Assembly (NCBI GenBank): GCA_963801665.1 | Contig: CAWDFL010000003.1 | Coordinates: forward strand, 280,901-344,900 | Source of the DNA: an uncultured delta proteobacterium | Lineage (GTDB): Bacteria; Desulfobacterota; Binatia; Binatales; Binataceae | Length of the DNA stretch: 64,000 nt | Direction: 5' to 3' | Shown here: positions 1 to 64,000 of the stretch, one piece after another | How positions within the stretch are numbered: the stretch's first letter is position 1 | How the letters are laid out: each line of letters begins with the position of its first letter | Notes under the pieces: generated by a model | Databases searched by the model: none | Told to the model about the DNA's origin: nothing | What the model saw: the letters and a program-made list of their open reading frames with translations, nothing else | Made by a program: the position numbers and the translations under genes

Positions 1-577
1 ATTTAGGATCCTGCATCGGGAGCATCGCGGCGAAGTAGAGCCGCTCCGGATTCTCCTGGCAATACTCGTAGGCCCAATCGTTGTACGCCTTGCACATCGC
101 CTTGGCGCCGACCGCGTTGAGCAGCCACGGATAGGTGTCGATGTCGGTGGGAATGATCATCACCTGGTCGATACCCTGCACGTCCATGTCGCGCAGGCGC
201 GGCTTGGGCTCGTAGGAACCGTTGTGATCGATATACTCAGCCTGTTCCTTGGTGAGCGCGGTTTTGGGATTCAGGTTGCGGACGTTGAGCGCGCGCTGGA
301 TATCGTGCTTGAGCCCGGGACCGGCAAGCGAAAGCACGTTGACCATTCCGGCCGCGCCGCCGATCCGCTGCGAGCCGATTCCCGCGCCGCCCTTGCCATT
401 GACTATTAGCTGATCGGTTTCGGGATCGTACCAGATGGTATTTTTGAGCGCCTCGTATTCGTCTTTGGTCAGCCAGTCTTTCGCGCGCTCCCACAGCCAT
501 GGCGGCTCGGTCACGTGCGCATCGCAATCGAAGGTCGGGAAATTTTTCGTCATCGGCGCAAATTTCTGAATCGGCAT
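1..577 (-). CDS. amidohydrolase-family (amidohydrolase_2-like metal-dependent hydrolase), 5'-partial at window edge
   Basis: Reverse-strand translation from ATG at ~577 gives MPIQKFAPMTKNFPTFDCDAHVTEPPWLWERAKDWL...; the FDCDAHVTEP motif is typical of the amidohydrolase_2 TIM-barrel family. The ORF runs off the window start and is not in the supplied ORF track because it is incomplete. Confidence 0.6.
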   Translation of the reverse strand, partial: MPIQKFAPMTKNFPTFDCDAHVTEPPWLWERAKDWLTKDEYEALKNTIWYDPETDQLIVNGKGGAGIGSQRIGGAAGMVNVLSLAGPGLKHDIQRALNVRNLNPKTALTKEQAEYIDHNGSYEPKPRLRDMDVQGIDQVMIIPTDIDTYPWLLNAVGAKAMCKAYNDWAYEYCQENPERLYFAAMLPMQDPK

Positions 578-622
578 ACTGCACCTCGCCTATTCGCGGC
601 GACTCAGTTGATTAGCAAGTGA

Positions 623-1687
623 CTATTCAGTCTCGAGCCACGTCTCGGGCATCGTGATTGCGCCATGCCGCGCGAAGATCGCGTCGATCTCTTTCATATC
701 GGCGTCCGAGATGGACCATCTGAGCGCGCCGGCGTTGTCGTCAACTTCGCGCGGATTTCGGCATCCCACGAGCGCCGTGCTGATCACCGGATTCGAGAGC
801 GTCCAGCGCAGCGCAAGCTGCGGAAGCGATTTGTGGTAGCGCTTCGCGATTTGTTTCAGATCCTCGACCGCGCGCAGGTTGTTGAGGAAATGCTCGGGGC
901 CGAACAGATGCTGAAACAGGTTGATATTGCCGAGCTTGCCGCGGCGCGAGCGCCAGTCGCCCTTCTCGAACGCCGACTCCTCGCTGAGCGTGCCGGTCAG
1001 CATCCCGTACGCGAGTGAACCGTAGGCCATCACGCCGATGCCGTTTTCGCGGCAGTACGGGAAAATTTCTTTTTGCATGCGCCGATCGAACATGTTCCAG
1101 CAGTACTGGACCACATCCACGCGCCGCGTGCGCGCGCATCGTTCGATCTCGCTGAGCCTGAAATTGGACAGACCGACGGCCCTGACCTTACCCGCCTTGA
1201 CCAGCTCGTCGAGCGCCTGCATCGGCTCCTCGAACGGCGTGACCCGATCGGGCCAGTGGATCAGATAGGCGTCGACGTAGTCGGTGTTGAGCGCCTTGAG
1301 GCTCTTGTCGATCGACTCGACGACGCGCTTGCGGGTGCTGTCGCGATAGTTGGGTGTGTCGGGATAGCCGACGCCAAACTTGGTCGTGATAACGGCTTCC
1401 TTGCGGCGCGAGCCGAGCGCTTTGGCGAGCGATTTTTCCGACGCGCCAAAGCCGTACGCCTCGGCAGTATCGAAGCAGTTGATCCCGAGATCGAGCGCGC
1501 GATTAACCGCCTTGATAAACTCTGATTCTTCGATACTTCCGTAGCCGCCGCCAATCTCCCAGCATCCGAAGCCGACGGCGGAGATCTGAATACCGGTCTT
1601 GCCAAATGGTCGGAGTTCCATACGCTGCCTCCGGGCGAGATCATCACGCTCGAAGGCCACGCTAGTTCCGATCGAATTTTTTGTCAA
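623..1687 (-). CDS. aldo/keto reductase
   Basis: 354-aa ORF with AKR hallmarks (GFGCWEIGG, FDTAEAYG, LIHWPD). The true start is probably the internal Met at MELRPFGKTG. Confidence 0.85.
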   Translation of the reverse strand: MTKNSIGTSVAFERDDLARRQRMELRPFGKTGIQISAVGFGCWEIGGGYGSIEESEFIKAVNRALDLGINCFDTAEAYGFGASEKSLAKALGSRRKEAVITTKFGVGYPDTPNYRDSTRKRVVESIDKSLKALNTDYVDAYLIHWPDRVTPFEEPMQALDELVKAGKVRAVGLSNFRLSEIERCARTRRVDVVQYCWNMFDRRMQKEIFPYCRENGIGVMAYGSLAYGMLTGTLSEESAFEKGDWRSRRGKLGNINLFQHLFGPEHFLNNLRAVEDLKQIAKRYHKSLPQLALRWTLSNPVISTALVGCRNPREVDDNAGALRWSISDADMKEIDAIFARHGAITMPETWLETE

Positions 1688-1729
1688 AGCGGATTGGGCT
1701 GGACGCGATCTATTGTGTATTCGCGCACT

Positions 1730-2137
1730 TCAAGCACGAGCGGTCGGCGACCGCGCGGCAATCAGCACGGCGAGCGCGAGAATAACGAGCACCGCCGCAT
1801 TGAAAGGCGCTCCGGGCACGGCGACCGGCAACGTTCGGTAGAAGTACAAATTGGCCACGCCGAGAAGGGTTTCCACCGTTTGAATGACCAGCGCGAGCAG
1901 GACGAGATCGCGCCGCAGCGCGAGCACGTAAAGCTGAAACCCTCCTGCAACGAGTTGGTGAAATCCCATCAGCGCGAACAGGCTCAGGATGGTCTGGCGC
2001 GCGGCCGACAGATCGAGACCCGCGATCGAGTGGGCGCCTCCGTCCGGCGCAAAGGCGTGGATTGAGCCGCGGCCGAAATTCGTCAGCATCATCAGTCCCA
2101 GTACGACGCACGGAACATATCGGATGACCGCCTTCAT
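1730..2137 (-). CDS. small hydrophobic membrane protein (hypothetical)
   Basis: 135-aa ORF with 3-4 predicted TM helices. Its ATGA start/stop overlap with the downstream DUF1330 gene implies translational coupling. Confidence 0.5.
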   Translation of the reverse strand: MKAVIRYVPCVVLGLMMLTNFGRGSIHAFAPDGGAHSIAGLDLSAARQTILSLFALMGFHQLVAGGFQLYVLALRRDLVLLALVIQTVETLLGVANLYFYRTLPVAVPGAPFNAAVLVILALAVLIAARSPTARA

Positions 2138-2541
2138 CGCTGCGACACGCAGATCAGCAGTTGGCCCTCGAGGCCGGCCGCGCGATGCACGCCAATCTCG
2201 GCGACTTCGGGTGAGGTTGCAATCTTCACGAACGCCGCCGGCGACGGATATTCAACAAGTCCCGCGAGGTCCCAATTGGTTTCGACTTCGCCGATCGCAA
2301 GGTACTTTACGTCGCCGACAAAGAGGAATTTTCCTCCCTCGCGCTCGACGATCTTGCGCATCGCCTCGGCGTATATCGCGTACGCCTGCGCGCCCGTAAG
2401 ATCGTTCTTGCGGCCGTCTGGATACTGCGCCGCGACTCGAAATTTAAGCAGGTTGAGCATCACGATCGGTTTGGGCGAGGGATCGTTGCGGAGCGCATCG
2501 ATCTGTTTGGCTGTCGGGTAGAGTGCATTTTCGACTTTCAT
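2134..2541 (-). CDS. DUF1330 domain protein
   Basis: 135-aa ORF; the size and sequence (PIVMLNLLKF...GGKFLFVG) resemble the DUF1330 family. Start overlaps the upstream gene. Confidence 0.7.
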   Translation of the reverse strand: MKVENALYPTAKQIDALRNDPSPKPIVMLNLLKFRVAAQYPDGRKNDLTGAQAYAIYAEAMRKIVEREGGKFLFVGDVKYLAIGEVETNWDLAGLVEYPSPAAFVKIATSPEVAEIGVHRAAGLEGQLLICVSQR

Positions 2542-2553
2542 TTCCGGTTTCTC

Positions 2554-3460
2554 CTACAGCGTCCCGCGGATGAATTCGTCCAGCACTCGTGTTACCTCTT
2601 CCGGTCGATCCTCCTGCAGAAAGTGTCCCGCGCCGGCGATCGTGACGTGGCGCCGTCCTTTCGCTCCTGGCACGCGTTCCTGAAACGCCTTTTCACCACC
2701 TTTCGTGACTGGATCGGAATCCGAAAAGGCCGTGAGAAATGGCTTCTCGAATTTCTCGAGCGCCTCCCATGCTCTCTTGTTCTCGGCGACCGACCCGTGC
2801 TGGGGAGTGATCGGCACGAGTGCGGGAAATATCCGCGCGCCCGGCCTTATAGGATTCCTCAGGAAAAGGTGCGTTGTATGCGTCGATTTCGGCCGGCGAG
2901 AGTCGGCGCGTCGTGCCCATGTTCACGATTTCTCCGACCGGAAGTTCAGGAACAGTCTGGCTGAAGTTGAGCCACTGCTCGAAAGCGGGCGAAAAGCCCA
3001 GGCCTACGGGCAGGCCCGTATTGGCCGCCACTACGCGCGCGAACCTATCGGGAAACGCGGCTACGAGCCGCAGGCCTATCAACCCGCCCCAATCCTGGCA
3101 GAAGAGCGTGATATTTTTGAGGTCGAGCGCGCTCAGCCAATCGCTCATCCAGCGGACGTGACGTTCGTAGGTGTAGTCGGATCTCTCTGCCGGCTTGTCG
3201 GAGCGGCCGAAGCCGACCAGATCGGGCGCTACCGCGCGATACCCTTTCGCCGCGAGTCCCGCAATTACTTTGCGATAAAGGAACGACCACGACGGCTCAC
3301 CATGCATCAGAAGGACGGGCGAGGCATTCGCGGAGCCTTCGTCCAGGTAGTGAATCCGCAAAGACGTACCGTCAGCATCTTTCACTTCGCGGTAGTGCGG
3401 CGCGAATGGAAAATCCGGCAGGTTGGCAAATTGCTGGTCTGGCGTTCTGAAAACTTTCAC
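2554..3460 (-). pseudogene. haloalkane dehalogenase-like alpha/beta hydrolase, interrupted by +1 frameshift near 2840
   Basis: Two ORFs (2693..3460 and 2554..2817) together reconstitute a ~300-aa DhaA/DhlA-like hydrolase ([18 protein letters not shown] nucleophile elbow; C-terminus [11 protein letters not shown]...[13 protein letters not shown]). The reading frame switches inside the run ccgcgcgcccggcc (one extra G/C). Confidence 0.7.
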
Positions 3461-3493
3461 CAGTGAACCTCCTTGTTCGGCAGGTAATATATT

Positions 3494-3509
3494 GGCATAG
3501 TTAGTGCCA
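3494..3509. promoter_or_regulatory. perfect inverted repeat TGGCA-N7-TGCCA in the dehalogenase/TetR divergent intergenic region (candidate TetR operator or sigma-54 -24/-12 element)
   Basis: ttggcatagttagtgccac. Read on the minus strand it is TGGCAC-N5-ATGCC, close to the sigma-54 consensus TGGCAC-N5-TTGC, and sits ~35 nt upstream of the dehalogenase start with AAGGAGG in between. Confidence 0.35.
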
Positions 3510-3580
3510 CTTTATTTTCCACCGGTCAAGATGCTCGAAATAACGATTGAATGTAATATCTATATTGCGAAAATAGACGG

Positions 3581-4234
3581 ATGACGGGCCAGTCCCCACC
3601 TGCGCACGCGACGCACGACCGGAAACTGATTGCAACGACGATGCATATCGGCACATCCAAACCAGAACAGACCGATGGCCGTCGGCAGCGCAGCGAAGCA
3701 AGCCGCGAGCGTATCGTCCATGCGATGCTGGAGCTGGTTGGTGTGGGCTTCGTTACACCCAGCGCAGAGGCCGTTGCGGCACGCGCGGGTGTGGGGCTAC
3801 GCACAGTTTTCCGTCACTTCGATAACATGGAAAGCCTGTATCAGCAGATCAATGCGGTGATGTCCGCCGAGATTCGCCCCATGGCCGATCGTCCCTTCTC
3901 TGCGCGTGAGTGGAGGGCTCAGGTGGATGAATTGATCGACCGGCGCATCCTCATTTTCGAACGCATCATGCCGTTCAAGATCGCAGCGGACCTCCACCGG
4001 CATCATTCGCCGTTTCTTGCCGAGCGCTGGGCCGAGATGACGCGGGAGCAGCGCGAGTCGGTCAGCCGCGTTCTGCCCAAAAAGCAGCGCTATGATGCTC
4101 CATTCTTCGAGAGCCTTGATCTGGTTTTGAGTTTCGAGACCTGGCGGCGGTTGCGCAAGGATCAGAAGCTCGCTGTGCCTCGAGCCCGGCAGGTGCTCGA
4201 GCGGCTGGTCGGCGCGCTGCTCAAATCCGAGTAG
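3581..4234 (+). CDS. TetR/AcrR family transcriptional regulator
   Basis: N-terminal HTH (RERIVHAMLELVGVGFVTPSAEAVAARAGVGLRTVFRHF) followed by a helical ligand-binding domain. The real start may be the internal Met (MHIGTS...). Confidence 0.8.
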   Translation: MTGQSPPAHATHDRKLIATTMHIGTSKPEQTDGRRQRSEASRERIVHAMLELVGVGFVTPSAEAVAARAGVGLRTVFRHFDNMESLYQQINAVMSAEIRPMADRPFSAREWRAQVDELIDRRILIFERIMPFKIAADLHRHHSPFLAERWAEMTREQRESVSRVLPKKQRYDAPFFESLDLVLSFETWRRLRKDQKLAVPRARQVLERLVGALLKSE

Positions 4235-4245
4235 TCGTATCAGTC

Positions 4246-4968
4246 TCAAATCGCGCCGGGGAGCAGGGCGCGGAGGCGGTTTGCGAGGTCGGGTGCCGAC
4301 GACTCGTGCTTGAAGTACGCGAATACGTCGGCGCCGTCATCAGCAAACTCGGCGATGCGTTTGGCCCACTCCGCGAGCCCTGCATCGTCGTAATTTTCCA
4401 TCCGCAGCCGCAGGTAAACGTATGCTGCCGTCCGCACCACCGGCGTCGCGAGCTTTTCGCTCTCGGCAATACAGAGAGCAGCCTTCGCGCCGGAGAGCGT
4501 GGCTAGGGTTGAATCGTCGAACCATGATTTATCGCGGAACTCGAACGCGACCGGCATCCGTCCGCCCAGTTGAGCGAGAAAATCCTTCAGCAGATCCGTG
4601 TCGCGCTTGAAGTTCGGCGGAAGCTGGAACAGCGTCGGCGCGACACGCTCGCCCAGCGCGCCTGCGGTCTCGATAAAGTAGTCGAGCACCTCCGCGGTGC
4701 CGCGTAATTTGGCGAAGTGAGTAATGCGCTGCGGAGCCTTGAGCGCGAAGCGGAAGTGCGCGGGGGTTTTGGCAGCCCAGCCTTCCAGCAGCTTGCGCGT
4801 CGGCAGGCGGCGGAAGGTCATGTTGATTTCAACCGTCGGCAAACGCTCGGCGTAGTACTCGAGCATCTTTGCGCCGGCCGTCTTCGGCGGATAAAATCCG
4901 CCGACCCATTCCTTGTAGCTAAACCCCGAAGTTCCGATCCGAATCGCACCAGCCTGCCGCTCGCTCAT
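4246..4968 (-). CDS. DUF72 (UPF0759) family protein
   Basis: 240-aa ORF beginning IRIGTSGFSYKEW, characteristic of DUF72. Confidence 0.8.
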   Translation of the reverse strand: MSERQAGAIRIGTSGFSYKEWVGGFYPPKTAGAKMLEYYAERLPTVEINMTFRRLPTRKLLEGWAAKTPAHFRFALKAPQRITHFAKLRGTAEVLDYFIETAGALGERVAPTLFQLPPNFKRDTDLLKDFLAQLGGRMPVAFEFRDKSWFDDSTLATLSGAKAALCIAESEKLATPVVRTAAYVYLRLRMENYDDAGLAEWAKRIAEFADDGADVFAYFKHESSAPDLANRLRALLPGAI

Positions 4969-5186
4969 CGATCTCGACCGCCGTATGGAATTTACTTGTA
5001 CATGAGCACGGTCTCGTGCCGATTACCATCATGTTGACAGATCCGCACCTCGGCAGTTTTCCTAGGGCGGAGTTTCAAGCCGAGTATGTATTGCGAAGCA
5101 AAGCGAAGACGGGAATCGTCCGCGGCACAGGGGGCGCCCGTTCATCCCGGCCTGGCGCTTCGCAGCGTGGCACGATAGCGTAGGCC

Positions 5187-6014
5187 ATGGGCCACAAAGA
5201 TGCGATCGGATCGATGCCACTGTATACGCACCTCGAGCGCATCGACAAAGGGTTGGCCGCGGTAGGAATCGGCCCGCGTGATTCGATTCGTCCCGACCAA
5301 CTATTTCCGCTGGATCAGTTGCACTATCACGGCACGGACGCCATCCGCGCTGCTTCCGAACTGCTTGGACTAGGTCCCGCAAGCCGCGTGCTCGACATCG
5401 GCGCAGGAGTTGGAGGCCCGGCGCGTTACCTCGCGCACACGACCGGCTGCCATGTGACGGCGCTCGAACTTCAGCCTGAACTGCATGCGATCGGCGAAGA
5501 TCTAACGCGGCGCTGTGGTCTTGCCGGCCGGGTCAGCCACGTGTGCGCCGACGCGCTCACCCATCCAATCTCCGATGCGGCGTTTGACGCGGTTGTGAGC
5601 TGGTTAGCAGTGTTGCACATACCGGACCGCCGCCTCCTGTGCTCGCGGTTCGCACGCGCCCTGCGTCCGGGCGGCATGTGCTATATCGAAGATCTCTGTA
5701 TGCGCGCGCCGTTCGCAAATCACGATCTGCGCGACCTACGCGAGGTTGTCTTCGGCGTTACGGTCACGAGCATCGATGAGTACCTCGAAGACCTCCGTTC
5801 CGCCGGCTTCCCGAACGTTGTGGCAACCGACCTAACCAGTGATTGGGCGCCTTACGCCGCCGACCGGTTAAAAGCGTGGCGAGAGAACCGTGCCTCGTAC
5901 GTTTCGATTCATGGGGAGGGAGCTTATGCCGCCCAGGAAATGTTCTACGCGGTAATCACACGTTTGTACGACAGCGGCAGCCTGGGCGGCGTCCGGCTGG
6001 TTGGGCGAGTCTGA
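5187..6014 (+). CDS. class I SAM-dependent methyltransferase
   Basis: SAM-binding motif I VLDIGAGVGG; 275 aa. Confidence 0.8.
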   Translation: MGHKDAIGSMPLYTHLERIDKGLAAVGIGPRDSIRPDQLFPLDQLHYHGTDAIRAASELLGLGPASRVLDIGAGVGGPARYLAHTTGCHVTALELQPELHAIGEDLTRRCGLAGRVSHVCADALTHPISDAAFDAVVSWLAVLHIPDRRLLCSRFARALRPGGMCYIEDLCMRAPFANHDLRDLREVVFGVTVTSIDEYLEDLRSAGFPNVVATDLTSDWAPYAADRLKAWRENRASYVSIHGEGAYAAQEMFYAVITRLYDSGSLGGVRLVGRV

Positions 6015-6132
6015 ATTGCGACGAAAATTGTCCTTGGAGCTCGCGATCCTTTCTCGCGCGTTCAGCCGAGCCTTCTCGCGCACAGCGGAAGCGCGGAGAT
6101 AGCGCGCCTCAGGCAGGAAGCCCGACAATACT

Positions 6133-6636
6133 TCAAGTGCGCCACGCGAGTAGATCGTCCGCAAATCTGCGCATCAGGCGGGCGAGGTTCTGAAGGTCTT
6201 TCTTGCTCCAGTTAGCAAGCAGGATCGACCCGATGCGTTCACGGGCTGCGTCAAGAGCGTCCGTCATCGCGCGGCCTTTGGCCGTGATCGTCGCTTCGCG
6301 GACCCGCTGGTCGTCTTTGGATGCGCGGCGTGCGACGAGCCTTAGGCTTTCGAGCTTTGCCACCTGGCGGCTGACCGTCGTGGAATCCCGACCCACGAGA
6401 TCCGCCAGTTCGCCCACGCCGATCGGTCCCCTTCGTTCGATTCCGACCAGCAGGGGAAACAGCGCCCGGTCCAGAGAGATGCCCGCTTCCCGGATAAGCG
6501 CCGTGTCGCGTTGTGGCCGGTTCATCATCCCGAGCAAGTCGATGAGGGTATGGTGCAGGTGGCGGATCTCTTTGGTCATCCGTTCAGAGCCATTTCCGAT
6601 TGATGGTTTACTCGCCATTATGCGTATAATACACAT
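6133..6636 (-). CDS. MarR family transcriptional regulator
   Basis: Winged-helix region (LTPAQ-like GVGELADLVGRDSTTVSRQVAKLESLRLV), ~150 aa, divergent from the monooxygenase gene. Confidence 0.8.
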   Translation of the reverse strand: MCIIRIMASKPSIGNGSERMTKEIRHLHHTLIDLLGMMNRPQRDTALIREAGISLDRALFPLLVGIERRGPIGVGELADLVGRDSTTVSRQVAKLESLRLVARRASKDDQRVREATITAKGRAMTDALDAARERIGSILLANWSKKDLQNLARLMRRFADDLLAWRT

Positions 6637-6665
6637 AATTAAATTGCAGTGAAGGAGCTGCCCGC

Positions 6666-8168
6666 ATGAAACAGCAGTTCACGACAGAGGTTCTGATCGT
6701 CGGCGCGGGGGCGGCAGGATTGACCCTGGCAATCGATTTGGCCCGCCGCAACGTCGCGTTTCGCTTGATCGACAAACTGCCCAGCCCGTTCGCGGGCTCG
6801 CGCGGCAAAGGCATCCAGCCGCGCAGCCAGGAAGTATTCGAGGATCTGGGCGTTATCGACCGGCTCGTGGCCGTCGGCGGGACCTATCCGCCGCAGCGCG
6901 AATATCGGGAGGATGGCAGCTATCAAGACTCGCCGGTGATGGAGCAGCACGCGGCCACGCCGGACGAGCCCTATCTGATCCCGCTGATGGTGCCGCAATT
7001 CCTGACCGAGGCGGTGCTGCGCGAGCGCCTTGTGGAACTCGGGCACCGTCCGCATTTCGGCTGCGAGCTTAAGGCTTTCGAGCAGGACGCTGACCGCGTA
7101 ACGGCTCATGTCGTGAGCGCCGATTGCGAGGAGACCGTGCGAGCCCGCTATCTGGTCGGCACCGACGGCGGCAAGAGCTACGTCCGGCACGCGTTGAACA
7201 TCGAATTCCCCGGAAAGACCTTGGGGGTCAGAGCCGTGGTCGCGGACGTTCGGCTGGAGGGCCTCGGCACCGACGCGTGGCATCGGTTCAACGAGGGCTC
7301 GATGGGAAAGCAGATCTCATTTTGTCCGCTGCGCGGGACCGACATGTTCCAGGTGCAAGCGCCGATCCCGATCGAGGGTGATATGGATCTCTCGCCCGAG
7401 GGATTGACGGAATGGGCGGCCACGCGCACCGGCCGCAAGGACATAGTGATTCGCGAGGTCCTGTGGGGTTCCGCTTATGAGATGAACGCGCGCATGGCCG
7501 ACAAATACCAGGTCGGCCGCGTCATCATCGGCGGCGATGCCGCACATATCCATCCGCCGACGGGAGGCCAGGGTCTAAATACCAGCGTGCAGGACGCCTA
7601 TAATCTCGGATGGAAGCTTGCGGCCGTGATCAACGGCGCACCGGAGAAACTGCTCGCGACCTACGAGGAAGAACGTCGCCCGATCGCGGCGGAGATGCTC
7701 GGCCTCTCGACTAAACTGCTGCAGGCCGCCAGAGAGCGGGGCAGTATGCGTCGCGGGCGCGAGACGCATCAACTCGATTTGGGTTATCCCCAATCGAGCC
7801 TGTCTCTCAATAAACCGGCGCTATCTCCGGAACGCGTGATGGCCGGAGACCGCGCCCCGGACGCTCCCATCAAGGGCGCGGCGGGCCAACCCACGCGGCT
7901 GTTCAAAGTCTTTCAGGGTGCGCACTGGACTTTGCTCGGTTACCAGGCCTGCCGCGAGGCGATCGCGCCGCGCCGCGGCTTGCACGTCCATACGGTCGGC
8001 GTGCGCGGAGACATCATCGATGAGAGCGGATACGTTCGCGACGCCTACGGCGTCTCGGCTGGCGACTGGGTGCTGGTCCGGCCGGACGGCTATATCGGAG
8101 CGATCATATCGTCCGGCGAGATAGCGGCCTTAAGCCGATATCTGGACGATGTCGGCATCGCCGCGTAA
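6666..8168 (+). CDS. FAD-dependent aromatic-ring monooxygenase (PheA/TfdB-like)
   Basis: N-terminal GxGxxG (VLIVGAGAAGLTLA), DG fingerprint (GTDGGKSYVR) and GD motif (IGGDAAHIHPPTGGQGLNTSVQDAYNLGWKL); 500 aa. Confidence 0.85.
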   Translation: MKQQFTTEVLIVGAGAAGLTLAIDLARRNVAFRLIDKLPSPFAGSRGKGIQPRSQEVFEDLGVIDRLVAVGGTYPPQREYREDGSYQDSPVMEQHAATPDEPYLIPLMVPQFLTEAVLRERLVELGHRPHFGCELKAFEQDADRVTAHVVSADCEETVRARYLVGTDGGKSYVRHALNIEFPGKTLGVRAVVADVRLEGLGTDAWHRFNEGSMGKQISFCPLRGTDMFQVQAPIPIEGDMDLSPEGLTEWAATRTGRKDIVIREVLWGSAYEMNARMADKYQVGRVIIGGDAAHIHPPTGGQGLNTSVQDAYNLGWKLAAVINGAPEKLLATYEEERRPIAAEMLGLSTKLLQAARERGSMRRGRETHQLDLGYPQSSLSLNKPALSPERVMAGDRAPDAPIKGAAGQPTRLFKVFQGAHWTLLGYQACREAIAPRRGLHVHTVGVRGDIIDESGYVRDAYGVSAGDWVLVRPDGYIGAIISSGEIAALSRYLDDVGIAA

Positions 8169-8280
8169 CCCGCCGCGGCTTTCGGGATAAATCGGGCACC
8201 GACTGCAAGTGGGCTATCTTTGGTGTTGCTTCCTGACGCCCAGAAGAGGGTGTCGATTTTCCCGCAAACCCTCCGTTGGT

Positions 8281-8388
8281 GTCATCTTGAGCCACAGGCG
8301 AAAGATCTCCGCGAAGCGATTAGTGCAACCAACTTGGGCTTTGCGCACTAATCGCTGCGCGGAGATCCTTCACTTCGTTCAGGATGAC
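8281..8388. repeat. nested palindromic MITE/REP-like element
   Basis: Outer arms gtcatcttgagccacaggcgaaagatctccgcg / cgcggagatccttcacttcgttcaggatgac, inner arms aagcgattagtgca / tgcgcactaatcgct, loop accaacttgggcttt. It lies in the convergent intergenic space and translates to the typical spurious 'VILS...FVQDD' peptide (ORF 8209..8463). Confidence 0.6.
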
Positions 8389-8439
8389 AGACAAGAACTC
8401 GGCGTTTATCGACAGCCTCTAGAAGGGCGAATCTCCTTC

Positions 8440-9831
8440 CTAGGTGCTTTTGACCTGTCCTAGAAGATAGATCAATCCCTCGGACATTGTCGGATGAGCG
8501 AAGATCGTATCGCGCAACACGGTGTATGGCAGCCGCCCAACCATCGCGGTTTGAACTGCCCCCATCAGCTCACTTGCCTCGATGCCAAAAGCGGTGAAGC
8601 CCACGATTTGGTCGCTGTCTTTGCCGATCAGCATCTTCATAAAGCCGCGGGGTTCGGCAATCGTGTGGGTGCGGAGCACATTTGCCATCGGCAGTTTCGC
8701 GACGCGATATTCGATTTTGTCGCGCCTCGCCTCGGTCTCGTTGCGGCCCACGCGCGCCAGCTCCGGATCGGTGAACATGCAGAACGGCACGATCCGATCC
8801 TTCGTGGTTCGATTGCCGCCCCTTAAGTTGTCACGCACGACGCGGAAGTCGTGATAGGCGACGTGTGTGAATTGCGGACTGCCCGCGCAATCGCCCATCG
8901 CCCACACGTTGGATGCACTCGTCTCCAGCCGGTCGTTGACCTTGATATAGCCACGCTCGTCGAGCTCGACGCCCACTTGCTCCAGTCCGATTCCTTTCGT
9001 ATTCGGCGTCCGGCCAACGGAGACGAGGAGATCGGTACCTTCGACGATTCGTTCACCGGGACCGTCTTTAGCGTAGACCCGAACCTCCTTCCCTGAATGT
9101 CCCTCGACCTTAAGGACCTGAGTGCCGAGCAACACCTCGATTCCTTCATCGTGAAACAAATCAAGCAGAGCGGCGCCAACCTCCGGATCCTCCCGCTCGG
9201 CGAGCTGCGCGCCTCGTTCGATCACGGTCACCTGCGATCCGAACCGCTGCATTGCCTGCGCGAGTTCAAGGCCTATATAGCCGCCGCCAATTACTATGAG
9301 ATGAGGCGGCAGACGATCGAGATCGAGCAACTCGATATGGGTCATCGGATTCGACGCGGCGAGCCCGGGAACATTGGGCATCGTCGAATGCGAACCCAGG
9401 TCGAGGAACACACGTTCGCCGACAATCCGCCTGGTGCCGCCATCGTTGAGCGCGACCTCGATCGTCCTCGGAGCAAGGAAGCGGCCTTCACCCATGATCA
9501 GTTCTATTCCGGCGTCCGCGGTACGCCTGGCGTGGAACTGATGTTCCGCTTCCACCATATGGCGTTTGCGCCGCTGAACGCCGGCCATGTTGATTCGGAG
9601 CCGATCCATTTCCAGTCCGAATTCAGCGCCGCGCCGCGCGAGCGATGCTACCCGCGCGGAATAGATCACGTTCTTGCTCGGCAGGCATGCGATATTAGGA
9701 CACGAGCCGCCGAGCCATTTCCGCTCGACCATCGCGGTGCGACGACCCTCATCGGCCATCGTCCAGGCGATCCACTTGCCGGCTTCTCCGCTTCCCAGAA
9801 CTAGAGTTTCGTATTTTTCAGTGTCAGCCAT
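8440..9831 (-). CDS. class I pyridine nucleotide-disulfide oxidoreductase (Lpd/MerA-like FAD flavoprotein)
   Basis: GxGxxG (VLGSGEAGKWIA), redox-active disulfide GGSCPNIACLPSK, second NAD-binding GxGxxG (IVIGGGYIGLE), C-terminal dimerisation domain. Confidence 0.8.
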   Translation of the reverse strand: MADTEKYETLVLGSGEAGKWIAWTMADEGRRTAMVERKWLGGSCPNIACLPSKNVIYSARVASLARRGAEFGLEMDRLRINMAGVQRRKRHMVEAEHQFHARRTADAGIELIMGEGRFLAPRTIEVALNDGGTRRIVGERVFLDLGSHSTMPNVPGLAASNPMTHIELLDLDRLPPHLIVIGGGYIGLELAQAMQRFGSQVTVIERGAQLAEREDPEVGAALLDLFHDEGIEVLLGTQVLKVEGHSGKEVRVYAKDGPGERIVEGTDLLVSVGRTPNTKGIGLEQVGVELDERGYIKVNDRLETSASNVWAMGDCAGSPQFTHVAYHDFRVVRDNLRGGNRTTKDRIVPFCMFTDPELARVGRNETEARRDKIEYRVAKLPMANVLRTHTIAEPRGFMKMLIGKDSDQIVGFTAFGIEASELMGAVQTAMVGRLPYTVLRDTIFAHPTMSEGLIYLLGQVKST

Positions 9832-9859
9832 GGACTCGTCTCCTGATTAGCGAAGGCGA

Positions 9860-10555
9860 TCAGCCGCTCATCGCTTCGCCGATCGCCTCGCGTATTATTT
9901 CGACGACGAGGCCGGGCGCAGTAACGATTGACGCGTGGTCCACCGGATGCGATCGCACCCGGGCGTGCATCCGCTCCGCCATAAAGCGCTGCGTATCGTG
10001 GACGATCATGCGGTCCTGCTCCGCGATGAGAAACCAAGTTGGGCGGTCTTTCCAGAGCGGACGACTCACAGGCACCGTGATGCAGGCAGGCGAAATCGGC
10101 CGCTGAACCGCGCGGAGCAGCGCCAATTCGTCAGCGGAAGCGTTCTGCGCGAACACCGCGGCGAACGATTCGTCCGGCAAATAGATCAGCCCATGATTGT
10201 CCGGCGCCAACTTTGGAGCCAGCGGATGAGGCTTGGCACGATAGAAGACATCGGCGACGGTCTCGCCCTCGTCAGGAGCAAGGGCGGAGACGTAAACCAG
10301 CGCCTTCACCTTCTCACTCCGTGTAGCGGCGATCACGGCCCCAGCGTAGGCATGACCCACAAGAACCACCGTCCCCGAAACTCGCTCGAGCGCGCGCTCA
10401 ACCGCCTCCGTGTCCGCAGCGAACGAGGTCAGTGGCAACGGCGCCGCGAGCACCCCGACGCCTTCGGCAGCCAGCGGCACGATGACCTTGGCCCAGCTCG
10501 ATCCGTCAGCCCAAGCGCCGTGCACCAGCACAACACTCACATTTTCACGCGACAT
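9860..10555 (-). CDS. alpha/beta hydrolase
   Basis: 231 aa; VVLVHGAWADGSSW and GHAYAG nucleophile-elbow variant. Confidence 0.7.
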   Translation of the reverse strand: MSRENVSVVLVHGAWADGSSWAKVIVPLAAEGVGVLAAPLPLTSFAADTEAVERALERVSGTVVLVGHAYAGAVIAATRSEKVKALVYVSALAPDEGETVADVFYRAKPHPLAPKLAPDNHGLIYLPDESFAAVFAQNASADELALLRAVQRPISPACITVPVSRPLWKDRPTWFLIAEQDRMIVHDTQRFMAERMHARVRSHPVDHASIVTAPGLVVEIIREAIGEAMSG

Positions 10556-11240
10556 TGGTTCTCTCCCGATGCCGCGCGATCAACTGATCGGCGACGTCGT
10601 TCAAGTTTGCACCGACGATCTGCGGCTGCGGGCCGACTCCCAGGACGTCGTTGCCCACCCGCTTGATCAAGGCAGCCTCCCAGCCCGCGGCGACGGCGCC
10701 TAGGGTGTCCCATGTATGGCAAGCGATAAGACAGAGCTGAGACGGCTCGGCTCCGAGTTCTCTCTCAACGTAGGCGTAGGCCTGCCGAGAGGGTTTGTGA
10801 TGCTTAACGCCGTCCGCACTGAAACGCCGCTCGAAGAGATCGGCAATCCCACCGTGTTCGAGCTGACGCGCCTGCACCTCCGGCAAATTGTCCGTCAAGG
10901 TGAAGAGCCGGAATCCTGCCGCCCGGAGCTTCTGAAGAGCCGCCGGCACCTCCGGATAGGGAGGCATCGTCGAGAATTTTTCAAAGAGCTCCTTCTTATC
11001 CGTGTCCTGAATCACTATGCCGCGTGTGTTGGCCAGCATCTTCATCACAGCCGAACCGATATCGGTGAACGGCACATAGCATCCGGCTACCGTCAGAGCC
11101 GCGGAATACATAATGAGGTTAGCGAACCAAAGGCGCATTGCGCCTTTGTCGCGGAAGATACGCTCGAACGTCGGCTCCATGGTCGTTAGATCGAGTAGCG
11201 TCTCATTCACGTCGAAGACGATTAGAGGAAGAGCGTTCAC
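10545..11240 (-). CDS. HAD-family hydrolase (haloacid dehalogenase-like)
   Basis: LIVFDVNETLLD (motif I) and ...KPSRQAY... (motif III region). The ORF extends to 11312, but the likely start is GTG giving MNALPLIVFD. Confidence 0.7.
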   Translation of the reverse strand: MNALPLIVFDVNETLLDLTTMEPTFERIFRDKGAMRLWFANLIMYSAALTVAGCYVPFTDIGSAVMKMLANTRGIVIQDTDKKELFEKFSTMPPYPEVPAALQKLRAAGFRLFTLTDNLPEVQARQLEHGGIADLFERRFSADGVKHHKPSRQAYAYVERELGAEPSQLCLIACHTWDTLGAVAAGWEAALIKRVGNDVLGVGPQPQIVGANLNDVADQLIARHRERTNVA

Positions 11241-11375
11241 GTGAATACACTCCAATTTGTTTCGCGTCGCTGTCCAGGTCCGCGAGCTTCTCGAGAACGA
11301 TTGCACGCACAATGGTTCTCCGACACATCAGTGCGCGCCATCTCGTGCGAGAAGCGGGCGCACTGAGCCACGAAA

Positions 11376-12302
11376 CTAAGGGACGAGAAACTCGCGGATC
11401 GCCGCCGCAATCTCGGCGGCGTGGGTCTCCAGCGCGAAGTGTCCGGTATCGAAGAAGCGAACGGAGGCACCGCTAATATCGCGTTTGAATGCCTCGGCGC
11501 CTGGCGGCAGGAAGAAGGGGTCGTTCTTTCCCCATACCGCCAGTAGTGGCGGCTTGTGCTCTCGGAAATATTTCTGGAAGGCCGGGTAAAGCGCGACGTT
11601 GGTCTTGTAGTCGCCGAATAAGTCGAGCTGCGCCTCGTCCGCGCCTGGCCGGGCCAGATAGAAATTATCGAGCGAGTATCCGTCTGGCGAAACCGCCGTC
11701 GCATCAGAGACCCCGTGTGTGTATTGCCAGACGGTCGTCTCGGGCTTGAGGAAAGCGCGGAGTGCGTCGCGGTTGGCTTGCGACGGGTTCTCCCAATAGG
11801 CCCGGATCGGATTCCAGCCATCGCTCAAACCTTCCTCGTAGGCGTTGCCGTTCTGTGAGACGATCGCGGATATACGTTCCGGATGCTTTAGGGCAATCCT
11901 CAAGCCCACCGGCGCACCGTAGTCGAAGATGTAGATCGCGAACCGTTTCAACCCGATCACCTCGGTAAAGCGATCGATTACATCGGCGAGATTATCGAAG
12001 CTGTATTTAAACTTATCGCGGGGCGGCAGATCCGATTGACCGAAGCCCGGCAGGTCAGGCGCTACGAGGTGAAAGCGGTCGGCGAGAAGTGGAATCAAAT
12101 CGCGGAACATATGCGACAACGTCGGGAAGCCATGAAGCAGCAAAACAACCGGCGCGTTCAACTCACCGGCCTCGCGATAAAAAATCTTCATCCCGCTCGA
12201 GTTCACAGTGCGATAGCGTACGATGGGTGAAATCACTTGATCAGTATTCATGATGCCTTCCTTCGTGAGTATTCGGCGATTTACCCGCGTTCGCCTTCTC
12301 AT
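11376..12302 (-). CDS. alpha/beta hydrolase (epoxide hydrolase/haloalkane dehalogenase-like)
   Basis: LLLHGFPTLSHMFRDLIPLLADRFHLVAPDLPGFGQSD; the likely start is the internal Met (MNTDQ..., ~12252). Confidence 0.8.
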   Translation of the reverse strand: MRRRTRVNRRILTKEGIMNTDQVISPIVRYRTVNSSGMKIFYREAGELNAPVVLLLHGFPTLSHMFRDLIPLLADRFHLVAPDLPGFGQSDLPPRDKFKYSFDNLADVIDRFTEVIGLKRFAIYIFDYGAPVGLRIALKHPERISAIVSQNGNAYEEGLSDGWNPIRAYWENPSQANRDALRAFLKPETTVWQYTHGVSDATAVSPDGYSLDNFYLARPGADEAQLDLFGDYKTNVALYPAFQKYFREHKPPLLAVWGKNDPFFLPPGAEAFKRDISGASVRFFDTGHFALETHAAEIAAAIREFLVP

Positions 12303-12310
12303 GAAATTAA

Positions 12311-12877
12311 CTAACGCTCCGGGATCTGCGGAGCCTCAGAGTCAGCGCGCTGAACAAACCGCGCACCAGCGCGGATCGAGGACTCATCGCGGCCGATCAC
12401 CTTGTCCACGAATCGTCTCAGAAAAAAATCGATACTCAGCCATCCCGCGCCTGAAAAGAACAGCCAGACAAACGACAGCGCATACAGCGGTTCATCGAGT
12501 TCGGCAAAGTCATCGAGGCCCCCGACATGCTTCAGTTTCACAGTCAGGATCGCGACTATCATATTGATGATCATGGGAATCGAAACGAAGCGCATTCCCA
12601 ACCCGAGAATCGTCAGCGCACCACCGAGGAATTCCGTGTACGCCGACAGCGCGGCGTTGAAACCGGGGTAAGGAATTCCCCACTGCGCGAACCTCATCGT
12701 GAATGCGTCGAGGTTGTGAATCTTTCCCCACCCGGTCTCCATGAAGAAGTAGCCGACAAACAGACGCATCAGGAGCGCGGGAATCCACCACGCAGCCGAC
12801 AGCCGGTCGAAGAGTTCCGCCGCCGCAATTATGAGCTTTTTCCGGTACACGCTGCTAAGGCCCTCGGGTCCGCGCAA
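12311..12877 (-). CDS. DoxX family membrane protein (BufD-like position)
   Basis: 188 aa, 4 TM helices, DoxX-type sequence (LLMRLFVGYFFMETGWGKI...). Divergent from the Cys-rich precursor gene. Confidence 0.8.
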   Translation of the reverse strand: MRGPEGLSSVYRKKLIIAAAELFDRLSAAWWIPALLMRLFVGYFFMETGWGKIHNLDAFTMRFAQWGIPYPGFNAALSAYTEFLGGALTILGLGMRFVSIPMIINMIVAILTVKLKHVGGLDDFAELDEPLYALSFVWLFFSGAGWLSIDFFLRRFVDKVIGRDESSIRAGARFVQRADSEAPQIPER

Positions 12878-13006
12878 CTTAGATGCGCCAGGACTGACGA
12901 GGTTACAGACTCGCGTTCGCTCGCCAGAGTTCGAATGTCAGGACTGAAACCTTTCTGTCGCTGCGGAATCAAAGTCCCATATCCCAACTCCCTAGGAGGA
13001 GAAAAA

Positions 13007-13270
13007 ATGAACGCGAAGAATCTGCTGATCGCCAGTGCAGTGGCGATGCTGTTTGTAACCGGCGCCGTGAATGCCCGCGCCGATCAGAGCGCGGGCACCG
13101 ATCAGGTGAAGTGCGTCGGTGGGAACAGCTGCAAGGGACAGTCGGCCTGCAAATCCGCGCACAATGACTGCAAGGGCAAGAACGCCTGCAAAGGACAAGG
13201 CTTCGCCCAAACGACCGCGCAGGATTGCAAAGACAAGGGCGGCACCGTCGCATCGCTTGACAGCAAGTAG
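13007..13270 (+). CDS. bufA: Sec-signal-peptide, 6-Cys RiPP precursor (bufferin BUF_6/12Cys-like, BufA)
   Basis: AGGAGG RBS 8 nt upstream; MNAKNLLIASAVAMLFVTGAVNARA signal peptide (AxA site), then KCVGGNSCKGQSACKSAHNDCKGKNACKGQGF...DCKDKGG with repeated C-K-G-x-x-x-C spacing. The supplied 247-aa ORF (12527..) is an artefactual upstream extension. Confidence 0.7.
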   Translation: MNAKNLLIASAVAMLFVTGAVNARADQSAGTDQVKCVGGNSCKGQSACKSAHNDCKGKNACKGQGFAQTTAQDCKDKGGTVASLDSK

Positions 13271-13318
13271 ATCCAAAAAGGCGGACCTCGGCTTCGCAGC
13301 CGGGGTCCGGCCAAATAC

Positions 13319-14161
13319 ATGAGCTTCTTACCCCATCTAGGTCACGGCGTCGGTCTTCGGACCGTTCACTATCCGCAGGTCCTGGACAGGACCGCGCGCT
13401 CGGATTGGTTCGAAGTAATTTCGGAAAACTTCATGATTGCAGGCGGACGGCCTCTGCAGATACTGGAGAAAGCTCGGGAGCTCGCGCCAATCGTTCTTCA
13501 TGGCGTCTCGCTCAATATCGGAGGAACCGATCCTCTCAGGCCAGACTATCTCGCCGATCTCGAGTCGTTGATTCGACGGTTCGATCCAGCTTGGGTTTCC
13601 GATCATCTTTGTTGGGGAGCTAGCGGCGGCCGATTTGCCCACGATCTTTTGCCGCTTCCCTACACTGAAGAAGCGGTGAGGCACGTTGCTTGCCGAATCC
13701 GCCGGGTTCAGGACCGCCTCGGCCGACGCATCCTTGTAGAGAATGTTTCCAGCTACCTGACCTACACCATCTCGTCGATGCCCGAATGGGTCTTTCTTAC
13801 CGCGGTCGCTGAGGAAGCTGACTGCGGAATTCTGTTGGACGTCAACAATATCTACGTTAGCGCGAGCAATCACGGATTCTCGCCCTTCGAGTATCTCTCG
13901 GGAATTCCTGGGGAGCGGGTTGGGCAGATCCACCTGGCTGGTCACAGCACTTCGGGAGACTTGCTGATCGATACGCACGATCATCCTGTTCCGACGCCGG
14001 TGTGGCGGCTTTATCGCGAGGCGGTGCGAAGGTTCGGCGGTGTATCGACTCTCGTGGAATGGGACGATCAGATCCCTTCTTTCGGCGAACTCCTGGCCGA
14101 AGCGAATCGCGCGCGCAAAATTGAGAATGAGGTACTCGGTGCAAGCTGCGTCTCTCCATGA
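13319..14161 (+). CDS. bufB: DUF692 multinuclear non-heme iron oxidase (MbnB/BufB-like MNIO)
   Basis: 280 aa; LGHGVGLRTVHYPQVL...WFEVISENFM...SDHLCW...LVENVSSY, typical of the DUF692/MbnB TIM-barrel family. Confidence 0.85.
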   Translation: MSFLPHLGHGVGLRTVHYPQVLDRTARSDWFEVISENFMIAGGRPLQILEKARELAPIVLHGVSLNIGGTDPLRPDYLADLESLIRRFDPAWVSDHLCWGASGGRFAHDLLPLPYTEEAVRHVACRIRRVQDRLGRRILVENVSSYLTYTISSMPEWVFLTAVAEEADCGILLDVNNIYVSASNHGFSPFEYLSGIPGERVGQIHLAGHSTSGDLLIDTHDHPVPTPVWRLYREAVRRFGGVSTLVEWDDQIPSFGELLAEANRARKIENEVLGASCVSP

Positions 14162-14214
14162 AGTACAGCGTCTGTTCTGGGAGTCTGTAGCGAGACGGCC
14201 CGGCCGCGACTCGA

Positions 14215-14922
14215 TTGCACCCGCCTTCGTCAGGATGGTTCGCGGCGCTAATGACGGCGATCGAAAGAATCGAATCCGCGTTTATTCAGACGCTTACTAC
14301 TTGCGTCTACGGCGACGTCCTCCGCGAAGACTTCCATCGAGTAGCCGCTCTGCTCGGCGCCGGCCAATTCGACCAAGTTGTGGCAAACTATCTGGAGGAG
14401 TTTCCCTCGGAACAGCCATCGGTCCGTCATTTGGGACGCGCTCTCGCCGAATTTCTGCGGCGCCGAGAAGACCTGCCAAAGTGCCTTGCCGATCTCGCGG
14501 AACTCGAATGGGCCCGCGTCGAAGTTTTTGACGCAACCGACGCCTCATGCGCGACGATCGAGGACCTGGTCTCCGTTCCCCCAGATTACTGGCCGGCTTT
14601 GCGCTTTCGGGCGATACCCGCAATGCAAACTCTGCGCACTCAATACCCCGCGCATCAACTTTGGTCCGGCGCCGAGTCCCTGGAACTGTCAGCGGCCGAG
14701 ACTTCGCTCCGCGTGTGGCGCAAAAATGGCGAGGTCCTTCATGCGTCGATGGACGAGCGAGAGTCGGCGGCGCTGAGTAGGATGGTCTCAGGCGAACCGT
14801 TCGCCGCAATCTGTGAAACTTTCACAGATCTGCCCGAGATGGATGCGGCGCAAGAAACGGCTGCGCTTCTCGTGCGATGGATCGAAGACGGGATCATCAG
14901 GCGAATTCGCGCCGCCGATTAG
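14215..14922 (+). CDS. bufC: DUF2063 partner protein (MbnC/BufC-like)
   Basis: 235 aa immediately downstream of the DUF692 gene. DUF2063-like N-terminal region (FQTLTTCVYGDVLRED...LAELEWARVEVFDA). TTG start at 14215 or ATG at ~14251. Confidence 0.75.
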   Translation: MHPPSSGWFAALMTAIERIESAFIQTLTTCVYGDVLREDFHRVAALLGAGQFDQVVANYLEEFPSEQPSVRHLGRALAEFLRRREDLPKCLADLAELEWARVEVFDATDASCATIEDLVSVPPDYWPALRFRAIPAMQTLRTQYPAHQLWSGAESLELSAAETSLRVWRKNGEVLHASMDERESAALSRMVSGEPFAAICETFTDLPEMDAAQETAALLVRWIEDGIIRRIRAAD

Positions 14923-14923
14923 A

Positions 14924-15193
14924 CTACGATGCCTTCGGCCGCTTTGGTCCATTGTTCAGAATCCTGAGGACAAGGGAATTCGGAATTACGGTTTCGCCGG
15001 AATGGCTCGAGTCTTGCGCTATTCGCCTTAACGCGCTGACGGTCAGCTCATATCCCTTCAGGTACTCCGAGCATCGCCTGCATTGGACGACGTGCTGCGA
15101 AAACGATCTGCGGTCAGTGTCGCTCAATTCCCCGTCTCTCAAGAGACGAATCAAGCCGACGAATTTCCGGCAGGTCATCGGGCTACGCCGCAC
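14924..15193 (-). CDS. putative zf-HC2 (ZAS-type) anti-sigma factor
   Basis: 89 aa: MTCRKFVGLIRLLRDGELSDTDRRSFSQHVVQCRRCSEYL, the canonical DGEL...H-x3-C-x2-C anti-sigma zinc motif. Overlaps the NDH-2 3' end by ~11 nt and converges on bufC. Confidence 0.45.
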   Translation of the reverse strand: MRRSPMTCRKFVGLIRLLRDGELSDTDRRSFSQHVVQCRRCSEYLKGYELTVSALRRIAQDSSHSGETVIPNSLVLRILNNGPKRPKAS

Positions 15194-16559
15194 GGCTTTC
15201 CTTATCGTCGGAGCCCTTCGAGGCCGTCGTGCCGAGAGGATGTCTGGCAGTCACGTAGGCGAAGTCTTTCGCAAAGCACAGATCCAGCGTCCAATCGAGC
15301 GCAACGCGCATCTTTTTCTCGAGCCGGGGGAGTTTGAACAGGTAGATTGTGCGCCACAGCCACCAGGCAGAGAACCCCGAGAAGTTGAGGCCAAAGACAT
15401 TCGCCACGCCCGTGCGCCGGCCGATTGCCGCGCGCCGGCCCAACGTCGAGAACCTAAATGGCCTCCTCTTGCCTCCAACGATATCCGCGGCGACGTTGCG
15501 CGCGGCGCATCGTGCTTCGCGAATCGCGTGCTGAGCAGTTGGCGGATGGAATCCTCCCGTCTTGAGGTCAGGAATCGAAGCGCAGTCGCCCAGCGCCCAC
15601 ACGCCGGGAAATTCTTTGTTTTCCAGGTATTCATTGACGAGGATGCGTCCACCTATTTTTGGTACTGGCAGTGCGGCAACCAGAGGATTCGGTGCATTGC
15701 CGGCCGCCCAAATTAGCGTGGTGGCGGGAATCGTCCGGCCGTCTGAGAGCTCGACGATGCCGTCACGCACTGACGTGACACGCGAGCGAGTGATTATCTC
15801 GACACCGCGCGCAGCTAGCTTGCGTTGCGCGTAGGCTCCGAGCTTGTTGCCCAACTCCGGCAAGATGAACTCGTCAGACGATACAAGAATCGTGCGGACA
15901 AATTCCGGCGTCAGGTTGGGATAAAAGCGAATCGCCTGGCGGAGGAAGTCATTGATTCCGCCCAGCGTTTCGACTCCCGCGAAACCGGCGCCCACTACCA
16001 CAAACGTGAGCAGCGGCTGCCGTTTGCCGGCCGCGCACTCCGAGTTCGCTTCTTCGAGATGCGTGATCAGTCTGTTTCTCAATTCGATGGCGTCGTCGAG
16101 CGTTTTGATAGTCAGCGCTATCTCCTGCACCCCCGGCAGGCCGAAGAAATTCGTTCTAGAACCGAGCGCGACTATCAGATGGTCGTAGGCGAGTTCGTGG
16201 ACGTGGCGATCGAAGCCATGGGTGACGGCGACGCATCGCCGTTCCAGGTTTATCGTTTCTATGTCTCCGGTGAAGGTCTTCACTCTGCGGAGCAGCTTGC
16301 GAAGAGGATTGACGATGGTGTTCATTTCGAGATCGCTCGCCGCTACCTCGTGCAGCATCGGCGTGAACAAAAAGTAGTTGTCGCGCGTTACCAGTGTGAT
16401 GCTTACATCGGCCCGGCGGTGCAGAGTTTTTTCCAATTCCATAGCGGCGTAGATGCCGCCGAACCCGCCGCCAAGTATCAGGACTCTGTGGGCGCAATCC
16501 GCGCTTGCGTTGGCCTCGGGAATACCGCCGCATCCGTCTTTATTTTCGGTTTGATTCAA
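15183..16559 (-). CDS. ndh: type II NADH dehydrogenase (NDH-2)
   Basis: Two GxGxxG dinucleotide folds (VLILGGGFGGIYAA; FVVVGAGFAGVE), C-terminal membrane-anchoring amphipathic region; 458 aa. Confidence 0.85.
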   Translation of the reverse strand: MNQTENKDGCGGIPEANASADCAHRVLILGGGFGGIYAAMELEKTLHRRADVSITLVTRDNYFLFTPMLHEVAASDLEMNTIVNPLRKLLRRVKTFTGDIETINLERRCVAVTHGFDRHVHELAYDHLIVALGSRTNFFGLPGVQEIALTIKTLDDAIELRNRLITHLEEANSECAAGKRQPLLTFVVVGAGFAGVETLGGINDFLRQAIRFYPNLTPEFVRTILVSSDEFILPELGNKLGAYAQRKLAARGVEIITRSRVTSVRDGIVELSDGRTIPATTLIWAAGNAPNPLVAALPVPKIGGRILVNEYLENKEFPGVWALGDCASIPDLKTGGFHPPTAQHAIREARCAARNVAADIVGGKRRPFRFSTLGRRAAIGRRTGVANVFGLNFSGFSAWWLWRTIYLFKLPRLEKKMRVALDWTLDLCFAKDFAYVTARHPLGTTASKGSDDKESRAA

Positions 16560-16628
16560 TTGATTCGTTCACGCCGGAGCCGTTGAAAGTGCCTGATTAT
16601 TCGATAGCTTAGATGCGTCTCAGGCCGA

Positions 16629-18689
16629 GTGGTTTCATCATTTCCGTTGGCGTACAGACGGTTTGTCATTAAAATAAGGGCGCTTACGAAGCCCCTGACT
16701 GTCGCGGCGGAGTTCTCTTTGGCGGGTGAGAAGCAATTCGCGGAGCAGACCCCTTTCGACGACGCCGCGCTGCGAGAGATCGTCGAGGGCGTCGAATCGG
16801 AGACGGGCGATCGTTTCTTCTACTCGCTCGTCAAACATCTCGCATCCGCCCTCGGCTGCGAGTACGCGTTTGTCTCCGAACTCCTGGCAGATGGTTTGAG
16901 GTTTCGGACGCGCGCGGTATGGGGACGCGGAAGTTTCATGGAAAACTTCGAAATGTCCCTCAATGGCACTCCATGCGAAGCAGTTCTGAACGGCAAGTCC
17001 TCTCATCATCCCGAACGGATCTGCCAGCTCTTTCCCTCTGACAGCGCTCTTAAGCAGTGGGGCGTCGAGAGCTATTGCGGCGTTCCGCTGCTTGATTCGG
17101 TTGGGATCGTGGTCGGCCACCTGGCAATCCTGTCGGAGCGGCCGATGTGGGAGGGACCTCGCGGCCTCGCGATCATGCGAGTTTTTGCTACTCGCGCGCG
17201 CGCCGAATTAGAGCGGCTGCGCACCGAGGATGCACTGCGCCGCGCGAACGAGGCGTTGCTACGCAGCGAAGAGCGCTTTCGTGACCTGTTCGACGAGGCT
17301 CCTATAGCCTACGTGCATGAAGACCTTGACTCCCGGTTCATCGAGGCGAACCGCACAGCGATGAGGATCCTCGGTCTCAAGCCCGAGGAGGTTGCCGGGA
17401 TGACCGGAAGGTCTTTGGTGCCTGACACGCCCGCCGCGCAGCGCGCCCTGAGCGAGTGGCTCGACTCAATGACGCGAGGCTCCTCCGCCACTAGCGGCAG
17501 GGTCCTTGAGCTGCGCCGCAAGGACGACGACAAGCCCGTTTGGATCCAGTGCTGGTCGAGGCCGGCTCCCGACGGCAGCTACACGCGCACTATGTTTATC
17601 GATGTAACGGACCGCGTGCTCATGGAGCGGGAGAAGGCGCGCCTGGAAGCTCAAAACACCTACCTGATCGAAGAGATCAAGGAAACGCACAACTTTGAGG
17701 AGATAGTCGGGCGGAGCCGGGCTCTGGCCGAGGTGATCGAAAAGGTAAAGCTTGTCGCGAGCACCGATTCGTCGGTGCTGATTCTGGGAGAAACCGGCAC
17801 CGGAAAGGAGCTGATAGCGCGCGCAATACACTCGAACAGCGAGCGCAGGAATCGGCCTCTGGTCAAGGTGAACTGCGCCGCTCTTCCTTTTGGTCTTATC
17901 GAGAGCGAATTGTTTGGTCATGAGAAGGGAGCCTTCACCGGCGCGACCGATCGCCGCATCGGCCGGTTTGAGCTCGCGCACGGAGGGACGATCTTCCTGG
18001 ACGAGATCGGCGATATGCCGGCCGATGTGCAGGCGAAGCTGCTCCGAGTTCTCCAAGAGCATGAATTCGAGCGGGTCGGTGGCTCGAACCTGATCAAGGT
18101 TGACGTGCGCGTGATCGCGGCGACCAATCGCGATCTTTTTCGATCGGTTTCCGAGGGAACTTTCCGGCAGGATCTCTACTACCGCCTCAACGTCTTCCCG
18201 GTTCAAATGCCGCCGCTACGTGAACGCCGCGAAGATATTCCACCGCTCGTGCACTATTTCGTCCGCCGCTTCAGCTTGAAAATCGGGCGCAAGATAACCC
18301 GCATCCAGCGCGAAACGATGGAAAGGCTGGCCAGCTATGCCTGGCCGGGAAATGTGCGGGAGCTCGAAAACGTGATCGAGCGCGCTGTAATCCTGTCGCG
18401 AGGGAACGAACTCGAAGTCGCTCCCGGCGTCTTGCCGGAGATCGCGCCTGTCGCGCACGCGCAAACAGCCCCACCACGGCGCGCGCCAGAGGAAAAGGTT
18501 CCGGCGCTTCCTCGGCCGCAAAGTATAGATCAGGTGGAACGCAATCACATTCTCGAGGTTCTGATGCGAACCAACTGGCGAATCGAAGGAACTGAAGGCG
18601 CAGCGGCATTGCTGAACCTCAATCCCAGCACGCTTCGCAGCCGTATGAAAAAGCTCGGAGTCCAGCGAAACACTCAAGCGACTTCGTAG
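16629..18689 (+). CDS. sigma-54-dependent transcriptional activator (GAF-PAS-AAA+-HTH)
   Basis: Sensory N-terminal domains, AAA+ sigma-54 interaction domain ([36 protein letters not shown] motif, [10 protein letters not shown]), C-terminal Fis-type HTH. Confidence 0.85.
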
Positions 18690-18730
18690 ATCCGCGAGAT
18701 ATCGCGGGCGAGCGTCGCGGCTCGTGGTCT

Positions 18731-19720
18731 TTGGACGGCCTGAATTACCGAAATCGTTGCGATATTGATCGTGGCCTGCGCCTTGCTGTGAACGAGGCCA
18801 TGATCAGAATCACCGCCGTTACCCACCCGGACTGCAAGACTCGAGTCATTGTCGAGGGCCGAATAACTAAGGTCTCATCCGTCGAATTGGCCGGCGTATG
18901 CCAACAGCATCTCACGCGGGGAGGTAACCTGGAGCTTGATCTGTCGGAAGTGACCTTCGCGGACCGCGATGGCGTAGCCTTGGTGCACGATTTGATCAGC
19001 CAGGGCTGCGTACTTGCGGAGTGCTCGGAGCTGGTGCGCACGCTGGTCGACGATCACTCATCGCAGTCGCCGAAGTCTGATCGCGCAGGCGACGAAGCGC
19101 GGTTGCTTGCGAAACTACGCGCCGGCGAAGAGGGCGCATTCGAACTGGTGGTTCAGCGATACGGCGGGCGCATGCTCGCAACCGCGCGGAGATTTCTGAA
19201 CAATGAGTGCGACGCGCAGGATGCAGTTCAGGAGGCGTTTGCTTCCGCGCTTCGCGCGCTCGACAAATTCAACGGTGACGCGCTTTTGTCGACCTGGCTT
19301 CACCGAATCGTCGTAAACGCTGCTCTGGTGCAATTGCGGTCCAAAAGGCGCAGATGCGAGCAGCCGATAGAAACGTTGCTGCCGCGCTTTGGCCGAGACG
19401 GCGAATGGATCGACGAGCAAGTAACATGGACCAACGCGGCCGAAACCGTTCTCGAAAGTCGCGATTCGCGCGAGATGTTGCGGCGCTGCATCGAGCGACT
19501 TCCCGAGAAGTACCGTTCCGTCCTCGTGCTACGCGACATCGAGGAGCTGGATACTGACGAGGCTGCCCGGTCGCTCTCGGTCACTGTGAACACCGTCAAA
19601 GTGCGGCTCCATCGAGCTCGCCAGTCACTCAAGACTCTCATCGAGCGAGAGCGTGTGCTTCGGTCGCACAATTCGAACCACACGGCGGCGAGAAGTGGAA
19701 TCAAATCGCGGAACATGTGA
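18731..19720 (+). CDS. ECF (sigma-70 family) sigma factor with N-terminal STAS-like extension
   Basis: Residues ~25-110 resemble a STAS/anti-sigma-antagonist fold (IRITAV...ELDLSEVTFADRDGVALVHDL). Residues ~125-315 are sigma regions 2 and 4 (DAQDAVQEAFASALRALDKF...TWLHRIVVNAALVQLR; LPEKYRSVLVLRDIEELDTDEAARSLSVTVNTVKVRLHRAR). The last ~12 codons read antisense through a hydrolase gene fragment. Confidence 0.65.
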   Translation: MDGLNYRNRCDIDRGLRLAVNEAMIRITAVTHPDCKTRVIVEGRITKVSSVELAGVCQQHLTRGGNLELDLSEVTFADRDGVALVHDLISQGCVLAECSELVRTLVDDHSSQSPKSDRAGDEARLLAKLRAGEEGAFELVVQRYGGRMLATARRFLNNECDAQDAVQEAFASALRALDKFNGDALLSTWLHRIVVNAALVQLRSKRRRCEQPIETLLPRFGRDGEWIDEQVTWTNAAETVLESRDSREMLRRCIERLPEKYRSVLVLRDIEELDTDEAARSLSVTVNTVKVRLHRARQSLKTLIERERVLRSHNSNHTAARSGIKSRNM

Positions 19721-19836
19721 CCGGCGGTCGGAAACCCATGCAATAAGAGCAAGTTTGGGGCGTCTGGCCGGCCGGCTTCGCGATAGGAAATCTTGAGGCC
19801 ACCAATATCGGCGGCGCGGTAGTATATCCCCGGCAT
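19688..19836 (-). pseudogene. truncated 5' fragment of an alpha/beta hydrolase gene paralogous to 11376..12302
   Basis: Reverse-strand MPGIYYRAADIGGLKISYREAGRPDAPNLLLLHGFPTAGHMFRDLIPLL, then homology ends abruptly at ~19688. The 30-mer ggcgagaagtggaatcaaatcgcggaacat is identical at 12086-12115 and 19688-19717. Confidence 0.55.
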
Positions 19837-20290
19837 GACAAAACCTCTGGGTAGAGATCGCGTTAACCTAACTGAGGACATCAATCGGGCTACTCAAGCC
19901 CGCGCGCTTAGGGAATGGTTTCGCGCCTTTGTTCTCGCCCACAAGGGCCTTTCGTTAGGACCAGAGTCGCTACACGAACTTGGGCCTCTGAACAGGATAC
20001 TCGAGCGCGACGACGCGTACGGGGCGATAGCAGTCAGGTCAGTCGATGCGCCCGATCGGTTGGCGACGTTCTGGACTTGAATGGCGCACCCTGCGCCGCT
20101 GGCAAACGCCGGACTCTCTCATCCTGCCGATTGCGCACGCAATAGCGAGCCTGCTTACTTCCGAGGATCTTTCTCACGTGAAGGCATGCGAAAGGTCTCC
20201 GTGCACACTCTTCTTCCTGGATAGGACTCGCAGTCAAGCTCGCTTCGCCGCTTCGTCGCCAGATCACGACGTTCGCAGATACCGGACCAC
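19835..20290 (+). pseudogene. degenerate ABATE/zf-CGNR-like gene (frameshifted, zinc ribbon eroded)
   Basis: Frame 1 (19835..20080) and frame 2 (20046..) together give ...LILPIAHAIASLLTSEDLSHVKACERSPCTLFFLDRTRSQ..., resembling the C-terminus of CGNR zinc-finger proteins but lacking the final RRWCS...CGNR motif. Confidence 0.3.
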
Positions 20291-20295
20291 GAGGC

Positions 20296-20925
20296 GTGTT
20301 ACGTCATCCACAAACCGGCCTGCTTTCTCATGCGGTTCAAATTTTTGGCGTCTGTTTTGTGATCCTCGCGGTTCTTATGTTCGCCAGCAGCCGCTTCGGT
20401 AAATTTCGCGCGCGCGACCGACTGCTCGAACGCCTGAAGCTCCGCGGAGACGAAACCGTGGTCGATGTCGGGTGTGGTCACGGGCTCCTGCTCATCGCCG
20501 CCGCCAAGATGCTGCCGCAAGGCCGCGCGGTCGGCATCGATCTCTGGTCGATGGATCAATCCGACAATTCGCGTGAAGCCACGCTCAGGAATGCCGCGCT
20601 CGAGGGAGTTGCCCAGCGAGTCAGCGTTTATGACGGAGACATGCGCAAAATGCCCTTCGCCGACCGCAGTTTCGACGCCACCGTCGCCCACTTCGCCATT
20701 CACAACGTTCGCCGCCGCGAAGGGCGCCGTGAAGCCATCCGTGAAATCGTGCGCACCCTCAATCAGGGCGGCCAGGTCGCGATTTCCGACATATTCAGCA
20801 TCGACCTCTACGCCGACGAGTTGCGCAAGTCGGACATGATCGATGTGGAAATATCCGGCCTCAGTTTCTGGACGTTTCCTCCCGCCCGCACCGTGACCGC
20901 AAGGAAGCATTCGCAATCGGTCTGA
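20296..20925 (+). CDS. class I SAM-dependent methyltransferase with N-terminal TM helix
   Basis: VVDVGCGHGLLLIAAA motif I; 209 aa. Confidence 0.75.
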   Translation: MLRHPQTGLLSHAVQIFGVCFVILAVLMFASSRFGKFRARDRLLERLKLRGDETVVDVGCGHGLLLIAAAKMLPQGRAVGIDLWSMDQSDNSREATLRNAALEGVAQRVSVYDGDMRKMPFADRSFDATVAHFAIHNVRRREGRREAIREIVRTLNQGGQVAISDIFSIDLYADELRKSDMIDVEISGLSFWTFPPARTVTARKHSQSV

Positions 20926-20982
20926 TGGAAATGACCCTCTCGAAAGGGCGAGTTATGCTGTTACGCGATTAGGAGAAAGAAG

Positions 20983-21486
20983 ATGGATCAAGTCGGCACG
21001 CTTGAACGGGTATTCAGCTACAAGGCAAAGGCCAACAACGAGATCCTCGCGGCAATGCGACAATTTGACGGTTCTTCTCCTGCAAAAGCGATCGCCGTCA
21101 GAGTCCTCAACCACACTTATGCTGTCGACCGGATCTTCGCTGCGAACTTGCGCCGAGCCGAGCACGGATACACCTCGCCCAATCCCGGCCAGGCGCCATC
21201 GCTGGAAGAATTATCCGAGGCGATCAAGACCAGCGATCAGTGGTACATCGACTATGTATCTCGTCTGGATGAAGCGCAGTTGGCCGAGCGCATCGACTTT
21301 ACGTTTACCGATGGCTTGCCGGGCCGCATGTCACGCGAAGAAATGCTGATGCATGTGACGGTTCATGGCGAATATCACCGCGGGCAAATCAGTTTGATAA
21401 TGATGCAAAACTCGATCACGCCGCCAGGCGATGGCTTCACGAGCTTTTTGCATAAGACAGAAGCCTCAACCCGGCGCCTGGCCTGA
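20983..21486 (+). CDS. DinB/YfiT-like (DinB_2) metal-dependent hydrolase family protein
   Basis: 167 aa with the conserved His triad context (LNHTYAVDR...HVTVHGEYHRGQI). Confidence 0.75.
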   Translation: MDQVGTLERVFSYKAKANNEILAAMRQFDGSSPAKAIAVRVLNHTYAVDRIFAANLRRAEHGYTSPNPGQAPSLEELSEAIKTSDQWYIDYVSRLDEAQLAERIDFTFTDGLPGRMSREEMLMHVTVHGEYHRGQISLIMMQNSITPPGDGFTSFLHKTEASTRRLA

Positions 21487-21607
21487 TGCGATGACATGAA
21501 CTTTGAAGTGAGATGGCTGATGTCGATGGTCAGCAGCAGGAGGTGTCGATGGGCGAAGTGTCGAACGCGAATGCGCCAGCGAATCTTGCGCTCAATCAGC
21601 TAAGACC

Positions 21608-22515
21608 TCATCCGGCGAATCGGGGCTCGGGCTTTCCTTTTACGCCGAGTCCCTTGATTGCGAATAGCGCGCCACCATCGGGGCCCGGATCCATGTTAAG
21701 CGTCTTCGTTCCGATCGATGTCGTGTAAAGCACGTCGAGGTTTTCACCGCCGAACATTGCGCTGGTGATGATCGGGACTGGAACCTCAACCGTGCGCGCG
21801 ATAGTGCTGTCCGGATTGAAGCACACGAACTTGCCGCCGCCGGCGATAGCCGACCAGAGATGGCCTTCCGCGTCGACGGTTGCACCGTCGGGCACGCCAC
21901 CCATCCCCTTCACTTTCACGAACTCGCGTTTGTTTGAGACCGTCCCGGTGGCGAGATCATAGTCGTAGGCGTAGATGGTTCGCGTCACGCTGTCCGATAG
22001 ATAGAAAGTTCGATTGTCGGGCTGAAGCACGGCCCGTTGGTTTTCAGAGCGCCATCGATGCTGAAAACGGATCCGGCCGGTTCGGCGAATTTCGTGTCCA
22101 GTGTGCCGGCGACGAATCTTCCGTGCGCATCGGTCTTGCCGTCATTGAAGGTGGTTCCCGGCTTGGCGACGATTCCGTTCGGCACCGGGGTCGTGTTGCC
22201 TGAATCAAAATCGAGGAAATAGAAGCCGTCGCTCAGCGCGCAGATGGCACCGCCTTTTTCACGGATCGCGAAGGAGCCGATCTGCTTCGGCATCGTCCAG
22301 CTCTTTACGTTGTTCGTTTTCGGATCGAGCCGGTAAATCGCCGGCGCATTGCCGTCGATCCAGTAGAGCGCCTGTTCAGCAACGTCCCATACCGGACCTT
22401 CGCCGAGCTTATTCTTTACGCCCGGGATTTTCTCGATCGAGATTGCCATGATTGAACCTCTAGAAGCTGACGCGGTCCGCGCCGATTCTAGAATTTGCCG
22501 TACGAACCTGTCCAA
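21608..22515 (-). pseudogene. SMP-30/gluconolactonase/LRE-family protein, interrupted by -1 frameshift near 22018
   Basis: N-terminal half (ORF 21985..22515: GEGPVWD...LYWIDGNAPAIYRLDP) and C-terminal half (ORF 21608..22030: DNRTFYLSDSVTRTIYAYDYD...PDGATVDAEGHLWSA) are in different frames. The junction ...LKTNGP / (LAF)SPDNRTFYL sits at plus-strand cgattgtcgg (one G short). Confidence 0.7.
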
Positions 22516-22592
22516 CCGATCGCGGAGGTATCTCCGATGGACAGTTTAATCCGAGCGCGCTTAGAATCCCGAGCCAGCAGGAGGATCAAGTC

Positions 22593-23108
22593 ATGGCGAC
22601 GACCCTCGAAGATCGGATCAGCAATCTTGAAGCGAAGGTATCGGAACTATACGACCGTGAGGCGATCCGTGATCTGCGCATGCGCTACCACGAATGCATC
22701 AACGACGGGAAAGTGGCCGAGATTCCAGATCTGTTCAGCGAAGACGGAGAGCTTGAGTTTGGCCATCTCGGCAACGCAAAGGGACGCGACAAGATCAGGG
22801 AGTTCTTCTCGGGGCTCGGCAGCAGGCCTTCCGAGATCGGGCAGCCGCGCCGCGGTCTCTATCGCGTGCGGCAGTTCATTCACAATCACGTGATCCATAT
22901 CCATGGCGATCGCGCCGACGGGTTCGCCTATCTCGAAGCCAAGCCCGTGTATAACGGCGAGAGCTACGTGGTCGCCGCGCGCTACAACGACGAATACGTG
23001 AAGCGCGACGGTCAGTGGAAATTCAGCAAGATGAGTCTGACGCCGTACTTCATGGTGCCGATCAAAGACGGATGGGCGGGCGATGACCTGCTGAAGATGG
23101 GGCATTAG
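22593..23108 (+). CDS. SnoaL-like/NTF2-fold domain protein
   Basis: 171 aa; SnoaL-like polyketide-cyclase-type fold suggested by LYDREAIRDLRMRYHECINDGK... Confidence 0.65.
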   Translation: MATTLEDRISNLEAKVSELYDREAIRDLRMRYHECINDGKVAEIPDLFSEDGELEFGHLGNAKGRDKIREFFSGLGSRPSEIGQPRRGLYRVRQFIHNHVIHIHGDRADGFAYLEAKPVYNGESYVVAARYNDEYVKRDGQWKFSKMSLTPYFMVPIKDGWAGDDLLKMGH

Positions 23109-23168
23109 GCGCCCGATAACGGCTCGCCGGGAGCCGGCTCTGTCACCCTAAAGCCGATCTTCGCTAGA

Positions 23169-25070
23169 GTGGTTTTGCAACATCGAGGAACTCAAATGAA
23201 CGCGGCAATCCGTATCGACCCCGAGACAGGCTTGAAAATCTTCAACACGCGCGCGGCCAAGGCTTCCGAAAAGATCGCCGGCAAAGGCTACTCCGTCCTT
23301 GCCGATCAGAAGCTTAAGGAGTTGCCGGAATTGCCGCCCGGCGCGACCTTCGATGCGGAAGAGCAGGCCAAGTACCGCGAATTCAAGGAGGCTCGCCGCG
23401 GCGCCGCCGACTACATGGCGATGGAGGGCGAGTTCAAGAAGTATCTGGACGACGTATATTCGGAGCCGCCGATTCCGCGCGAAGCGTTGACCGACGAATG
23501 CGAGATACTGGTGGTCGGCGCCGGTTTCGGCGGTCTGCTGCTATGGCACAAGCTGCGAGACGCGGGCTTCACCGATGTGCGCTTCTGCGAGAAGGGTGGC
23601 GATGTCGGCGGAACCTGGTACTGGAACCGCTATCCCGGAATCGCGTGCGACGTTGAATCCTATAGCTATCTCCCGCTGCTCGAGGAGATGGGCTATGTCC
23701 CGTCGATGAAGTTCGCGTCGGGTTTCGAGATCCTGGAATATTGCCAGAACATGGCGCAGAAGTTCGGCTTCTACGATCACTGTCTGTTCCATACGACGGT
23801 CGCGGGAACTACCTGGGACGAAGAATCGGGCCGCTGGATCGTCGAGACCGATCGCGGCGACAAGATGCGTGCGCGCTTCGTGATCCTTGCCAACGGCATC
23901 CTCACAACGCCGAAGCTCGCGCGCATCGCAGGGATGGAGAAGTTCAAAGGCGCGTCCTTTCACACCTCGCGCTGGGACTACAATATCGACCTTCGCGGCA
24001 AGACCGTCGGCATCATCGGCACCGGCGCTACCGCGGTGCAAGCGGTGCCGGAGCTCGCGAAGATCGTCGGGCAGCTCTACGTGTTCCAGCGCACGCCGTC
24101 CTCGGTCGACGTGCGTGACCAGCGCGCTACGACCGATGAAGAACGGGCGAGCTGGGCCAGAGAGCCCGGATGGGCCCGTGCGAGGCGCGCGCGCTTTTCG
24201 AAAATATCGCAGGGCCGCACGGCGATTCAGGCGAACGACGACTACCTGGCGGGCAAGATCAAAGACATCAGGCCGCTAAAGAAACACGAGCACGAGATCT
24301 CGCCGGAGGAGCTGCTCCGGAAGCAGCTCGATTCCAACTTCCGCATCATGGAGCAGATTCGCGCTCGCGTGGATGGGTTAGTCAAGGATCCGAAGACCGC
24401 GGCAGCATTGAAGCCATACTACCCGTATGGCTGTAAGCGGCCGACCTTCCACGATGAGTATCTGCAGACGTTCAACCTGCCGCACGTCCATCTGGTTGAT
24501 ACCGCGCCGCGTGGTGTGAGCGAGATAAATGAACGCGGCATCGTCCACGAGGGCGTCGAATATCCACTCGACGTGCTGATCTATGCGACCGGGTTCCAGT
24601 GGATGGGCACTTCGACCTTCAATATGGTAACCGGCCGCGACGGACGCACTCTGAAGGATAAGTGGGAAACGGAAGGGACCAGAACTTTCCTGGGCCTGCA
24701 TAGCCACGGCTTCCCCAACTTGTTCATCGTTACCGGCCCGCAGGGTGGCGGCGGCAGCTTCAACTTTACTGACGCGATCGATGCGCACGGTGACTATGTC
24801 GTGTGGATGTTGCGCACCATGCGCGAACGCGGCGCGCTAATCGTCGATGTCAAAAGGGAACCGGAAGAGCGTTACGTGGAGCATTGCCGCGATGTCGATA
24901 TCGCGACGGCGCCGCTTCGCGATTGCATCTCCTATTACAACGGTGAAGGCAACGCGAAGCCGGGGAGCCTCGCATATTACGGCGGCGGCCGATGGCACAA
25001 GTTCCGAGTCGAAGCACAATCGACGCTGGAACCCTACATCTTCGAAGGCGAAGAACGGTCCGGCAAATGA
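23169..25070 (+). CDS. Baeyer-Villiger (type I flavin-containing) monooxygenase
   Basis: FAD GxGxxG (VVGAGFGGLL), BVMO fingerprint FxGxxxHxxxW (FKGASFHTSRWD), second Rossmann fold (VGIIGTGATAVQ); 633 aa with ~100-aa N-terminal extension. Confidence 0.85.
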   Translation: MVLQHRGTQMNAAIRIDPETGLKIFNTRAAKASEKIAGKGYSVLADQKLKELPELPPGATFDAEEQAKYREFKEARRGAADYMAMEGEFKKYLDDVYSEPPIPREALTDECEILVVGAGFGGLLLWHKLRDAGFTDVRFCEKGGDVGGTWYWNRYPGIACDVESYSYLPLLEEMGYVPSMKFASGFEILEYCQNMAQKFGFYDHCLFHTTVAGTTWDEESGRWIVETDRGDKMRARFVILANGILTTPKLARIAGMEKFKGASFHTSRWDYNIDLRGKTVGIIGTGATAVQAVPELAKIVGQLYVFQRTPSSVDVRDQRATTDEERASWAREPGWARARRARFSKISQGRTAIQANDDYLAGKIKDIRPLKKHEHEISPEELLRKQLDSNFRIMEQIRARVDGLVKDPKTAAALKPYYPYGCKRPTFHDEYLQTFNLPHVHLVDTAPRGVSEINERGIVHEGVEYPLDVLIYATGFQWMGTSTFNMVTGRDGRTLKDKWETEGTRTFLGLHSHGFPNLFIVTGPQGGGGSFNFTDAIDAHGDYVVWMLRTMRERGALIVDVKREPEERYVEHCRDVDIATAPLRDCISYYNGEGNAKPGSLAYYGGGRWHKFRVEAQSTLEPYIFEGEERSGK

Positions 25071-25145
25071 GACCGCGCGCAGCAGGGTAGGTTCCGCACG
25101 TTCCTGCGGATCCGAGCGCAGACGTTTGCTGCGCACATTCGAGTC

Positions 25146-25868
25146 TTGTCTCCGGCCTTCCCGCGCCTGAGCGTGATGCGGATCGGTTTAGCAATGAAGC
25201 CAATCAAGAAAGATCGGTACGACGGCCTTGCGGATTGGTATGACGGGTGGAACAAGCCGCTCGCTGAGGCTAACGAAGCCGACTTGGTGCGGCTCCTGGG
25301 CGCGGGCGAGGGGCTGTGTCTGGACGTGGGATGCGGCACGGGTTTGTATTTCCAAGCCGTGAGCGGCACCGGCCGGATGCCGATCGGCGTGGATCGCTCG
25401 GCGGACCAACTGCGCTACGCACGGACTCGTGGCCAGTGCGCGCAGGCGGACGCCGCCGCGCTGCCATTCGCGGATGCTTGTTTTCCAACCGTGCTGATGG
25501 TGTGGCTATCCACGGATGTGAGTGATTTCACCTCGGTGGTGCGCGAAGCTGCGCGGGTGCTTCGGCCGGGCGGCCTGATGGTGTTCCGCGGTGCGCACCC
25601 ATGCTTCATGGGACCGCACATCGAGTATCGCGAGGACGGTGGCCGAATAATTCACCCGACTTATCGGTTATCCGGTTGGCATAAGGAACAGTCCTGGTGG
25701 AGGGGTCGTCACGGTCCACGTACTCGGGTCGGAATGTCGCATGTCCCCCTGGCGGACTTCCTGCGCGCCTTTCTCAATGCCGGCCTCGTGATCGACACCG
25801 TCGAGGAGCCTGAACCACAGCTTCCCGTGCCGGTCAGCCTGACACTGCGGCTGCTGCGACGTGAGTAA
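25146..25868 (+). CDS. SAM-dependent methyltransferase (Methyltransf_11-like)
   Basis: LDVGCGTGLYFQ motif I; the likely start is the internal Met MKPIKKD (~25194). Confidence 0.75.
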   Translation: MSPAFPRLSVMRIGLAMKPIKKDRYDGLADWYDGWNKPLAEANEADLVRLLGAGEGLCLDVGCGTGLYFQAVSGTGRMPIGVDRSADQLRYARTRGQCAQADAAALPFADACFPTVLMVWLSTDVSDFTSVVREAARVLRPGGLMVFRGAHPCFMGPHIEYREDGGRIIHPTYRLSGWHKEQSWWRGRHGPRTRVGMSHVPLADFLRAFLNAGLVIDTVEEPEPQLPVPVSLTLRLLRRE

Positions 25869-25874
25869 TACGCG

Positions 25875-26768
25875 GTGGATGTCATCGAGCACAGATCAGA
25901 ACTCGGACACTGGCGGGTGACACAGCGGCGCGCCGACGCGCGCCTTCACACGTACGTTCATGGCTATCTCGCCGTTGAAGGCTATCGGCTTGAGGCAGTT
26001 CGGGAACGCCACCTGCCCTCGACAGAGGTCGCCCTTCTCATAAATTTCGGGGCGCCGCACAGAACACTCACGCCGGAAACGAAACGGTGGACCACCTTTG
26101 ACGACGCGTGGGTGGTCGGGCTTCACAATACTTACCACCTCACGGAAGCCGTCGGCGTTCGGCGGTTCATGGTTGTTCGGTTTAGCCCTATAGGCGCTCA
26201 CCTCTTTCTGCGCGTGCCAATGGATCTAATCGAGAATCAAACGGTGGAATTGGCGCAGTTCGATCCTAAGCTCGCCAGACTGCTGCGAACTCGGCTCGCC
26301 GCCGCGCCGAAATGGGAGACTCGGTTTGACGCGATCGAGTCTTTGATTGCTGAACGCGTGATATCGATGGCGTCAGAGGCAGAAGTGGTATTGGCAGCAT
26401 GGGGGAGGCTGCGTGACGCTCATGGTCGCATCGGACTTGGCTTGCTTGCCTCTGAGCTCCAGTATAGCCATCGTCGTCTGATCACGCAGTTTCGCGCCAG
26501 CGTTGGGCCGTTACCGAAGACGATCGCCAGGCTGCTCCGCTTCAATCGTGCGGTGCAACTTGTGAACCGACTCGGTCGGGACGTGACTATCGAGCCGGCT
26601 CAGCCGGCCATACATCGAGGTAGCGAAAACGTCCGGCTCGGATGGCGCACGGATTCGGTGGGCAGAAGTAGCGGCCGACTGCGGTTACTTTGATCAATCC
26701 CACTTCATCAAGGAATTCCAACGGTTCTCGGGACTCAGCCCGGTCGAGTTTCTCCGTCAAGAGCGATA
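25875..26768 (+). pseudogene. AraC family transcriptional regulator with frameshift near its 3' end (~26600-26660)
   Basis: ORF 25875..26693 carries ...ARLLRFNRAVQLV... (first AraC helix). The second HTH (RWAEVAADCGYFDQSHFIKEFQRFSGLSPVEFLRQER*) is in another frame, ending ~26768. Confidence 0.6.
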
Positions 26769-26778
26769 GTTTCCTCGT

Positions 26779-27738
26779 TTGAACGTCGCACGCGTCAAGC
26801 AAAATTTTACAATACGATCTGTCGCGCCAGAGCTATTGGTTCACCATCGGACAGTCATGAAGTTCGGACTCGCGGCCATGGTGAAAGATTCGACGAGATC
26901 AAGCAGAACGGCGGAGGGAGCGGCGCTTATGCGGGCCGCTCATCAGGTTCTGGATGACAATCCGCTTATACTCGACGACCCGGTTTCCATCGGCCTCGTC
27001 GAGGGCTCCGGTCGCGAGGAACTTCTAGCGCGTGCCGACGAACTCGGAAGCGCCGGGCTGAAGGCGGCACGGTCGTTCTCGGTCATGCGAAGCCGCTTCG
27101 CCGAGGATTGTTTGCGAGAGGCGTTTGCCAACGGCGTCAGGCAGTTCGTCATGCTCGGAGCCGGATTCGACACCTTCGCTTACCGACAGCCCGAATGGGC
27201 GAAGGGACTGACAATTTTCGAGGTTGATCATCCTGCGACGCAAGCGGTGAAACATGAGCGCCTTGATACTCGCGCGATCCCGCGTCCGTTAAATCTGGTC
27301 TTTGTGCCCTGTGACTTCGAACAGGAGGCGTTGCCGGAAGTCCTATCGGCAGGGTCGCTGGATACCCGCACGCGAGCATTTTTCTCGTGGTTGGGCGTGA
27401 CACCCTATCTCAGCGTAGAGGCTATCGAGCTCACCTTGCGTTTCGTCGCGGCTCTTCCTCGCGGGTCTTCAATCGCGTTCACCTTCAACCTGCCGGAGTC
27501 GCTACTTGGCGGGTCCGCCCGCGAGCACCGGAAAATGAGCGTCAAATGGGCGGAGACGTTAGGAGAGCGGCATCTGACAATGCTGCCTCCTCAAGAATGG
27601 ATGGAGTTACTCAAACGAGCAGGTTTCACGTCGGTGTTTCATCTGACTCCTGAGATCGCCCAAGCGCGCTACTTCGCCGGGCGTCACGATGGCCTTGCGG
27701 CCGTGGAACATTCGCAGATGATGCTGGCGACGGTGTGA
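26779..27738 (+). CDS. class I SAM-dependent methyltransferase (leucine carboxyl methyltransferase/Omt-like family)
   Basis: VMLGAGFDTFAYR and EVDHPATQAVK motifs typical of the LCM/TIGR00027 family; the likely start is MKFGLAAMV (~26857). Confidence 0.75.
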   Translation: MNVARVKQNFTIRSVAPELLVHHRTVMKFGLAAMVKDSTRSSRTAEGAALMRAAHQVLDDNPLILDDPVSIGLVEGSGREELLARADELGSAGLKAARSFSVMRSRFAEDCLREAFANGVRQFVMLGAGFDTFAYRQPEWAKGLTIFEVDHPATQAVKHERLDTRAIPRPLNLVFVPCDFEQEALPEVLSAGSLDTRTRAFFSWLGVTPYLSVEAIELTLRFVAALPRGSSIAFTFNLPESLLGGSAREHRKMSVKWAETLGERHLTMLPPQEWMELLKRAGFTSVFHLTPEIAQARYFAGRHDGLAAVEHSQMMLATV

Positions 27739-27842
27739 GCACGGCAAGCGTTTCTGCTCGGGCCATGGCATGAATCGCCGATAGTGGACACGGTGGTCTT
27801 GCTTGGTAGCGCAGGCGGTGTGCGTATGCCGCCGCGCGGCGC

Positions 27843-28343
27843 TTATTTCACGGCGCCGTTCAACCAGGCTTGGAATGTACGTCTGCGCTCCTTGTCGAAT
27901 GACTCGCTGGCGGCTGTCGTGATGATATCTGCGACAGAAATCGAAGCGAGGGCTTTGCGCCATTGCGTCTCCGCATCCAGAAACGCCTTCGTAATCGCAC
28001 AGCGCTGCTTGCATGCTGAGGGTGTTGCCGCGCACGGGCCGCGCTGACGAATTTCGGTACACCGAAATGCCGGCTCCGACCCTTCGATCGCCAAAGTAAT
28101 GTCCAGCAGAGTGATCTTGGCGGCCGGTTTGGCCAGACGGTAGCCGCCGCTCACCCCGCGGTTGGCCGTTACAATTCCCGCGCGCGATAGCGCCTGCAGG
28201 TGCTTGGCCAAATAGGCCGGCGGCAGCTCGTGAAACTCAGCGAGGCGGCCAGCCGGCAGTCCGAATCCAGCCGGTACTACGCCGAGCACGCCGCAGAGGT
28301 GGACCGCCCATTCGACGCCTTCTGCGATTCTCATTGCGGACAA
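27843..28343 (-). CDS. Rrf2 family transcriptional regulator
   Basis: MRIAEGVEWAVHLCGVLG... winged helix, LAKHLQALSRAGIVTANRGVSGGYRL, three-Cys cluster (CTEIRQRGPCAATPSAC). Confidence 0.8.
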   Translation of the reverse strand: MSAMRIAEGVEWAVHLCGVLGVVPAGFGLPAGRLAEFHELPPAYLAKHLQALSRAGIVTANRGVSGGYRLAKPAAKITLLDITLAIEGSEPAFRCTEIRQRGPCAATPSACKQRCAITKAFLDAETQWRKALASISVADIITTAASESFDKERRRTFQAWLNGAVK

Positions 28344-28381
28344 TTATCATCCATGTTAATTAGGATGCAAAATATCCGAAT

Positions 28382-29680
28382 TTGAGAAGGATCGATCGCA
28401 TGCGAGACTTCGATGTCGTCGTGGTTGGAGGCGGCCTTGCAGGGCTGTGCGCCGCGTCATTTGCAACGAGCGCCGGGGCCCGAGTCGCGCTCTATGAGTC
28501 TTCACCGGATCTCGGAGGACGCGCGCGGACCCGCGTAAAGGAAGGATTTTGTTTCAATTACGGTCCGCACGCCCTGTATCGCGGCGGGGCATTAGACACT
28601 GCCCTTCGCGACCAAGGCGTGGTTCCAAGGGCCAAGGTGCCCAAACTGACGGCCGGCTATTTTGTTCGGGATCGAACACTCCACCTGGCCCCGTTCGGCG
28701 GATCAGGGTTGGCGGAGACGACCTTGTATCCGTCGGCGGTGAAGTCAGAGGTCGTCGCCGCACTTGCCCGGTTCGGCAAGTCGACGCCGGAGATAGGCCA
28801 AGGCGTGAATGTCCGCCAAGCCGTGGAAGAGTTTTCGCAGTCGCCGCACGTCCGAGAGTTGATCTCCGCCATGCTGCGCCTGACGAGTTATATTCACGAT
28901 CCGGATGCCGCCGACGGTGCGACGCTTTTCGCACAGCTTCATCTAGCCTTGTCGAACAACGTCGTTTACGTGGACGATGGATGGACCCAATTGGTCGCGG
29001 CACTGGCGGCCCGAGCCGATGCCAATGGATGTCTGATCGCCGTCGGCCAGCGTGTGACAGCGATTAAGCCGGGGCAAATGTGGCGCGTCGAGACCAGTAC
29101 TGGGAACTCAGTTTCCGCGCCAGCCGCCGTGATTGCTCTGCCGCCGCCAGATGCTTTAGAACTGTTCCCTTCCGTAGAGTCGTTGCGGGTCGCAGCCGAC
29201 CGATCGGTTGCGGTCTATGCCGCATGCCTGGACCTTGGACTATCGCAATTGCCCGATCCGCGGCACAATTTTGCTCTCGGCCTCGATGAACCACTGTATC
29301 TATCTGTTCACAGTCAAGCTGCCCGGTTGGCTCCTGAGGGCGGTGCGCTAGTGCATATTCTACGATACCTGCAGCCGGACCAGCCGGTCGACAAAAAATT
29401 GCTACTTAAGGAACTCGAGGCCTTCGCTGATTTGGTCCAGCCGGGTTGGCGCTCATATGTTCGGGCCAGTCAATTCTTCTGGAAGATGCCGGTTATGTAT
29501 TCGGAACCGCTGGCCCGATATCGGGGTCTTGCCGGGCGGCCCGGGGTAGCGGTGCCAGGGATTTCGGGCCTTTACATTGCTGGAGATTGGGTAGGCTCGC
29601 ACTCGTTGCTCTCTGATGCTGCGGCCGCAAGTGGCCGGCTTGCGGGCGAGCTCGCGGCAGCATTCGCGCGAAAGAATTGA
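28382..29680 (+). CDS. NAD(P)/FAD-dependent oxidoreductase (amine oxidase/phytoene desaturase-like)
   Basis: DVVVVGGGLAGLCAA Rossmann motif; C-terminal GLYIAGDW; 432 aa (start probably MRDFDVV at ~28400). Confidence 0.8.
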   Translation: MRRIDRMRDFDVVVVGGGLAGLCAASFATSAGARVALYESSPDLGGRARTRVKEGFCFNYGPHALYRGGALDTALRDQGVVPRAKVPKLTAGYFVRDRTLHLAPFGGSGLAETTLYPSAVKSEVVAALARFGKSTPEIGQGVNVRQAVEEFSQSPHVRELISAMLRLTSYIHDPDAADGATLFAQLHLALSNNVVYVDDGWTQLVAALAARADANGCLIAVGQRVTAIKPGQMWRVETSTGNSVSAPAAVIALPPPDALELFPSVESLRVAADRSVAVYAACLDLGLSQLPDPRHNFALGLDEPLYLSVHSQAARLAPEGGALVHILRYLQPDQPVDKKLLLKELEAFADLVQPGWRSYVRASQFFWKMPVMYSEPLARYRGLAGRPGVAVPGISGLYIAGDWVGSHSLLSDAAAASGRLAGELAAAFARKN

Positions 29681-29693
29681 TCATCGTCGGCAG

Positions 29694-30767
29694 CTAACGG
29701 AATGCGGGTATCACCTTCGATGCGAATAACTCCAGGTGCGGTTGAATCCAGGCAGGAGGCAAGCCCGGAGGCAGCGTCCACGAGTAGTAGTGAGTCAATC
29801 GCACATTGCTCACATAGTCCCGAATCATCTTGACCGCGGTGTCAGGTTCCACGACCAAAAGCTGGCCCGACTTCCGCAAGCCGTCGCGATCGCGAAGGTA
29901 ACTCAGAGTTAGCGGTTTCGCACCCTCCTTCGCCATTCGCGCGCGGGTTTTTTCGTCGATGCTCTGGAGCGCCTTCACGGTCCAGGCCGCATAGTTATCG
30001 GCCTGATAAACGACGTGGTCAGCGGCCTCATTCCACGTTTTCTCCTGGTCGTCTGAGACGATTAGCCACTGGAATCCGCTGGCCAGTTTTACATGGTCCG
30101 TACTTCTGCCGCGTTTGCGAAGTTCGGCGAGATAGCTCTCGTAAACGGACGGGCTCGCCATCGGCGCGATAAATCCGTCTCCGAAGCGGGCCGCGCGTCG
30201 CAGCGCGGGTTGCGTGAAACCGCCGATCCAGATCGGAGGCCGCGGCTTCTGGATCGGTTCGGGGGTAATGCGCGCGCGAATCAACTCGAAGTAATCGCTC
30301 TTATAGGTAACTGTTTCACCGGCCAGCAGGCGTGAAACGATATCGAGAGACTGATTGGTCCGCGCGCCGGCCTGGCTGTTTGGAATGCCATAACCTTCGA
30401 ATTCCTCGACCTTGTAGCCGACGCCGAATCCCAGATCGAGGCGTCCACCCGAGATAACGTCGACGACCGCGATTTCTTCCGCAAGCCTTACGGGATTCTG
30501 AAACGGCATCAGCATGACGGCGAGGCCAATACGGATCTTCCGGGTGCGCGCGGCAATCGCGGCAGCCACCGGCAGCAATGAGGGCAAGTAGCCATCGTCA
30601 ATAAAGTGATGCTCCGATAGCCAGACGTCGTCGAAGCCGTGATCTTCAGCCCACACGATCTGGTCGAGGATGTCCGTGTAAAGACGATTGGACGGTTGCC
30701 GCCATCGCCCGGGATTACGAAAATCGTAGTACAGCCCGAATCTTAAACTGAGATTATTTGCGCTCAT
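29694..30767 (-). CDS. LLM-class flavin-dependent oxidoreductase (luciferase-like monooxygenase)
   Basis: 357 aa; VWLSEHHF...RIGLAVMLMPFQNPVRLAEE TIM-barrel LLM signature. Confidence 0.85.
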   Translation of the reverse strand: MSANNLSLRFGLYYDFRNPGRWRQPSNRLYTDILDQIVWAEDHGFDDVWLSEHHFIDDGYLPSLLPVAAAIAARTRKIRIGLAVMLMPFQNPVRLAEEIAVVDVISGGRLDLGFGVGYKVEEFEGYGIPNSQAGARTNQSLDIVSRLLAGETVTYKSDYFELIRARITPEPIQKPRPPIWIGGFTQPALRRAARFGDGFIAPMASPSVYESYLAELRKRGRSTDHVKLASGFQWLIVSDDQEKTWNEAADHVVYQADNYAAWTVKALQSIDEKTRARMAKEGAKPLTLSYLRDRDGLRKSGQLLVVEPDTAVKMIRDYVSNVRLTHYYSWTLPPGLPPAWIQPHLELFASKVIPAFR

Positions 30768-30791
30768 CTTTTAAGCCCTTGGGGGGGGTTC

Positions 30792-30805
30792 GTAGTGCTC
30801 ACTAC
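30792..30805. promoter_or_regulatory. 14-bp perfect palindrome GTAGTGctCACTAC in the LLM/TetR divergent intergenic region (candidate TetR operator)
   Basis: Seen directly; immediately follows a G8 homopolymer (30781-30788). Confidence 0.3.
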
Positions 30806-31460
30806 AATTACCCGACGCGGCCGCGCTGAGTCAAGTTTCTTTATCGAGCGCTACAAATTCGCTAAGCTAATGGCCATGGGACGCAAACTCGGGTTCGATC
30901 GCGATCGAGCCATCGATCGGGCAACTAAGGTGTTCTGGAAAAAGGGCTACACCAACGCATCGCTGCGCGACCTGTTGCGCGCGATGGGTATCGGAGAGGG
31001 CTCGTTCTACAACACGGTCGGCAGCAAAAAGCAGTTGTTTATCGAATGCCTTAAGCACTACGAGGACACGGTAGAGCGCAAACGTTTCGATGCATTACTG
31101 GCTGAAGCTTCAGTGAAGAAAGGAGTTCGAGCGTTCTTTAGAAGTGTCCTGGATACTCTCGACGATCCTAGCACTCCGCGCCTGTGTCTGCTGGCAGAGA
31201 GCCTGTCGGGTGACGTACTTCGGGACCGGCAGCTCAAACATTTCGTCGAAAATTCAACGCGGTCGTCATGGCAGCGATCCATCGAGCGTCTGGAATCGGC
31301 AAAAAGCTCAGGCGAGCTGCCTCAGAACTTCGACTCGAAACTCGTGGCCGACGTGCTCATGACGTATCTTCAAGGGCTCTACCGGATAGCTCGGCTCGTC
31401 AAAAGTCGGCGACAAATCGAACGCCAGATAGAGACGCTGCTACAAGCACTCGGGCTGTAG
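30795..31460 (+). CDS. TetR/AcrR family transcriptional regulator
   Basis: HTH (DRAIDRATKVFWKKGYTNASLRDLLRAMGIGEGSFYNTV); the probable start is MAMGRK (~30870). Confidence 0.8.
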   Translation: MLTTITRRGRAESSFFIERYKFAKLMAMGRKLGFDRDRAIDRATKVFWKKGYTNASLRDLLRAMGIGEGSFYNTVGSKKQLFIECLKHYEDTVERKRFDALLAEASVKKGVRAFFRSVLDTLDDPSTPRLCLLAESLSGDVLRDRQLKHFVENSTRSSWQRSIERLESAKSSGELPQNFDSKLVADVLMTYLQGLYRIARLVKSRRQIERQIETLLQALGL

Positions 31461-31508
31461 TCACAGCGCTCCGTCTGGCGCCTGGCGGGACAGAACGCAC
31501 AAGATTCT

Positions 31509-31943
31509 GTGCCACTTGCTCAGGCTCCAAAGGGCCGCCTATCGTTGATGCAGTCATCTTGGACCGAAGGATGGAGGCACCTCGTGGAAAAGGTGAACGT
31601 CGCGGAGAAATTCGATCTGTTCAGCGACTACTGGAGTCCCAAGATCGCCGCTGAGTTGAACGACTCATACGTTAAGTTGGCAAAATTCAAAGGCGAGTTC
31701 GTTTGGCATCATCACGAAAATGAGGATGAGCTGTTCCTCGTGACGAAGGGTCAGCTACTAATAAAGCTGCGCGATAGCGAGGTTGTAGTCGGCCCGGGAG
31801 AATTCGTTGTCATTCCCCGTGGAGTCGAACACATGCCTGTGGCAAAAGACGAAGTCCACGTCATTTTGATCGAACCGAAAACGACCCTGAATACTGGCAA
31901 TGTCGTTGGTGCAAAGACTGTCGAGCGTCTCGAAAAGGTATGA
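31509..31943 (+). CDS. cupin domain protein
   Basis: 144 aa; HHHENEDELFLVTKGQL...GEFVVIPRGVEHMP cupin motifs. Confidence 0.75.
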   Translation: MPLAQAPKGRLSLMQSSWTEGWRHLVEKVNVAEKFDLFSDYWSPKIAAELNDSYVKLAKFKGEFVWHHHENEDELFLVTKGQLLIKLRDSEVVVGPGEFVVIPRGVEHMPVAKDEVHVILIEPKTTLNTGNVVGAKTVERLEKV

Positions 31944-32396
31944 GGTGGTAATGCGGGGAGACGCCAGGACCTTTCGTCGGAGACGAATCTGGTGGATTGC
32001 CTATTCCGAGAGCGGTCGCGAGTATCGAGAGAGTAGCCGCAGCACGGAGAAAAAGCCGCTCGGAAATGCTGCAGAAGCGACTCGCGACTCCGAGAGCGTC
32101 AATCATAGTCCGGGATCTCGCCCGGAGATCCGACCTCGTTCGAGTGCTCGACGGGGATGTGCAGGCACTCTATTCTGATTGCCTGGCAGCCTTGGATCGG
32201 CTGCGCGCTCGTCTCTCTTAGTTGATGGGCGTACTGTCGGCGTGAGGTGCGTCGCGCGCGCTTGACCACGATCCGCAACCAAAAGTAGTTAATTGAATGA
32301 CATCGCATCGAAAAATCCCGTGCCGAGGAACAGCAGCGTTCGGCTCGAACAAAAATCCGGACGTATTTCTGGCGATCCTCTCTCGCCCTCAAAGCC

Positions 32397-33272
32397 TTGT
32401 CGATGACGAGTAACCGTAAACGTGCGGTCGCCGCGACGATGGGCGCTGCTGCAGCGCTTGGCCTGACAGTCGATGATGCGATCGTGCTCCAGGAGTCGAA
32501 CAAGCTCGCTGTGCGCCTGCTGCCGTGCGACGTTCTTGCTCGGGTCGCGGAGGAGCGCATCAAGCGCTGGGCGGAGTTCGAAGTCGAGCTTGCTTTACGG
32601 CTCGCTGAAACCGGGGAGCCCCGTAGGAGCGCTCGATCCTCGGGTCGCGCCGGGCGTCTACATGCGTGACGGCTTTGTGGTCACGCTGTGGACCTACTAC
32701 GAACCTGTGCCGTCCCGAGAGTTCGCGCCAGCCGACTACGCGCACGCTCTCGAACGGCTGCATGACTGCATGCGGCAGATCGACTTCCCTACACCGCACT
32801 TTACGGATCGAATGACGGACGCCCAACGGCTTATCGGAAGCCGCGACCAGACTCCAGAGCTAGTTGACGCGGCAGTGAGCTTCTCAGCAACACGTTACGA
32901 AGTCTGCGGCAGGCGATCAGCGCTCGCGGGCGCCGCGAACAACTCCTGCACGGCGAGCCACACCCGGGCAACGTGCTCAGGACGAAGAAGGGCCTGCTGT
33001 TCATAGACCTCGAGACCTGTTGCCGCGGGCCCGTCGAGTTCGATCTCGCCTACGTGCCCGAAGAGGTGAGCGTGCTCTATCGGAGCACCGATCAACAGCT
33101 GCTCCGCGAATGCCGGGTCCTGATGCTTGCGATGGTCGCAGCATGGCGCTGGGATCGAAACGACCAATTCCCCAACGGGCGACAAGCAGCGCGAGAATTC
33201 GTCAGCGAACTCCGGGCGGCACTGTCGGGCGCACCGTTCTCGACGCACTTGCCGCGCTGGACTGACACCTGA
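32397..33272 (+). pseudogene. aminoglycoside/choline-kinase-type phosphotransferase (APH family) with two frameshifts
   Basis: Three consecutive overlapping ORFs in three frames (32397..32669, 32473..33006, 32973..33272). The last carries the ...LLHGEPHPGNVL...LFIDLET... catalytic-loop motif of the APH/protein-kinase-like fold. Confidence 0.55.
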
Positions 33273-33651
33273 ATCGCTGGTGGACGATAAAAATTGGAGC
33301 TAGTTCGTCGAGATCTTTGCCCCACTAAGTAATGACGTCCATCTTTTCCGCCAACTCGCGCTTGGACTACGCCATTAGGTGAGTGTAAGTGTCGGCAGTA
33401 AGCTGGATTCTCGAGTGCCCAAGTATCTCCGAAATCATTCGCATTGGATAAGATAGCGCGCGGCGCTACGACAACAAGGGCGATCGTGAATCGAGCGTTA
33501 CTCAAACCGTACTTCACCGGGCTTTAAGAATATGTCGCCTTAGACTCATGATCCGGCTTAAACAACCGGATGGTGACACCGTGACACAGAACGCCGACGG
33601 ACGCTCCAGCGAATCGGTATCTTCTTAACTATCTGATTTTATTAGCTTTCT

Positions 33652-33727
33652 TGGAGCCACCCGTCGGATTCGAACCGACGACCTGCTGATTACGAATCAG
33701 CTGCTCTACCAACTGAGCTAGGGTGGC
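33652..33727 (-). tRNA. tRNA-Thr (anticodon CGT)
   Basis: 76 nt: GCCACCC-TA-GCTC-AGTTGGTA-GAGC-A-GCTGA-TTCGTAA-TCAGC-AGGTC-GTCGG-TTCGAAT-CCGAC-GGGTGGC-T-CCA. All four stems are Watson-Crick; anticodon loop TTCGTAA; CCA encoded. Confidence 0.85.
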
Positions 33728-33860
33728 CCCGCCGCGATTGCGCGCGCGCCGATAGGACTCGGCTGAATGCCGAGATTAGCGGACCCTCGCGCGCCGGGAA
33801 AGAGAGACCTTGGCGCCGGCGTCTTGAGACTCGGCGGGATCGAGCCGAAGATGAGCCTCG

Positions 33861-34739
33861 ATGGACGGGCTCCCGGGATTTCGCGCTGCGTATCATGAGA
33901 CCTTCGCACGCCTCTACGAGCGTAGCGCCGCCCGGCGCTGGAGAATTCCCGAAGCCGATTTTGCGCAGACGATCGAGCGCGCGATCGAGCGCCAATTTGC
34001 CGGCGCTATCCCGAATCCCGCCGAAATTGAAATTTTCCTCGACTCGCTCCATGTCGAGGACCTTGCGCTCGCAATGGCATGCCGCGCGGGGAACGCCGAG
34101 GCGTGGCGCGAATTCGACGCGCGTTACCACGGCGCGATCGAGAGCTTCGTGCGCGCGATTGCGCGCGATACGGATCGAGCTCGCGAAATTGAAAGCTCCC
34201 TGTACGGCGATCTTTTCGACGTCGCGCGAGTAGGTAATCCGCGCCGCTCCCCGCTCGATTACTATCATGGCCGAAGCTCGCTCGCCGCGTGGTTGCGCAT
34301 CGTGATCGTGCGGCGGGAGGCCGATTGGCTGCGCGAGCGTTACCATGCGAATGCTGCCGCGGCCGCTGCCGCCGAGCCGATAGCGAGTGGCGATCGCAAT
34401 CACTCGGCGCCCGCCGATCCCGATCGCGCGCGGTTTATCCCGATGCTCGCAAAGGCGCTCGACGCCGCGCTTGCCGAGCTCGAGGCGCGCGACCGTCTTC
34501 GTCTCTCTTATTACTACGTGCAAGGTCTCACGCTTGCGGAATCCGGCGTGCTGCTCGGCGAGCATGAATCGTCGGTATCGCGAAACCTTGCGCGAATCCG
34601 CCTCGCGATTCGGCTTAGAGTCGCGCGCGAGCTCAAGCGCGAGCATCATCTGAGCGACGAACAAATCACGCGCTGCTTTGAATTTGGAACCGACGATTGG
34701 CCGTTCGATCTCGGACGGGCGCTTTCGCAGGCAAAGTAA
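33861..34739 (+). CDS. ECF-like sigma-70 family sigma factor
   Basis: Region 2-like (VEDLALAMACRAGNAEAWREFDARYHGAIESFVRAI) and region 4 HTH (LRLSYYYVQGLTLAESGVLLGEHESSVSRNLARIR). Stop overlaps the start of the next gene (TAATG). Confidence 0.7.
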   Translation: MDGLPGFRAAYHETFARLYERSAARRWRIPEADFAQTIERAIERQFAGAIPNPAEIEIFLDSLHVEDLALAMACRAGNAEAWREFDARYHGAIESFVRAIARDTDRAREIESSLYGDLFDVARVGNPRRSPLDYYHGRSSLAAWLRIVIVRREADWLRERYHANAAAAAAAEPIASGDRNHSAPADPDRARFIPMLAKALDAALAELEARDRLRLSYYYVQGLTLAESGVLLGEHESSVSRNLARIRLAIRLRVARELKREHHLSDEQITRCFEFGTDDWPFDLGRALSQAK

Positions 34740-36166
34740 TGGCTAATCCCATAAACGGCGGAGACGGCGAAAATAGCGAAGTGGGAAATGACGCGCTCGA
34801 CGCGCTGACCGCGCGCCACCTGGCCGAAGGGCTTGATGCGTCCGGCCGCGATTGCCCCGACGCCGACGTGCTCGCGACGTTCGCTACCCGCTTGCTGGAT
34901 GCGGACGAATATTCGCGCTGGGAACATCACGCGGCGCAGTGCGTGCTATGCCAACGCAACCTCGCGGCTCTCGCGCGCAGTGGCGTCCTCGACGCTCCCA
35001 AAAGGCCCGCGCTGCCGGCTCTCGCACAAGACGATTCTGACGACGACTCCGAGCTATCGCCCCACGGCGAGGACGAGGGAATCGTCGCCTCGCTTCGCCG
35101 CGGGTTCAGATTCATCGTGGGTCCGTTTCCGCTTTCAGTCGCGATCCACCTCGTTCTGATCATGCTGCTGATCATCACGGTGCACGAGCAGCGTGGACGC
35201 GAATTTATCATGGTCAATCTCGAAGCGGGCGGTGGCGGCGGCGGCAACGAGATGCAGGATCTCGACATGCCTGAAGTGCCGATGCCCGACACCGCGCCGC
35301 AACAGATGGACAATCCGCAAGCGGTCGATACCTCGCAGGCTGTAGGCATGGCCAACGACTATGTGCGCGCGGCCGGCGGCGGCGGAATCGGAATCGGGCG
35401 CGGCGGCGGAATGGGTTCAGGCTACGGCCACGGCATTGGATCGGGCTTCGGCGGATTTATCGGAGAACTTCGGCGCAAGGGTCTGGACGTGGTGCTGGTG
35501 ATCGACGGCACCGGTTCGATGGGTCTGATCATCAACGACGTGAAGGCCAAGATGGGGCAGCTCATCCAGGCGATCCATCGCCTGGTTCCAATCGCGCGCG
35601 TCGGCATTATCGTGTTTGGCGGCAAGGGCGAGAAGATGGAGATCCAGCCGCTCACGCTGTCGCCGCAGAAGCTGACCGACTTCTTAAACGGCATTACCGC
35701 GAAAGGCGGGGGCGAATGGGAAGAAGATACTTTCGGCGCGTGCGAAACCGCGATCGACAAGATGGACTGGAAGCCGTACGCGAAGAAGGTGGTGGTGCTG
35801 GTAGGTGATTCGCCGCCGCGCAAGGAGGATTTCGCGCCGCTGATCGCGATGATCCGCAAGTTCAAGAGCGAGAACGGGACTTTCAACACCGTCGATGTGG
35901 CGGCGGAAGAGCACGAGCGCTTCGAGCGCGAGTTCTGGTTGAAGGTGCATCGCGAGGAGCCGCCGAAAATCACGCCGTTGCCCGAGTTCTATCAGCAGAC
36001 GCGCGCCGCCTATAAGGTGCTCGCCAACGCAGGCGGCGGTGCGATGCGCTCGCTCACGCACGACTCGCATATCAACCAGCAGGTGCTGATCCTCGCCTTC
36101 GGCGAGCAGTGGCAGAACCAGGTCTCCGCCTTCGGCCGGGGGATCAGTTCCGCCAGTGGCCCCTAG
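34739..36166 (+). CDS. anti-sigma factor (zf-HC2) - TM - extracytoplasmic VWA domain protein
   Basis: N-terminal HHAAQCVLCQ zinc motif, TM helix (FPLSVAIHLVLIMLLIITV), Gly-rich linker, VWA/MIDAS (DVVLVIDGTGSM...). The ORF track extends to 34697. Confidence 0.7.
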   Translation: MANPINGGDGENSEVGNDALDALTARHLAEGLDASGRDCPDADVLATFATRLLDADEYSRWEHHAAQCVLCQRNLAALARSGVLDAPKRPALPALAQDDSDDDSELSPHGEDEGIVASLRRGFRFIVGPFPLSVAIHLVLIMLLIITVHEQRGREFIMVNLEAGGGGGGNEMQDLDMPEVPMPDTAPQQMDNPQAVDTSQAVGMANDYVRAAGGGGIGIGRGGGMGSGYGHGIGSGFGGFIGELRRKGLDVVLVIDGTGSMGLIINDVKAKMGQLIQAIHRLVPIARVGIIVFGGKGEKMEIQPLTLSPQKLTDFLNGITAKGGGEWEEDTFGACETAIDKMDWKPYAKKVVVLVGDSPPRKEDFAPLIAMIRKFKSENGTFNTVDVAAEEHERFEREFWLKVHREEPPKITPLPEFYQQTRAAYKVLANAGGGAMRSLTHDSHINQQVLILAFGEQWQNQVSAFGRGISSASGP

Positions 36167-36259
36167 CGCCAAAGAAATTCTGCAAGGAAACCGCCCGCGC
36201 CCGATCTGATCATCAGGAGCATCTGTATAGACGCTCTGGACTCGATCAGGAGGTGCGCG

Positions 36260-37417
36260 ATGAACCCGTACCTGTTCGCATTGATAGCGCTTTGCCTCTC
36301 GATAATCGTCGTCACTGTCGCGATCCGGCGGCTTAGGCGCCGCGAGGATGTCGGAGCGGGCGTGATTGCGAGTGCGGTCCGGTTTGTCGGCGGTCCGTTT
36401 CCGCTTTCGGTCGCGATTCACGTCGGCGCGCTGCTGTTCCTGATTATCACGGTTCACGAAAGCCGCGGACGGGATCTGATCCTGGTCAATCTCGAAGCGG
36501 GCGGTGGCGGAGGCGGTGGCGATGAGATGCAGAAGCTCGACATGCCTGAAGTTCCGATGCCTGACGTCGCGCCGCAGCAAACCGAGCTGCCGCAGACAGA
36601 CGACACGGCGCAGGCCGTCGCGCTCGCGACCGACTACGTACGTTCCGAAGCCGGCGGGATCGGGATAAATCGAGGCGGCGACGGACTTGGCACCGGGCAC
36701 GGCCCGGGCTTCGGTGGCGGATGGGGCGGGTTCATCGGCCATCTTCGCCGCAATGGACTGGACGTCGTGCTGGTGATCGACGGGACCGACTCGATGCGGC
36801 TGGTGATGGCGGACGTCAAGGCGCGGATGAAGGAGCTCGTCCGCGCGATTCAGCGTCTGGTTCCTACGGCGCGGGTTGGAATCGTTGTTTACGGTGGCGA
36901 GGGCGAGCCGCTCGACGTGCAGCCGCTCACGCTATCGCCGGCGAAGCTCGACGCTTTCTTGTCCGCGATCCAGACCAAAGGCGGCGGCGAGTGGGAAGAA
37001 AACACCTACGGCGCGATGCAGGCCGCGGTCGATCGGATGGACTGGAAGCCCTACGCGCGCAAAGTGATCGTGCTGGCCGGCGACGCGCCGCCGAAGCAGG
37101 ACAAGTTCGCGGCGATACTCGAACTCGAGCGCAAATTCCGCGCCGAAAACGGCACCGTCAGCGTCGTCGACCCGACCGCGCAGGAGCATCAGCGCTTCGA
37201 GCACGAGCTCAACATCCGCGTGCATCGCGAGGCCAACTCCGCCGCCGCGCCGATGCCCGCGTTCTATCAGCAGGCGCGCGCCGCCTTCGCCGTCATCGCG
37301 CACACCGGAGGCGGCGAGATGCGCAGTCTCGAAGGCGACGAGGCGATCAATCAGCAGGTGCTAATAATGGCGTTCGGAAGCAAGTGGCAGGAGCAACTCG
37401 CGGCTTACGAAAGATAG
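36260..37417 (+). CDS. TM + VWA domain protein, tandem paralog of the anti-sigma C-terminal region
   Basis: ~75% identical to the downstream gene over the TM-linker-VWA region (FPLSVAIHVGALLFLIITVHE...LEAGGGGGGG...DVVLVIDGTDSM) but lacks the cytoplasmic zinc-finger domain; AGGAGG RBS. Confidence 0.75.
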   Translation: MNPYLFALIALCLSIIVVTVAIRRLRRREDVGAGVIASAVRFVGGPFPLSVAIHVGALLFLIITVHESRGRDLILVNLEAGGGGGGGDEMQKLDMPEVPMPDVAPQQTELPQTDDTAQAVALATDYVRSEAGGIGINRGGDGLGTGHGPGFGGGWGGFIGHLRRNGLDVVLVIDGTDSMRLVMADVKARMKELVRAIQRLVPTARVGIVVYGGEGEPLDVQPLTLSPAKLDAFLSAIQTKGGGEWEENTYGAMQAAVDRMDWKPYARKVIVLAGDAPPKQDKFAAILELERKFRAENGTVSVVDPTAQEHQRFEHELNIRVHREANSAAAPMPAFYQQARAAFAVIAHTGGGEMRSLEGDEAINQQVLIMAFGSKWQEQLAAYER

Positions 37418-37655
37418 GCGCGAGGGTGCCGCACTGGTTGCCGGTCTTGCTCATAGTGCGAAGCGATCGCGCGCTCAGATCGGCAAATTAGAGGGGTGCG
37501 GCGATAGGTCTTCAGCTGCCGTCCAAACCGGAGGGCAACCGCGTGGGCATTGGCCCGTGGAAGTCTCACAATAGACTAGAGGCTGAGTGCTTCGGTTGGT
37601 ATGATAATCGCGATCCAAGGAGTGGTGCTGGGCCGGAAGCAGCCAACGCAGACGA

Positions 37656-38342
37656 ATGTTTCAAAGAGAGTCTGAAATGACTGGGTTCGTGGCGAGCTGG
37701 ATAAAGGCCAATGGCATGACGGCCAAGCCGGAGTTTGTGACACCTTGGGGTATTTGCGATTTCGTCGGACTCCGCTTTAATCCAGAAAAAGTAACACGCC
37801 GCCTCCAACAAAAACAAATGCGGGCGATTAGTTCCGTCACCCGTGCACTTTTGCTGCTTCAAATTCCCGATGTAGAGACGAAACGATCAATCACTCTCGA
37901 CAGCCTCATTCGGAGCTATGCGCCATTTATTTCCGAAGAAGTCGTCTGCAGGGAAACATCTCGCCTGATCGCTGACCGATATGTTACTTCTTCCGCGCAC
38001 CGGCGCTTACAAAAGGTTAACGGCTGGATGCCTCTACAAGACCGGTTGGTCGCTGTTGAACTAAAGCTCTCGCGAGTGGACGAAGCAATGCGTCAAGCGG
38101 TGAATAATCTCGGATTCGCAGACGAGTCGTACGTGGCGTTGCCGGCCGACGTAGCACGGCGTGTCCTGGCGACCTCGACCCGTTGGTCGAAGTTCTTCGA
38201 TGTGGGTGTAGGCTTGTTAAGCGTCGCGCGCCGTGGCTGCGAGGTTCTGCGGCCGGCGCAAAAGACCGGAAACGGGACGGACAAGGCAATTCAACTTTAC
38301 TGCATCGAGAAATTCTGGAGCACCCGTCTTAAAGGCAACTGA
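37656..38342 (+). CDS. hypothetical protein, possible PD-(D/E)XK nuclease fold
   Basis: ~50% GC gene inside the low-GC island. ICDFVG ... LVAVELK spacing resembles the D...(D/E)xK nuclease motif, but this is a weak inference. The real start may be MTGF (~37677). Confidence 0.45.
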   Translation: MFQRESEMTGFVASWIKANGMTAKPEFVTPWGICDFVGLRFNPEKVTRRLQQKQMRAISSVTRALLLLQIPDVETKRSITLDSLIRSYAPFISEEVVCRETSRLIADRYVTSSAHRRLQKVNGWMPLQDRLVAVELKLSRVDEAMRQAVNNLGFADESYVALPADVARRVLATSTRWSKFFDVGVGLLSVARRGCEVLRPAQKTGNGTDKAIQLYCIEKFWSTRLKGN

Positions 38343-39510
38343 GCATCAATGGTTCTGCTACAGCTTCAAGTCTGCGCGCCGTTCCTTCATCAGTGATCTC
38401 TGGAAGCGACTTTCCGAGAGCGTAAGCTGCGGATAGGTCTTGGAAAAGCGCCATCGATCGGCCGGCTTTGGGGGTAATCGCGATGAGATCAATCCATTGT
38501 TTGTAAAACCTAGCGATCTGTTCTCTCGCAGCATCAGGGGCGTTCAGCGCTGTATACTGCCTCTTGATCTCGGTGAATTCTGCGCGCGTCGGATGCGAAG
38601 CGGCAAGCTTCGAGATCGCTGCGTCGAGCCAGACCTTGAATTGGGGCCCAATGCCAACGCGTCGCCTTAGCGAAGGGAGTGCCAGCCTTACTTTTGGCTG
38701 ACGGGCGGGACTCCCGGCCAAAAAGTATTGGTATCCCGAGCCGATGCCGATAGCAGGGTGATCGACCAAGCCCTTCGCCCATAAGACCAAGTTAAGACCC
38801 CAATAGGGCCCGGCGATCCTGATTTTGGACGAAATGCGCTCGTTAAGTTCCTGGTGAAGGTCTATAAGGGCGCCGAAACGCTTTTTGAGCGTCGAGGAAC
38901 CACTGTCGTCCGTGAGACTGCTGTCCACGACCCAAAACCCATCCGCCCCAGCTTCGTGATAACACCGTTCAGCCTGTTTTACTTTCGGGTTCCGCGCCAC
39001 TTTGCCGCTAACCTGGTTTTGGTGCGTGAAAAGTATAGGGAGGATCAGCTTCCCAGAGAATCCGTTGGCGCTTTTCCATCTCCCAGCCGCTGCCGCCAAG
39101 AATCGATTGATCTTATTGCGGCCGGAACCATTCACTACTGGTAGCTGGGGCACAGTTATCCATGCCGGTCTGTATGTAACGCACCTATCCAAAACAGCTT
39201 TCACTAACGCGTTTACTTCCGATGAGAGTGGTATCCCCTGATAGTCACCCGCGCCGATTTTCTCGAAGTTTATGAACGTTCTCATAAAGTCGAACCAACC
39301 ATTCCTCTTGTCCGGTCGGCTCCGTCGGCTCACGAGATCATCCATCCCGTCGATGGCGGGATCTATCCACACCTTAAATGAGTCATCTAGAATGCGCAGA
39401 AAATTAGTCGCCCGATCCAAGGGCACGCGGACCATCTCCGAATCCGGATAGATTTTTCGCGCGAGTCTGCAGGTTTCCTCGCCCGTGACGAAGGGAATGT
39501 ATTCCGCCAT
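38329..39510 (-). CDS. hypothetical 393-aa protein (no family recognised)
   Basis: Long clean ORF at ~52% GC, co-oriented with and 8 nt upstream of the FRG-domain gene. It converges on the previous gene with a 14-nt overlap. Confidence 0.6.
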   Translation of the reverse strand: MAEYIPFVTGEETCRLARKIYPDSEMVRVPLDRATNFLRILDDSFKVWIDPAIDGMDDLVSRRSRPDKRNGWFDFMRTFINFEKIGAGDYQGIPLSSEVNALVKAVLDRCVTYRPAWITVPQLPVVNGSGRNKINRFLAAAAGRWKSANGFSGKLILPILFTHQNQVSGKVARNPKVKQAERCYHEAGADGFWVVDSSLTDDSGSSTLKKRFGALIDLHQELNERISSKIRIAGPYWGLNLVLWAKGLVDHPAIGIGSGYQYFLAGSPARQPKVRLALPSLRRRVGIGPQFKVWLDAAISKLAASHPTRAEFTEIKRQYTALNAPDAAREQIARFYKQWIDLIAITPKAGRSMALFQDLSAAYALGKSLPEITDEGTARRLEAVAEPLMLSCL

Positions 39511-39518
39511 TGTTTACC

Positions 39519-40334
39519 TCATAGTCCTGCCGTCCGACGCACATGAGCGCAGACGTGTTCGGGTTCGGGAAATATGAACATCTCCCCGATGCCGACCCTC
39601 TCCAACTCGTTCAGCAGCGACATCTTGTGCTCACGCAGAATGGGCACGTAGAGAAGAGAACTGGCCTGCTGCCAATCGAGGTCGAACTTACGCGAACCAT
39701 GCAGCGTGAACGCTCCTTGCTGCATAGCAATGCGCTCGTTGTTCCACGTTGGATTGATTGCAATCGTTCGTCGTCCGCGAGTGTGAATTCGACCATCTAG
39801 TTTGAAGTAGTTCTTGATGATGTTCGAGTCCCGTTCCAAGTCGAACACTCGTGGCGATCTCGCGTCGGTACTTTGGTTAAGCTCAATCGGATTGAGGATC
39901 ACCACCAGTCCGTCAACGTCCGGGTATTTGCAACAAGCGAAAAAAAGCGCAACCGCCGCGTTCTGGGTCCAGTCCAATAGCCGGGTGGGGAGCCCATAGT
40001 GCTGAGCAACCTGCATCCATCCTAATTCGTTATCAGGGGCTGGTGGGCGTGATAGCTTCATTTCCAAGAATCGCTTCATGTCGGCAACGAGTCCGAGTGC
40101 TCGGTCCCTTTCCTCGGGTTCGCCATATCGGAGGGCGGACGGGGCAAGCCGATAGGTCAAATCAGGATGCCCGCGAAACCAGAACAAGTTGTTTGGCTCG
40201 AGAAGAGAGTGAAACACGCCGAAAAAATCGCTCAGCGTTAAAATCAAGTCGTCCTTAAATATTGGACAATCGAGCCCGCAATTTCGATAACGATTTGATA
40301 GCTTGCGGCGATCCTGACCGGTTGTGGACGGCAT
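39519..40334 (-). CDS. FRG domain protein
   Basis: 271 aa at ~48% GC; LFWFRGHPDLTYRLAPSALR and GLPTRLLDWTQNAAVALFFA match the conserved FRG-domain core. Confidence 0.7.
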   Translation of the reverse strand: MPSTTGQDRRKLSNRYRNCGLDCPIFKDDLILTLSDFFGVFHSLLEPNNLFWFRGHPDLTYRLAPSALRYGEPEERDRALGLVADMKRFLEMKLSRPPAPDNELGWMQVAQHYGLPTRLLDWTQNAAVALFFACCKYPDVDGLVVILNPIELNQSTDARSPRVFDLERDSNIIKNYFKLDGRIHTRGRRTIAINPTWNNERIAMQQGAFTLHGSRKFDLDWQQASSLLYVPILREHKMSLLNELERVGIGEMFIFPEPEHVCAHVRRTAGL

Positions 40335-40608
40335 ATGAGATCATCCCTATGGTTTGAGTTGGTTTTCTTCACCTGAGTGTTGGCGATTCCGTCGGAATGC
40401 GTCATCTGGGAATGCGTTCTTGAAAACAACCTTTGTAAACTCTTAGTGAGTGGCCGCGAGTTTATGAGGGACAGAGCGACGCGGCAAGCAAAATAGATCG
40501 CTAAGGCTAGTGCTGGGCCGGTCGCGGATCTGCTTACGGCGCCGATCAGTGAAAAATGACGCTACCGTCGGCGCACACTTCGTATTAGCGGCACTCGAGC
40601 GGTGCCAT

Positions 40609-41934
40609 TCATGGTGCGAAACGCTCGCGCGTCCAGTTGGCCAGCACTTTCATCAGGCGCGGACGCGGATCGCCGAGATGCGCTTTCGTGCCGCCGGCGC
40701 GCATGAAGTGATCGGCGCCCTCGATGAATGCGATCGTCTTGTCGCCGGCGCCCGACGCCTCGAACTCCGCACGCACGTCGGAGAGAAAAATATCCTGGTC
40801 CGCATTCGCGCCGACGATCAGCGTCGGCGCCGTGACTTTGGGCAGGTTCACCGCGGTCTTCGCGTACGACGACAGCCCCGACCAGGTCGATAGCCACGCA
40901 TCGGGCGTGACAATCCGTCCAAGCCCGAACGCCGAGTAGTTCGCGAGGTCCGGACGCGGGGAAATGATCGATCCGACGGCGCGCTCGGACGGATCGATCG
41001 ACAGATCGCAGTAATTCGGATTCGCCTGCGTGCGATAGACGATCATGTAGGTCGGCGCCATCGCGCGGCGCGCGGCGAAATTTCTGCGCGCGGGCGGTAT
41101 CGCGGCAAAATCCTTGTCGCGCATGATCGCGCGCGAAGAACTCGCCTCATCTATATGCCGCCGCGCGATCGCGTCGATCCGCGCGCATCGCGAGCGTTGC
41201 GCCGCGCGATACCGCTCGACGAACTCCTTCGAATAGGTGCTCGCGGCGGGCGGCGTGCGAAATCCGTTAGCCTCGTCATACATGTCGAGCGCCGCGTCGG
41301 ACGCGATCGGATCCGATTCGTCAACCACCGCCGCGTCGAGGCAGCTCATCAGGACCATTCCCTGGCCCGGATGCGCCGCCAGCATGATAAATCCGTCGCA
41401 CAACGGCAGCTCGAACTTGTTCAAGTCAGGAGGACCGCCCGCCGGAGGCGCCGACACGCGCTGACCTTTCGGCGTGCGCGCCTGAGCGTCGTAATAGGAG
41501 AACAGCGATCCCCCGCCCGAGTTGCCGAGCATCACGATATGTTCGAAACCTTCTTCCTCGCGCAGAAATTTTACTCCCGCCGCGAGGTCGAGCAGCAGAT
41601 CCTCGTGCAGCATCATCGCGTCGTTGTTCAAGTAGCGCGTGTTGAGCGCGAATGCCGCGAAGCCCGCCTCGACCCAGTACGGAATCGAGTAATGGGTCGA
41701 GAAGTCGGCGCGCGGATGCGACATGATCACGACGGTGCGCGGCTTTCCCTTCGGCGGCATCCACAGCACGCCGCGCGATTTACCAAGGTCCGCGGCGTAG
41801 AGCTGAACGACGCGCTGGCGCACATCTGGATTGATGTCGCCGAAATCGATCGGGTAACGGACGGGATAATCAGCCGGCGCCTTAGGCATCGCGTTCACCT
41901 CGCTCGCTCGCCTTATAGCAGGAAAGCGGCGCAC
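40609..41934 (-). CDS. alpha/beta hydrolase family protein
   Basis: GNSGGGS nucleophile elbow; the probable start is MPKAPADY (~41889). Confidence 0.7.
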   Translation of the reverse strand: MRRFPAIRRASEVNAMPKAPADYPVRYPIDFGDINPDVRQRVVQLYAADLGKSRGVLWMPPKGKPRTVVIMSHPRADFSTHYSIPYWVEAGFAAFALNTRYLNNDAMMLHEDLLLDLAAGVKFLREEEGFEHIVMLGNSGGGSLFSYYDAQARTPKGQRVSAPPAGGPPDLNKFELPLCDGFIMLAAHPGQGMVLMSCLDAAVVDESDPIASDAALDMYDEANGFRTPPAASTYSKEFVERYRAAQRSRCARIDAIARRHIDEASSSRAIMRDKDFAAIPPARRNFAARRAMAPTYMIVYRTQANPNYCDLSIDPSERAVGSIISPRPDLANYSAFGLGRIVTPDAWLSTWSGLSSYAKTAVNLPKVTAPTLIVGANADQDIFLSDVRAEFEASGAGDKTIAFIEGADHFMRAGGTKAHLGDPRPRLMKVLANWTRERFAP

Positions 41935-41966
41935 TTTCGTCCCTCGCGGCGATATGTCAGCCTCGA

Positions 41967-43034
41967 TTGTTTCGAGGACTGATCATTTTGAAAACCGGAA
42001 TTATCGGCGCGCGAGGCGCCGGAAAGTCTGCGGTGTTCCACGCGCTCACCGGGCTCGCGCCGATTCCTGGCGCCGCCGAAGGCAAAAATCGCGGCCGCCC
42101 CGGACAGATCAAAGTCGCCGACCCGCGCCTGGATTTTCTCGAGGCCACCTACGGCTCGAAAAAGAAGGTCCCGGTCGAACTTACGATTCTCGATTTCGCG
42201 CCCAATCCAAAGGAACAGAAAGAGGGCGCCGCGCTCGATGCGAGCCTGCTACCGCTCATCCGCGATCTCGACGCGCTGCTCGTCGTCATCCCGCAGTTCG
42301 CCGCGATGCACAAGGACCTGCTGCCCGCGCTCGAGAGTATCGAGGGCGAGCTGGTCTTTGCCGATTTCGATCAGGCCGAGCGTCGTCTCGAGCGCGTGAA
42401 AAAAGATCGCAGCGCGACCGAGTTCGAGAAGACTGCGCTCGAAAAAGTCCTTAAATGGCTCGAAGAGGGCAAGCCGCTGCGCCTCATGGAGATGACGGCG
42501 CAGGAGCTCGCCGCGTTTTCGAGCTTCGGCTTTCTTTCGCGCAAGCCGGTGCTAGCGGTCGTCAACTGCGAGATGGAAGCAGCCGCCGCCGATATCACCG
42601 AGGCCGAGCGCACCGCCGTCCATGCGCGCGGAATCGAGGTCTTCAGGCTCGCCGCCTCGTTCGAGTCGGAGCTGTGGGAGCTCGAAGCCGACGGACGCAA
42701 GGAGATGCTCGCCGCGGCCGGCCTCGACGCGCCCGCGCGCGATCGATTGATCACGGCGCTCTACGCGCATCTTGGGTTGATCGCTTTCTACACCGCCGGC
42801 GAGCCGGAGGCGCACGCATGGTCGCTGCATCGCGGCGACACCGCGCTCGACGCGGCCGGCGTGATTCACAGCGACATCGCGCGCGGATTCATCCGTGCCG
42901 AAGTCGTCAGCTACGAGGATTTTGCCGCGCTCAAGTCGGATGCGAAGGTCAAGGAAGCCGGAAAGCTCCGCCTCGAAGGCCGCGACTACATCATGCGCGA
43001 CGGCGATATCATCCATATCCGCTTCAAGGTCTGA
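41967..43034 (+). CDS. ychF: YchF/Obg-family ribosome-binding ATPase-like protein (divergent)
   Basis: N-terminal P-loop (GIIGARGAGKSAVFHALTG), coiled-coil insert, C-terminal TGS domain (GFIRAEVVSYEDF...GRDYIMRDGDIIHIRF). Confidence 0.7.
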   Translation: MFRGLIILKTGIIGARGAGKSAVFHALTGLAPIPGAAEGKNRGRPGQIKVADPRLDFLEATYGSKKKVPVELTILDFAPNPKEQKEGAALDASLLPLIRDLDALLVVIPQFAAMHKDLLPALESIEGELVFADFDQAERRLERVKKDRSATEFEKTALEKVLKWLEEGKPLRLMEMTAQELAAFSSFGFLSRKPVLAVVNCEMEAAAADITEAERTAVHARGIEVFRLAASFESELWELEADGRKEMLAAAGLDAPARDRLITALYAHLGLIAFYTAGEPEAHAWSLHRGDTALDAAGVIHSDIARGFIRAEVVSYEDFAALKSDAKVKEAGKLRLEGRDYIMRDGDIIHIRFKV

Positions 43035-43094
43035 GCGCCCTCGCGCGCGAGCATTGAATTTACTCGCGCGGGTCTGATTTAAGACTGGTACAGA

Positions 43095-45257
43095 ATGCCA
43101 GTCAGGGCGCCGCCTATCGGCGCCCGCCGGCGAGAGCTTTCCGGAGCGCAAATGAACGAGCAAGTCACCCGCCAGATTCTCTGGAACATCCCGATCCCAT
43201 TCATCGTCCTGATGTACTCGCTGCTCGTGGTGCTGATCGCCGCGTACGTATGGGCGGGGCTCGGATGGTACCGCAGGATTCGGCTCGGCGTCGCCGACAA
43301 TCGCCTCGACCAGATTCCGCGCCGCGTGTTTCTTTCGCTGCGCGACGCGCTCGGGCAGGGCTACGTCACCCGCGAGTCCTGGGGATGGATGCATTACTCG
43401 TTCTACGTCGGCTTCGTCGGGCTGCTGATCGGCACGACGATCGTCGCGATCAACAGCGACGTGCGCGACCTGGTCGAGCTCTTCGGGCTCCAGCTCTATT
43501 TCTATTACGGCGATTTCTACCTGTTCTTCAAAGCCGCGATGGACACCTTTTTCCTGATCCTGATCGCGGGAATTTTGGCCGAAGGCGCGCGCCGCCGCTT
43601 GCGCAAGCCGTCGGTGCTGAATCAGCCTCCCGCCGATAAGGTCAACGACAACTTGGAGAATCAGCTCGGCTACTGGTTTCCGATGACGATGCTGGTGCTG
43701 GTCGCGTTGACCGGCCTGATGCTCGAGGGTGCGCGCATCAACGCGACTCATCCGAAGTTCACCGAATGGGCTTACATCGGCCGCACCATCGGCCATATCG
43801 AGGGCGCGCTCGGCGCTGGCGCAACCTATCATCGCTACCTGTGGCTGACGCATCTGATTCTCGTTTATGTGCTCCTCGCCTGTTTCGCGTTCACCAAGCT
43901 GCGCCACCTAGTGTTCGGGCCGGTGAACCTGTTTTTCCGCAATCTCGGGCCGCGCGGCCGCCTCGCTCCGATCAAGGATTTCGAGACCGCCGAGACCTTC
44001 GGCGTCTCGCAGGTCGAGCAATACACCTGGAAGCAGTTGCTCGATATGTCGTCGTGCCTCGAATGCGGGCGATGCACTATCAACTGCCCGACGGTCAACA
44101 CCGGCAAGACGCTGAATCCGAAATTTCTCGTGATCGAACAGCGCGAGCATCTGCTGCAGAAGGCTCCGTTCCTGCTCGCCGCCGAAGCCGCGAAAAACAG
44201 CGGCGACGGCGCGGAGCCTCCGGTCTGGGACGGTCCCGACATGATCACGCAAGTCGCGACCGAAGCCGCGGTCTGGGGATGCACGACCTGCGGATGGTGC
44301 GAGGAGGGATGCCCGGTCGGTATCGAGCATATCCAGCGCATCGTTGACATGCGCCGCTACGAAGTCCTGATGGAAAGCAAATTTCCGCAGGAAGCGACGA
44401 GCGCGTTCAAGGGAATCGAGAACCAGGGCAATCCATGGGGACTCGCGGCCGAGAAGCGCGCCGAATGGGCCGCGGGCCTGGGCATCCCGGAGATGGCGGA
44501 GGTCGAGGATCCCGCCGATCTCGACGTGCTCTACTGGGTCGGATGCGCCGGTTCGTTCGATGAGCGCAACCAGAAAGTGTCGCGCGCGTTCTCGGCGCTG
44601 ATGCGGCAGGCGGGAGTCAAATTCGGAATCCTGGGAAAAGAGGAAACCTGCACCGGAGATCCCGCGCGCAGATTGGGCAATGAGTATTTGTACGCTACCG
44701 TCGCGGCGCAGAATGTCGAGACGCTAAATCGCTACAAGCCGCGGCGAATAGTCACTCAGTGCCCGCACTGCTTTCACAACCTGAAGAATGAGTATCCAGA
44801 CTTTGGCGGCAATTATACAGTTCTGCACGAAGCCGAATTTCTGGCCGAGCTGGTTCGTGCGGGACGCCTCAAACCCAAGGAGATTTTGAAAGCACGCGTC
44901 ACCTATCACGATCCCTGTTACATGGCGCGGCACAACCGCGAATGGGACGGCGCGCGCGAGATTCTCCGCGCGGTTCCCGGTACGGAAGTAACCGACGTCG
45001 ATCAATCGAAGAACCGGACATTCTGCTGCGGCGCGGGCGGCGGATGCATGTGGAAAGAAGAGCATGAGGGAACCCGCATCAATCAGAAGCGCCTCGATCA
45101 GCTAAGCGAAGCCAAGCCCGAGTGCGTCGCCGTAGGATGCCCTTTCTGCATGACGATGATCGAGGACGCGGTAAAATCGCGCTCGCTGGAAGACACGATG
45201 CGCGTGCGCGATCTGTCCGAAATCATGGCCGAAGCCACCGGCGCGCTGGAGAAGTAA
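43095..45257 (+). CDS. membrane-anchored Fe-S oxidoreductase (HdrD/GlpC/DsrK-like: TM domain + 2x[4Fe-4S] + two CCG domains)
   Basis: ~5 TM helices N-terminal; CLECGRCTINCP and CTTCGWCEEGCP ferredoxin motifs; C-terminal Cys-rich CCG motifs (YHDPCYMARH, FCCGAGGG). The start is probably MNEQV (~43152). Confidence 0.8.
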   Translation: MPVRAPPIGARRRELSGAQMNEQVTRQILWNIPIPFIVLMYSLLVVLIAAYVWAGLGWYRRIRLGVADNRLDQIPRRVFLSLRDALGQGYVTRESWGWMHYSFYVGFVGLLIGTTIVAINSDVRDLVELFGLQLYFYYGDFYLFFKAAMDTFFLILIAGILAEGARRRLRKPSVLNQPPADKVNDNLENQLGYWFPMTMLVLVALTGLMLEGARINATHPKFTEWAYIGRTIGHIEGALGAGATYHRYLWLTHLILVYVLLACFAFTKLRHLVFGPVNLFFRNLGPRGRLAPIKDFETAETFGVSQVEQYTWKQLLDMSSCLECGRCTINCPTVNTGKTLNPKFLVIEQREHLLQKAPFLLAAEAAKNSGDGAEPPVWDGPDMITQVATEAAVWGCTTCGWCEEGCPVGIEHIQRIVDMRRYEVLMESKFPQEATSAFKGIENQGNPWGLAAEKRAEWAAGLGIPEMAEVEDPADLDVLYWVGCAGSFDERNQKVSRAFSALMRQAGVKFGILGKEETCTGDPARRLGNEYLYATVAAQNVETLNRYKPRRIVTQCPHCFHNLKNEYPDFGGNYTVLHEAEFLAELVRAGRLKPKEILKARVTYHDPCYMARHNREWDGAREILRAVPGTEVTDVDQSKNRTFCCGAGGGCMWKEEHEGTRINQKRLDQLSEAKPECVAVGCPFCMTMIEDAVKSRSLEDTMRVRDLSEIMAEATGALEK

Positions 45258-45297
45258 ACCCGATGCGTCAGCGCCGCTCCCAAGCTAGGATGAAACC

Positions 45298-45486
45298 ATG
45301 AAGCTCGCGGCGGTTTTCTGCAAGGTTCCCGAAGGATACATCGGCTTCGTCGAGGAGCTGCCCGGCGCCAACACCCAGGGCCGCACCCTAAGCGAAGCGC
45401 GCCGCAATCTTCGCGAAGCCGTTGAGCTCGTCATGCAAACCAATCGAGAGTTGGCGGAAGAGTCCGTTAGGGGCAGCACAGTATGA
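45298..45486 (+). CDS. HicB-like antitoxin (UPF0150) family small protein, apparently orphan
   Basis: 62 aa: MKLAAVFCKVPEGYIGFVEELPGANTQGRTLSEARRNLREAVELVM; no hicA-like ORF on either side. Confidence 0.5.
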   Translation: MKLAAVFCKVPEGYIGFVEELPGANTQGRTLSEARRNLREAVELVMQTNRELAEESVRGSTV

Positions 45487-45655
45487 TCTGATTCCTCGCC
45501 CTGAAAGGGAGAGGTTAGGTGAGGGACCTTATTCAGCGCGGCGCGCTCGCGACGCGCGATTAAAAGAACAGAGCAGCACCCTATCAAGAAAGTCGATATA
45601 CCTTTCCCGCGTTAAGGAAAAGGGAACCTGGTTCCCGAGCACGCCAAAAGAAACC

Positions 45656-45824
45656 GACCTAACCCCCGACCCCTTCCCGCACGGGAAGGGGGGTCAGAAA
45701 CCGAACCTCGAGGGCAAGACTGGCAGGCGGAGGGTCGCTAATGGTGGCGGGAATTGGCCAGACCACTGGAACGCTTGCGATCAGTGTGCCCCTTCCCGTG
45801 CGGGAAGGGGACAGGGGTTAGGTC
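45656..45824. repeat. ~170-bp element bounded by ~37-bp terminal inverted repeats, each arm itself a hairpin (MITE-like)
   Basis: Arm 1 gacctaacccccgaccccttcccgcacgggaagggggg (45656-45693); arm 2 gccccttcccgtgcgggaaggggacaggggttaggtc (45788-45824). Confidence 0.45.
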
Positions 45825-46006
45825 GATTGCCTGAGCAGCACCCTCGCCCGAGAACCTCCGATTTTCATCCATCAAGGTGCGCCCAGCCCATCCCAACTCA
45901 CCCGCGCGTCACGAGGCTTGCGAAAGAAACGCAAGCCTCGCGCCACGTCGCCCGCGTGCCAGTGGCACCTCCCGGAGGGAGAGGGTATCTCAGATCGAGT
46001 TAGCCG

Positions 46007-46967
46007 CTATTTGAGATCGCGCAGGAACTCGAGGATCGCGCGATTCACTTCGGACGGCTTTTCCTGCTGCGTCCAATGCCCCGACCCTTTTATCAGCACG
46101 GTCTTGCGCAGGTTCGGCACCCACGTGTTCATTCCTTCGGCCATCTCGGGACGCAGCACCACGTCGAGCTCCGCCGTGATCATCAGCGCGGGCGCATCGA
46201 CGCGCTGCTCGAACGCGGCGCTCTCTTCCCAGTTGCGATCGAGGTTGCGGTACCAGTTGAGCCCGCCGCGGAATCCGGTCTTCTTGAACCCGGCGACGAA
46301 CACCTGGAAATCCTCATCGGTCAGGAACGATCCGTGCGGACCGTCGGCGAGCCGGTCGAGGATTCCGCCGCCCGCCGGTCCGAACACGCCGGGCACGGTC
46401 GCGCGCAGCGCGGCCGGATCGATCTTGGGCGGATCCTGGTAGAAGCCGCGCAGCGTGCGCGCGACGTCGCGCTCGAGCTCCGCCTCCGCGACTCCGGGAG
46501 TCTGGAAATACAGGATGTAGTGAAAATTGCCGGCCGCCATCGCGGTCATCATCTCGGTCGGTTTCATCGGGCCGCGCGGCAGAAACGGAGTGTTGATCCC
46601 GATCACGCGCTCGATGCGCGTGGGATGCATCATCGCGGCGTTCCACGCGGTCATCCCGCCCCAGTCGTGGCCGACGATCACGCACTTTGGGATCCTGAGC
46701 GCGTCGAGCATGCCGATTATGTCGCCGACGATCTGCTTCTGCGTGTATGCCTCGATCGCCGCCGGACAATCGGTGTCACCGTAGCCGCGCTGGTCGGGCG
46801 CGATCGCGCGGAAGCCCGCGTCCGCCAGGGCTTTCAGTTGATGCCGCCATGAGTACCACAGCTCCGGAAAGCCGTGGCACATGACGACCGGAAATCCGGC
46901 GCCCGCCTCGGCGACGTGCATGCGAATGCCGTTGGTGTTTACGAAGTGATGCTTGATCTCGGTCATC
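46007..46967 (-). CDS. epoxide hydrolase-like alpha/beta hydrolase
   Basis: MTEIKHHFVNTNGIRMHVAEAGAGFPVVMCHGFPELWYSWRHQ...GHDWGG; the upstream 100-codon extension in the ORF track reads through a MITE and is not coding. Confidence 0.8.
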
Positions 46968-47112
46968 GTATGATCCTCCGCGCGGTCCAGGTTGATTGCG
47001 GCCGCGAGCGGCGCGCATTTGCGACGTGCGGACATCATGCGGAAATCACGCGCGGCATGGAAGCCGCCGCGAAGAGCGCATGAGCGCGATCGATCTGACT
47101 TGCTGGCGCTGT

Positions 47113-47478
47113 TTCCGCGACTGTCATTCCCGCGCGTGGCTGCCGCGCGAGAGCCTGTCCTGAGCAAGGCCGAAGGGAGTCCCGAACGAAAGGCCATAGC
47201 ATGAGATGCGGACTGGGAGCATGCCCGCCTCGGGATTCCTCGCCTTGGGCTCGGAATGACGATCGGGGGCTCGGCTGAGACTACGATACTCATTCACCAA
47301 ACCCACATCCGTCATTTCGACCCCTTCGGCGTTGCTCAGGGCAGGCTCCGAGAGAAATCCCGGGGCGTTCATGCACGCATCCGCGAGTTGGCTGAAGGCC
47401 GAGGGCCGAGCACGGAATTTCCTTCGGCGTTGCTCAGGACAGGCTCTCGCGCGCGGCAGCCACGCGCGCGGGAATGAC
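47113..47478. repeat. MITE-like element, family 'gtcattcccgcgcgtggctgccgcgcg' (copy 1, full length)
   Basis: ~45-bp terminal inverted repeats (gtcattcccgcgcgtggctgccgcgcgagagcctgtcctgagcaa ... ttgctcaggacaggctctcgcgcgcggcagccacgcgcgcgggaatgac) plus an internal core shared with copy 2. Confidence 0.65.
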
Positions 47479-47588
47479 AGTCAACTTTGGATCGATTTCA
47501 AACCGCAGGTTTGACATCCGAACGCGCGCCGCCCTATGCTCTTCTGTTAATCCACAATATACTTTTTGTAGGCCGGAGGTACTTTCAC

Positions 47589-48239
47589 ATGAGCCGTGAT
47601 TTTGAATTCAAGGCGTTGCTGCGCGCGTATCGCAGCGGAATTATCGGAGAACAGACGTTCGAGGCCGAGGTTGCGGCGCTCGAGAAATCCGGAACCGGGA
47701 TGAACGGTAACGGCTCGGGCGGCTTCCACGCTTTCGGCAAGAGCTACAAGAGCGAGCGCGCCGCGGTGGTGAGCTTCCTCGACAAAGTTCGCGCGGGCGA
47801 GGCCAACGGCGGAGAGGCGTTCGCCGCATGGGCGGAAGTCTGCACCACCGATTGCATCCGCTCCGGAATCCGCATGATCGCCGAGCGCGAGGCCTATCAT
47901 TCGCGCGTCTTCGCGCAGCGCCTGGCGGAGCTTGGCGGTGAGCAGCGCGCGACCGTGACCGAAGAGGGTCGCAAGTTCACCGCATACCTGGGCGACCGCC
48001 GCGTCCCCGATACCGAGAAGCTGCTCAAGTTTGTCGAGCGCGTGGGCAAGCCCGAAGACGCGATCAAGCCGATCTGCGAATTCGCGGCCCTGCTCAAAGA
48101 GGACGTGGGAACCAAAGAAGCGCTGCGGCTGTTCGCGGAAGACGAGCTTTCGACCGCGAAGTGGCTGTACGAATCCTGCGCCGCGCTCAACGCGCCAGCA
48201 TCAGCGGCCAAATCGGACGAGCGCCGCGCCTCGATGTAA
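47589..48239 (+). CDS. hypothetical protein (helical; possible ferritin-like half-motif ExxH)
   Basis: GGAGG RBS then MSRDFEFKALLRAYRSG...; 216 aa. Lies between the two MITE copies. Confidence 0.5.
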   Translation: MSRDFEFKALLRAYRSGIIGEQTFEAEVAALEKSGTGMNGNGSGGFHAFGKSYKSERAAVVSFLDKVRAGEANGGEAFAAWAEVCTTDCIRSGIRMIAEREAYHSRVFAQRLAELGGEQRATVTEEGRKFTAYLGDRRVPDTEKLLKFVERVGKPEDAIKPICEFAALLKEDVGTKEALRLFAEDELSTAKWLYESCAALNAPASAAKSDERRASM

Positions 48240-48338
48240 TCGTTCCTGTCTCGACTGAAATGACGAGCGGGGTCCGCGAGGACCCCGCTCTTTTCTTTCT
48301 CAGCTCGCACGCGGCGGAGCGTGCGCGATCGGGGCGGC

Positions 48339-49145
48339 CTAATGCGCCGCTGACGGTGCCGCTGCGGGAGCGCCCTTGGGCGCGCCCATCATCCCGTGCT
48401 CACCCGGCTTCGGGAGCTCGCGCTTGGTGTATCCGGCCGGAACGGTGAACTGGTCAGCGGAGATTTTCTGCACCGCGATTTTCGTGACCACTGTCTGTGT
48501 TGTGATCGGCTTGCGATTCGCCATCATCTGCTGCAGCTTGGCCTGCTGATCGGCGGACAGTCCCGGGATATTGATCTTGTTCATCTTCATGGTCGCGTCC
48601 GAGGCGAGCGGGATTCCGTGGGGAACGTCGCCGGTCGGCTGCGCACCGGTCGCCTTGAACTTCTCCATGTAGGCTTTCATGAAGGCGTCATATTCCTTGC
48701 TGCCGGGCGCGGTGGTCGAATAGCAATCGACCATCGACACGTCGCCGCCCATCGAGGTAGTGGTCGCCGAATAATCCTTGCACTCGTAGCCGGCGATTTT
48801 GCGCGAGGTTGATTCCTTCTTGAAGTTCATCGCTCCGGCCGCCCGCGCCATCATCTGCGCCATCGGACCGGTCGGCGGAAACGGCAACTGCACGTAGGTC
48901 TTCTGCGTCGGTTCAAGGTAGAACATCTGGCCGCCATCGAGATCGATAATGATCGCGTGGTCGGAGCCCTCGATGCGTTCCTTGTTGCCTTGTACCGAAA
49001 TCGTCTGCACGCGCTGCTGGTTTCCCCCCCCCTGCGGCGATCCCTGGCGCGACTCCGACTGCGTGATCACCACGCCTGCGAGCGCGGGAATTGCTGCGGC
49101 CATTGTCATTGCGACGCCGGCCACGATGGCGATTGCCTTGTTCAT
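48339..49145 (-). CDS. secreted hypothetical protein (DUF4412-like), contains a C9/G9 homopolymer in the CDS
   Basis: MNKAIAIVAGVAMTMAAAIPALAG signal peptide. The 639-aa ORF in the track is an RG-rich read-through; the real gene is the last 268 codons, with an ATGA overlap with the upstream membrane protein gene. Confidence 0.6.
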   Translation of the reverse strand: MNKAIAIVAGVAMTMAAAIPALAGVVITQSESRQGSPQGGGNQQRVQTISVQGNKERIEGSDHAIIIDLDGGQMFYLEPTQKTYVQLPFPPTGPMAQMMARAAGAMNFKKESTSRKIAGYECKDYSATTTSMGGDVSMVDCYSTTAPGSKEYDAFMKAYMEKFKATGAQPTGDVPHGIPLASDATMKMNKINIPGLSADQQAKLQQMMANRKPITTQTVVTKIAVQKISADQFTVPAGYTKRELPKPGEHGMMGAPKGAPAAAPSAAH

Positions 49146-50194
49146 AACGTTTGCTCTCCTTGAGCCTTCTGCATCTCGAGCACTTTTGCGCCGCGAGCCG
49201 ACAGCGCGTGCTCTGCGCCGTTCGCCCCTTCCACGATCAGCCGATGTAGCATCAAACTGACCAGCCCGAATAGCACCCACACCATTTCCTTGATTCTTCT
49301 TAGAAACCCGATCGCAAAGCCAACTCCCGCCGGATATCCGATCAGCGCCAGGATCAGCGCCTTGCCGCCCTCCTGGCTCACCAGCTTGGCGGGGATCAGA
49401 AACGTCGCGCGCTCGATCAGCAAGCCCACTCCCTCGACCAGCAGCGCCACCCGCACCGTCGCCACCTGATGCAGCAGCTTCAGCAGGATAAAGATCTCGA
49501 CCGGCCCCATGCTCCACGCGACGAAGTAGCACAGGCACGAGAGTATCAGGCGTATGCGATGGCGCGCGTAGAATTCGAGCAGGATCGAGTCGGCTTCGTC
49601 GGCCGACTCCTTGATATCGTAGCGGCTCAAGTCCGTGAAATCGAATTTCGCCGCCGCGCGCCACAGGTACGAAAACGGCCGCTTGGTCTGCACGTAAAAG
49701 AAACCGAGCGCCAGCGCGATCGCGATCGCGAGTCCGCCCGCGATCGGCCACAGCAGCCGATGCGCCGCCGGGATCATCTGGATCGAGATCAAGAGCGCGG
49801 CGACGACGAACATGATCTGCCCGATCGCCTCGGCGAGCGACGCGACCACCACCGTCGCGAGGCCCAGCGGCATCCGGAGTTTGCGCCGCACCATCAGCGC
49901 CATGACGAATTGGCCGCCAAGCTGCGCCGAGGGAGTGACGTAGTCGATCGCCTCGCCCGCGATTCGCGCGGCGAACAGCTCGCCAAGTCCGAGCGAGGGC
50001 GGATAGTCGGCAATCGTGACTCGCCATCCCAGCGTGTTCATGATCCGCGAGACCGCTTCCAGCGCGATCGTCAGCGCGAGGCCCCATCCCGCAAGCTTGA
50101 CGTAGCCGAGCACCTCGCGGGTGCCGAAATGCGACAGAAACCAGAAGTAAAACCCAACAGCGAGAACGATCAGGATGGATTCGACGCGGCGCAT
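49142..50194 (-). CDS. MprF/LPG-synthase transmembrane-domain (UPF0104, flippase-like) family membrane protein
   Basis: 350 aa, ~8 TM helices, sequence typical of TIGR00374-type membrane proteins. Confidence 0.65.
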   Translation of the reverse strand: MRRVESILIVLAVGFYFWFLSHFGTREVLGYVKLAGWGLALTIALEAVSRIMNTLGWRVTIADYPPSLGLGELFAARIAGEAIDYVTPSAQLGGQFVMALMVRRKLRMPLGLATVVVASLAEAIGQIMFVVAALLISIQMIPAAHRLLWPIAGGLAIAIALALGFFYVQTKRPFSYLWRAAAKFDFTDLSRYDIKESADEADSILLEFYARHRIRLILSCLCYFVAWSMGPVEIFILLKLLHQVATVRVALLVEGVGLLIERATFLIPAKLVSQEGGKALILALIGYPAGVGFAIGFLRRIKEMVWVLFGLVSLMLHRLIVEGANGAEHALSARGAKVLEMQKAQGEQTL

Positions 50195-50324
50195 CGCAAA
50201 ACGGTGACAAGCCGCACGGCGCGGCGCAGTCGCTGCATTGTTTCAGCCGAACCCCCAACGCGCAACCGGGGCAAAATCTTTGGTAGTGGGCCGGTTCGAA
50301 ACTTGCCCTGTCAGCGATGCCGAT

Positions 50325-50632
50325 TTGTCATTTCCGCGCGCGTGGCTGCCGCGCGCGAGGAATCCCGGGCGAAGGTCTGCTGCACGTGGACGTAGCTCAA
50401 AGCACGGCCGTCTCGGGATTCCTCGCCTACGGCTCGGAATGACGGTTGAGAGCTCGGTGGGGGCTACGATACTCATGCACCCGGCCCGCATCCGTCATTT
50501 CGACCGAAGGGAGAAATCCCGAGACGGCCGTGCTCTGAGCTACGTCCACGTGCACTTCCCTCTCGTACGGGATTCCTCGCGCGGCAGCCGGAGCCTGCCC
50601 TGAGCCTGCCGAAGGGCGCGGGAATGACACCG
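50325..50632. repeat. MITE-like element, same family as 47113..47478 (copy 2, same orientation)
   Basis: TIRs tgtcatttccgcgcgcgtggctgccgcgcgcgagg... / ...cgcgcggcagccggagcctgccctgagcctgccgaagggcgcgggaatgaca. The internal ~95-bp core (ctcgggattcctcgcct..ggctcggaatgacg...ctacgatactcat...catccgtcatttcgacc) is ~85% identical to copy 1. Confidence 0.6.
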
Positions 50633-50712
50633 GAAAACGAGCGCAACTGTGAAATCCGTAGCCGATCATTGTCACCTAACAAGCGTTAGATTTTTTGCCA
50701 GATTTGTTCATG

Positions 50713-50729
50713 GCTGAACTGTTCAGCCT
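50713..50729. promoter_or_regulatory. 17-bp perfect palindrome GGCTGAAC-T-GTTCAGCC within a ~440-bp AT-richer leader upstream of the amidohydrolase-amidase operon
   Basis: Seen directly; a TATAAT hexamer (~50868) and a TTGACA hexamer (~51034) lie in the same leader. Confidence 0.3.
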
Positions 50730-51080
50730 TATCTTCCCGCCCGCTTCGTGCAAAATAGATCAAATGGAACCAAATCCCCGACTTCCGATCGTCCGCCCGC
50801 TCCCGGCGCGAAACGGCTCCCAGCCCTTCACCGCTTCAGCGCGCGCTAGCTTAATGATTCGCATTCTGCTATAATGAGAAGCCGAGGTCGTAGAAAATGC
50901 GAAAAACGGTTTCAAACCCATCATCCGTGTGAAATTCTTGAGCTTTTCCAAAGAGTATTCGCAACGACCGGATCAAAAATCGCCTGAACGAACCCACCGC
51001 AGATACACAGTTTTAAAATACGGAGTTCTGATTGACAGCTTCGCCCCGAGGCGGCGACAATCCTGCCCGGTGCAATAGCA

Positions 51081-52214
51081 ATGTCTTTAGCCGGATTCAG
51101 AATTATCGATGCCGACGGGCACGTCACCGAGCCTGCCTCGCTCTACACCACGCACATCGACCCGAAGTTCCGCGCCGCCGCCGACGCGATGCTCACGCGC
51201 ACTGGCGCCGGCAACCTCGGTATCGTACCCGCTATCCATCCGAAGTGGCGCAGCGCCGAGCGTCCGCTGGGCGAGCGCGACGAGGTTCCGGGGCTCGGCA
51301 AATTTCCCTCGGGCAAGAATCATCCGCTCGCCTCTCCGACCGGCGGCCTCGATCCGAACGAGCGCATCGCCGACATGGACAAGGAAGGAATCGACGTCGC
51401 CGTCTGCTTCGCGACCGTCGCGACCTCCGTGTGCGGCGTCGCCGATCTCGCGATGGAAGCGGCGCTCGCGCGTGCGTACAACCGATGGATCGGCGAGTAC
51501 TGCTCGGCCGCGCCCGCGCGCATCAAGGCGGTCGGCATCGTTCCGCAACGCACGATGGAGACCTGTGTCGCCGAGGTCGAGTACCTCGCGCGCGAGCCGT
51601 GGGCGGTCGGAATCATGACCTTTGGAAATCTCGACGGGATGCTCGCCGACCATCCGTATTTCGATCCGTTCTATCGCGCCGCGGCCGCGAACGATCTGCC
51701 GCTATGCTTTCACGGCGGCACCGATCGTCCGCCGTTCGCGCCCGGCCGCGAGGATGTCGGCAACAACATGTTCCTGATGCATCTGACCGGCCACGTCTGG
51801 CATCAGATGCGCGCGATGGGCGCGGCGATCGGCGGTGGCCTGCTCGAGCGCCATCCGAAGCTGATGCTCGGATTCTTCGAGGGCGGACTCTCGTGGGTCC
51901 CCTGGTGGGCCGAGCGGATGGACGGGCACTACAAGCACTTCGCGCGCCACACTCCGCATCTTTCGCGCAAGCCGAGCGAGCACATGCGCGGCCCGCGATG
52001 CTTCTACACCTTCGACGCCGACGAGGATCTGCTTCCCGAAGCGATGCGGATGATCGGCGTCGAGCGCGTGATGTGGGCGTCTGACTATCCGCATTTCGAT
52101 GCGGAATTCCCCGACGCCGCCGAGCTGGTAGTCAACAACTCGCGCATCGACGCGGCCGAAAAGCGCGCGATCCTGTGCGACAACGCGCTCAAGTTTTTTT
52201 CGAGGATCAAATAG
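51081..52214 (+). CDS. amidohydrolase family protein (amidohydrolase_2)
   Basis: IIDADGHVTEP N-terminal metal-binding motif; ...ASDYPHFD C-terminal motif; 377 aa. Confidence 0.8.
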   Translation: MSLAGFRIIDADGHVTEPASLYTTHIDPKFRAAADAMLTRTGAGNLGIVPAIHPKWRSAERPLGERDEVPGLGKFPSGKNHPLASPTGGLDPNERIADMDKEGIDVAVCFATVATSVCGVADLAMEAALARAYNRWIGEYCSAAPARIKAVGIVPQRTMETCVAEVEYLAREPWAVGIMTFGNLDGMLADHPYFDPFYRAAAANDLPLCFHGGTDRPPFAPGREDVGNNMFLMHLTGHVWHQMRAMGAAIGGGLLERHPKLMLGFFEGGLSWVPWWAERMDGHYKHFARHTPHLSRKPSEHMRGPRCFYTFDADEDLLPEAMRMIGVERVMWASDYPHFDAEFPDAAELVVNNSRIDAAEKRAILCDNALKFFSRIK

Positions 52215-52219
52215 GCGCG

Positions 52220-53671
52220 ATGGCTGCCGGCAAAGAAATCTGCGCGATGAGTGCGGTGAAGCTCGCGGCGGAAATTCGCGCGCGCACACTCTCGCCTGTC
52301 GAGGTTATCGACGCGATCCTCGAGCGGATGAATCAGGTCGAGCCGCATCTGCACGCCTTCTGCACGCCGACTCCCGAGCTTGCGCGCACGGAAGCAAAAC
52401 GAATCGAGGCCGAGATTTCGGCGGGGCGCGATGCCGGGCCGCTCGCCGGCGTGCCAGTCAGTATCAAGGATCTGATTTTCACTCGCGGAATTCGTACCAC
52501 CTCTGGTTCGGTCGCGTATCGCAATTTCGTTCCCGACGAAGACGATATCGCGGTCGAGCGGCTCCGCGCCGCCGGCGCGATCATAATCGGCAAGACCAAT
52601 ACCGCCGAATTCGGCTACAGCGCGACCGGGCACAATCCGCTCTTCGAGACCACGCGCAATCCGTGGAACCTCGCGATGACGCCCGGCGGTTCGAGCGCGG
52701 GCGCGGGCGCGGCGGTCGCCGCAGGCGTCGGTCCTCTCGCGCTCGGCAGCGACGGCGGCGGCTCGGTGCGGATCCCCGCCTCCTTCTGCGGGCTCTATGG
52801 GATCAAGCCATCGTTCGGGCGCATCCCGCTTTATCCAGGCTCGCGCGATGAGCGCTATCCGGGAGCCTCAGGATGGGAGTCGATCGAATGTTACGGACCG
52901 CTCACGCGCACTGTCGCAGACGCGGCGCTGATGCTATCGGCGATTGTCGGACCCGACCCGCGCGATCGGCAAAGCCGTCCGAGCGAAGGTATCGACTGGC
53001 TCGGATGCGCCCGCGCGGGAGACTTGCGCGGCAAGCGCATTGCCTACAGCGCGGACTGGGGCTACGCCGCCGTAGATCCCGAGGTCGCGCAAATCGCGCA
53101 CGATGCGGCGCGCGTCTTCGAGCGCGAGCTCGGATGCGTTGTCGAAGAGGCCAATCCCGGATGGAGCAATCCGGCGGCGGTGTTCGCCGCCACGATGATC
53201 GCCGAAACCGATCTGCGCGGGATGCGCAAAATGATCGCCGAGCACGGCGCGCAGATGTCCTCGCACATGGTCGATCTGATCATGCGTCCGTGGAGCGCCG
53301 AGGAATTGACCGACGCGAATATCGGACGCAAGGCGCTCGCCAACCACATGGCGCGCTTCATGGCGAAATACGATCTGCTGCTGACGCCGACGACGTGCGT
53401 GCCGCCGTTTCCGATTCTGATGCAGGGGCCCGACAAGATCGCCGGGCGCTATGTGCGTCCCGAGAGCTTTCTCGCGTTCACGATCATCGCAAATCTCACA
53501 GGACAGCCCGCCGCGACCGTGCCCGCCGGATTCACCAAGGATGGATTGCCGGTCGGCTTGCAGATTATCGGACGGCATCTCGACGACACGATGGTGCTGC
53601 GGGCGTCGTCGGCGTTCGAGGCCGCGCGTCCGTGGGCACATCGATGGCCACCGCTCCTGGAGCGGCTGTGA
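52220..53671 (+). CDS. amidase (amidase-signature family, GatA-like)
   Basis: GGSSAGAGAAVAAGVGPLALGSDGGGSVRIPASFCG amidase signature with the Ser-cisSer-Lys triad context; 6 nt downstream of the amidohydrolase stop. Confidence 0.85.
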   Translation: MAAGKEICAMSAVKLAAEIRARTLSPVEVIDAILERMNQVEPHLHAFCTPTPELARTEAKRIEAEISAGRDAGPLAGVPVSIKDLIFTRGIRTTSGSVAYRNFVPDEDDIAVERLRAAGAIIIGKTNTAEFGYSATGHNPLFETTRNPWNLAMTPGGSSAGAGAAVAAGVGPLALGSDGGGSVRIPASFCGLYGIKPSFGRIPLYPGSRDERYPGASGWESIECYGPLTRTVADAALMLSAIVGPDPRDRQSRPSEGIDWLGCARAGDLRGKRIAYSADWGYAAVDPEVAQIAHDAARVFERELGCVVEEANPGWSNPAAVFAATMIAETDLRGMRKMIAEHGAQMSSHMVDLIMRPWSAEELTDANIGRKALANHMARFMAKYDLLLTPTTCVPPFPILMQGPDKIAGRYVRPESFLAFTIIANLTGQPAATVPAGFTKDGLPVGLQIIGRHLDDTMVLRASSAFEAARPWAHRWPPLLERL

Positions 53672-53673
53672 GC

Positions 53674-55065
53674 CTAATCGCGAATGGTGCGCCGCTCCTG
53701 CTCGACCTCCTCGAACCATCGCGCAAGCGACGCGCTCATCCGCGCTACGCGCTCCGGATCGGAAGCCGCGAGATCATTCCGCTCCGCCGGATCATTCTCT
53801 ATGTCAAACAATTGCGCGGGTGGCGCGGCGTCGCGCTTGGGCTCGGGAATCGGCGATCGATCGATCTCGGTAAAACTATCGGGATCATATTTCGAGCGGA
53901 CATCGGAACGAAAATCCTCGGAGGTGATCGACATCAGCTCGCGGATCGCCGGCCGCACCAGCTTCCACTTTCCGTCGCGCATCGCGGCGTTGCATTCGCC
54001 GTCGGGCTCGTAGCGATTCCACTGCCAGAAGCGCTCTTCCGGAACCTTGCCGCGCTCGCCCGCAAGCAGCGGCAGCACGTTTACGCCGTCGAGCTTCAAA
54101 TCGCGCGGCGGCTCCGCGCCCGCCGCCGCGAGCAACGTCGGCATCCAGTCGGTGAAGTGAAACATCGCGTCGAGCGTGCGGCCGCCCGCGATTTCCGCTG
54201 GCCATCGGATTACCATCGGCAGCCGGATCCCGCCCTCATAGACGTAGAGCTTCGAGCCGGCGAAACCGCAATTGAAACGATCGGTGCAGTTGTCGCCCTT
54301 GCCGCCGAACTGCGGGCCGTTGTCGCTGGTGAACATCACGAGCGTGTTGTTCGCGAGCCCGAGCGAGTCGAGCTCTTCGAGCACGCGCGCGACTCCGCGA
54401 TCCATCGCATGCAGCATCGCGTAGATCGCGCTCACGGCGGCGGTGAATTTTCCGCTGTCGATGAACGGGTGCAGCTCCGCCTCGGGCGCCTCGAACGGGA
54501 AGTGCGGCGCGTTGTACGCGAGATGGAGAAAAAACTTCTCGCGGCGATGCCGCCGCAGAAACTCGACCGCTTCCTCCGTAAACACGTCAGTCAGGTAGCG
54601 GCCGTCAGAACCGCTCGTGGAGCCATTACGGTCGATCCGCCATTGCCAGTACGGATGCCATCCGCCGGAGAATCCCGCGAACTCGGCGAAGCCGCGGCGG
54701 TTCGGATGATAGCGCGCGTCAAACGCGCCGTTGTGCCATTTGCCGACCAGCCCGGTGACGTAACCCGCGCGCGCAAGAAGATCCGCGACGGTGCGCTCGC
54801 GCAGCGCCAGCCGATCGAGCCCGCGAATCTCGAGCGTGTCGAGCACTCCGGTGCGATGCGGATAGCGCCCGGTCATCAGCGAGGCGCGCGCCGGCGCGCA
54901 CACGGGAGAGGCGGAATAATGCTGCGTCAGGCACAGTCCCTCGCGCACGAGCTGATCGAGCGTCGGAGTGCGCGAGACGCCGCCGTTGAAGCACGAGAAA
55001 TCGCCGTAGCCCATATCGTCGGCGACGATCAGAATAATATTCGGCCGCTCACTCATCGTCGTCAC
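53674..55065 (-). CDS. sulfatase/arylsulfatase (alkaline-phosphatase superfamily, Cys-type)
   Basis: IILIVADDMGYGD...SPVCAPARASLMTGRY (C-x-P-x-R formylglycine motif). Confidence 0.85.
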   Translation of the reverse strand: MTTMSERPNIILIVADDMGYGDFSCFNGGVSRTPTLDQLVREGLCLTQHYSASPVCAPARASLMTGRYPHRTGVLDTLEIRGLDRLALRERTVADLLARAGYVTGLVGKWHNGAFDARYHPNRRGFAEFAGFSGGWHPYWQWRIDRNGSTSGSDGRYLTDVFTEEAVEFLRRHRREKFFLHLAYNAPHFPFEAPEAELHPFIDSGKFTAAVSAIYAMLHAMDRGVARVLEELDSLGLANNTLVMFTSDNGPQFGGKGDNCTDRFNCGFAGSKLYVYEGGIRLPMVIRWPAEIAGGRTLDAMFHFTDWMPTLLAAAGAEPPRDLKLDGVNVLPLLAGERGKVPEERFWQWNRYEPDGECNAAMRDGKWKLVRPAIRELMSITSEDFRSDVRSKYDPDSFTEIDRSPIPEPKRDAAPPAQLFDIENDPAERNDLAASDPERVARMSASLARWFEEVEQERRTIRD

Positions 55066-55106
55066 AGGATCATTGGATCAAGCGCGCGGTGCAAATCGAA
55101 TCGCGA

Positions 55107-56423
55107 TCAGAGTCCAAGTTCCTCGAGCTTCTCGGGAAACTTGGTCGCGAGTTCGTGCGGGTAACCGGTCTTCAGCATATCGAGCGCATGTGCGAACGCA
55201 TCAGTGCTGGCGTTCGAGGCGGGGAGAATACTGGTGAGGCCGGGCAGTTGCGGATTGGGCGCCGGGCTGGGCGCATCGGGGTCGTCGGTGCGTGCGGCCG
55301 ACAGATCAAACGCGTCGGCTAGATTGTTGACGCCTCGAGCGTCCACCTCGCGCGAATAGCTGCCAGTGCCGAACTTTCTGCCGAGCAACTTCAGAATCGA
55401 AGTGTGATCGAGATTCTGATCGTAAACAGTTCCGGCCGAAACGAATGGCGACACGATAATTCCCGGCACGCGAACTCCGGAGCTCTGAAACGCGGGCCAT
55501 CGATCATCGAACACGCTGGTCTCAAGCTCGAGCGGCTGCTCGTGATCCCAGAAACCGCCGTGCTCGTCGTAGGTAATGATCAAAGCGGAATTGCGCCATC
55601 GTTTGCTGTTGAGCATCGTCGTGTAAACGTCGTGCACGAGTTGCTGGCCGCCATACACCGACGAGATCGAATGATCGTCCGTGCCGTGGCCCTGGTTGTC
55701 GGGCGAGTCGTTGTAGGTCGGCTCGATGAAGATCACCTGCGGAGCGGTCGCGTCCGCCTCGAGTTTCCAGTCGACCGCAAATCGATCGAAGCGCCGAAAG
55801 CTGTCACCGGCCGCGATCTCAGGAATCCATCGCGGCATCATCGTGAAGAACGGAAACAACCCCTGATGATATACACGCCAGCGCACGCCGTGCACGGTCA
55901 GCCATTCGTATACCAGGTGCTGGTCGGGCAGCACGGTCTGATTCTTTTCGATCAGCGTGTACCCGCTCATCGCCATCAGGCGATTCGGCTGCGTCCCCGC
56001 CGGCAGCGGCGAGAACCATCGGTCGCAGACGCGATAGTTGCGTGCAAGAAAGTTGTAGATCGGAACCTGGCCGGGCGTCTGGTAGTACATCACGTCGGGC
56101 TCGGCGGCGCTGACAGCGAATCCGTTGAGCGGATAGACTCCAGCGCTCGGTCCGCCGAGCTGCAACGTGATATTGATCCGCTCGTGAGGAGGATCGGCGA
56201 TCTGCGCGTGCGTCATCTCCTGCGGCTTAATCGTCAAGCCGTTGAGCGGATTCGCAACCCTCGCGAGCCACGCCGGATCGTTCTTGAGTCCATCGATCGT
56301 GCGCTGCGATTTGTAGCCGTCGCCGTATCCGGGCAGGCTCAGATAGCCGAGCATGTGATCGAACGATCGGTTTTCCATCATCAGGATGACGATCGTGTCG
56401 ATGAGTCCAAGGTCCGTGGGCAT
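55107..56423 (-). CDS. phosphoesterase family protein (phospholipase C / AcpA acid phosphatase family)
   Basis: TIVILMMENRSFDHMLGYL motif diagnostic of the PF04185 phosphoesterase family. Confidence 0.85.
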   Translation of the reverse strand: MPTDLGLIDTIVILMMENRSFDHMLGYLSLPGYGDGYKSQRTIDGLKNDPAWLARVANPLNGLTIKPQEMTHAQIADPPHERINITLQLGGPSAGVYPLNGFAVSAAEPDVMYYQTPGQVPIYNFLARNYRVCDRWFSPLPAGTQPNRLMAMSGYTLIEKNQTVLPDQHLVYEWLTVHGVRWRVYHQGLFPFFTMMPRWIPEIAAGDSFRRFDRFAVDWKLEADATAPQVIFIEPTYNDSPDNQGHGTDDHSISSVYGGQQLVHDVYTTMLNSKRWRNSALIITYDEHGGFWDHEQPLELETSVFDDRWPAFQSSGVRVPGIIVSPFVSAGTVYDQNLDHTSILKLLGRKFGTGSYSREVDARGVNNLADAFDLSAARTDDPDAPSPAPNPQLPGLTSILPASNASTDAFAHALDMLKTGYPHELATKFPEKLEELGL

Positions 56424-56489
56424 CGCAACTACCTCCGCGGCGCAAGATGCGACCGATGGTAGATGCGCGGCCGACTCGTAGCAATTCGG

Positions 56490-58016
56490 CTATCGCTCTG
56501 CGCCGTCGCTGGAAGCGACTTCGATCCGGCCGTTTTCGATCGTCCACTGCTCGCGAGTTGTGCGCGCCGCCAGCGGATCGTCATGCGTGACGATCACGAG
56601 CGCGCCCGGATACGCCGCGAGCGCTTCTTCGAGCCGCTCGATCGCGGGCATGTCGAGATGATTGGTCGGCTCGTCGAGGACGCACGCCCATACCTGCCGG
56701 CCGAGGCCGTACGCCAGCGCGAGTTTGCGCGCCTCTCCGGGCGAAGGCGATTGCGAGCCGAGAATCCGCTCGGGATCAACTCCGAGCGCCGCCGCGAGCG
56801 TCAGCACCCGCGCGCGTGCGTCAGCGCCGAGCGTGCGCACAGCCGCGAGCATCGCGGCGCCGTCGGCGTCGGTCAATTCCTGCGGCAGGAACATCACGCG
56901 CTCTCGCGGCAGGCGCGCCGCGCGCAGCATCGCGCCGAGCAGCGTGGTTTTGCCGGCGCCGTTGGCCCCAGCGACGCGGATTCTGCTCTCGCGCCCGACC
57001 ACCAGGTGAACCTCTTCGAGCACGCGTTTCGAGCCGGCCAGGATTTCGTTTTCGTCGAGCGCGAAGATGCGGCTCATCGGCGCGGGAACGTAGTCGACAA
57101 ACAACGCGCGGCCCTTGTCTTTGCGGAACTCGAACTCGCCCAGGCGCTCCTCGACCCGATCGACACCGCGACGCAAGTTTCCGACGTCGCGCGACAGCCG
57201 CGCCGACGCCATCTCGGATTTCCCCTTCGCCATCATGCTGGTCGCGTCATGGTCGCGCGGGCCGCGCATTCTTTGGCCCGCGCCGGCGCTCCAGTCGTCC
57301 GCGGCGGACTGCGCGATTCTCCGCTTGTCGGCGAGGCGGCGCTTAAGCTTGTCGCGTTCGTGCTTGAGCCGCTCGAACGACGCATGATACTCGCGCTGCT
57401 CGGCCTCCCACGCGCGTTTGGCGTAACCGTACGTTCCGCGCCAGATTCGCGCCGTGCCTTCGTGCACGCGTACGGTGTAATTCGTCAGACGCTCGAGCAT
57501 CACGCGGTCGTGCGATATGACGATTCCGATTCCGCGGAAACGGCGGAGCGCGTCGAGCAGCAGGCCGCGTGCGTCGGCGTCAAGATGGTCGGTCGGCTCA
57601 TCGAGAATCAGCACCGCCGGTTCCGATGCGAGCGCTGCGCCTACCTGCCAGCGCTTGCGCTCGCCCGGCGACAGCGTAGGCCACCTTTCGAGTGTGGCGG
57701 GCTCGAGCGCGAGCTCGCCATGGAGGCGGCGCGCGACGCCGTCCTCGGCGCGGGCGAACGCCGCGATTCCGGGCGAGATCTTAAGCACGGTCTGGGCGCA
57801 CAGGCGTATCGATTTCGACGCCGACGGCGGATCAATCCGCACATGGCCGCGAGCGGGCTCGAGCTCGCCGGAGATCAAGCGGATTAGCGTAGTCTTGCCG
57901 GCGCCGTTGGCGCCGACCACGCCGGCCCATCCGGGCGCGAGCTGAATAGTCACATCGCGGAGGATCGGAATCGAATCGGAATACGAAAAGGAAACTTCAG
58001 CCAAACGCACGAACAT
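56490..58016 (-). CDS. ABC-F family ATPase (two tandem ABC domains, no TMD)
   Basis: Two Walker A sites (GANGAGKTTL twice) with an inter-domain linker; 508 aa. Not PstB. Confidence 0.85.
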   Translation of the reverse strand: MFVRLAEVSFSYSDSIPILRDVTIQLAPGWAGVVGANGAGKTTLIRLISGELEPARGHVRIDPPSASKSIRLCAQTVLKISPGIAAFARAEDGVARRLHGELALEPATLERWPTLSPGERKRWQVGAALASEPAVLILDEPTDHLDADARGLLLDALRRFRGIGIVISHDRVMLERLTNYTVRVHEGTARIWRGTYGYAKRAWEAEQREYHASFERLKHERDKLKRRLADKRRIAQSAADDWSAGAGQRMRGPRDHDATSMMAKGKSEMASARLSRDVGNLRRGVDRVEERLGEFEFRKDKGRALFVDYVPAPMSRIFALDENEILAGSKRVLEEVHLVVGRESRIRVAGANGAGKTTLLGAMLRAARLPRERVMFLPQELTDADGAAMLAAVRTLGADARARVLTLAAALGVDPERILGSQSPSPGEARKLALAYGLGRQVWACVLDEPTNHLDMPAIERLEEALAAYPGALVIVTHDDPLAARTTREQWTIENGRIEVASSDGAER

Positions 58017-58250
58017 CGTAACTGCTCCATTGTTCCACGCGCATCGGCGCGAAGTCCGTGCCGCTCGCGTAAGGGTTGTCGTTCGGACGACAAATGGAAT
58101 TCAGTTACTTCCGCACACCGTTGGCCTCTTGTGGTGAGATGACCTGGAATCTAACGCCGCGTCCCGAGCGATGCAATCCGTTTTTCACTCTCCCGCCGGT
58201 TGAGGGTGCTGCTCTGCATCCGCATGATCAGCTCTTGCACGATCCGAATC

Positions 58251-58292
58251 CGGGATTCCTCTCGCGGCGGCCACGCGCGGGAATGACAAATG
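58251..58292. repeat. solo terminal-repeat fragment of the 47113/50325 MITE family
   Basis: ggattcctctcgcggcggccacgcgcgggaatgaca matches the right TIR of copies 1 and 2. Confidence 0.45.
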
Positions 58293-58320
58293 CGCAGTGG
58301 GCGATAGGAACGGAAAGAGA

Positions 58321-59160
58321 TCAGCGGAACCGTGGTTTCAATGCGACGCGAGCGCCGAGGTTCATGACGAACACGATCGCGATGAGCAGTAAAGCTCCGC
58401 CCCACGCCTGCTCGTGCCACGATCTGTATGGAGAGATCGCATAGGTGAAGACCTGCAGCGACAATTCTGCCATCGGATTGTTTGGATTGAGTTCCCAGAA
58501 TTGGCTGCCGAAGGCGGTGAAGAGCAGAGGCGCGGTCTCGCCCGTGACCCGCGCGATCGCCAGCACGATTCCGGTGATTATTCCGGAACGAGCGGACGGA
58601 AGGATCACGTGGATGATCGCATGATGCCGCGACACGCCGAGCGCGAGCGCCGCTTCGTATAGTTCGTGCGAGACTCCTTTGATCGCGGACTCAGTAGTGG
58701 TGATGATCACGGGCAGCATCAGGATCGCGAAAGCAAAGGAAGCCGAGAACGCAGAGAAATGCTTTAGCGGCGCCACCAGTATCGTGTAGGCGAACAGTCC
58801 AATCGCAATACTAGGAATTCCGGAGAGCACGTCCGACAGGAACCGCACCGTCGCCGCGAACGTCCCGCGTCCAAAATATGTCAGATAGAGACCGGTGAGA
58901 GTACCGATTGGAATAGCCATTACGGCTGCTAGTCCCACGATAATCGCACTGCCAACGACTCCGTTACCCACTCCGCCTCCCGGTACGCCAACCGGATGCG
59001 GCAGCTCGGTCAGGAAGCTGAGTGAGATTGCGCCTATACCCTCGCGGATGACGTAGCCCAGGATCAGCAGCAGGATAACCGCGACGCCGCCAGCACAGAA
59101 AGCGGCAGCGAAAATTCCCAGTGCGCTGCGGGGATGACGTAATGAGATCGGAGTTTGCAC
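58321..59160 (-). CDS. pstA: phosphate ABC transporter permease PstA
   Basis: 279 aa, 6 TM, EAA-loop region (EAALALGVSRHHAII); abuts pstC. Confidence 0.85.
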   Translation of the reverse strand: MQTPISLRHPRSALGIFAAAFCAGGVAVILLLILGYVIREGIGAISLSFLTELPHPVGVPGGGVGNGVVGSAIIVGLAAVMAIPIGTLTGLYLTYFGRGTFAATVRFLSDVLSGIPSIAIGLFAYTILVAPLKHFSAFSASFAFAILMLPVIITTTESAIKGVSHELYEAALALGVSRHHAIIHVILPSARSGIITGIVLAIARVTGETAPLLFTAFGSQFWELNPNNPMAELSLQVFTYAISPYRSWHEQAWGGALLLIAIVFVMNLGARVALKPRFR

Positions 59161-60201
59161 CTAGCTCTCCATCGGCCGGAAAATCGTCCAGAGCAGGACG
59201 CGAGCGAGCGCATTTACGATCACGCTGATAATAAAGAGGAGCAGGCCAAGTTCGATCAGCGAGCTTAGATAGAGCTGGGTTGTCGCCTCGGTGAACTCAT
59301 TGGCTATAACGCTCGAAATGCTATATCCCGGCGCGAACAGCGAGACCGCGATCGCGGGCCGGTTGCCTATAACCATCGTGGTGGCGATAGTCTCTCCGAG
59401 CGCGCGGCCAAGCGCCAGGATACAGGCGCCGAACACTCCCGCGCGAGAGCCTGGCAGCACCACCATCTGGAAACTCTGCCAGCGAGTCGCGCCGAGTGCC
59501 CAGATCGCCTCACGCTGCGTCTGCGGGACGGCGGCCATCACGTCCCGGGAGATCGCGGTGACGGTAGGAACGATCATAATCGCCAGAAGCACTCCGGCGG
59601 TGAGCATTCCGACGCCGTAGATCGTTCCCGAAAAAATCGGCAAAAAACCCAGGTAGCGCTGCAGCAACGGCTCGACGTAATCGCGCATGACCGGCGCGAG
59701 GATAAACAATCCCCACAATCCGTAGACGACGCTTGGAACCGCGGCGAGCAGCTCGATCACAAAGCTGAGAGGACCTGACAGCCGCAGCGGACAGAATTCC
59801 GCGAGAAACGCGCCGGCGAGCACGCCAACCACGCCCGCGAGCAGAATGGCTATCGCCGAACTGACGATAGTTCCATAGATGAATGGGAGCGCGCCGAACT
59901 GGTTAGTTACAGGATTCCATTCGCTGGTCCACAGAAACGACAATCCGAATGTCGAGAGCGACAGCCGCGAACTCCATAGAAGCTCGATGAAGAGTCCGAC
60001 GACCAGGGCCAGGAAGGCAAACGTCGCTCCATAGACGCATAGGTCGAAGCCGGTACCGCGAGGCGCATGCGGCAATCTCAGCCGAATCGGCTGGACTCTT
60101 GGCTCGACCAGCGGATTGAGCGCGGGATTACCGGCGTTCATTCCGGGTGCGAGAGCGAATCCGAAAGTTCCTCTGGTATTGTGTTCGTCAATATCCGCCA
60201 T
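59161..60201 (-). CDS. pstC: phosphate ABC transporter permease PstC
   Basis: 346 aa permease with EAIWALGATRWQ EAA loop. Confidence 0.85.
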   Translation of the reverse strand: MADIDEHNTRGTFGFALAPGMNAGNPALNPLVEPRVQPIRLRLPHAPRGTGFDLCVYGATFAFLALVVGLFIELLWSSRLSLSTFGLSFLWTSEWNPVTNQFGALPFIYGTIVSSAIAILLAGVVGVLAGAFLAEFCPLRLSGPLSFVIELLAAVPSVVYGLWGLFILAPVMRDYVEPLLQRYLGFLPIFSGTIYGVGMLTAGVLLAIMIVPTVTAISRDVMAAVPQTQREAIWALGATRWQSFQMVVLPGSRAGVFGACILALGRALGETIATTMVIGNRPAIAVSLFAPGYSISSVIANEFTEATTQLYLSSLIELGLLLFIISVIVNALARVLLWTIFRPMES

Positions 60202-60263
60202 TTTGAATCGTTCCGGAGTAGCTAGTCACTAACCCAAGCCGAAGTGCATACCCGAGTAAGTAT

Positions 60264-61295
60264 CTACGCCTGCATTTGCGAGATAACTTTCAGTGCTTGT
60301 TTCTGGACGTTTTCGGGAAGCGGTACATAGTCAACCGATTTCGCGACTGACTGACCTTTTGTGACTAACCATTCGAGGGTCTGTTTGACGAGCTTCGCGC
60401 GCGCGGCGTCCGACGGCTTTTTGTAGAGCATGATCCACGAATATCCGCTGATCGGATAAGAATTGGCGCCGGACGCGTCGACGATTGAAAAGTCTGTCGC
60501 ACTCACCTCCGGTTTGCTGGCCGCGGCGTCCGCGACCGTCTCGATTGAGGGATACACAAACGCTCCGGATTTGTTCTCGACCTGCGCATACGTCATTTCG
60601 TTTTCGAGCACGTAGGCCAGCTCGATATATCCAATCGCGCCTGGCGTCTGGCGCACCTGTCCCGCCACGCCTTCATTGCCTTTGCCGCCAAGGCCTACAG
60701 GCCACTGCACGCTCTTGCCGGTCCCAACCTTTTGCTTCCATTCGGGAGAGACGTTGCTCAGAAAATCAGTGAAGATATATGTCGTGCCGGAGCCATCGGA
60801 GCGATGGACGACTGTAATCGGCATGTCGGGCAGTTTGATGCCGGGGTTCGCCTTCACGATCGCGAGGTCGTTCCACTTGGTTACTTTGCCCAGGAAGATC
60901 TCTGCAATCAGTTGGCGCGTCAGGCGAAGGCCCTTCGCGATTCCAGGCAGATTATAACCCATAGCGGCGCCGCCCAAGGTAACCGGAACCTGCAGAACAG
61001 GTCCCTGCGCAAGCTTGAGTTCCTCCGCATTCATCGGGACATCGGAGGCGCCAAAGTCAACGGTCTTCGCGATGAACTGCTGGATTCCGCCGCCGCTGCC
61101 GATCGATTGGTAATTGACCGTGACATCGGAACGCTGCTGGCTGTATTGGTAGAACGCTTTTGAGAAGAACGGATAGTCGAAGGTCGAACCTGCGCCGGTA
61201 AGCTGCGTGGACGCGAACACCGCCGACGCGGCGAGAGTCAACACGGCGGCGACGGCGAAGCCGATGGCTCTGCGAGTGTGGGACGAAAGCGGCAT
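60264..61295 (-). CDS. pstS: phosphate-binding protein PstS
   Basis: Signal peptide then GAGSTFDYPFFSKAFYQY...GSGGGIQQF, typical PstS. Confidence 0.85.
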   Translation of the reverse strand: MPLSSHTRRAIGFAVAAVLTLAASAVFASTQLTGAGSTFDYPFFSKAFYQYSQQRSDVTVNYQSIGSGGGIQQFIAKTVDFGASDVPMNAEELKLAQGPVLQVPVTLGGAAMGYNLPGIAKGLRLTRQLIAEIFLGKVTKWNDLAIVKANPGIKLPDMPITVVHRSDGSGTTYIFTDFLSNVSPEWKQKVGTGKSVQWPVGLGGKGNEGVAGQVRQTPGAIGYIELAYVLENEMTYAQVENKSGAFVYPSIETVADAAASKPEVSATDFSIVDASGANSYPISGYSWIMLYKKPSDAARAKLVKQTLEWLVTKGQSVAKSVDYVPLPENVQKQALKVISQMQA

Positions 61296-61502
61296 CGATG
61301 CACCTCCAAGTGAGAAGACAATTCAAAGTTTCATCCCTCATCATAACAACCATACTTTATTGGCCGGGGGCGGTTCTGTTACAGGAATGTTAAATCCGAG
61401 GCGAGCCGCGCAGAATCTGCAAAGTAGACTGGCGAATATATCGCGAACTTGAAGGATGCTTCCGTGGACTGATATTCATGATGCCAACGGAACCAGATTC
61501 GT

Positions 61503-61739
61503 ATGTCGCACCTCGTGGTTAGAAACTTTGAAGAGAGCGTTAAGGCACGTCTGCGGCGTCGCGCGATCCGCCGCGGTCACAGCATGGAGGAAGAGGTTCG
61601 AGAGATTCTTCGCAACGCCGTTAGGGCCGAAGAAAGTGCGGCTGCTCCGCTTGGCAGTCAGATCGCAGCGCGCTTCGCGCGCATCGGACTGGAGGAAGAT
61701 ATCGCGGAGTTTCGTGGCGAGAAGCCGCGCCCTGCCTGA
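61503..61739 (+). CDS. ribbon-helix-helix (Arc/VapB/FitA-like) antitoxin-type protein, orphan
   Basis: MSHLVVRNFEESVKARLRRRAIRRGHSMEEEVREILRNAV is a canonical RHH antitoxin N-terminus; no PIN/toxin ORF adjacent. Confidence 0.55.
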   Translation: MSHLVVRNFEESVKARLRRRAIRRGHSMEEEVREILRNAVRAEESAAAPLGSQIAARFARIGLEEDIAEFRGEKPRPA

Positions 61740-61757
61740 ATCTGCGGGCGAGCGAGG

Positions 61758-62721
61758 TCAGAGACCCTTCACGAAATCGATCAGCAGGTCGTTGATTTCT
61801 TTCGGTCGCTCCTGCTGGAGCCAGTGGCCGGCGCCGGGGATGATCACTTTCTTGCGGCAATTCGGCATCGAAAAATCGACGACTTTCGGCGCATCGGGAT
61901 ACATCGCGAGGACAACGTCGTGCTCGCCGGCCGCGAACATCGAGGGCTGCGTAAGCTTCACGCCGTCGAGGAAGCCGATCATCTCCCAATTGCGATCGAT
62001 ATTGCGGTACCAGTTGATTCCGCCGCGGAAGCCCGAGTTGCCGAACTCGGCGGCATAGAAATCAAGATCTTCCTCGGTCAGCCATCCGGGCAGACGGCCG
62101 GGAAGCGTACCGCTTTCGAGGAATTTGTACGAGCGCGGAAACAGGAACTTCCAGCGCTCGGCGGGCGGCGGATCGCCCGACGCCGAGTACAGCATCATCG
62201 TAAGCGAGCGGCGCGGATCCTCGTCGAGTTCCTTCTCGATCCGGCCCGGCTCCTGAAAGTAATGCTGATAGAACCAGTTGGTTTTGCCCTCAAGGCGCCT
62301 TCATCCCGTCGGAAGGACGAATCGGGCCGCGCGGCAAAAACGCCACGCTCAAAAGACCGATCGCGTAAAAGATATCAGGCCTCAGCAGCGCGCAGTGCCA
62401 CGCGACCGGCGCGCCCCAATCGTGTCCGACGATTATCGCGCGCGACTCGCCGAGCGCATGCACCAGTCCGACGATATCGCCGGTGAGATTGAAGATGTTG
62501 TAGGCCTCGATCGCGTCGGGGCGGTCGGTGCGTCCGTAGCCGCGCTGATCGGGCGCGACGACGCGGAAGCCCGCCGCTGCGAGCGCGGGAATCTGATGCC
62601 GCCACGAGTACCACGACTCCGGCCATCCGTGGCACAGCACGACCAGCGGGCCCACGCCCTGCTCGACGTAGTGCATCTTGATTCCGTTGGTCGCGGCGAA
62701 TTTATGCTGCAGCTCAGCCAT
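61758..62721 (-). pseudogene. epoxide hydrolase-like alpha/beta hydrolase (paralog of 46007..46967) with frameshift near 62295
   Basis: N-terminal ORF 62290..62721 (HGWPESWYSWRHQ, GHDWG) and C-terminal ORF 61758..62198 (GFRGGINWYRN...GHW) are in different frames. The junction ...PRGPIRPSDGMKA / LEGKTNWFYQHYFQEPG is colinear with the paralog. Confidence 0.65.
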
Positions 62722-62732
62722 GGTTCGATGCC

Positions 62733-63713
62733 TCAGTGCGCTTTGACCTTCTTCAACTCTTCGACCATCTCGGGCACGGCTTTGAACAGATCGGCGACCA
62801 GGCCGTAGTCGGCGACGCTGAAGATCGGCGCCTCTTCGTCCTTGTTGATCGCGACAATTATTTTGGAATCTTTCATCCCGGCCAGATGCTGGATCGCGCC
62901 GGAGATTCCGACCGCGACGTAGAGCTCGGGCGCGACTACCTTGCCGGTCTGTCCGACCTGCAAATCGTTGGGCACGAAGCCCGCATCGACGGCCGCGCGC
63001 GACGCGCCCATCGCGGCGCCCATCTCATCGACCAGCGGTTCGAGCACGATTTTGAAATTCTCGCCCGACTTGAGTCCGCGGCCGCCCGAGACGACGATCC
63101 GCGCCTCGGTGAGTTGCGGCCGGTCGCTCTTGGTCTGGTTGAAGGAGACGAACTCCTGCTTGAGCGCGGCGGCGTCGATCTCGGCGTCGAGTTTTTCGAC
63201 CGGCGACGCGGCTGCGGCGGGCTTGGCCGCGTCGAACGCGGTGCCGCGCACGGTTATCACCTTTACCGGACCGTCGAGCTCGATCGTCGCCATCGCGTTG
63301 CCCGCGTACATCGGGCGCACGTAGGTGCCGTCGTCGTTGATCGCGCTGATCTCGGAAGCCATCGGCGCGTTCAACCGCGCGGCCAGCCGCGGCGCGAGGT
63401 CCTTGCCGATCGCGGTCGCGGTCGCGAGCACGAATTCCGCTCCGGTCTTCTTGACCAGCGCGGTCAGCGCGGCCGCGTGCGCGTCGGCGAGATAATTTTT
63501 CAGCGCGGGATGCGCCAGCGCGATCACTTTCGACGCGCCATACTTGGCGATCTCCGCGGCGACCGCTTCGGGCGCGTCGCCCGCGACCACCGCGATCGCT
63601 TTGCCGCCGCGCTTTTGCGCGAGCTCGACGCCCGCGTGAATCGCGGTCAGCGTGGTCTTGGGAAAGTGGCCGCCCAGATGCTCGGCGAAAATAAGAACGT
63701 CACCCATTTGCAT
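62733..63713 (-). CDS. etfA: electron transfer flavoprotein alpha subunit
   Basis: 326 aa; FAD-binding C-terminal domain ([33 protein letters not shown]). Confidence 0.85.
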
Positions 63714-63815
63714 TCACTCCGGCGCCCGCTCCACGCCGCTTGTGCGGTCGATCGCAGGCGATGAGACAATATCTCTCTAAAGGTTCGCGAAAAAATTCCT
63801 CGGATCGTTTTGCCG

Positions 63816-64000
63816 CTAGATAACTTTGGCTTCGGTATGGAGAACGCCGACCAGCTCCGCGACCGAGCCAACTTTCTTTCCCGCTTGCCGCTTGGGCGGC
63901 GCGGTCAGCGATTTGATCTTGAGCTTGGGCGCGAGGTCGAGGCCCAAGCTTTCGGCGGGAATTTCCTTGAGCTCCTTTTTGCGCGCCTTCATGATTCCCG
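63816..64000 (-). CDS. etfB: electron transfer flavoprotein beta subunit, 3' end only (runs off window)
   Basis: Reverse translation ...MKARKKELKEIPAESLGLDLAPKLKIKSLTAPPKRQAGKKVGSVAELVGVLHTEAKVI* matches the EtfB C-terminal arm. Confidence 0.7.
   Translation of the reverse strand, partial: GIMKARKKELKEIPAESLGLDLAPKLKIKSLTAPPKRQAGKKVGSVAELVGVLHTEAKVI

Follow-up and report, generated by a model that had tools for sequence, protein, structure and literature searches.

In DarTG, a toxin that ADP-ribosylates DNA is paired with an antitoxin enzyme able to take the mark off again. Restriction-modification (R-M) systems are commonly arranged with the nuclease gene under a separate promoter and convergent on the modification operon. 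Cap9 and Cap10 form the ancillary pair of Type IV CBASS, responsible for deazaguanylation of the CD-NTase; Cap10 is a TGT-fold protein without a zinc site that acts on a partner protein and not on nucleic acid, its basic patch having been lost and its partner being bound through an acidic helix. Catalysis by TGT and DpdA depends on two aspartates, one a general acid/base and the other a nucleophile that forms a covalent ribosyl intermediate, and DpdA requires DpdB and ATP (PMC10164549). The preliminary description of the locus studied here held that FRG-domain proteins have no established biochemical function; a prediction nevertheless exists, since published work assigns the domain to the ADP-ribosyltransferase (ART) superfamily and suggests that it may be an NADase or an effector (PMC9503650, PMC12522546); PADLOC lists it as the candidate PDC-S15. 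Our search of the literature found no paper characterising an FRG-containing system.

In the stretch of 64,000 nucleotides analysed here (the window), an FRG gene stands beside two further genes, A and B, in an islet of low GC content, and all three reading frames are present where the preliminary description had placed them. That description had GC falling from about 67% to about 50%; the low GC is real, but the size of the drop was overstated. Mean GC of the trio is 0.536 against 0.622 in the 5 kb on either side, 300-nt windows give 0.47-0.58 within it and 0.60-0.68 outside, and no other 2.9-kb stretch of the window is as low in GC as the trio (0.53 versus 0.60, z = -2.8). Third codon positions follow the same pattern, with GC3 of 0.58-0.61 in the trio genes and 0.78-0.79 in both flanking genes. 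The flanks are as described, comprising a sigma70-like gene, two VWA genes and an alpha/beta-hydrolase gene (a weak match), to which YchF can be added.

Features of the islet, in window coordinates
Feature	Position	Strand	Description
Whole islet	37418..40608		VWA-gene stop to alpha/beta-hydrolase-gene stop; delimited by composition and by the same trio with unrelated flanks elsewhere
Gene A	37656..38342	+	228 aa, predicted PD-(D/E)xK nuclease
Gene B	38329..39510	-	393 aa, basic, predicted TGT-like (beta/alpha)8 barrel with C-terminal helical domain
Gene C (FRG)	39519..40334	-	271 aa, carries the FRG domain; described in the literature as ART-superfamily-like
A/B 3'-end convergent overlap	38329..38342		14 bp
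FRG-to-B junction	39511..39518	-	8 nt, SD-like GAGG overlapping the FRG stop codon
Candidate promoter of A	37577..37610	+	-35-like TAGAGG 37577-37582, -10 TATGAT 37600-37605; 5' leader about 50 nt; consensus evidence
Candidate FRG-B operon promoter	40459..40487	-	TTGCCG, 17 nt, TAAACT; leader about 125 nt

The same three genes, and always these three, recur in about 90 sequenced loci. FRG adjoins B in all 52 loci with room for it, which bears out the proposed co-conservation of the pair, and A adjoins in 63 of 63, while the identities of B span 37-79%. Pairwise identities of the three proteins are correlated at 0.83-0.93, most tightly for FRG and B (r = 0.93). No neighbour family is common to more than two of 29 loci, so that the trio lacks a fourth conserved partner, and its surroundings change at essentially every locus, which speaks against B being a housekeeping enzyme in conserved synteny. 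Homologs number in the hundreds and keep fixed lengths, and they are rare (308 clusters at 50% identity among 1.84e9); a single-sequence scan of GTDB genomes gave at least two loci. The hosts, among them Binataceae, Planctomycetota and Phycisphaerae, are scattered patchily across phyla. Horizontal acquisition, as originally proposed, is supported because the GC of the trio lies below that of its flanks in 23 of 24 loci, because the trio occurs in several host groups and because some loci have integrase, primase or transposase neighbours. B is found neither in PLSDB plasmids nor in GenBank phages, and the two IMG/VR contigs that carry it resemble host defence islands. The trio is a self-contained, horizontally mobile module, inherited as a unit and with fixed geometry. 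As to the route of insertion, the sole tRNA gene (Thr) lies 4 kb away and tRNA-linked integration was rejected. In the window the trio lies between the two copies of a perfect 12-nt direct repeat, but a general target-site duplication was rejected as well, since the left copy lies inside the 5' leader of A and a bracketing repeat beyond chance occurs in only 3 of 30 loci.

The fixed geometry extends to the gene junctions. The tight 8-nt spacing of FRG and B noted earlier was confirmed (TGAGGTAAACAATG); the gap has this length in 34 of 61 loci, with TGAGGTRA..ATG conserved, an arrangement indicating that the two genes are translationally coupled. At the other end of B, the overlap with A was measured at 66 loci, of which 43 have exactly 14 bp and 11 have 20 bp. 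A TATAAT-like box (at least 5 of 6 positions) lies 30-80 nt 5' of A in 40 of 57 loci, compared with 12.7% of shuffles, and often reads TA[GAT]AATCCGAT, which points to a conserved promoter of A's own. For the FRG-B operon, the region 40335-40608 had been named as the likely promoter. A sigma70-like motif is indeed present there, but it is weak, with 8 of 12 consensus matches and under the threshold of the scanner, and its hexamers, with a variable spacer, are conserved among the closest relatives only (the window and loci L001 and L007). A generic scan for promoters and terminators gave no signal above shuffles, and the FRG-B leader has no Rfam match in a search for riboswitches and structured leaders, nor is its folding unusual (z = 0.11).

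The FRG protein is the best conserved of the three (mean pairwise identity 0.60). Its domain assignment is secure (Pfam PF08867, E 9.2e-21, 75 bits against a cut-off of 25, residues 51-138), and both motifs on which it had been recognised are present, W-F-R-G-H at residues 52-56 and LLDWT at 119-123. Invariant residues are W52, R54, G55, R69, R88, Q111, H112, D121, W122, T123, R201, Q205, H212, E251, E257 and H260, and F53 is conserved below the 95% threshold. We conjecture from this pattern that R54, T123, E200 (about 90%) and Q205 could form an ART-type NAD+-binding triad. The protein matches the PDC-S15 model PDLC04938 (E 1.2e-45, FRG residues 28-268) together with 13 more PDC-S15 models, as well as phrog_4962 (E 4e-33); PDC-S15 is a single-gene candidate, whereas the FRG of this lineage is always joined to B and A (52/52 and 63/63 loci). 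None of the three proteins matches the DarT (PF14487) or Macro families of Pfam. The FRG domain itself is widespread, occurring on hundreds of plasmids and in some temperate phages; stand-alone homologs were found on 415 plasmids and in temperate phages, and these proteins are only 27-33% identical to the FRG of the trio.

In protein A, the D...ExK arrangement first seen by eye is real and invariant in the family (D35, E135-x-K137), and E5 and Q147 are invariant too. Fold comparison of the structure model upholds the suggested restriction-endonuclease-like (PD-(D/E)xK) fold, and places a winged helix (residues ~43-122) between core strands beta2, which carries D35, and beta3, which carries E135-x-K137. 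The best structural match is the uncharacterised protein SPO1766, and the repair nuclease NucS is also among the matches; by sequence, A matches neither Mrr nor any of the nuclease families in Pfam, and it has no relatives in the PDB. On the model, A is predicted to be a catalytically intact PD-(D/E)xK nuclease.

Protein B, which had been assigned to no recognised family, does lack one at the level of sequence: it has no match in Pfam and NCBIfam at E <= 1, its profile retrieves no TGT from PDB sequences, hhalign against E. coli TGT gives a probability of 0.3%, no sequence or profile similarity to DpdA appears by these means, and an exact-protein look-up of the window's copy returned no record. 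The DNA retrieved for the analysis contains no TGT genes. Its structure model, however, gives a TGT-like fold. B represents a new family, predicted to form a (beta/alpha)8 barrel with TGT-type elaborations, whose nearest structures are TGTs; its top three structural matches include DpdA, which acts as DNA-guanine transglycosylase in the Dpd R-M system. D50 (100% D) and position 196 (100% D/E) stand at strand C-termini, D54 and D201 are also conserved, and by strand order in the model D50 could correspond to the acid/base Asp of TGT. The C-terminal zinc site CxCxxC...H is absent, the only such residues conserved being C183, C392 and H219, which make no such cluster, and the strand 251-255 (AIGIGSGY), by order the nucleophile strand of TGT, has no conserved acidic residue. 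B may therefore be no transglycosylase at all. The protein is uniformly basic (pI 8.6-10.1); A is basic too. We judge the chances evenly balanced that B acts on nucleic-acid bases.

Defence-type neighbours occur in 12 of 38 loci, an enrichment that reaches significance only for a background rate of about 15% or less, and some two thirds of loci are embedded among ordinary metabolic genes. These neighbours include GmrSD and a Type I R-M system 35 bp upstream; Hma/DUF1156-DUF499 systems are near in four loci, and also found are BrxC, a Type III methylase, ThsB-TIR, a methylase-RhuM-helicase cluster, an MmeI-like methylase and DUF4062-TIR. A and B are in no PADLOC-DB v2 model. Two decayed copies, the only ones and both on metagenome contigs, bear on the roles of the genes: L028 has lost FRG and kept B and A, and L079 is missing FRG and the first 160 residues of B but retains a full-length A with its motif. 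Cells therefore tolerate A without its two partners, and FRG is the member that is dispensable or costly. An apparent FRG-B fusion (P0097, 672 aa) proved to be a read-through reading frame over the deleted FRG gene in L028.

What could be the function of such a module? We regard the trio with good confidence as a candidate conflict or defence module, most likely directed against phages or mobile elements and with a chemistry centred on nucleic-acid bases. FRG would supply an NAD+-using, potentially harmful activity, ADP-ribosylating a base in DNA or RNA or consuming NAD+. B would bind nucleic acid and break or exchange the N-glycosidic bond on the same target, thereby completing the mark of FRG, or else reversing or limiting it, like DarG but by TGT-like chemistry. 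A, expressed from a transcript of its own, would dock through its winged helix and cut DNA bearing the mark or lesion, and not DNA without one. The logic would be to 'mark (or damage), edit and cut' and not that of self-protective restriction-modification. This particular casting of FRG as writer, B as editor and A as cutter is tentative, held at clearly less than even confidence, and it does not explain how self is spared. A bolder version, in which the trio is a new immune class where FRG writes an NAD+-derived adduct, the zinc-less TGT-fold B excises or exchanges the base or excises phage 7-deazaguanine-type bases, and the winged-helix nuclease cuts the edited site, seems to us unlikely.

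The strongest competitor is abortive infection or a toxin-antitoxin arrangement, in which FRG would be an NADase or ADP-ribosylating toxin, B a Cap10-like protein partner that holds, modifies or neutralises it instead of working on nucleic acid, and A a second effector or sensor. The precedent of Cap10, a zinc-less TGT-fold protein that binds a partner enzyme, makes this attractive, as do the coupling and closest co-divergence of FRG and B, the loss of FRG in both decayed copies with B never missing where FRG is present, and the single-gene FRG homologs working elsewhere (PDC-S15, plasmids, phages). Yet B is basic where Cap10 has lost its basic patch and uses an acidic helix to bind its partner; B also carries enzyme-like invariant residues and exceeds the typical size of an antitoxin, and the strict co-conservation and invariant active site of A are left without a role; we find the reading rather doubtful. 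A miniature Dpd-like R-M system, with B and FRG installing a protective base modification by exchange and A restricting unmodified DNA, appears improbable. The rank of DpdA among the structural matches of B, the basic character of B, the convergence of an independently promoted A on the FRG-B operon and the frequent proximity of other R-M systems would all suit it, but A persists without FRG in L028 and without FRG and most of B in L079, and a nuclease retained after loss of the modification arm should be lethal under R-M, so that the decayed copies argue against it. So do the absence of a DpdB-like ATPase, of preQ0-pathway genes and of any fourth conserved gene, and in B the lack of the zinc site and of sequence similarity to TGT or DpdA.

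We give equally little credence to a role outside defence, either as a mobile cassette for DNA repair or nucleotide salvage (one that, for instance, takes out an ADP-ribosylated or otherwise damaged base before the strand is incised) or as a purely selfish addiction module. Metabolic genes do surround most loci, TGT-fold or glycosylase-like chemistry could serve repair, and the structural matches of A include NucS and the uncharacterised SPO1766; against this, the trio is rare and patchy across phyla, its composition is consistently foreign, FRG holds defence-candidate status, and R-M, BREX, Hma, TIR and integrase genes repeatedly adjoin it. Spurious reading frames abound in GC-rich DNA, but chance or annotation artefact is refuted here by hundreds of fixed-length homologs, confident structure models of A and B, invariant motifs and unbroken synteny (52/52, 63/63).

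How, then, does the candidate defence module relate to described systems? Like Dpd (DpdA/DpdB/DpdC and DpdD-K), it has a predicted TGT-fold protein in a defence-type cluster with a nuclease function, and B is basic like a nucleic-acid binder. It has three genes to the approximately eleven of Dpd, however, its B lacks the sequence similarity and the zinc motif, an FRG protein takes the partner position, no DpdB ATPase (ParB-like), DpdC or preQ0 genes are among its neighbours, and its decayed copies contradict R-M logic. With the Cap9/Cap10 pair it shares a TGT-fold protein without a zinc site, a probable anti-phage use and tight pairing with another enzyme, but neighbour censuses find neither a CD-NTase nor a QueC-like Cap9 nor a Cap effector within or close to the trio, and B is strongly basic where Cap10 has lost its basic patch. 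As in DarTG, an ART-superfamily gene (in the trio a putative one) comes first, followed by an apparently co-translated second enzyme, in a mobile and defence-associated setting, and natural decay of the trio removes the ART-like gene; B, however, has a predicted TGT-like barrel instead of a macrodomain, and an obligatory nuclease is added. The FRG protein matches PDLC04938 over its full length, but PDC-S15 is a single gene, whereas here FRG always comes with B and A. Mrr-type (Type IV) enzymes, like A, combine a winged helix and a PD-(D/E)xK core in one polypeptide, and A resembles them in being tolerated without partners; the winged helix is N-terminal in Mrr and, on the model, inserted between core strands in A, without any sequence match.

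If the defence function is true, the FRG domain gains its first tractable genetic context with obligatory partners, and does so in only three genes and 2.9 kb, a compact system that brings its promoters with it and is directly clonable. In the bolder version, 'mark, edit and cut' would be distinct from R-M, DarTG, Dpd and CBASS, newly joining two chemistries of the N-glycosidic bond. The invisibility of the B family to sequence methods suggests that defence islands conceal further base-handling enzymes of this diverged kind, and the enzymes might be useful as tools if B exchanges or excises specific DNA bases. Given a defence function, B would add to DpdA (base exchange in DNA) and Cap10 (protein deazaguanylation) a third way in which immunity uses the TGT fold.

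The trio of genes A, B and FRG is well supported as a self-contained mobile conflict module comprising an ART-like protein (FRG), an enzyme with a predicted TGT fold (B) and a putative winged-helix nuclease (A). ORF calling of the window places the three frames exactly where the preliminary description had put them, with 8 nt between FRG and B and a 14-bp overlap between the convergent A and B. The module is the lowest 2.9-kb stretch of the window in GC (0.533 against 0.603 for the whole window; z = -2.8), and GC3 is 0.58-0.61 in the trio, whereas the VWA and hydrolase genes on either side reach 0.78-0.79. The fall from 67% to 50% reported earlier is present, but those figures are extremes of 300-nt windows, the means being 0.62 and 0.54. 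Flanking genes are a sigma70-like gene and a pair of paralogous VWA genes, as well as YchF and a gene that weakly matches alpha/beta-hydrolase. The closest genome, a Candidatus Binataceae MAG, carries B at 97% and A at 95% identity, together with the VWA neighbour.

Coordinates of the trio and of related features in the window and in other loci
Feature	Sequence	Position	Strand	Length
Gene A	window	37656-38342	+	228 aa
Gene B	window	38329-39510	-	393 aa
Gene FRG	window	39519-40334	-	271 aa
B C-terminal codons	window	38329-38349		
Direct repeat, left copy	window	37625-37636		12 nt
Direct repeat, right copy	window	40510-40521		12 nt
sigma70-like gene	window	33861-34739		
VWA paralogues	window	34697-36166; 36260-37417		
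Second low-GC stretch	window	30200-33730		
tRNA-Thr(CGT)	window	33652-33727	-	
A/B spacer	L096	9185-9440		255 nt
Hma-like system	L039	1423-9087		
Hma-like system	L046	2317-9153		
Hma-like system	L091	1-5790		
Hma-like system	P0012 locus			
Operon upstream of trio	L094	1-7133		
Decayed copy	L028	1551-2931		
Decayed copy	L079	9938-11378		

Several other features of the window deserve mention. The VWA genes are tandem paralogues with a common glycine-rich membrane-proximal region (..VNLEAGGGGGG..EMQ.LDMPEVPMPD..) and lie downstream of the sigma70-like gene, in the same order as in the Binataceae MAG L005. Another low-GC stretch (0.51-0.55), ending at a tRNA gene, carries genes for a TetR regulator and a cupin protein, besides three small ORFs without Pfam match; no integrase was seen in it, and it may be a further small acquired islet. 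A perfect direct repeat, GTGCTGGGCCGG, brackets the trio (shuffle p about 0.005). Its left copy sits within the 5' leader of A, 3' of the promoter, and similar bracketing repeats occur in only two of 29 other loci (14 nt in L040, 11 nt in L063); it is probably not an insertion scar.

A metagenome profile scan yielded 80 loci with B identities of 37-79%, further loci came from other look-ups, and synteny was counted over 76 non-redundant loci, scored where the contig leaves room. FRG lies directly upstream of B on the same strand in all 52 loci with room, and A lies downstream of B, convergent, in 63 of 63. Of 66 loci, 43 have a B/A overlap of exactly 14 bp; the 8-nt gap from FRG to B, with the conserved TGAGGTRA..ATG, recurs in 34 of 61. 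The pairwise identities of A, B and FRG are correlated (0.83-0.93), most tightly for FRG and B, and no neighbour family beyond the trio recurs in more than two of 29 loci. A promoter-like element precedes A, its -10 box being found in 40 of 57 loci versus 12.7% of shuffles. The weak TTGCCG-17-TAAACT motif 5' of FRG is kept only among the closest relatives, and the FRG leader has no Rfam match and no unusual structure. A rare non-overlapping arrangement of A and B occurs in a 12.7-Mb contig (L096), where the trio neighbours an MT-A70 methylase, an integrase, SSB and a DUF4062-TIR gene.

The GC of the module is below that of its flanks in 23 of 24 loci, several copies are flanked by integrase-primase blocks or transposases, and among the hosts given by the sources are Binataceae, Planctomycetota, Phycisphaeraceae and the cultured Rosistilla carotiformis Poly24, whose copy lies around Poly24_28550. 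B was not found in PLSDB plasmids or GenBank phages. Two contigs catalogued as viral in IMG/VR, L087 (UViG_3300048587_000597) and L088 (UViG_3300048836_000712), have a Type I R-M system around the trio, together with genes for glycosyltransferases or methyltransferases; none of their scanned genes is a recognisable phage gene, and they probably represent islands of host DNA or have been misclassified. Restriction or defence-type neighbours were present at 12 of 38 loci with usable flanks: GmrSD, a complete Type I R-M system at a distance of 35 bp upstream, Hma/DUF1156-DUF499 systems at four loci, BrxC, a Type III methylase, ThsB-TIR, a methylase-RhuM-helicase cluster, an MmeI-like methylase and DUF4062-TIR. 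This enrichment is suggestive, reaching significance only with a background rate of about 15% or lower. At four independent loci an Hma-like system (DUF1156-methylase and DUF499/HmaC-like ATPase) stands immediately upstream of the trio; the distance is 18-57 bp at L039 and L046. Either both are carried jointly by one island, or they favour one integration site. In L094, a single operon upstream of the trio encodes a 1262-aa UvrD-like helicase, an HSP70/MreB-like ATPase and two unknown proteins, with an MmeI/Eco57I-like methylase downstream of the trio; the arrangement may be another uncharacterised defence cluster.

Neither A nor B has a match in Pfam, NCBIfam, PADLOC-DB v2 or PHROGs. The B family is closed: clustering at 90% identity gives 431 clusters, and at 50% it accounts for 308 among 1.84 billion representatives. 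Almost every member measures 390-400 aa, and no domain fusions occur among those listed. At the sequence level B shows no relationship to TGT: Pfam and a PDB profile search give no match, hhalign returns 0.3%, and the CxCxxC...H zinc site is missing. Conserved positions include D50 (100% D) and 196 (100% D/E), both at strand ends, besides D54 and D201, and numerous Trp, Tyr and Arg residues are invariant. The pI is basic throughout the family (median 9.4, minimum 8.6). B looks like a nucleic-acid-binding enzyme. Its far C-terminus (..EPLMLSCL-COOH) is near-invariant family-wide at M389, L390, C392 and L393, and the codons of this tail fall in or beside the 14 bp shared with the 3' end of A. 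A functional tail, a double coding constraint or both may be responsible.

The FRG protein matches Pfam FRG (E 9.2e-21), the PADLOC candidate PDC-S15 over its full length (E 1.2e-45) and phrog_4962, a family of unknown function. Distant homologs, at 27-33% identity, frequently occur as stand-alone genes of conjugative plasmids and are found on temperate phages too, in one P2-like phage in the region after the replication gene, a known defence-cargo hotspot. The Frg family has been assigned to the ADP-ribosyltransferase superfamily and predicted to act as NADase or antiviral effector (PMC9503650, PMC12522546).

How might the three proteins act together? We tentatively favour a scheme in which FRG would write an NAD+-derived mark or damage onto nucleic acid, B would edit, complete or reverse it through glycosidic-bond chemistry, and A would cleave DNA carrying the mark. 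Decayed copies bear on the division of roles. In L028, FRG is deleted past about codon 59 and joined straight to an intact B, with A present; the 672-aa database protein P0097, considered as an FRG-B fusion, is a read-through ORF of this locus. In L079, FRG and residues 1-160 of B are gone, A retains its full length and its catalytic motif, and an MBL-fold gene abuts the B stump. These two copies (n=2 only) speak against models where FRG and B shield the host from A or where FRG is an antidote; they fit FRG being the costly or harmful part and A doing no harm when FRG and B are absent.

The TGT fold has an immune precedent in Cap10 (10.1101/2025.04.06.647259), and FRG could instead be a toxin under the control of a Cap10-like B, a doubtful reading. 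DpdA is a further precedent (PMC10164549), and that the trio is a Dpd-like R-M system appears quite unlikely. Repair, salvage or pure addiction is an improbable explanation. The literature searched contained no experimental account of an FRG-containing system and no description of the trio. The trio is a candidate defence system whose component families and combination are new.

Follow-up and report, generated by a model that had tools for sequence, protein, structure and literature searches.

The DNA analyzed here, referred to as the window, is a 64-kb stretch of a genome contig from an uncultured delta proteobacterium of the Binataceae. It contains two palindromic composite repeats of ~300-360 bp, copy 1 (47122-47479; 358 bp) and copy 2 (50326-50629; 304 bp), and a single related hairpin at a third site. 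Both repeats had been recognized in an earlier note on this DNA, with coordinates that proved slightly off, and the functions that it proposed for the flanked genes agree with our Pfam assignments. The features are as follows.

41917..41925, no strand assigned: empty target site AGCAGGAAA, filled at the orthologous site of L156
46007-46966, minus strand: Abhydrolase_1 gene (Pfam)
47095..47121, plus strand: copy 1 left-arm linker (CTGAC...CTGTTTCCGCGAC), which in intact relatives sits between the left terminal repeat and the hairpin block
47122..47184, plus strand: copy 1 hairpin A, with TGTC head and CGCGCG arms; nested module X at 47151-47176
47231..47261, minus strand: copy 1 hairpin B, CGTCATTCC-GA-GCC-CAA-GGC-GA-GGAAT-CCCG
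47262..47309, plus strand: copy 1 asymmetric core spacer, flanked head to head by hairpins B and C (...CTACGATACTCAT...)
47310..47362, plus strand: copy 1 hairpin C (CGTCATTTC...GAAAT-CCCG); module X reversed at 47322-47348
47413..47479, minus strand: copy 1 hairpin D, the inverted partner of A; module X at 47420-47446
47480..47503, plus strand: copy 1 right arm, an 18-nt linker followed by TCAAAC (47498-47503)
47511..47540, plus strand: promoter-like TTGACA-18-TATGCT of the 216-aa gene, outside the element, 8 nt past copy 1 and conserved in element-free relatives
47589-48239, plus strand: gene for a 216-aa protein with a weak rubrerythrin-like match (Pfam)
48339-49145, minus strand: DUF4412 gene (Pfam)
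49142-50194, minus strand: LPG_synthase_TM gene (Pfam)
50282..50299, plus strand: copy 2 left terminal inverted repeat GGTAGTGGGCCGGTTCGA, 15/18 against the family consensus and fitting the IS1-type GGnnnTG
50300..50325, plus strand: copy 2 short linker from terminal repeat to hairpin block
50326..50629, plus strand: copy 2 four-hairpin block
50326-50367, plus strand: copy 2 hairpin A
50414-50444, minus strand: copy 2 hairpin B
50445-50492, no strand assigned: copy 2 core spacer
50493-50521, plus strand: copy 2 hairpin C
50568-50629, minus strand: copy 2 hairpin D, with module X at 50591-50615
50630..50674, plus strand: copy 2 right arm, a long-type linker (...GCAACTGTGAAATCC...)
51081-52214, plus strand: Amidohydro_2 gene (Pfam)
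58251..58288, minus strand: solo type-A hairpin (TGTCATTCCCGCGCGTGGCCGCCGCGAGAGGAATCCCG), complete, 38 nt

Each copy is built from four REP-like hairpins of alternating orientation, and its outer ~40 nt are inverted copies of TGTCATTCCCGCGCG(CG)TGGCTGCCGCGCG...; in copy 1 the inverted arms are identical over 18 nt, 96% identical over 23 nt and 90% identical over 41 nt. The ~45-bp sequences earlier taken for terminal inverted repeats are these internal hairpins; the real ends (GGTAGTGGGTCAGTTTGA) lie further out and are mostly lost in the window. The cores of the two copies are indeed similar, with a measured identity of 83% over 105 nt (47218-47322 versus 50401-50505) in place of the ~85% first estimated. 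Hairpins B and C stand head to head across a conserved spacer (83%), whose copy 1 version recurs in copy 2 and in other genomes, whereas the A-B and C-D spacers are variable. A common orientation of the two copies applies to this asymmetric core but not to the outer arms, which point in opposite directions. As single-stranded DNA, the copy 2 block is predicted to adopt the shape of a single long hairpin (-126.7 kcal/mol, z -15.6).

The unit pattern GTCATTYC-N9-39-GRAATCCCG matches the window six times, all within the three sites, with 0 matches expected from 100 shuffles. Elsewhere in the window, GTCATT occurs as part of ordinary coding sequence. At the third site, the earlier note had seen a solo end; the site is real, but it holds a whole solo hairpin. 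It lies 33 nt 3' of the stop codon of a pstA-like gene, on the strand of both neighboring genes, and no terminal repeat lies close to it. As a lone unit of the family, it occupies a position typical of REPs, directly downstream of a gene. A search of the whole window with Rfam 15 at the gathering threshold returned tRNA alone, and in the region 46900-51100, at E up to 1, just a chance match to an L20 leader (E 0.77).

The hairpin units of the family possess a (C/T)GTC head, an ATTCC...GGAAT stem and a CCCG tail, and some of them carry the nested 26-nt module X (GAGCCTGYCCTGAGC-N4-5-CGAAGG), which occupies three recurrent positions in both orientations. We counted 172 units in the related loci and the window. 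The head is TGTC in 112 of them and CGTC in 54, the stem is ATTCC/GGAAT or ATTTC/GAAAT, and 135 have the tail CCG.

In intact relatives, the true ends are found 20-60 nt outside the hairpin block and consist of the 18-nt inverted repeat GGTAGTGGGTCAGTTTGA, with 8-bp target-site duplications. Intact members have terminal inverted repeats of 18-22 nt (GGTAGTG(G/T)(G/C)TCAGTTTGA(AAT)), short linkers and a non-coding core of one, two or four alternating hairpins of the CGTC-tagged type. The four-hairpin form measures ~390-440 bp, and in Binataceae loci GGTAGTGGGTCAGTTTGA bounds MITEs of 156-393 bp. Target duplications are perfect (8/8) at L190 (GGGCAGGC) and L201 (CGTCACTG) and match at 7/8 positions at L142 (the 393-bp four-hairpin form), L153 and L196. 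Among 47 terminal-repeat pairs from metagenomes, where elements with these ends range from 68 bp to 3.25 kb, 22 have a perfect 8-bp duplication and nine more a 7/8 duplication. A target-site duplication of fixed length (8 bp) is thus a property of the family, as the earlier note had proposed to check; none is present on either window copy, and neither copy has two terminal repeats.

Portions of the arms can still be traced in the window. The left linker of copy 1 (47095..47121) starts with CTGAC, as do those of L142 and L186 immediately after their terminal repeat, but no left terminal repeat is present at the copy 1 linker. Its left boundary (47095) is approximate and deduced from the sequence common to the window, L339 and L214, which extends up to GCGCGATCGAT. 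On the right side, TCAAAC represents the inner 6 nt of the terminal inverted repeat, of which the outer 12 nt are gone together with any target duplication; in autonomous elements, the identical sequence GATTTCAAAC (here 47494-47503) directly adjoins the terminal repeat on its inner side, and native sequence shared with L339 (CGCAGGTTTGACA) picks up at 47504. The left repeat of copy 2 (50282-50299) is the sole terminal-repeat match of such quality in the window, and no right terminal repeat follows its right arm (50630-50674). A different dispersed repeat begins at 50675, adjoining this arm.

The same GGTAGTGGGTCAGTTTGA ends and an 8-bp duplication also delimit elements of ~3 kb (3.0-3.25 kb) that encode an IS1-like DDE transposase. 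Two of them, L221 (duplication CAAATCCG) and L268 (duplication GGCCCGGC), both with 8/8 matches, encode transposases of 283 aa and 298 aa, respectively, and in each case the terminal repeat contains the stop codon. A Binataceae MAG harbors a copy of 3.18 kb, complete with terminal repeats and duplication. The L268 transposase scores 41.3 bits and the second transposase 25.2 bits against Pfam PF03400 (DDE_Tnp_IS1; cut-off 24.1); with the NCBIfam IS1 model, they score 72 and 64 bits, below its cut-off of 100. Weak matches to IS6/IS240 models were obtained as well, and identity to InsB of E. coli is 37.5% over 40 aa. More than 8000 homologues exist, many of them named IS1 family transposase by their sources, including proteins of Binataceae and Binatus MAGs. 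The family ends (GGTAGTG) fit GGnnnTG, as do those of E. coli IS1A, and such ends are a feature of IS1 that is also common to IS6/IS26 (PMC6807381). No transposase gene is present within the 64-kb window. Since elements encoding an IS1-like transposase, one of them in a Binataceae genome, have identical ends, the MITE family could be moved by such a transposase.

The family is widely dispersed. A 25-nt pattern for the outer hairpin matched at least 90 stretches, all of them in Binataceae or in uncultured deltaproteobacterial or proteobacterial MAGs; the 80 outer-hairpin stretches among the matches listed stem from at least 20 assemblies. Ten further four-hairpin blocks at unrelated sites have identical head spacing (0/113/163/275). 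Orthologous sites differ in occupancy. At the site corresponding to 41917-41925, L156, from another genome (~90% identical), has a 440-bp four-hairpin element between two AGCAGGAAA 9-mers, whereas the window is empty. Conversely, copies 1 and 2 occupy sites in the window that are empty in L214/L215; L339 is without copy 1, and L216 has a glyoxalase gene at the position of copy 2. These data bear out the MITE-like nature proposed in the earlier note, in that the family is non-coding, dispersed, polymorphic in its presence at orthologous sites and flanked by target duplications. In related genomes, block centers also flip, and blocks collapse through internal deletion: L174 has a block of 305 bp at an orthologous site where L208 retains 128 bp and L141 65 bp, and a four-hairpin block in L139 corresponds to a 39-bp remnant in L131. 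All three polymorphic insertions examined are situated in divergent intergenic regions.

The genes between the two copies show no sign of being mobile. Their order is kept in six of six related loci as far as the contigs reach, with or without different neighbors. Two of these six relatives are element-free at both sites, and in L214, the flanking genes are the same and the intergenic regions short and free of elements. The 216-aa protein, whose gene adjoins copy 1, has 744 homologues. The 2.8-kb three-gene segment had been proposed as a variable cassette; this proposal is contradicted by the conserved order, the element-free L214 and the number of homologues. Nor does copy 1 lie in the promoter of the hydrolase gene, as had been suggested: conserved sequence 5' of this gene extends to ~47065, and the element sits between two divergent core promoters and inside neither.

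Taken together, these findings make it probable that the window repeats represent decayed members of a MITE, a non-autonomous transposon confined to Candidatus Binataceae that combines IS1-type ends with a hairpin core. The two copies are lineage-specific insertions in divergent intergenic regions. Based on the homology of their blocks and arms to L142 and L156, we class them as putative decayed derivatives, and because neither has two terminal repeats or a duplication, their mode of arrival is deduced from homology to intact relatives. Copy 2 lacks one terminal repeat, copy 1 nearly both, and neither has a duplication, which makes them, in all likelihood, immobile relics. Judging by the common ends and the shared length of the duplication, this IS1-like transposase would move the Binataceae MITEs in trans. 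A recognizable terminal repeat is found within 150 nt of 26 of 90 Binataceae blocks, and both repeats of 11, and most hairpin units may therefore spread or persist independently of IS1-type ends. After insertion, the long palindromic core is unstable and, as seen in related genomes, subject to internal deletion and flipping of its center. The window copies themselves would be selfish DNA; any influence on DNA structure or on how neighboring promoters are spaced would be no more than a side effect.

A broader version of this proposal is that CGTC-tagged REPs spread in these bacteria as cargo of IS1-family MITEs, and that bare solo and doublet hairpins are the leftovers of collapsed interiors whose ends have decayed. 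We regard this extension as unlikely. As a corollary of the cargo reading, module X may be a separate tiny hairpin that colonizes the loops and stems of units. If true, the cargo reading provides a spreading route for CGTC-tagged REPs, a widespread bacterial class without a known mobilizing enzyme.

An unlikely alternative holds that the blocks are pure clusters of the REP/BIME type: hairpins mobile or amplifying as single strands by means of a RAYT-like or other enzyme would form mosaics, next to which IS1-type ends are incidental, either because hairpins insert into MITEs or because MITEs land beside hairpins. The units match every sequence feature of CGTC-tagged REPs, solos are found directly downstream of genes, and 64 of the 90 blocks have no terminal repeat within 150 nt; most MITEs with this terminal repeat in other lineages are free of such hairpins. 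The confinement of tandem G.A mismatches to the GTCATT strand suggests a single-stranded functional form, and the stem arm lengths co-vary ((3,3) 59 times and (4,4) 14 times, versus ~9 asymmetric cases). However, terminal repeats are about ten times as frequent near blocks as in the background, and two- and four-hairpin elements are placed exactly between terminal repeats and 8-bp duplications (L142, L153, L190, L201). Moreover, small forms without terminal repeats derive from larger ones through deletion at orthologous sites. The inverted unit pairs examined enclose no Y1 transposase (L132 contains an HNH endonuclease and L175 an unknown 480-aa ORF), and CGTC repeats have no known dedicated transposase (PMC3733652).

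It is very unlikely that the blocks are structured elements of benefit to the host, be it a structured RNA, an insulator or terminator between divergent genes, or an array for binding of nucleoid proteins. The predicted folds are very stable (z -11 and -15.6), and the location of the polymorphic insertions between divergent genes would suit such a role. Against it speak the failure to match any Rfam family, the element-free orthologous sites of close relatives and the quick decay by deletion, which is the behavior of dispensable DNA; in addition, the blocks are located 5' of the promoters identified, and transcription is therefore not expected. Finally, a local segmental duplication, which the earlier note had named as an example of what would refute it and which would leave a composite, recombination-prone cassette able to delete, invert or move the three genes, is hardly credible, since its one attraction, the presence of two similar and equally oriented cores at a distance of 3.2 kb, is countered by the dispersal over at least 20 assemblies, the closer similarity of copy 1 to L156 (82.6% over 357 nt) than to copy 2, the opposite orientation of the outer arms, the conserved gene order with element-free relatives and the many homologues of the 216-aa protein.

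The family to which the MITE copies in the window belong is a common small non-coding mobile element of Binataceae soil bacteria. It offers a concrete candidate vehicle for one REP-like class: its ends are of the IS1 type, its duplication measures 8 bp, and a candidate transposase is encoded within the Binataceae themselves. The passage from long palindromic MITEs to REP-like solos, documented at orthologous sites, bears on the origin of REPs. Hairpin blocks also account for many of the spurious small ORFs annotated in Binataceae MAGs and for many of their contig breaks, and for the window itself, the suggestion of a mobile cassette of three conserved genes is removed.

Members of the IS1 family have GGnnnTG ends and generate 8-9-bp duplications. 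Like the MITEs of this family, the Binataceae elements are short, non-coding and present in many dispersed copies with filled and empty sites; they share identical terminal inverted repeats with a partner that encodes a transposase, the duplication is fixed at 8 bp, and the same ends occur in a size series from 68 bp to 3.25 kb. They differ in that the interior is a REP-like hairpin array unrelated to the IS interior and not an IS deletion remnant; furthermore, the partner transposase is distantly IS1-like, and the ends of the window copies are lost.

BIMEs and REPINs are mosaics or doublets of REPs in alternating orientation that are linked to RAYT transposases. The Binataceae blocks likewise have alternating hairpins at regular spacing, a fold of the whole array into a long hairpin, and solos beside doublets. 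They are not REPs, BIMEs or REPINs in the strict sense, however, because the head is CGTC/TGTC instead of GTAG and no RAYT was found between the unit pairs examined; moreover, their documented movement leaves 8-bp duplications, which are typical of DDE enzymes and untypical of Y1/HUH single-strand transposition. Correia elements, which duplicate TA and measure ~100-155 bp, and the NIMEs of Neisseria (with dRS3) are similar as small, palindromic, intergenic, mosaic and length-variable repeats with hairpins of the ATTCCC...GGGAAT type, but differ in sequence and host phylum.

The closest counterparts of the units are the CGTC-tagged REPs, which include the Neisseria dRS3/CGTC-1 repeats and are defined as short imperfect palindromes with an unpaired CGTC/TGTC head, an A-T stem start and a short C-rich tail (Di Nocera et al. 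2013, PMC3733652). The Binataceae units have this head, stem start (ATTCC...GGAAT) and C-rich tail as well as small variable loops. They are present in many extragenic copies with no dedicated transposase adjoining, frequently as head-to-head dimers with a conserved spacer and also tail-to-tail with variable spacers. Differences are seen in the stems (10-13 bp with tandem G.A or a bulged A, versus the reported 8-9 bp), the tail (CCCG versus CCA) and the host phylum, which is absent from the published list. Some CGTC dimers are reported to be located inside longer palindromes (H. neapolitanus), a situation reminiscent of the terminal repeats found here (PMC3733652). In the Binataceae, a sizeable fraction of the units lies within IS1-type ends and target duplications, an arrangement so far undescribed for CGTC repeats.

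Repeat finding and alignment confirmed the two composite repeats and the third site that an earlier note had recorded in this window (G+C content 60%), with slightly corrected coordinates, and the gene assignments of that note agree with Pfam. The repeats are as follows:

47122-47479, copy 1, palindromic composite repeat, 358 bp
50326-50629, copy 2, palindromic composite repeat, 304 bp
58251-58288, minus strand, 38-nt relative of the repeats

The third site is a 38-nt hairpin unit and not the solo element end for which it had been taken. The repeat finder detected a core of 105 nt that is common to copies 1 and 2 (83% identity; 47218-47322 versus 50401-50505), and inverted outer arms of 18-41 nt with 90-100% complementarity. 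Alignment of both strands of both copies demonstrated that each resembles its own reverse complement except for a central asymmetric stretch; four hairpin units alternate within each copy in the order A(+), B(-), C(+), D(-). The pattern GTCATTYC-N9-39-GRAATCCCG has six matches in the window, all of them confined to the three repeat sites, and none is expected by chance; the remaining GTCATT matches in the window are coding sequence. The same orientation previously ascribed to the copies holds for their cores, but not for their arms, which are opposite. Copy 1 shares its arrangement of core and arms with the related loci L142, L156, L165 and L179, and copy 2 shares the other arrangement with L147 and L163; the centre is therefore able to invert within the pair of inverted hairpins that encloses it. 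Across the 64 kb, the only Rfam match that reaches gathering threshold is a tRNA gene (33655-33727, minus strand), and no Rfam family matches the elements.

In the window and 90 related loci, 172 hairpin units were found, which are laid out as (C/T)GTC, ATTCC or ATTTC, inner stem, loop, inner stem, GGAAT or GAAAT, and CCCG. The main unit types are:

Type A, 38 or 42 nt, TGTCATTCC-CGCGCG-TGGCYGC-CGCGCG-A-GGAAT-CCCG
Type B, 31 nt, CGTCATTCC-GA-GCC-NNN-GGC-GA-GGAAT-CCCG
Type C, 29 nt, CGTCATTTC-GA-CC-GAA-GG-GA-GAAAT-CCCG
Type G, the fourth unit type, starting with GTCATTCTCGCGCG

The arms of type A co-vary in the number of their CG repeats ((3,3) in 59 cases, (4,4) in 14, asymmetric in about nine), as counted with a search pattern that left the 3' arm free. 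The GCC/GGC stem of type B is conserved, with one GCG/CGC double change, and its triloop is freely variable; tandem G.A mismatches are present on the GTCATT strand only. Nested in four of the nine window units is a 26-nt module, X (GAGCCTGYCCTGAGC-N4-5-CGAAGG), which in other loci occupies three positions within units and occurs in both orientations. Blocks free of X measure about 275 bp and each X adds about 26 nt, which accounts for the difference in length between copies 1 and 2. As single-stranded DNA, the blocks of copy 1 (-123.6 kcal/mol, z -11) and copy 2 (-126.7 kcal/mol, z -15.6) are each predicted to form one long hairpin. Within the elements, we found no terminator-like sites and just one weak promoter-like match (9/12), inside copy 2. 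In the solo unit of the window (58240-58288), the CCCG tail is followed by GATTC, and GGAATC-CCG-GATTCC is a possible alternative small hairpin competing with the main stem; the CCCGGATYC extension also follows most solos in other genomes.

One genome of each prokaryotic species was scanned for the type A pattern, which matched at least 90 stretches. Among the matches listed, all belong to Candidatus Binataceae or to uncultured delta-proteobacterial or proteobacterial MAGs, and the 80 stretches listed come from at least 20 assemblies; the proteins of the window also have their closest homologues in Binataceae. About half of 101 type A matches are solos. Ten loci have, at unrelated sites, complete A-B-C-D blocks (273-333 bp) whose internal spacing is the same, and over 357 nt copy 1 shares 82.6% identity with L156. 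A local segmental duplication, raised in the earlier note as another possible origin of the two copies, is therefore excluded. On viral contigs the generic unit pattern gave, among the matches listed, single chance-like matches, which were not informative. Inverted pairs of solo hairpins bracket single accessory-looking genes in two related loci: a 301-aa HNH endonuclease with three homing-endonuclease-associated repeats (Pfam HNH_repeat, HNH) in L132 (1793-2885), and a 480-aa protein without a Pfam match in L175 (4196-5843).

At one orthologous site, genomes sharing about 89-92% identity carry three different forms:

L174, four-hairpin block, 305 bp
L208, A...D doublet, 128 bp
L141, collapsed remnant, 65 bp

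At another site, L131 has a 39-bp head-loop-head palindrome where L139 has a four-hairpin block. From these size series at orthologous sites, it follows that internal deletion turns large blocks into small REP-like forms.

No direct repeats adjoin TGTCATT...AATGACA at any of 12 blocks, and the ends were therefore sought further out. Short motifs recurring 15-60 nt outside the blocks resolve into an 18-nt terminal inverted repeat, GGTAGTG(G/T)(G/C)TCAGTTTGR; the ends given in the earlier note, which lay within the hairpin blocks, were thus incorrect. A similarity between the long linker CACTGTTGCA and the end of IS26, GGCACTGTTGCAAA, was set aside, as this motif lies on the inner side of the true terminal repeat. 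Elements bounded by the terminal repeat in Binataceae loci measure 156, 205-220 and 393 bp, and direct repeats of 8 bp were found as follows:

L190, adjacent 8-bp direct repeat GGGCAGGC, 8/8
L201, adjacent 8-bp direct repeat CGTCACTG, 8/8
L142, complete four-hairpin element, 8-bp direct repeat, 7/8
L153 and L196, 8-bp direct repeats, 7/8 each

In L156, which is about 90% identical to window 40105-45255, the stretch 1823-2271 carries a 440-bp four-hairpin element flanked by AGCAGGAAA. At window 41917-41925, in the divergent intergenic region that precedes a ychF-like gene, this sequence stands as a single copy, and the position therefore represents an empty site. An 18-mer scan of metagenomes yielded, among the matches listed, 47 pairs of terminal repeats, which bound elements of 68 bp to 3.25 kb; perfect 8-bp duplications flank 22 of the pairs, and nine more have a 7/8 match; most of the MITEs with the same ends from other lineages, among the matches listed, are devoid of GTCATT hairpins. 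A recognisable terminal repeat lies within 150 nt of 26 of 90 blocks, and at both ends of 11 of the 90, against a background of 1.7% per segment. Either the ends decay fast, or many hairpins spread independently.

Four mini-elements of 68-90 bp on metagenome contigs (L304 842-909, L305 1968-2036, L298 372-461 and L312 856-945) consist of little beyond a pair of 18-nt terminal repeats, and all four have a perfect target duplication of 8 bp. They are among the smallest MITE-like elements known. A four-hairpin block in L144 (about 1640-2100) has no IS1-type ends. On its two sides, about 58 nt of a terminator-like hairpin (AAGAAGCGGCGCTCGCG...CGATTTCGTTTC) are present as a direct duplication, and one side has about 33 nt of additional sequence; 8-bp DDE transposition would not be expected to produce such a duplication.

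Two of the 47 pairs also enclose transposase genes:

L221, 160-3163, terminal-repeat pair, duplication CAAATCCG
L268, 81-3333, terminal-repeat pair, duplication GGCCCGGC

The enclosed proteins (283 aa and 298 aa), whose stop codons lie inside the terminal repeat, score above the Pfam DDE_Tnp_IS1 cut-off; their best NCBIfam model is IS1, with a score below its cut-off. More than 8000 homologues of the transposase exist, many of which, including those of Binataceae and Binatus MAGs, are labelled IS1 family transposase by their sources. One homologue is present on at least 24 contigs and lies, in a Binataceae MAG, within a 3.18-kb element (L337 2056-5235) with the same terminal repeats and a GCTTTTC(A) duplication. 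The end signature GGnnnTG is that of IS1 and is also common to IS6/IS26 (PMC6807381); the family end GGTAGTG fits it, as do the ends GGTAATG and GGTGATG of E. coli IS1A, on which we checked the signature. The interiors of the MITEs are unrelated to those of the IS beyond about 21 nt. As the autonomous elements and the MITEs have their ends and the length of their duplications in common, this transposase would move the MITEs of the family. No IS1-like transposase is encoded in the window, and within 658 kb of Binataceae loci there is no autonomous copy, just two 31-aa transposase C-terminal remnants in L196 (4381-4473 and 6064-6156; 48-52% identical to L221 residues 240-270), a locus rich in the family's MITEs. 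These remnants are consistent with some members having arisen from the IS by deletion. The autonomous elements, at about 3 kb large for the IS1 family, carry passenger genes: an HTH-XRE/Peptidase_M78 (ImmA/IrrE-like) protein and unknown ORFs in L221 and L268, and DUF3467 and Sel1-like ORFs in L337.

Target-site duplications were thus found in related elements, but none for copies 1 and 2. Copy 2 comprises a left terminal repeat (50282-50299; 15/18 match), a 26-nt linker, the block and a 45-nt long-type linker, after which neither a right terminal repeat nor a target duplication was found. Two candidates for its right terminal repeat were rejected: 50769-50786 matches a degenerate pattern at 13/18 without a duplication and lies within another repeat, and 50912-50929 matches 9/18 by eye. 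The left linker of copy 1 starts with CTGAC, exactly where the left terminal repeat would stop. Its right side reads GATTTCAAAC, in which TCAAAC corresponds to the six innermost nucleotides of the right terminal repeat, and is directly followed by native sequence, CGCAGGTTTGACA, common to the relative L339. A candidate duplication around copy 1 (GATCGATCT/GATCGATTT) was rejected, since its right part lies within the element's own linker, as seen in the arms of L142, L146 and L156. Copies 1 and 2 are thus truncated and, most likely, immobile. A second, unrelated dispersed repeat directly follows copy 2 (50675-50810) and contains, in this order, a terminator-like hairpin, CCTAACAAGCGTTAG, a T-run and the palindrome GGCTGAAC-T-GTTCAGCC. 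Stretches of about 60-137 nt of this repeat recur, inverted and in the same neighbourhood downstream of LPG_synthase_TM, in L211-L213, and also in L159, L164, L151, L134 and L207; 24-31 nt around the palindrome recur in L132 and L126 (twice each) and L129. This repeat could be an operator with a small RNA or peptide gene.

The gene for the 216-aa protein adjoining copy 1 (744 homologues), DUF4412 and LPG_synthase_TM are kept together in all related loci fetched, where the contig reaches. L214 has the same flanking hydrolase and amidohydrolase genes as the window, and its intergenic regions measure 218 and 154-155 bp versus 622 and 886 bp in the window. Copy 1 is absent from L339 (93% protein identity), and the closest locus, L216 (89.6% DNA identity), has a glyoxalase gene in place of copy 2 and about 400 bp. 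Since the gene block is kept in relatives without the elements, copies 1 and 2 are late, lineage-specific insertions beside it. The related loci fetched give no sign of deletion, inversion or movement of the block by the elements, and the proposal that it forms a variable cassette was not borne out. The spacer that separates LPG_synthase_TM from the amidohydrolase gene (window 50271-51031; L216 2737-3402; L214 8582-8737) is a hotspot: it holds the glyoxalase gene in L216, other genes in L211, and the MITE and about 400 bp of AT-richer sequence in the window. Copy 1 separates the core promoter regions of two divergent genes. For the 216-aa gene, the TTGACA-18-TATGCT site (47511-47540) starts 8 nt past copy 1 and is conserved in relatives.

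Taken as a whole, the family comprises MITEs that belong to an IS1-like transposon and have an unusual core, a REP array; the MITE-like class assigned at the outset was right. Its likeness to the dRS3/NIME mosaics of Neisseria is one of form only. The units are not RAYT-type REPs, because their head is not GTAG, the duplications are of the DDE type, and no Y1 gene was seen in the loci examined. CGTC-tagged REPs have CGTC or TGTC as their head, a stem that opens with A-T pairs and a short C-rich tail, and form head-to-head dimers with conserved spacers, with no dedicated transposase (PMC3733652). The units studied here meet this published description but differ in stem length and tail, and their host phylum is absent from the published list (PMC3733652). 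The point of interest is whether CGTC-type hairpins owe their spread in the Binataceae lineage to IS1-type MITEs as their vehicle.
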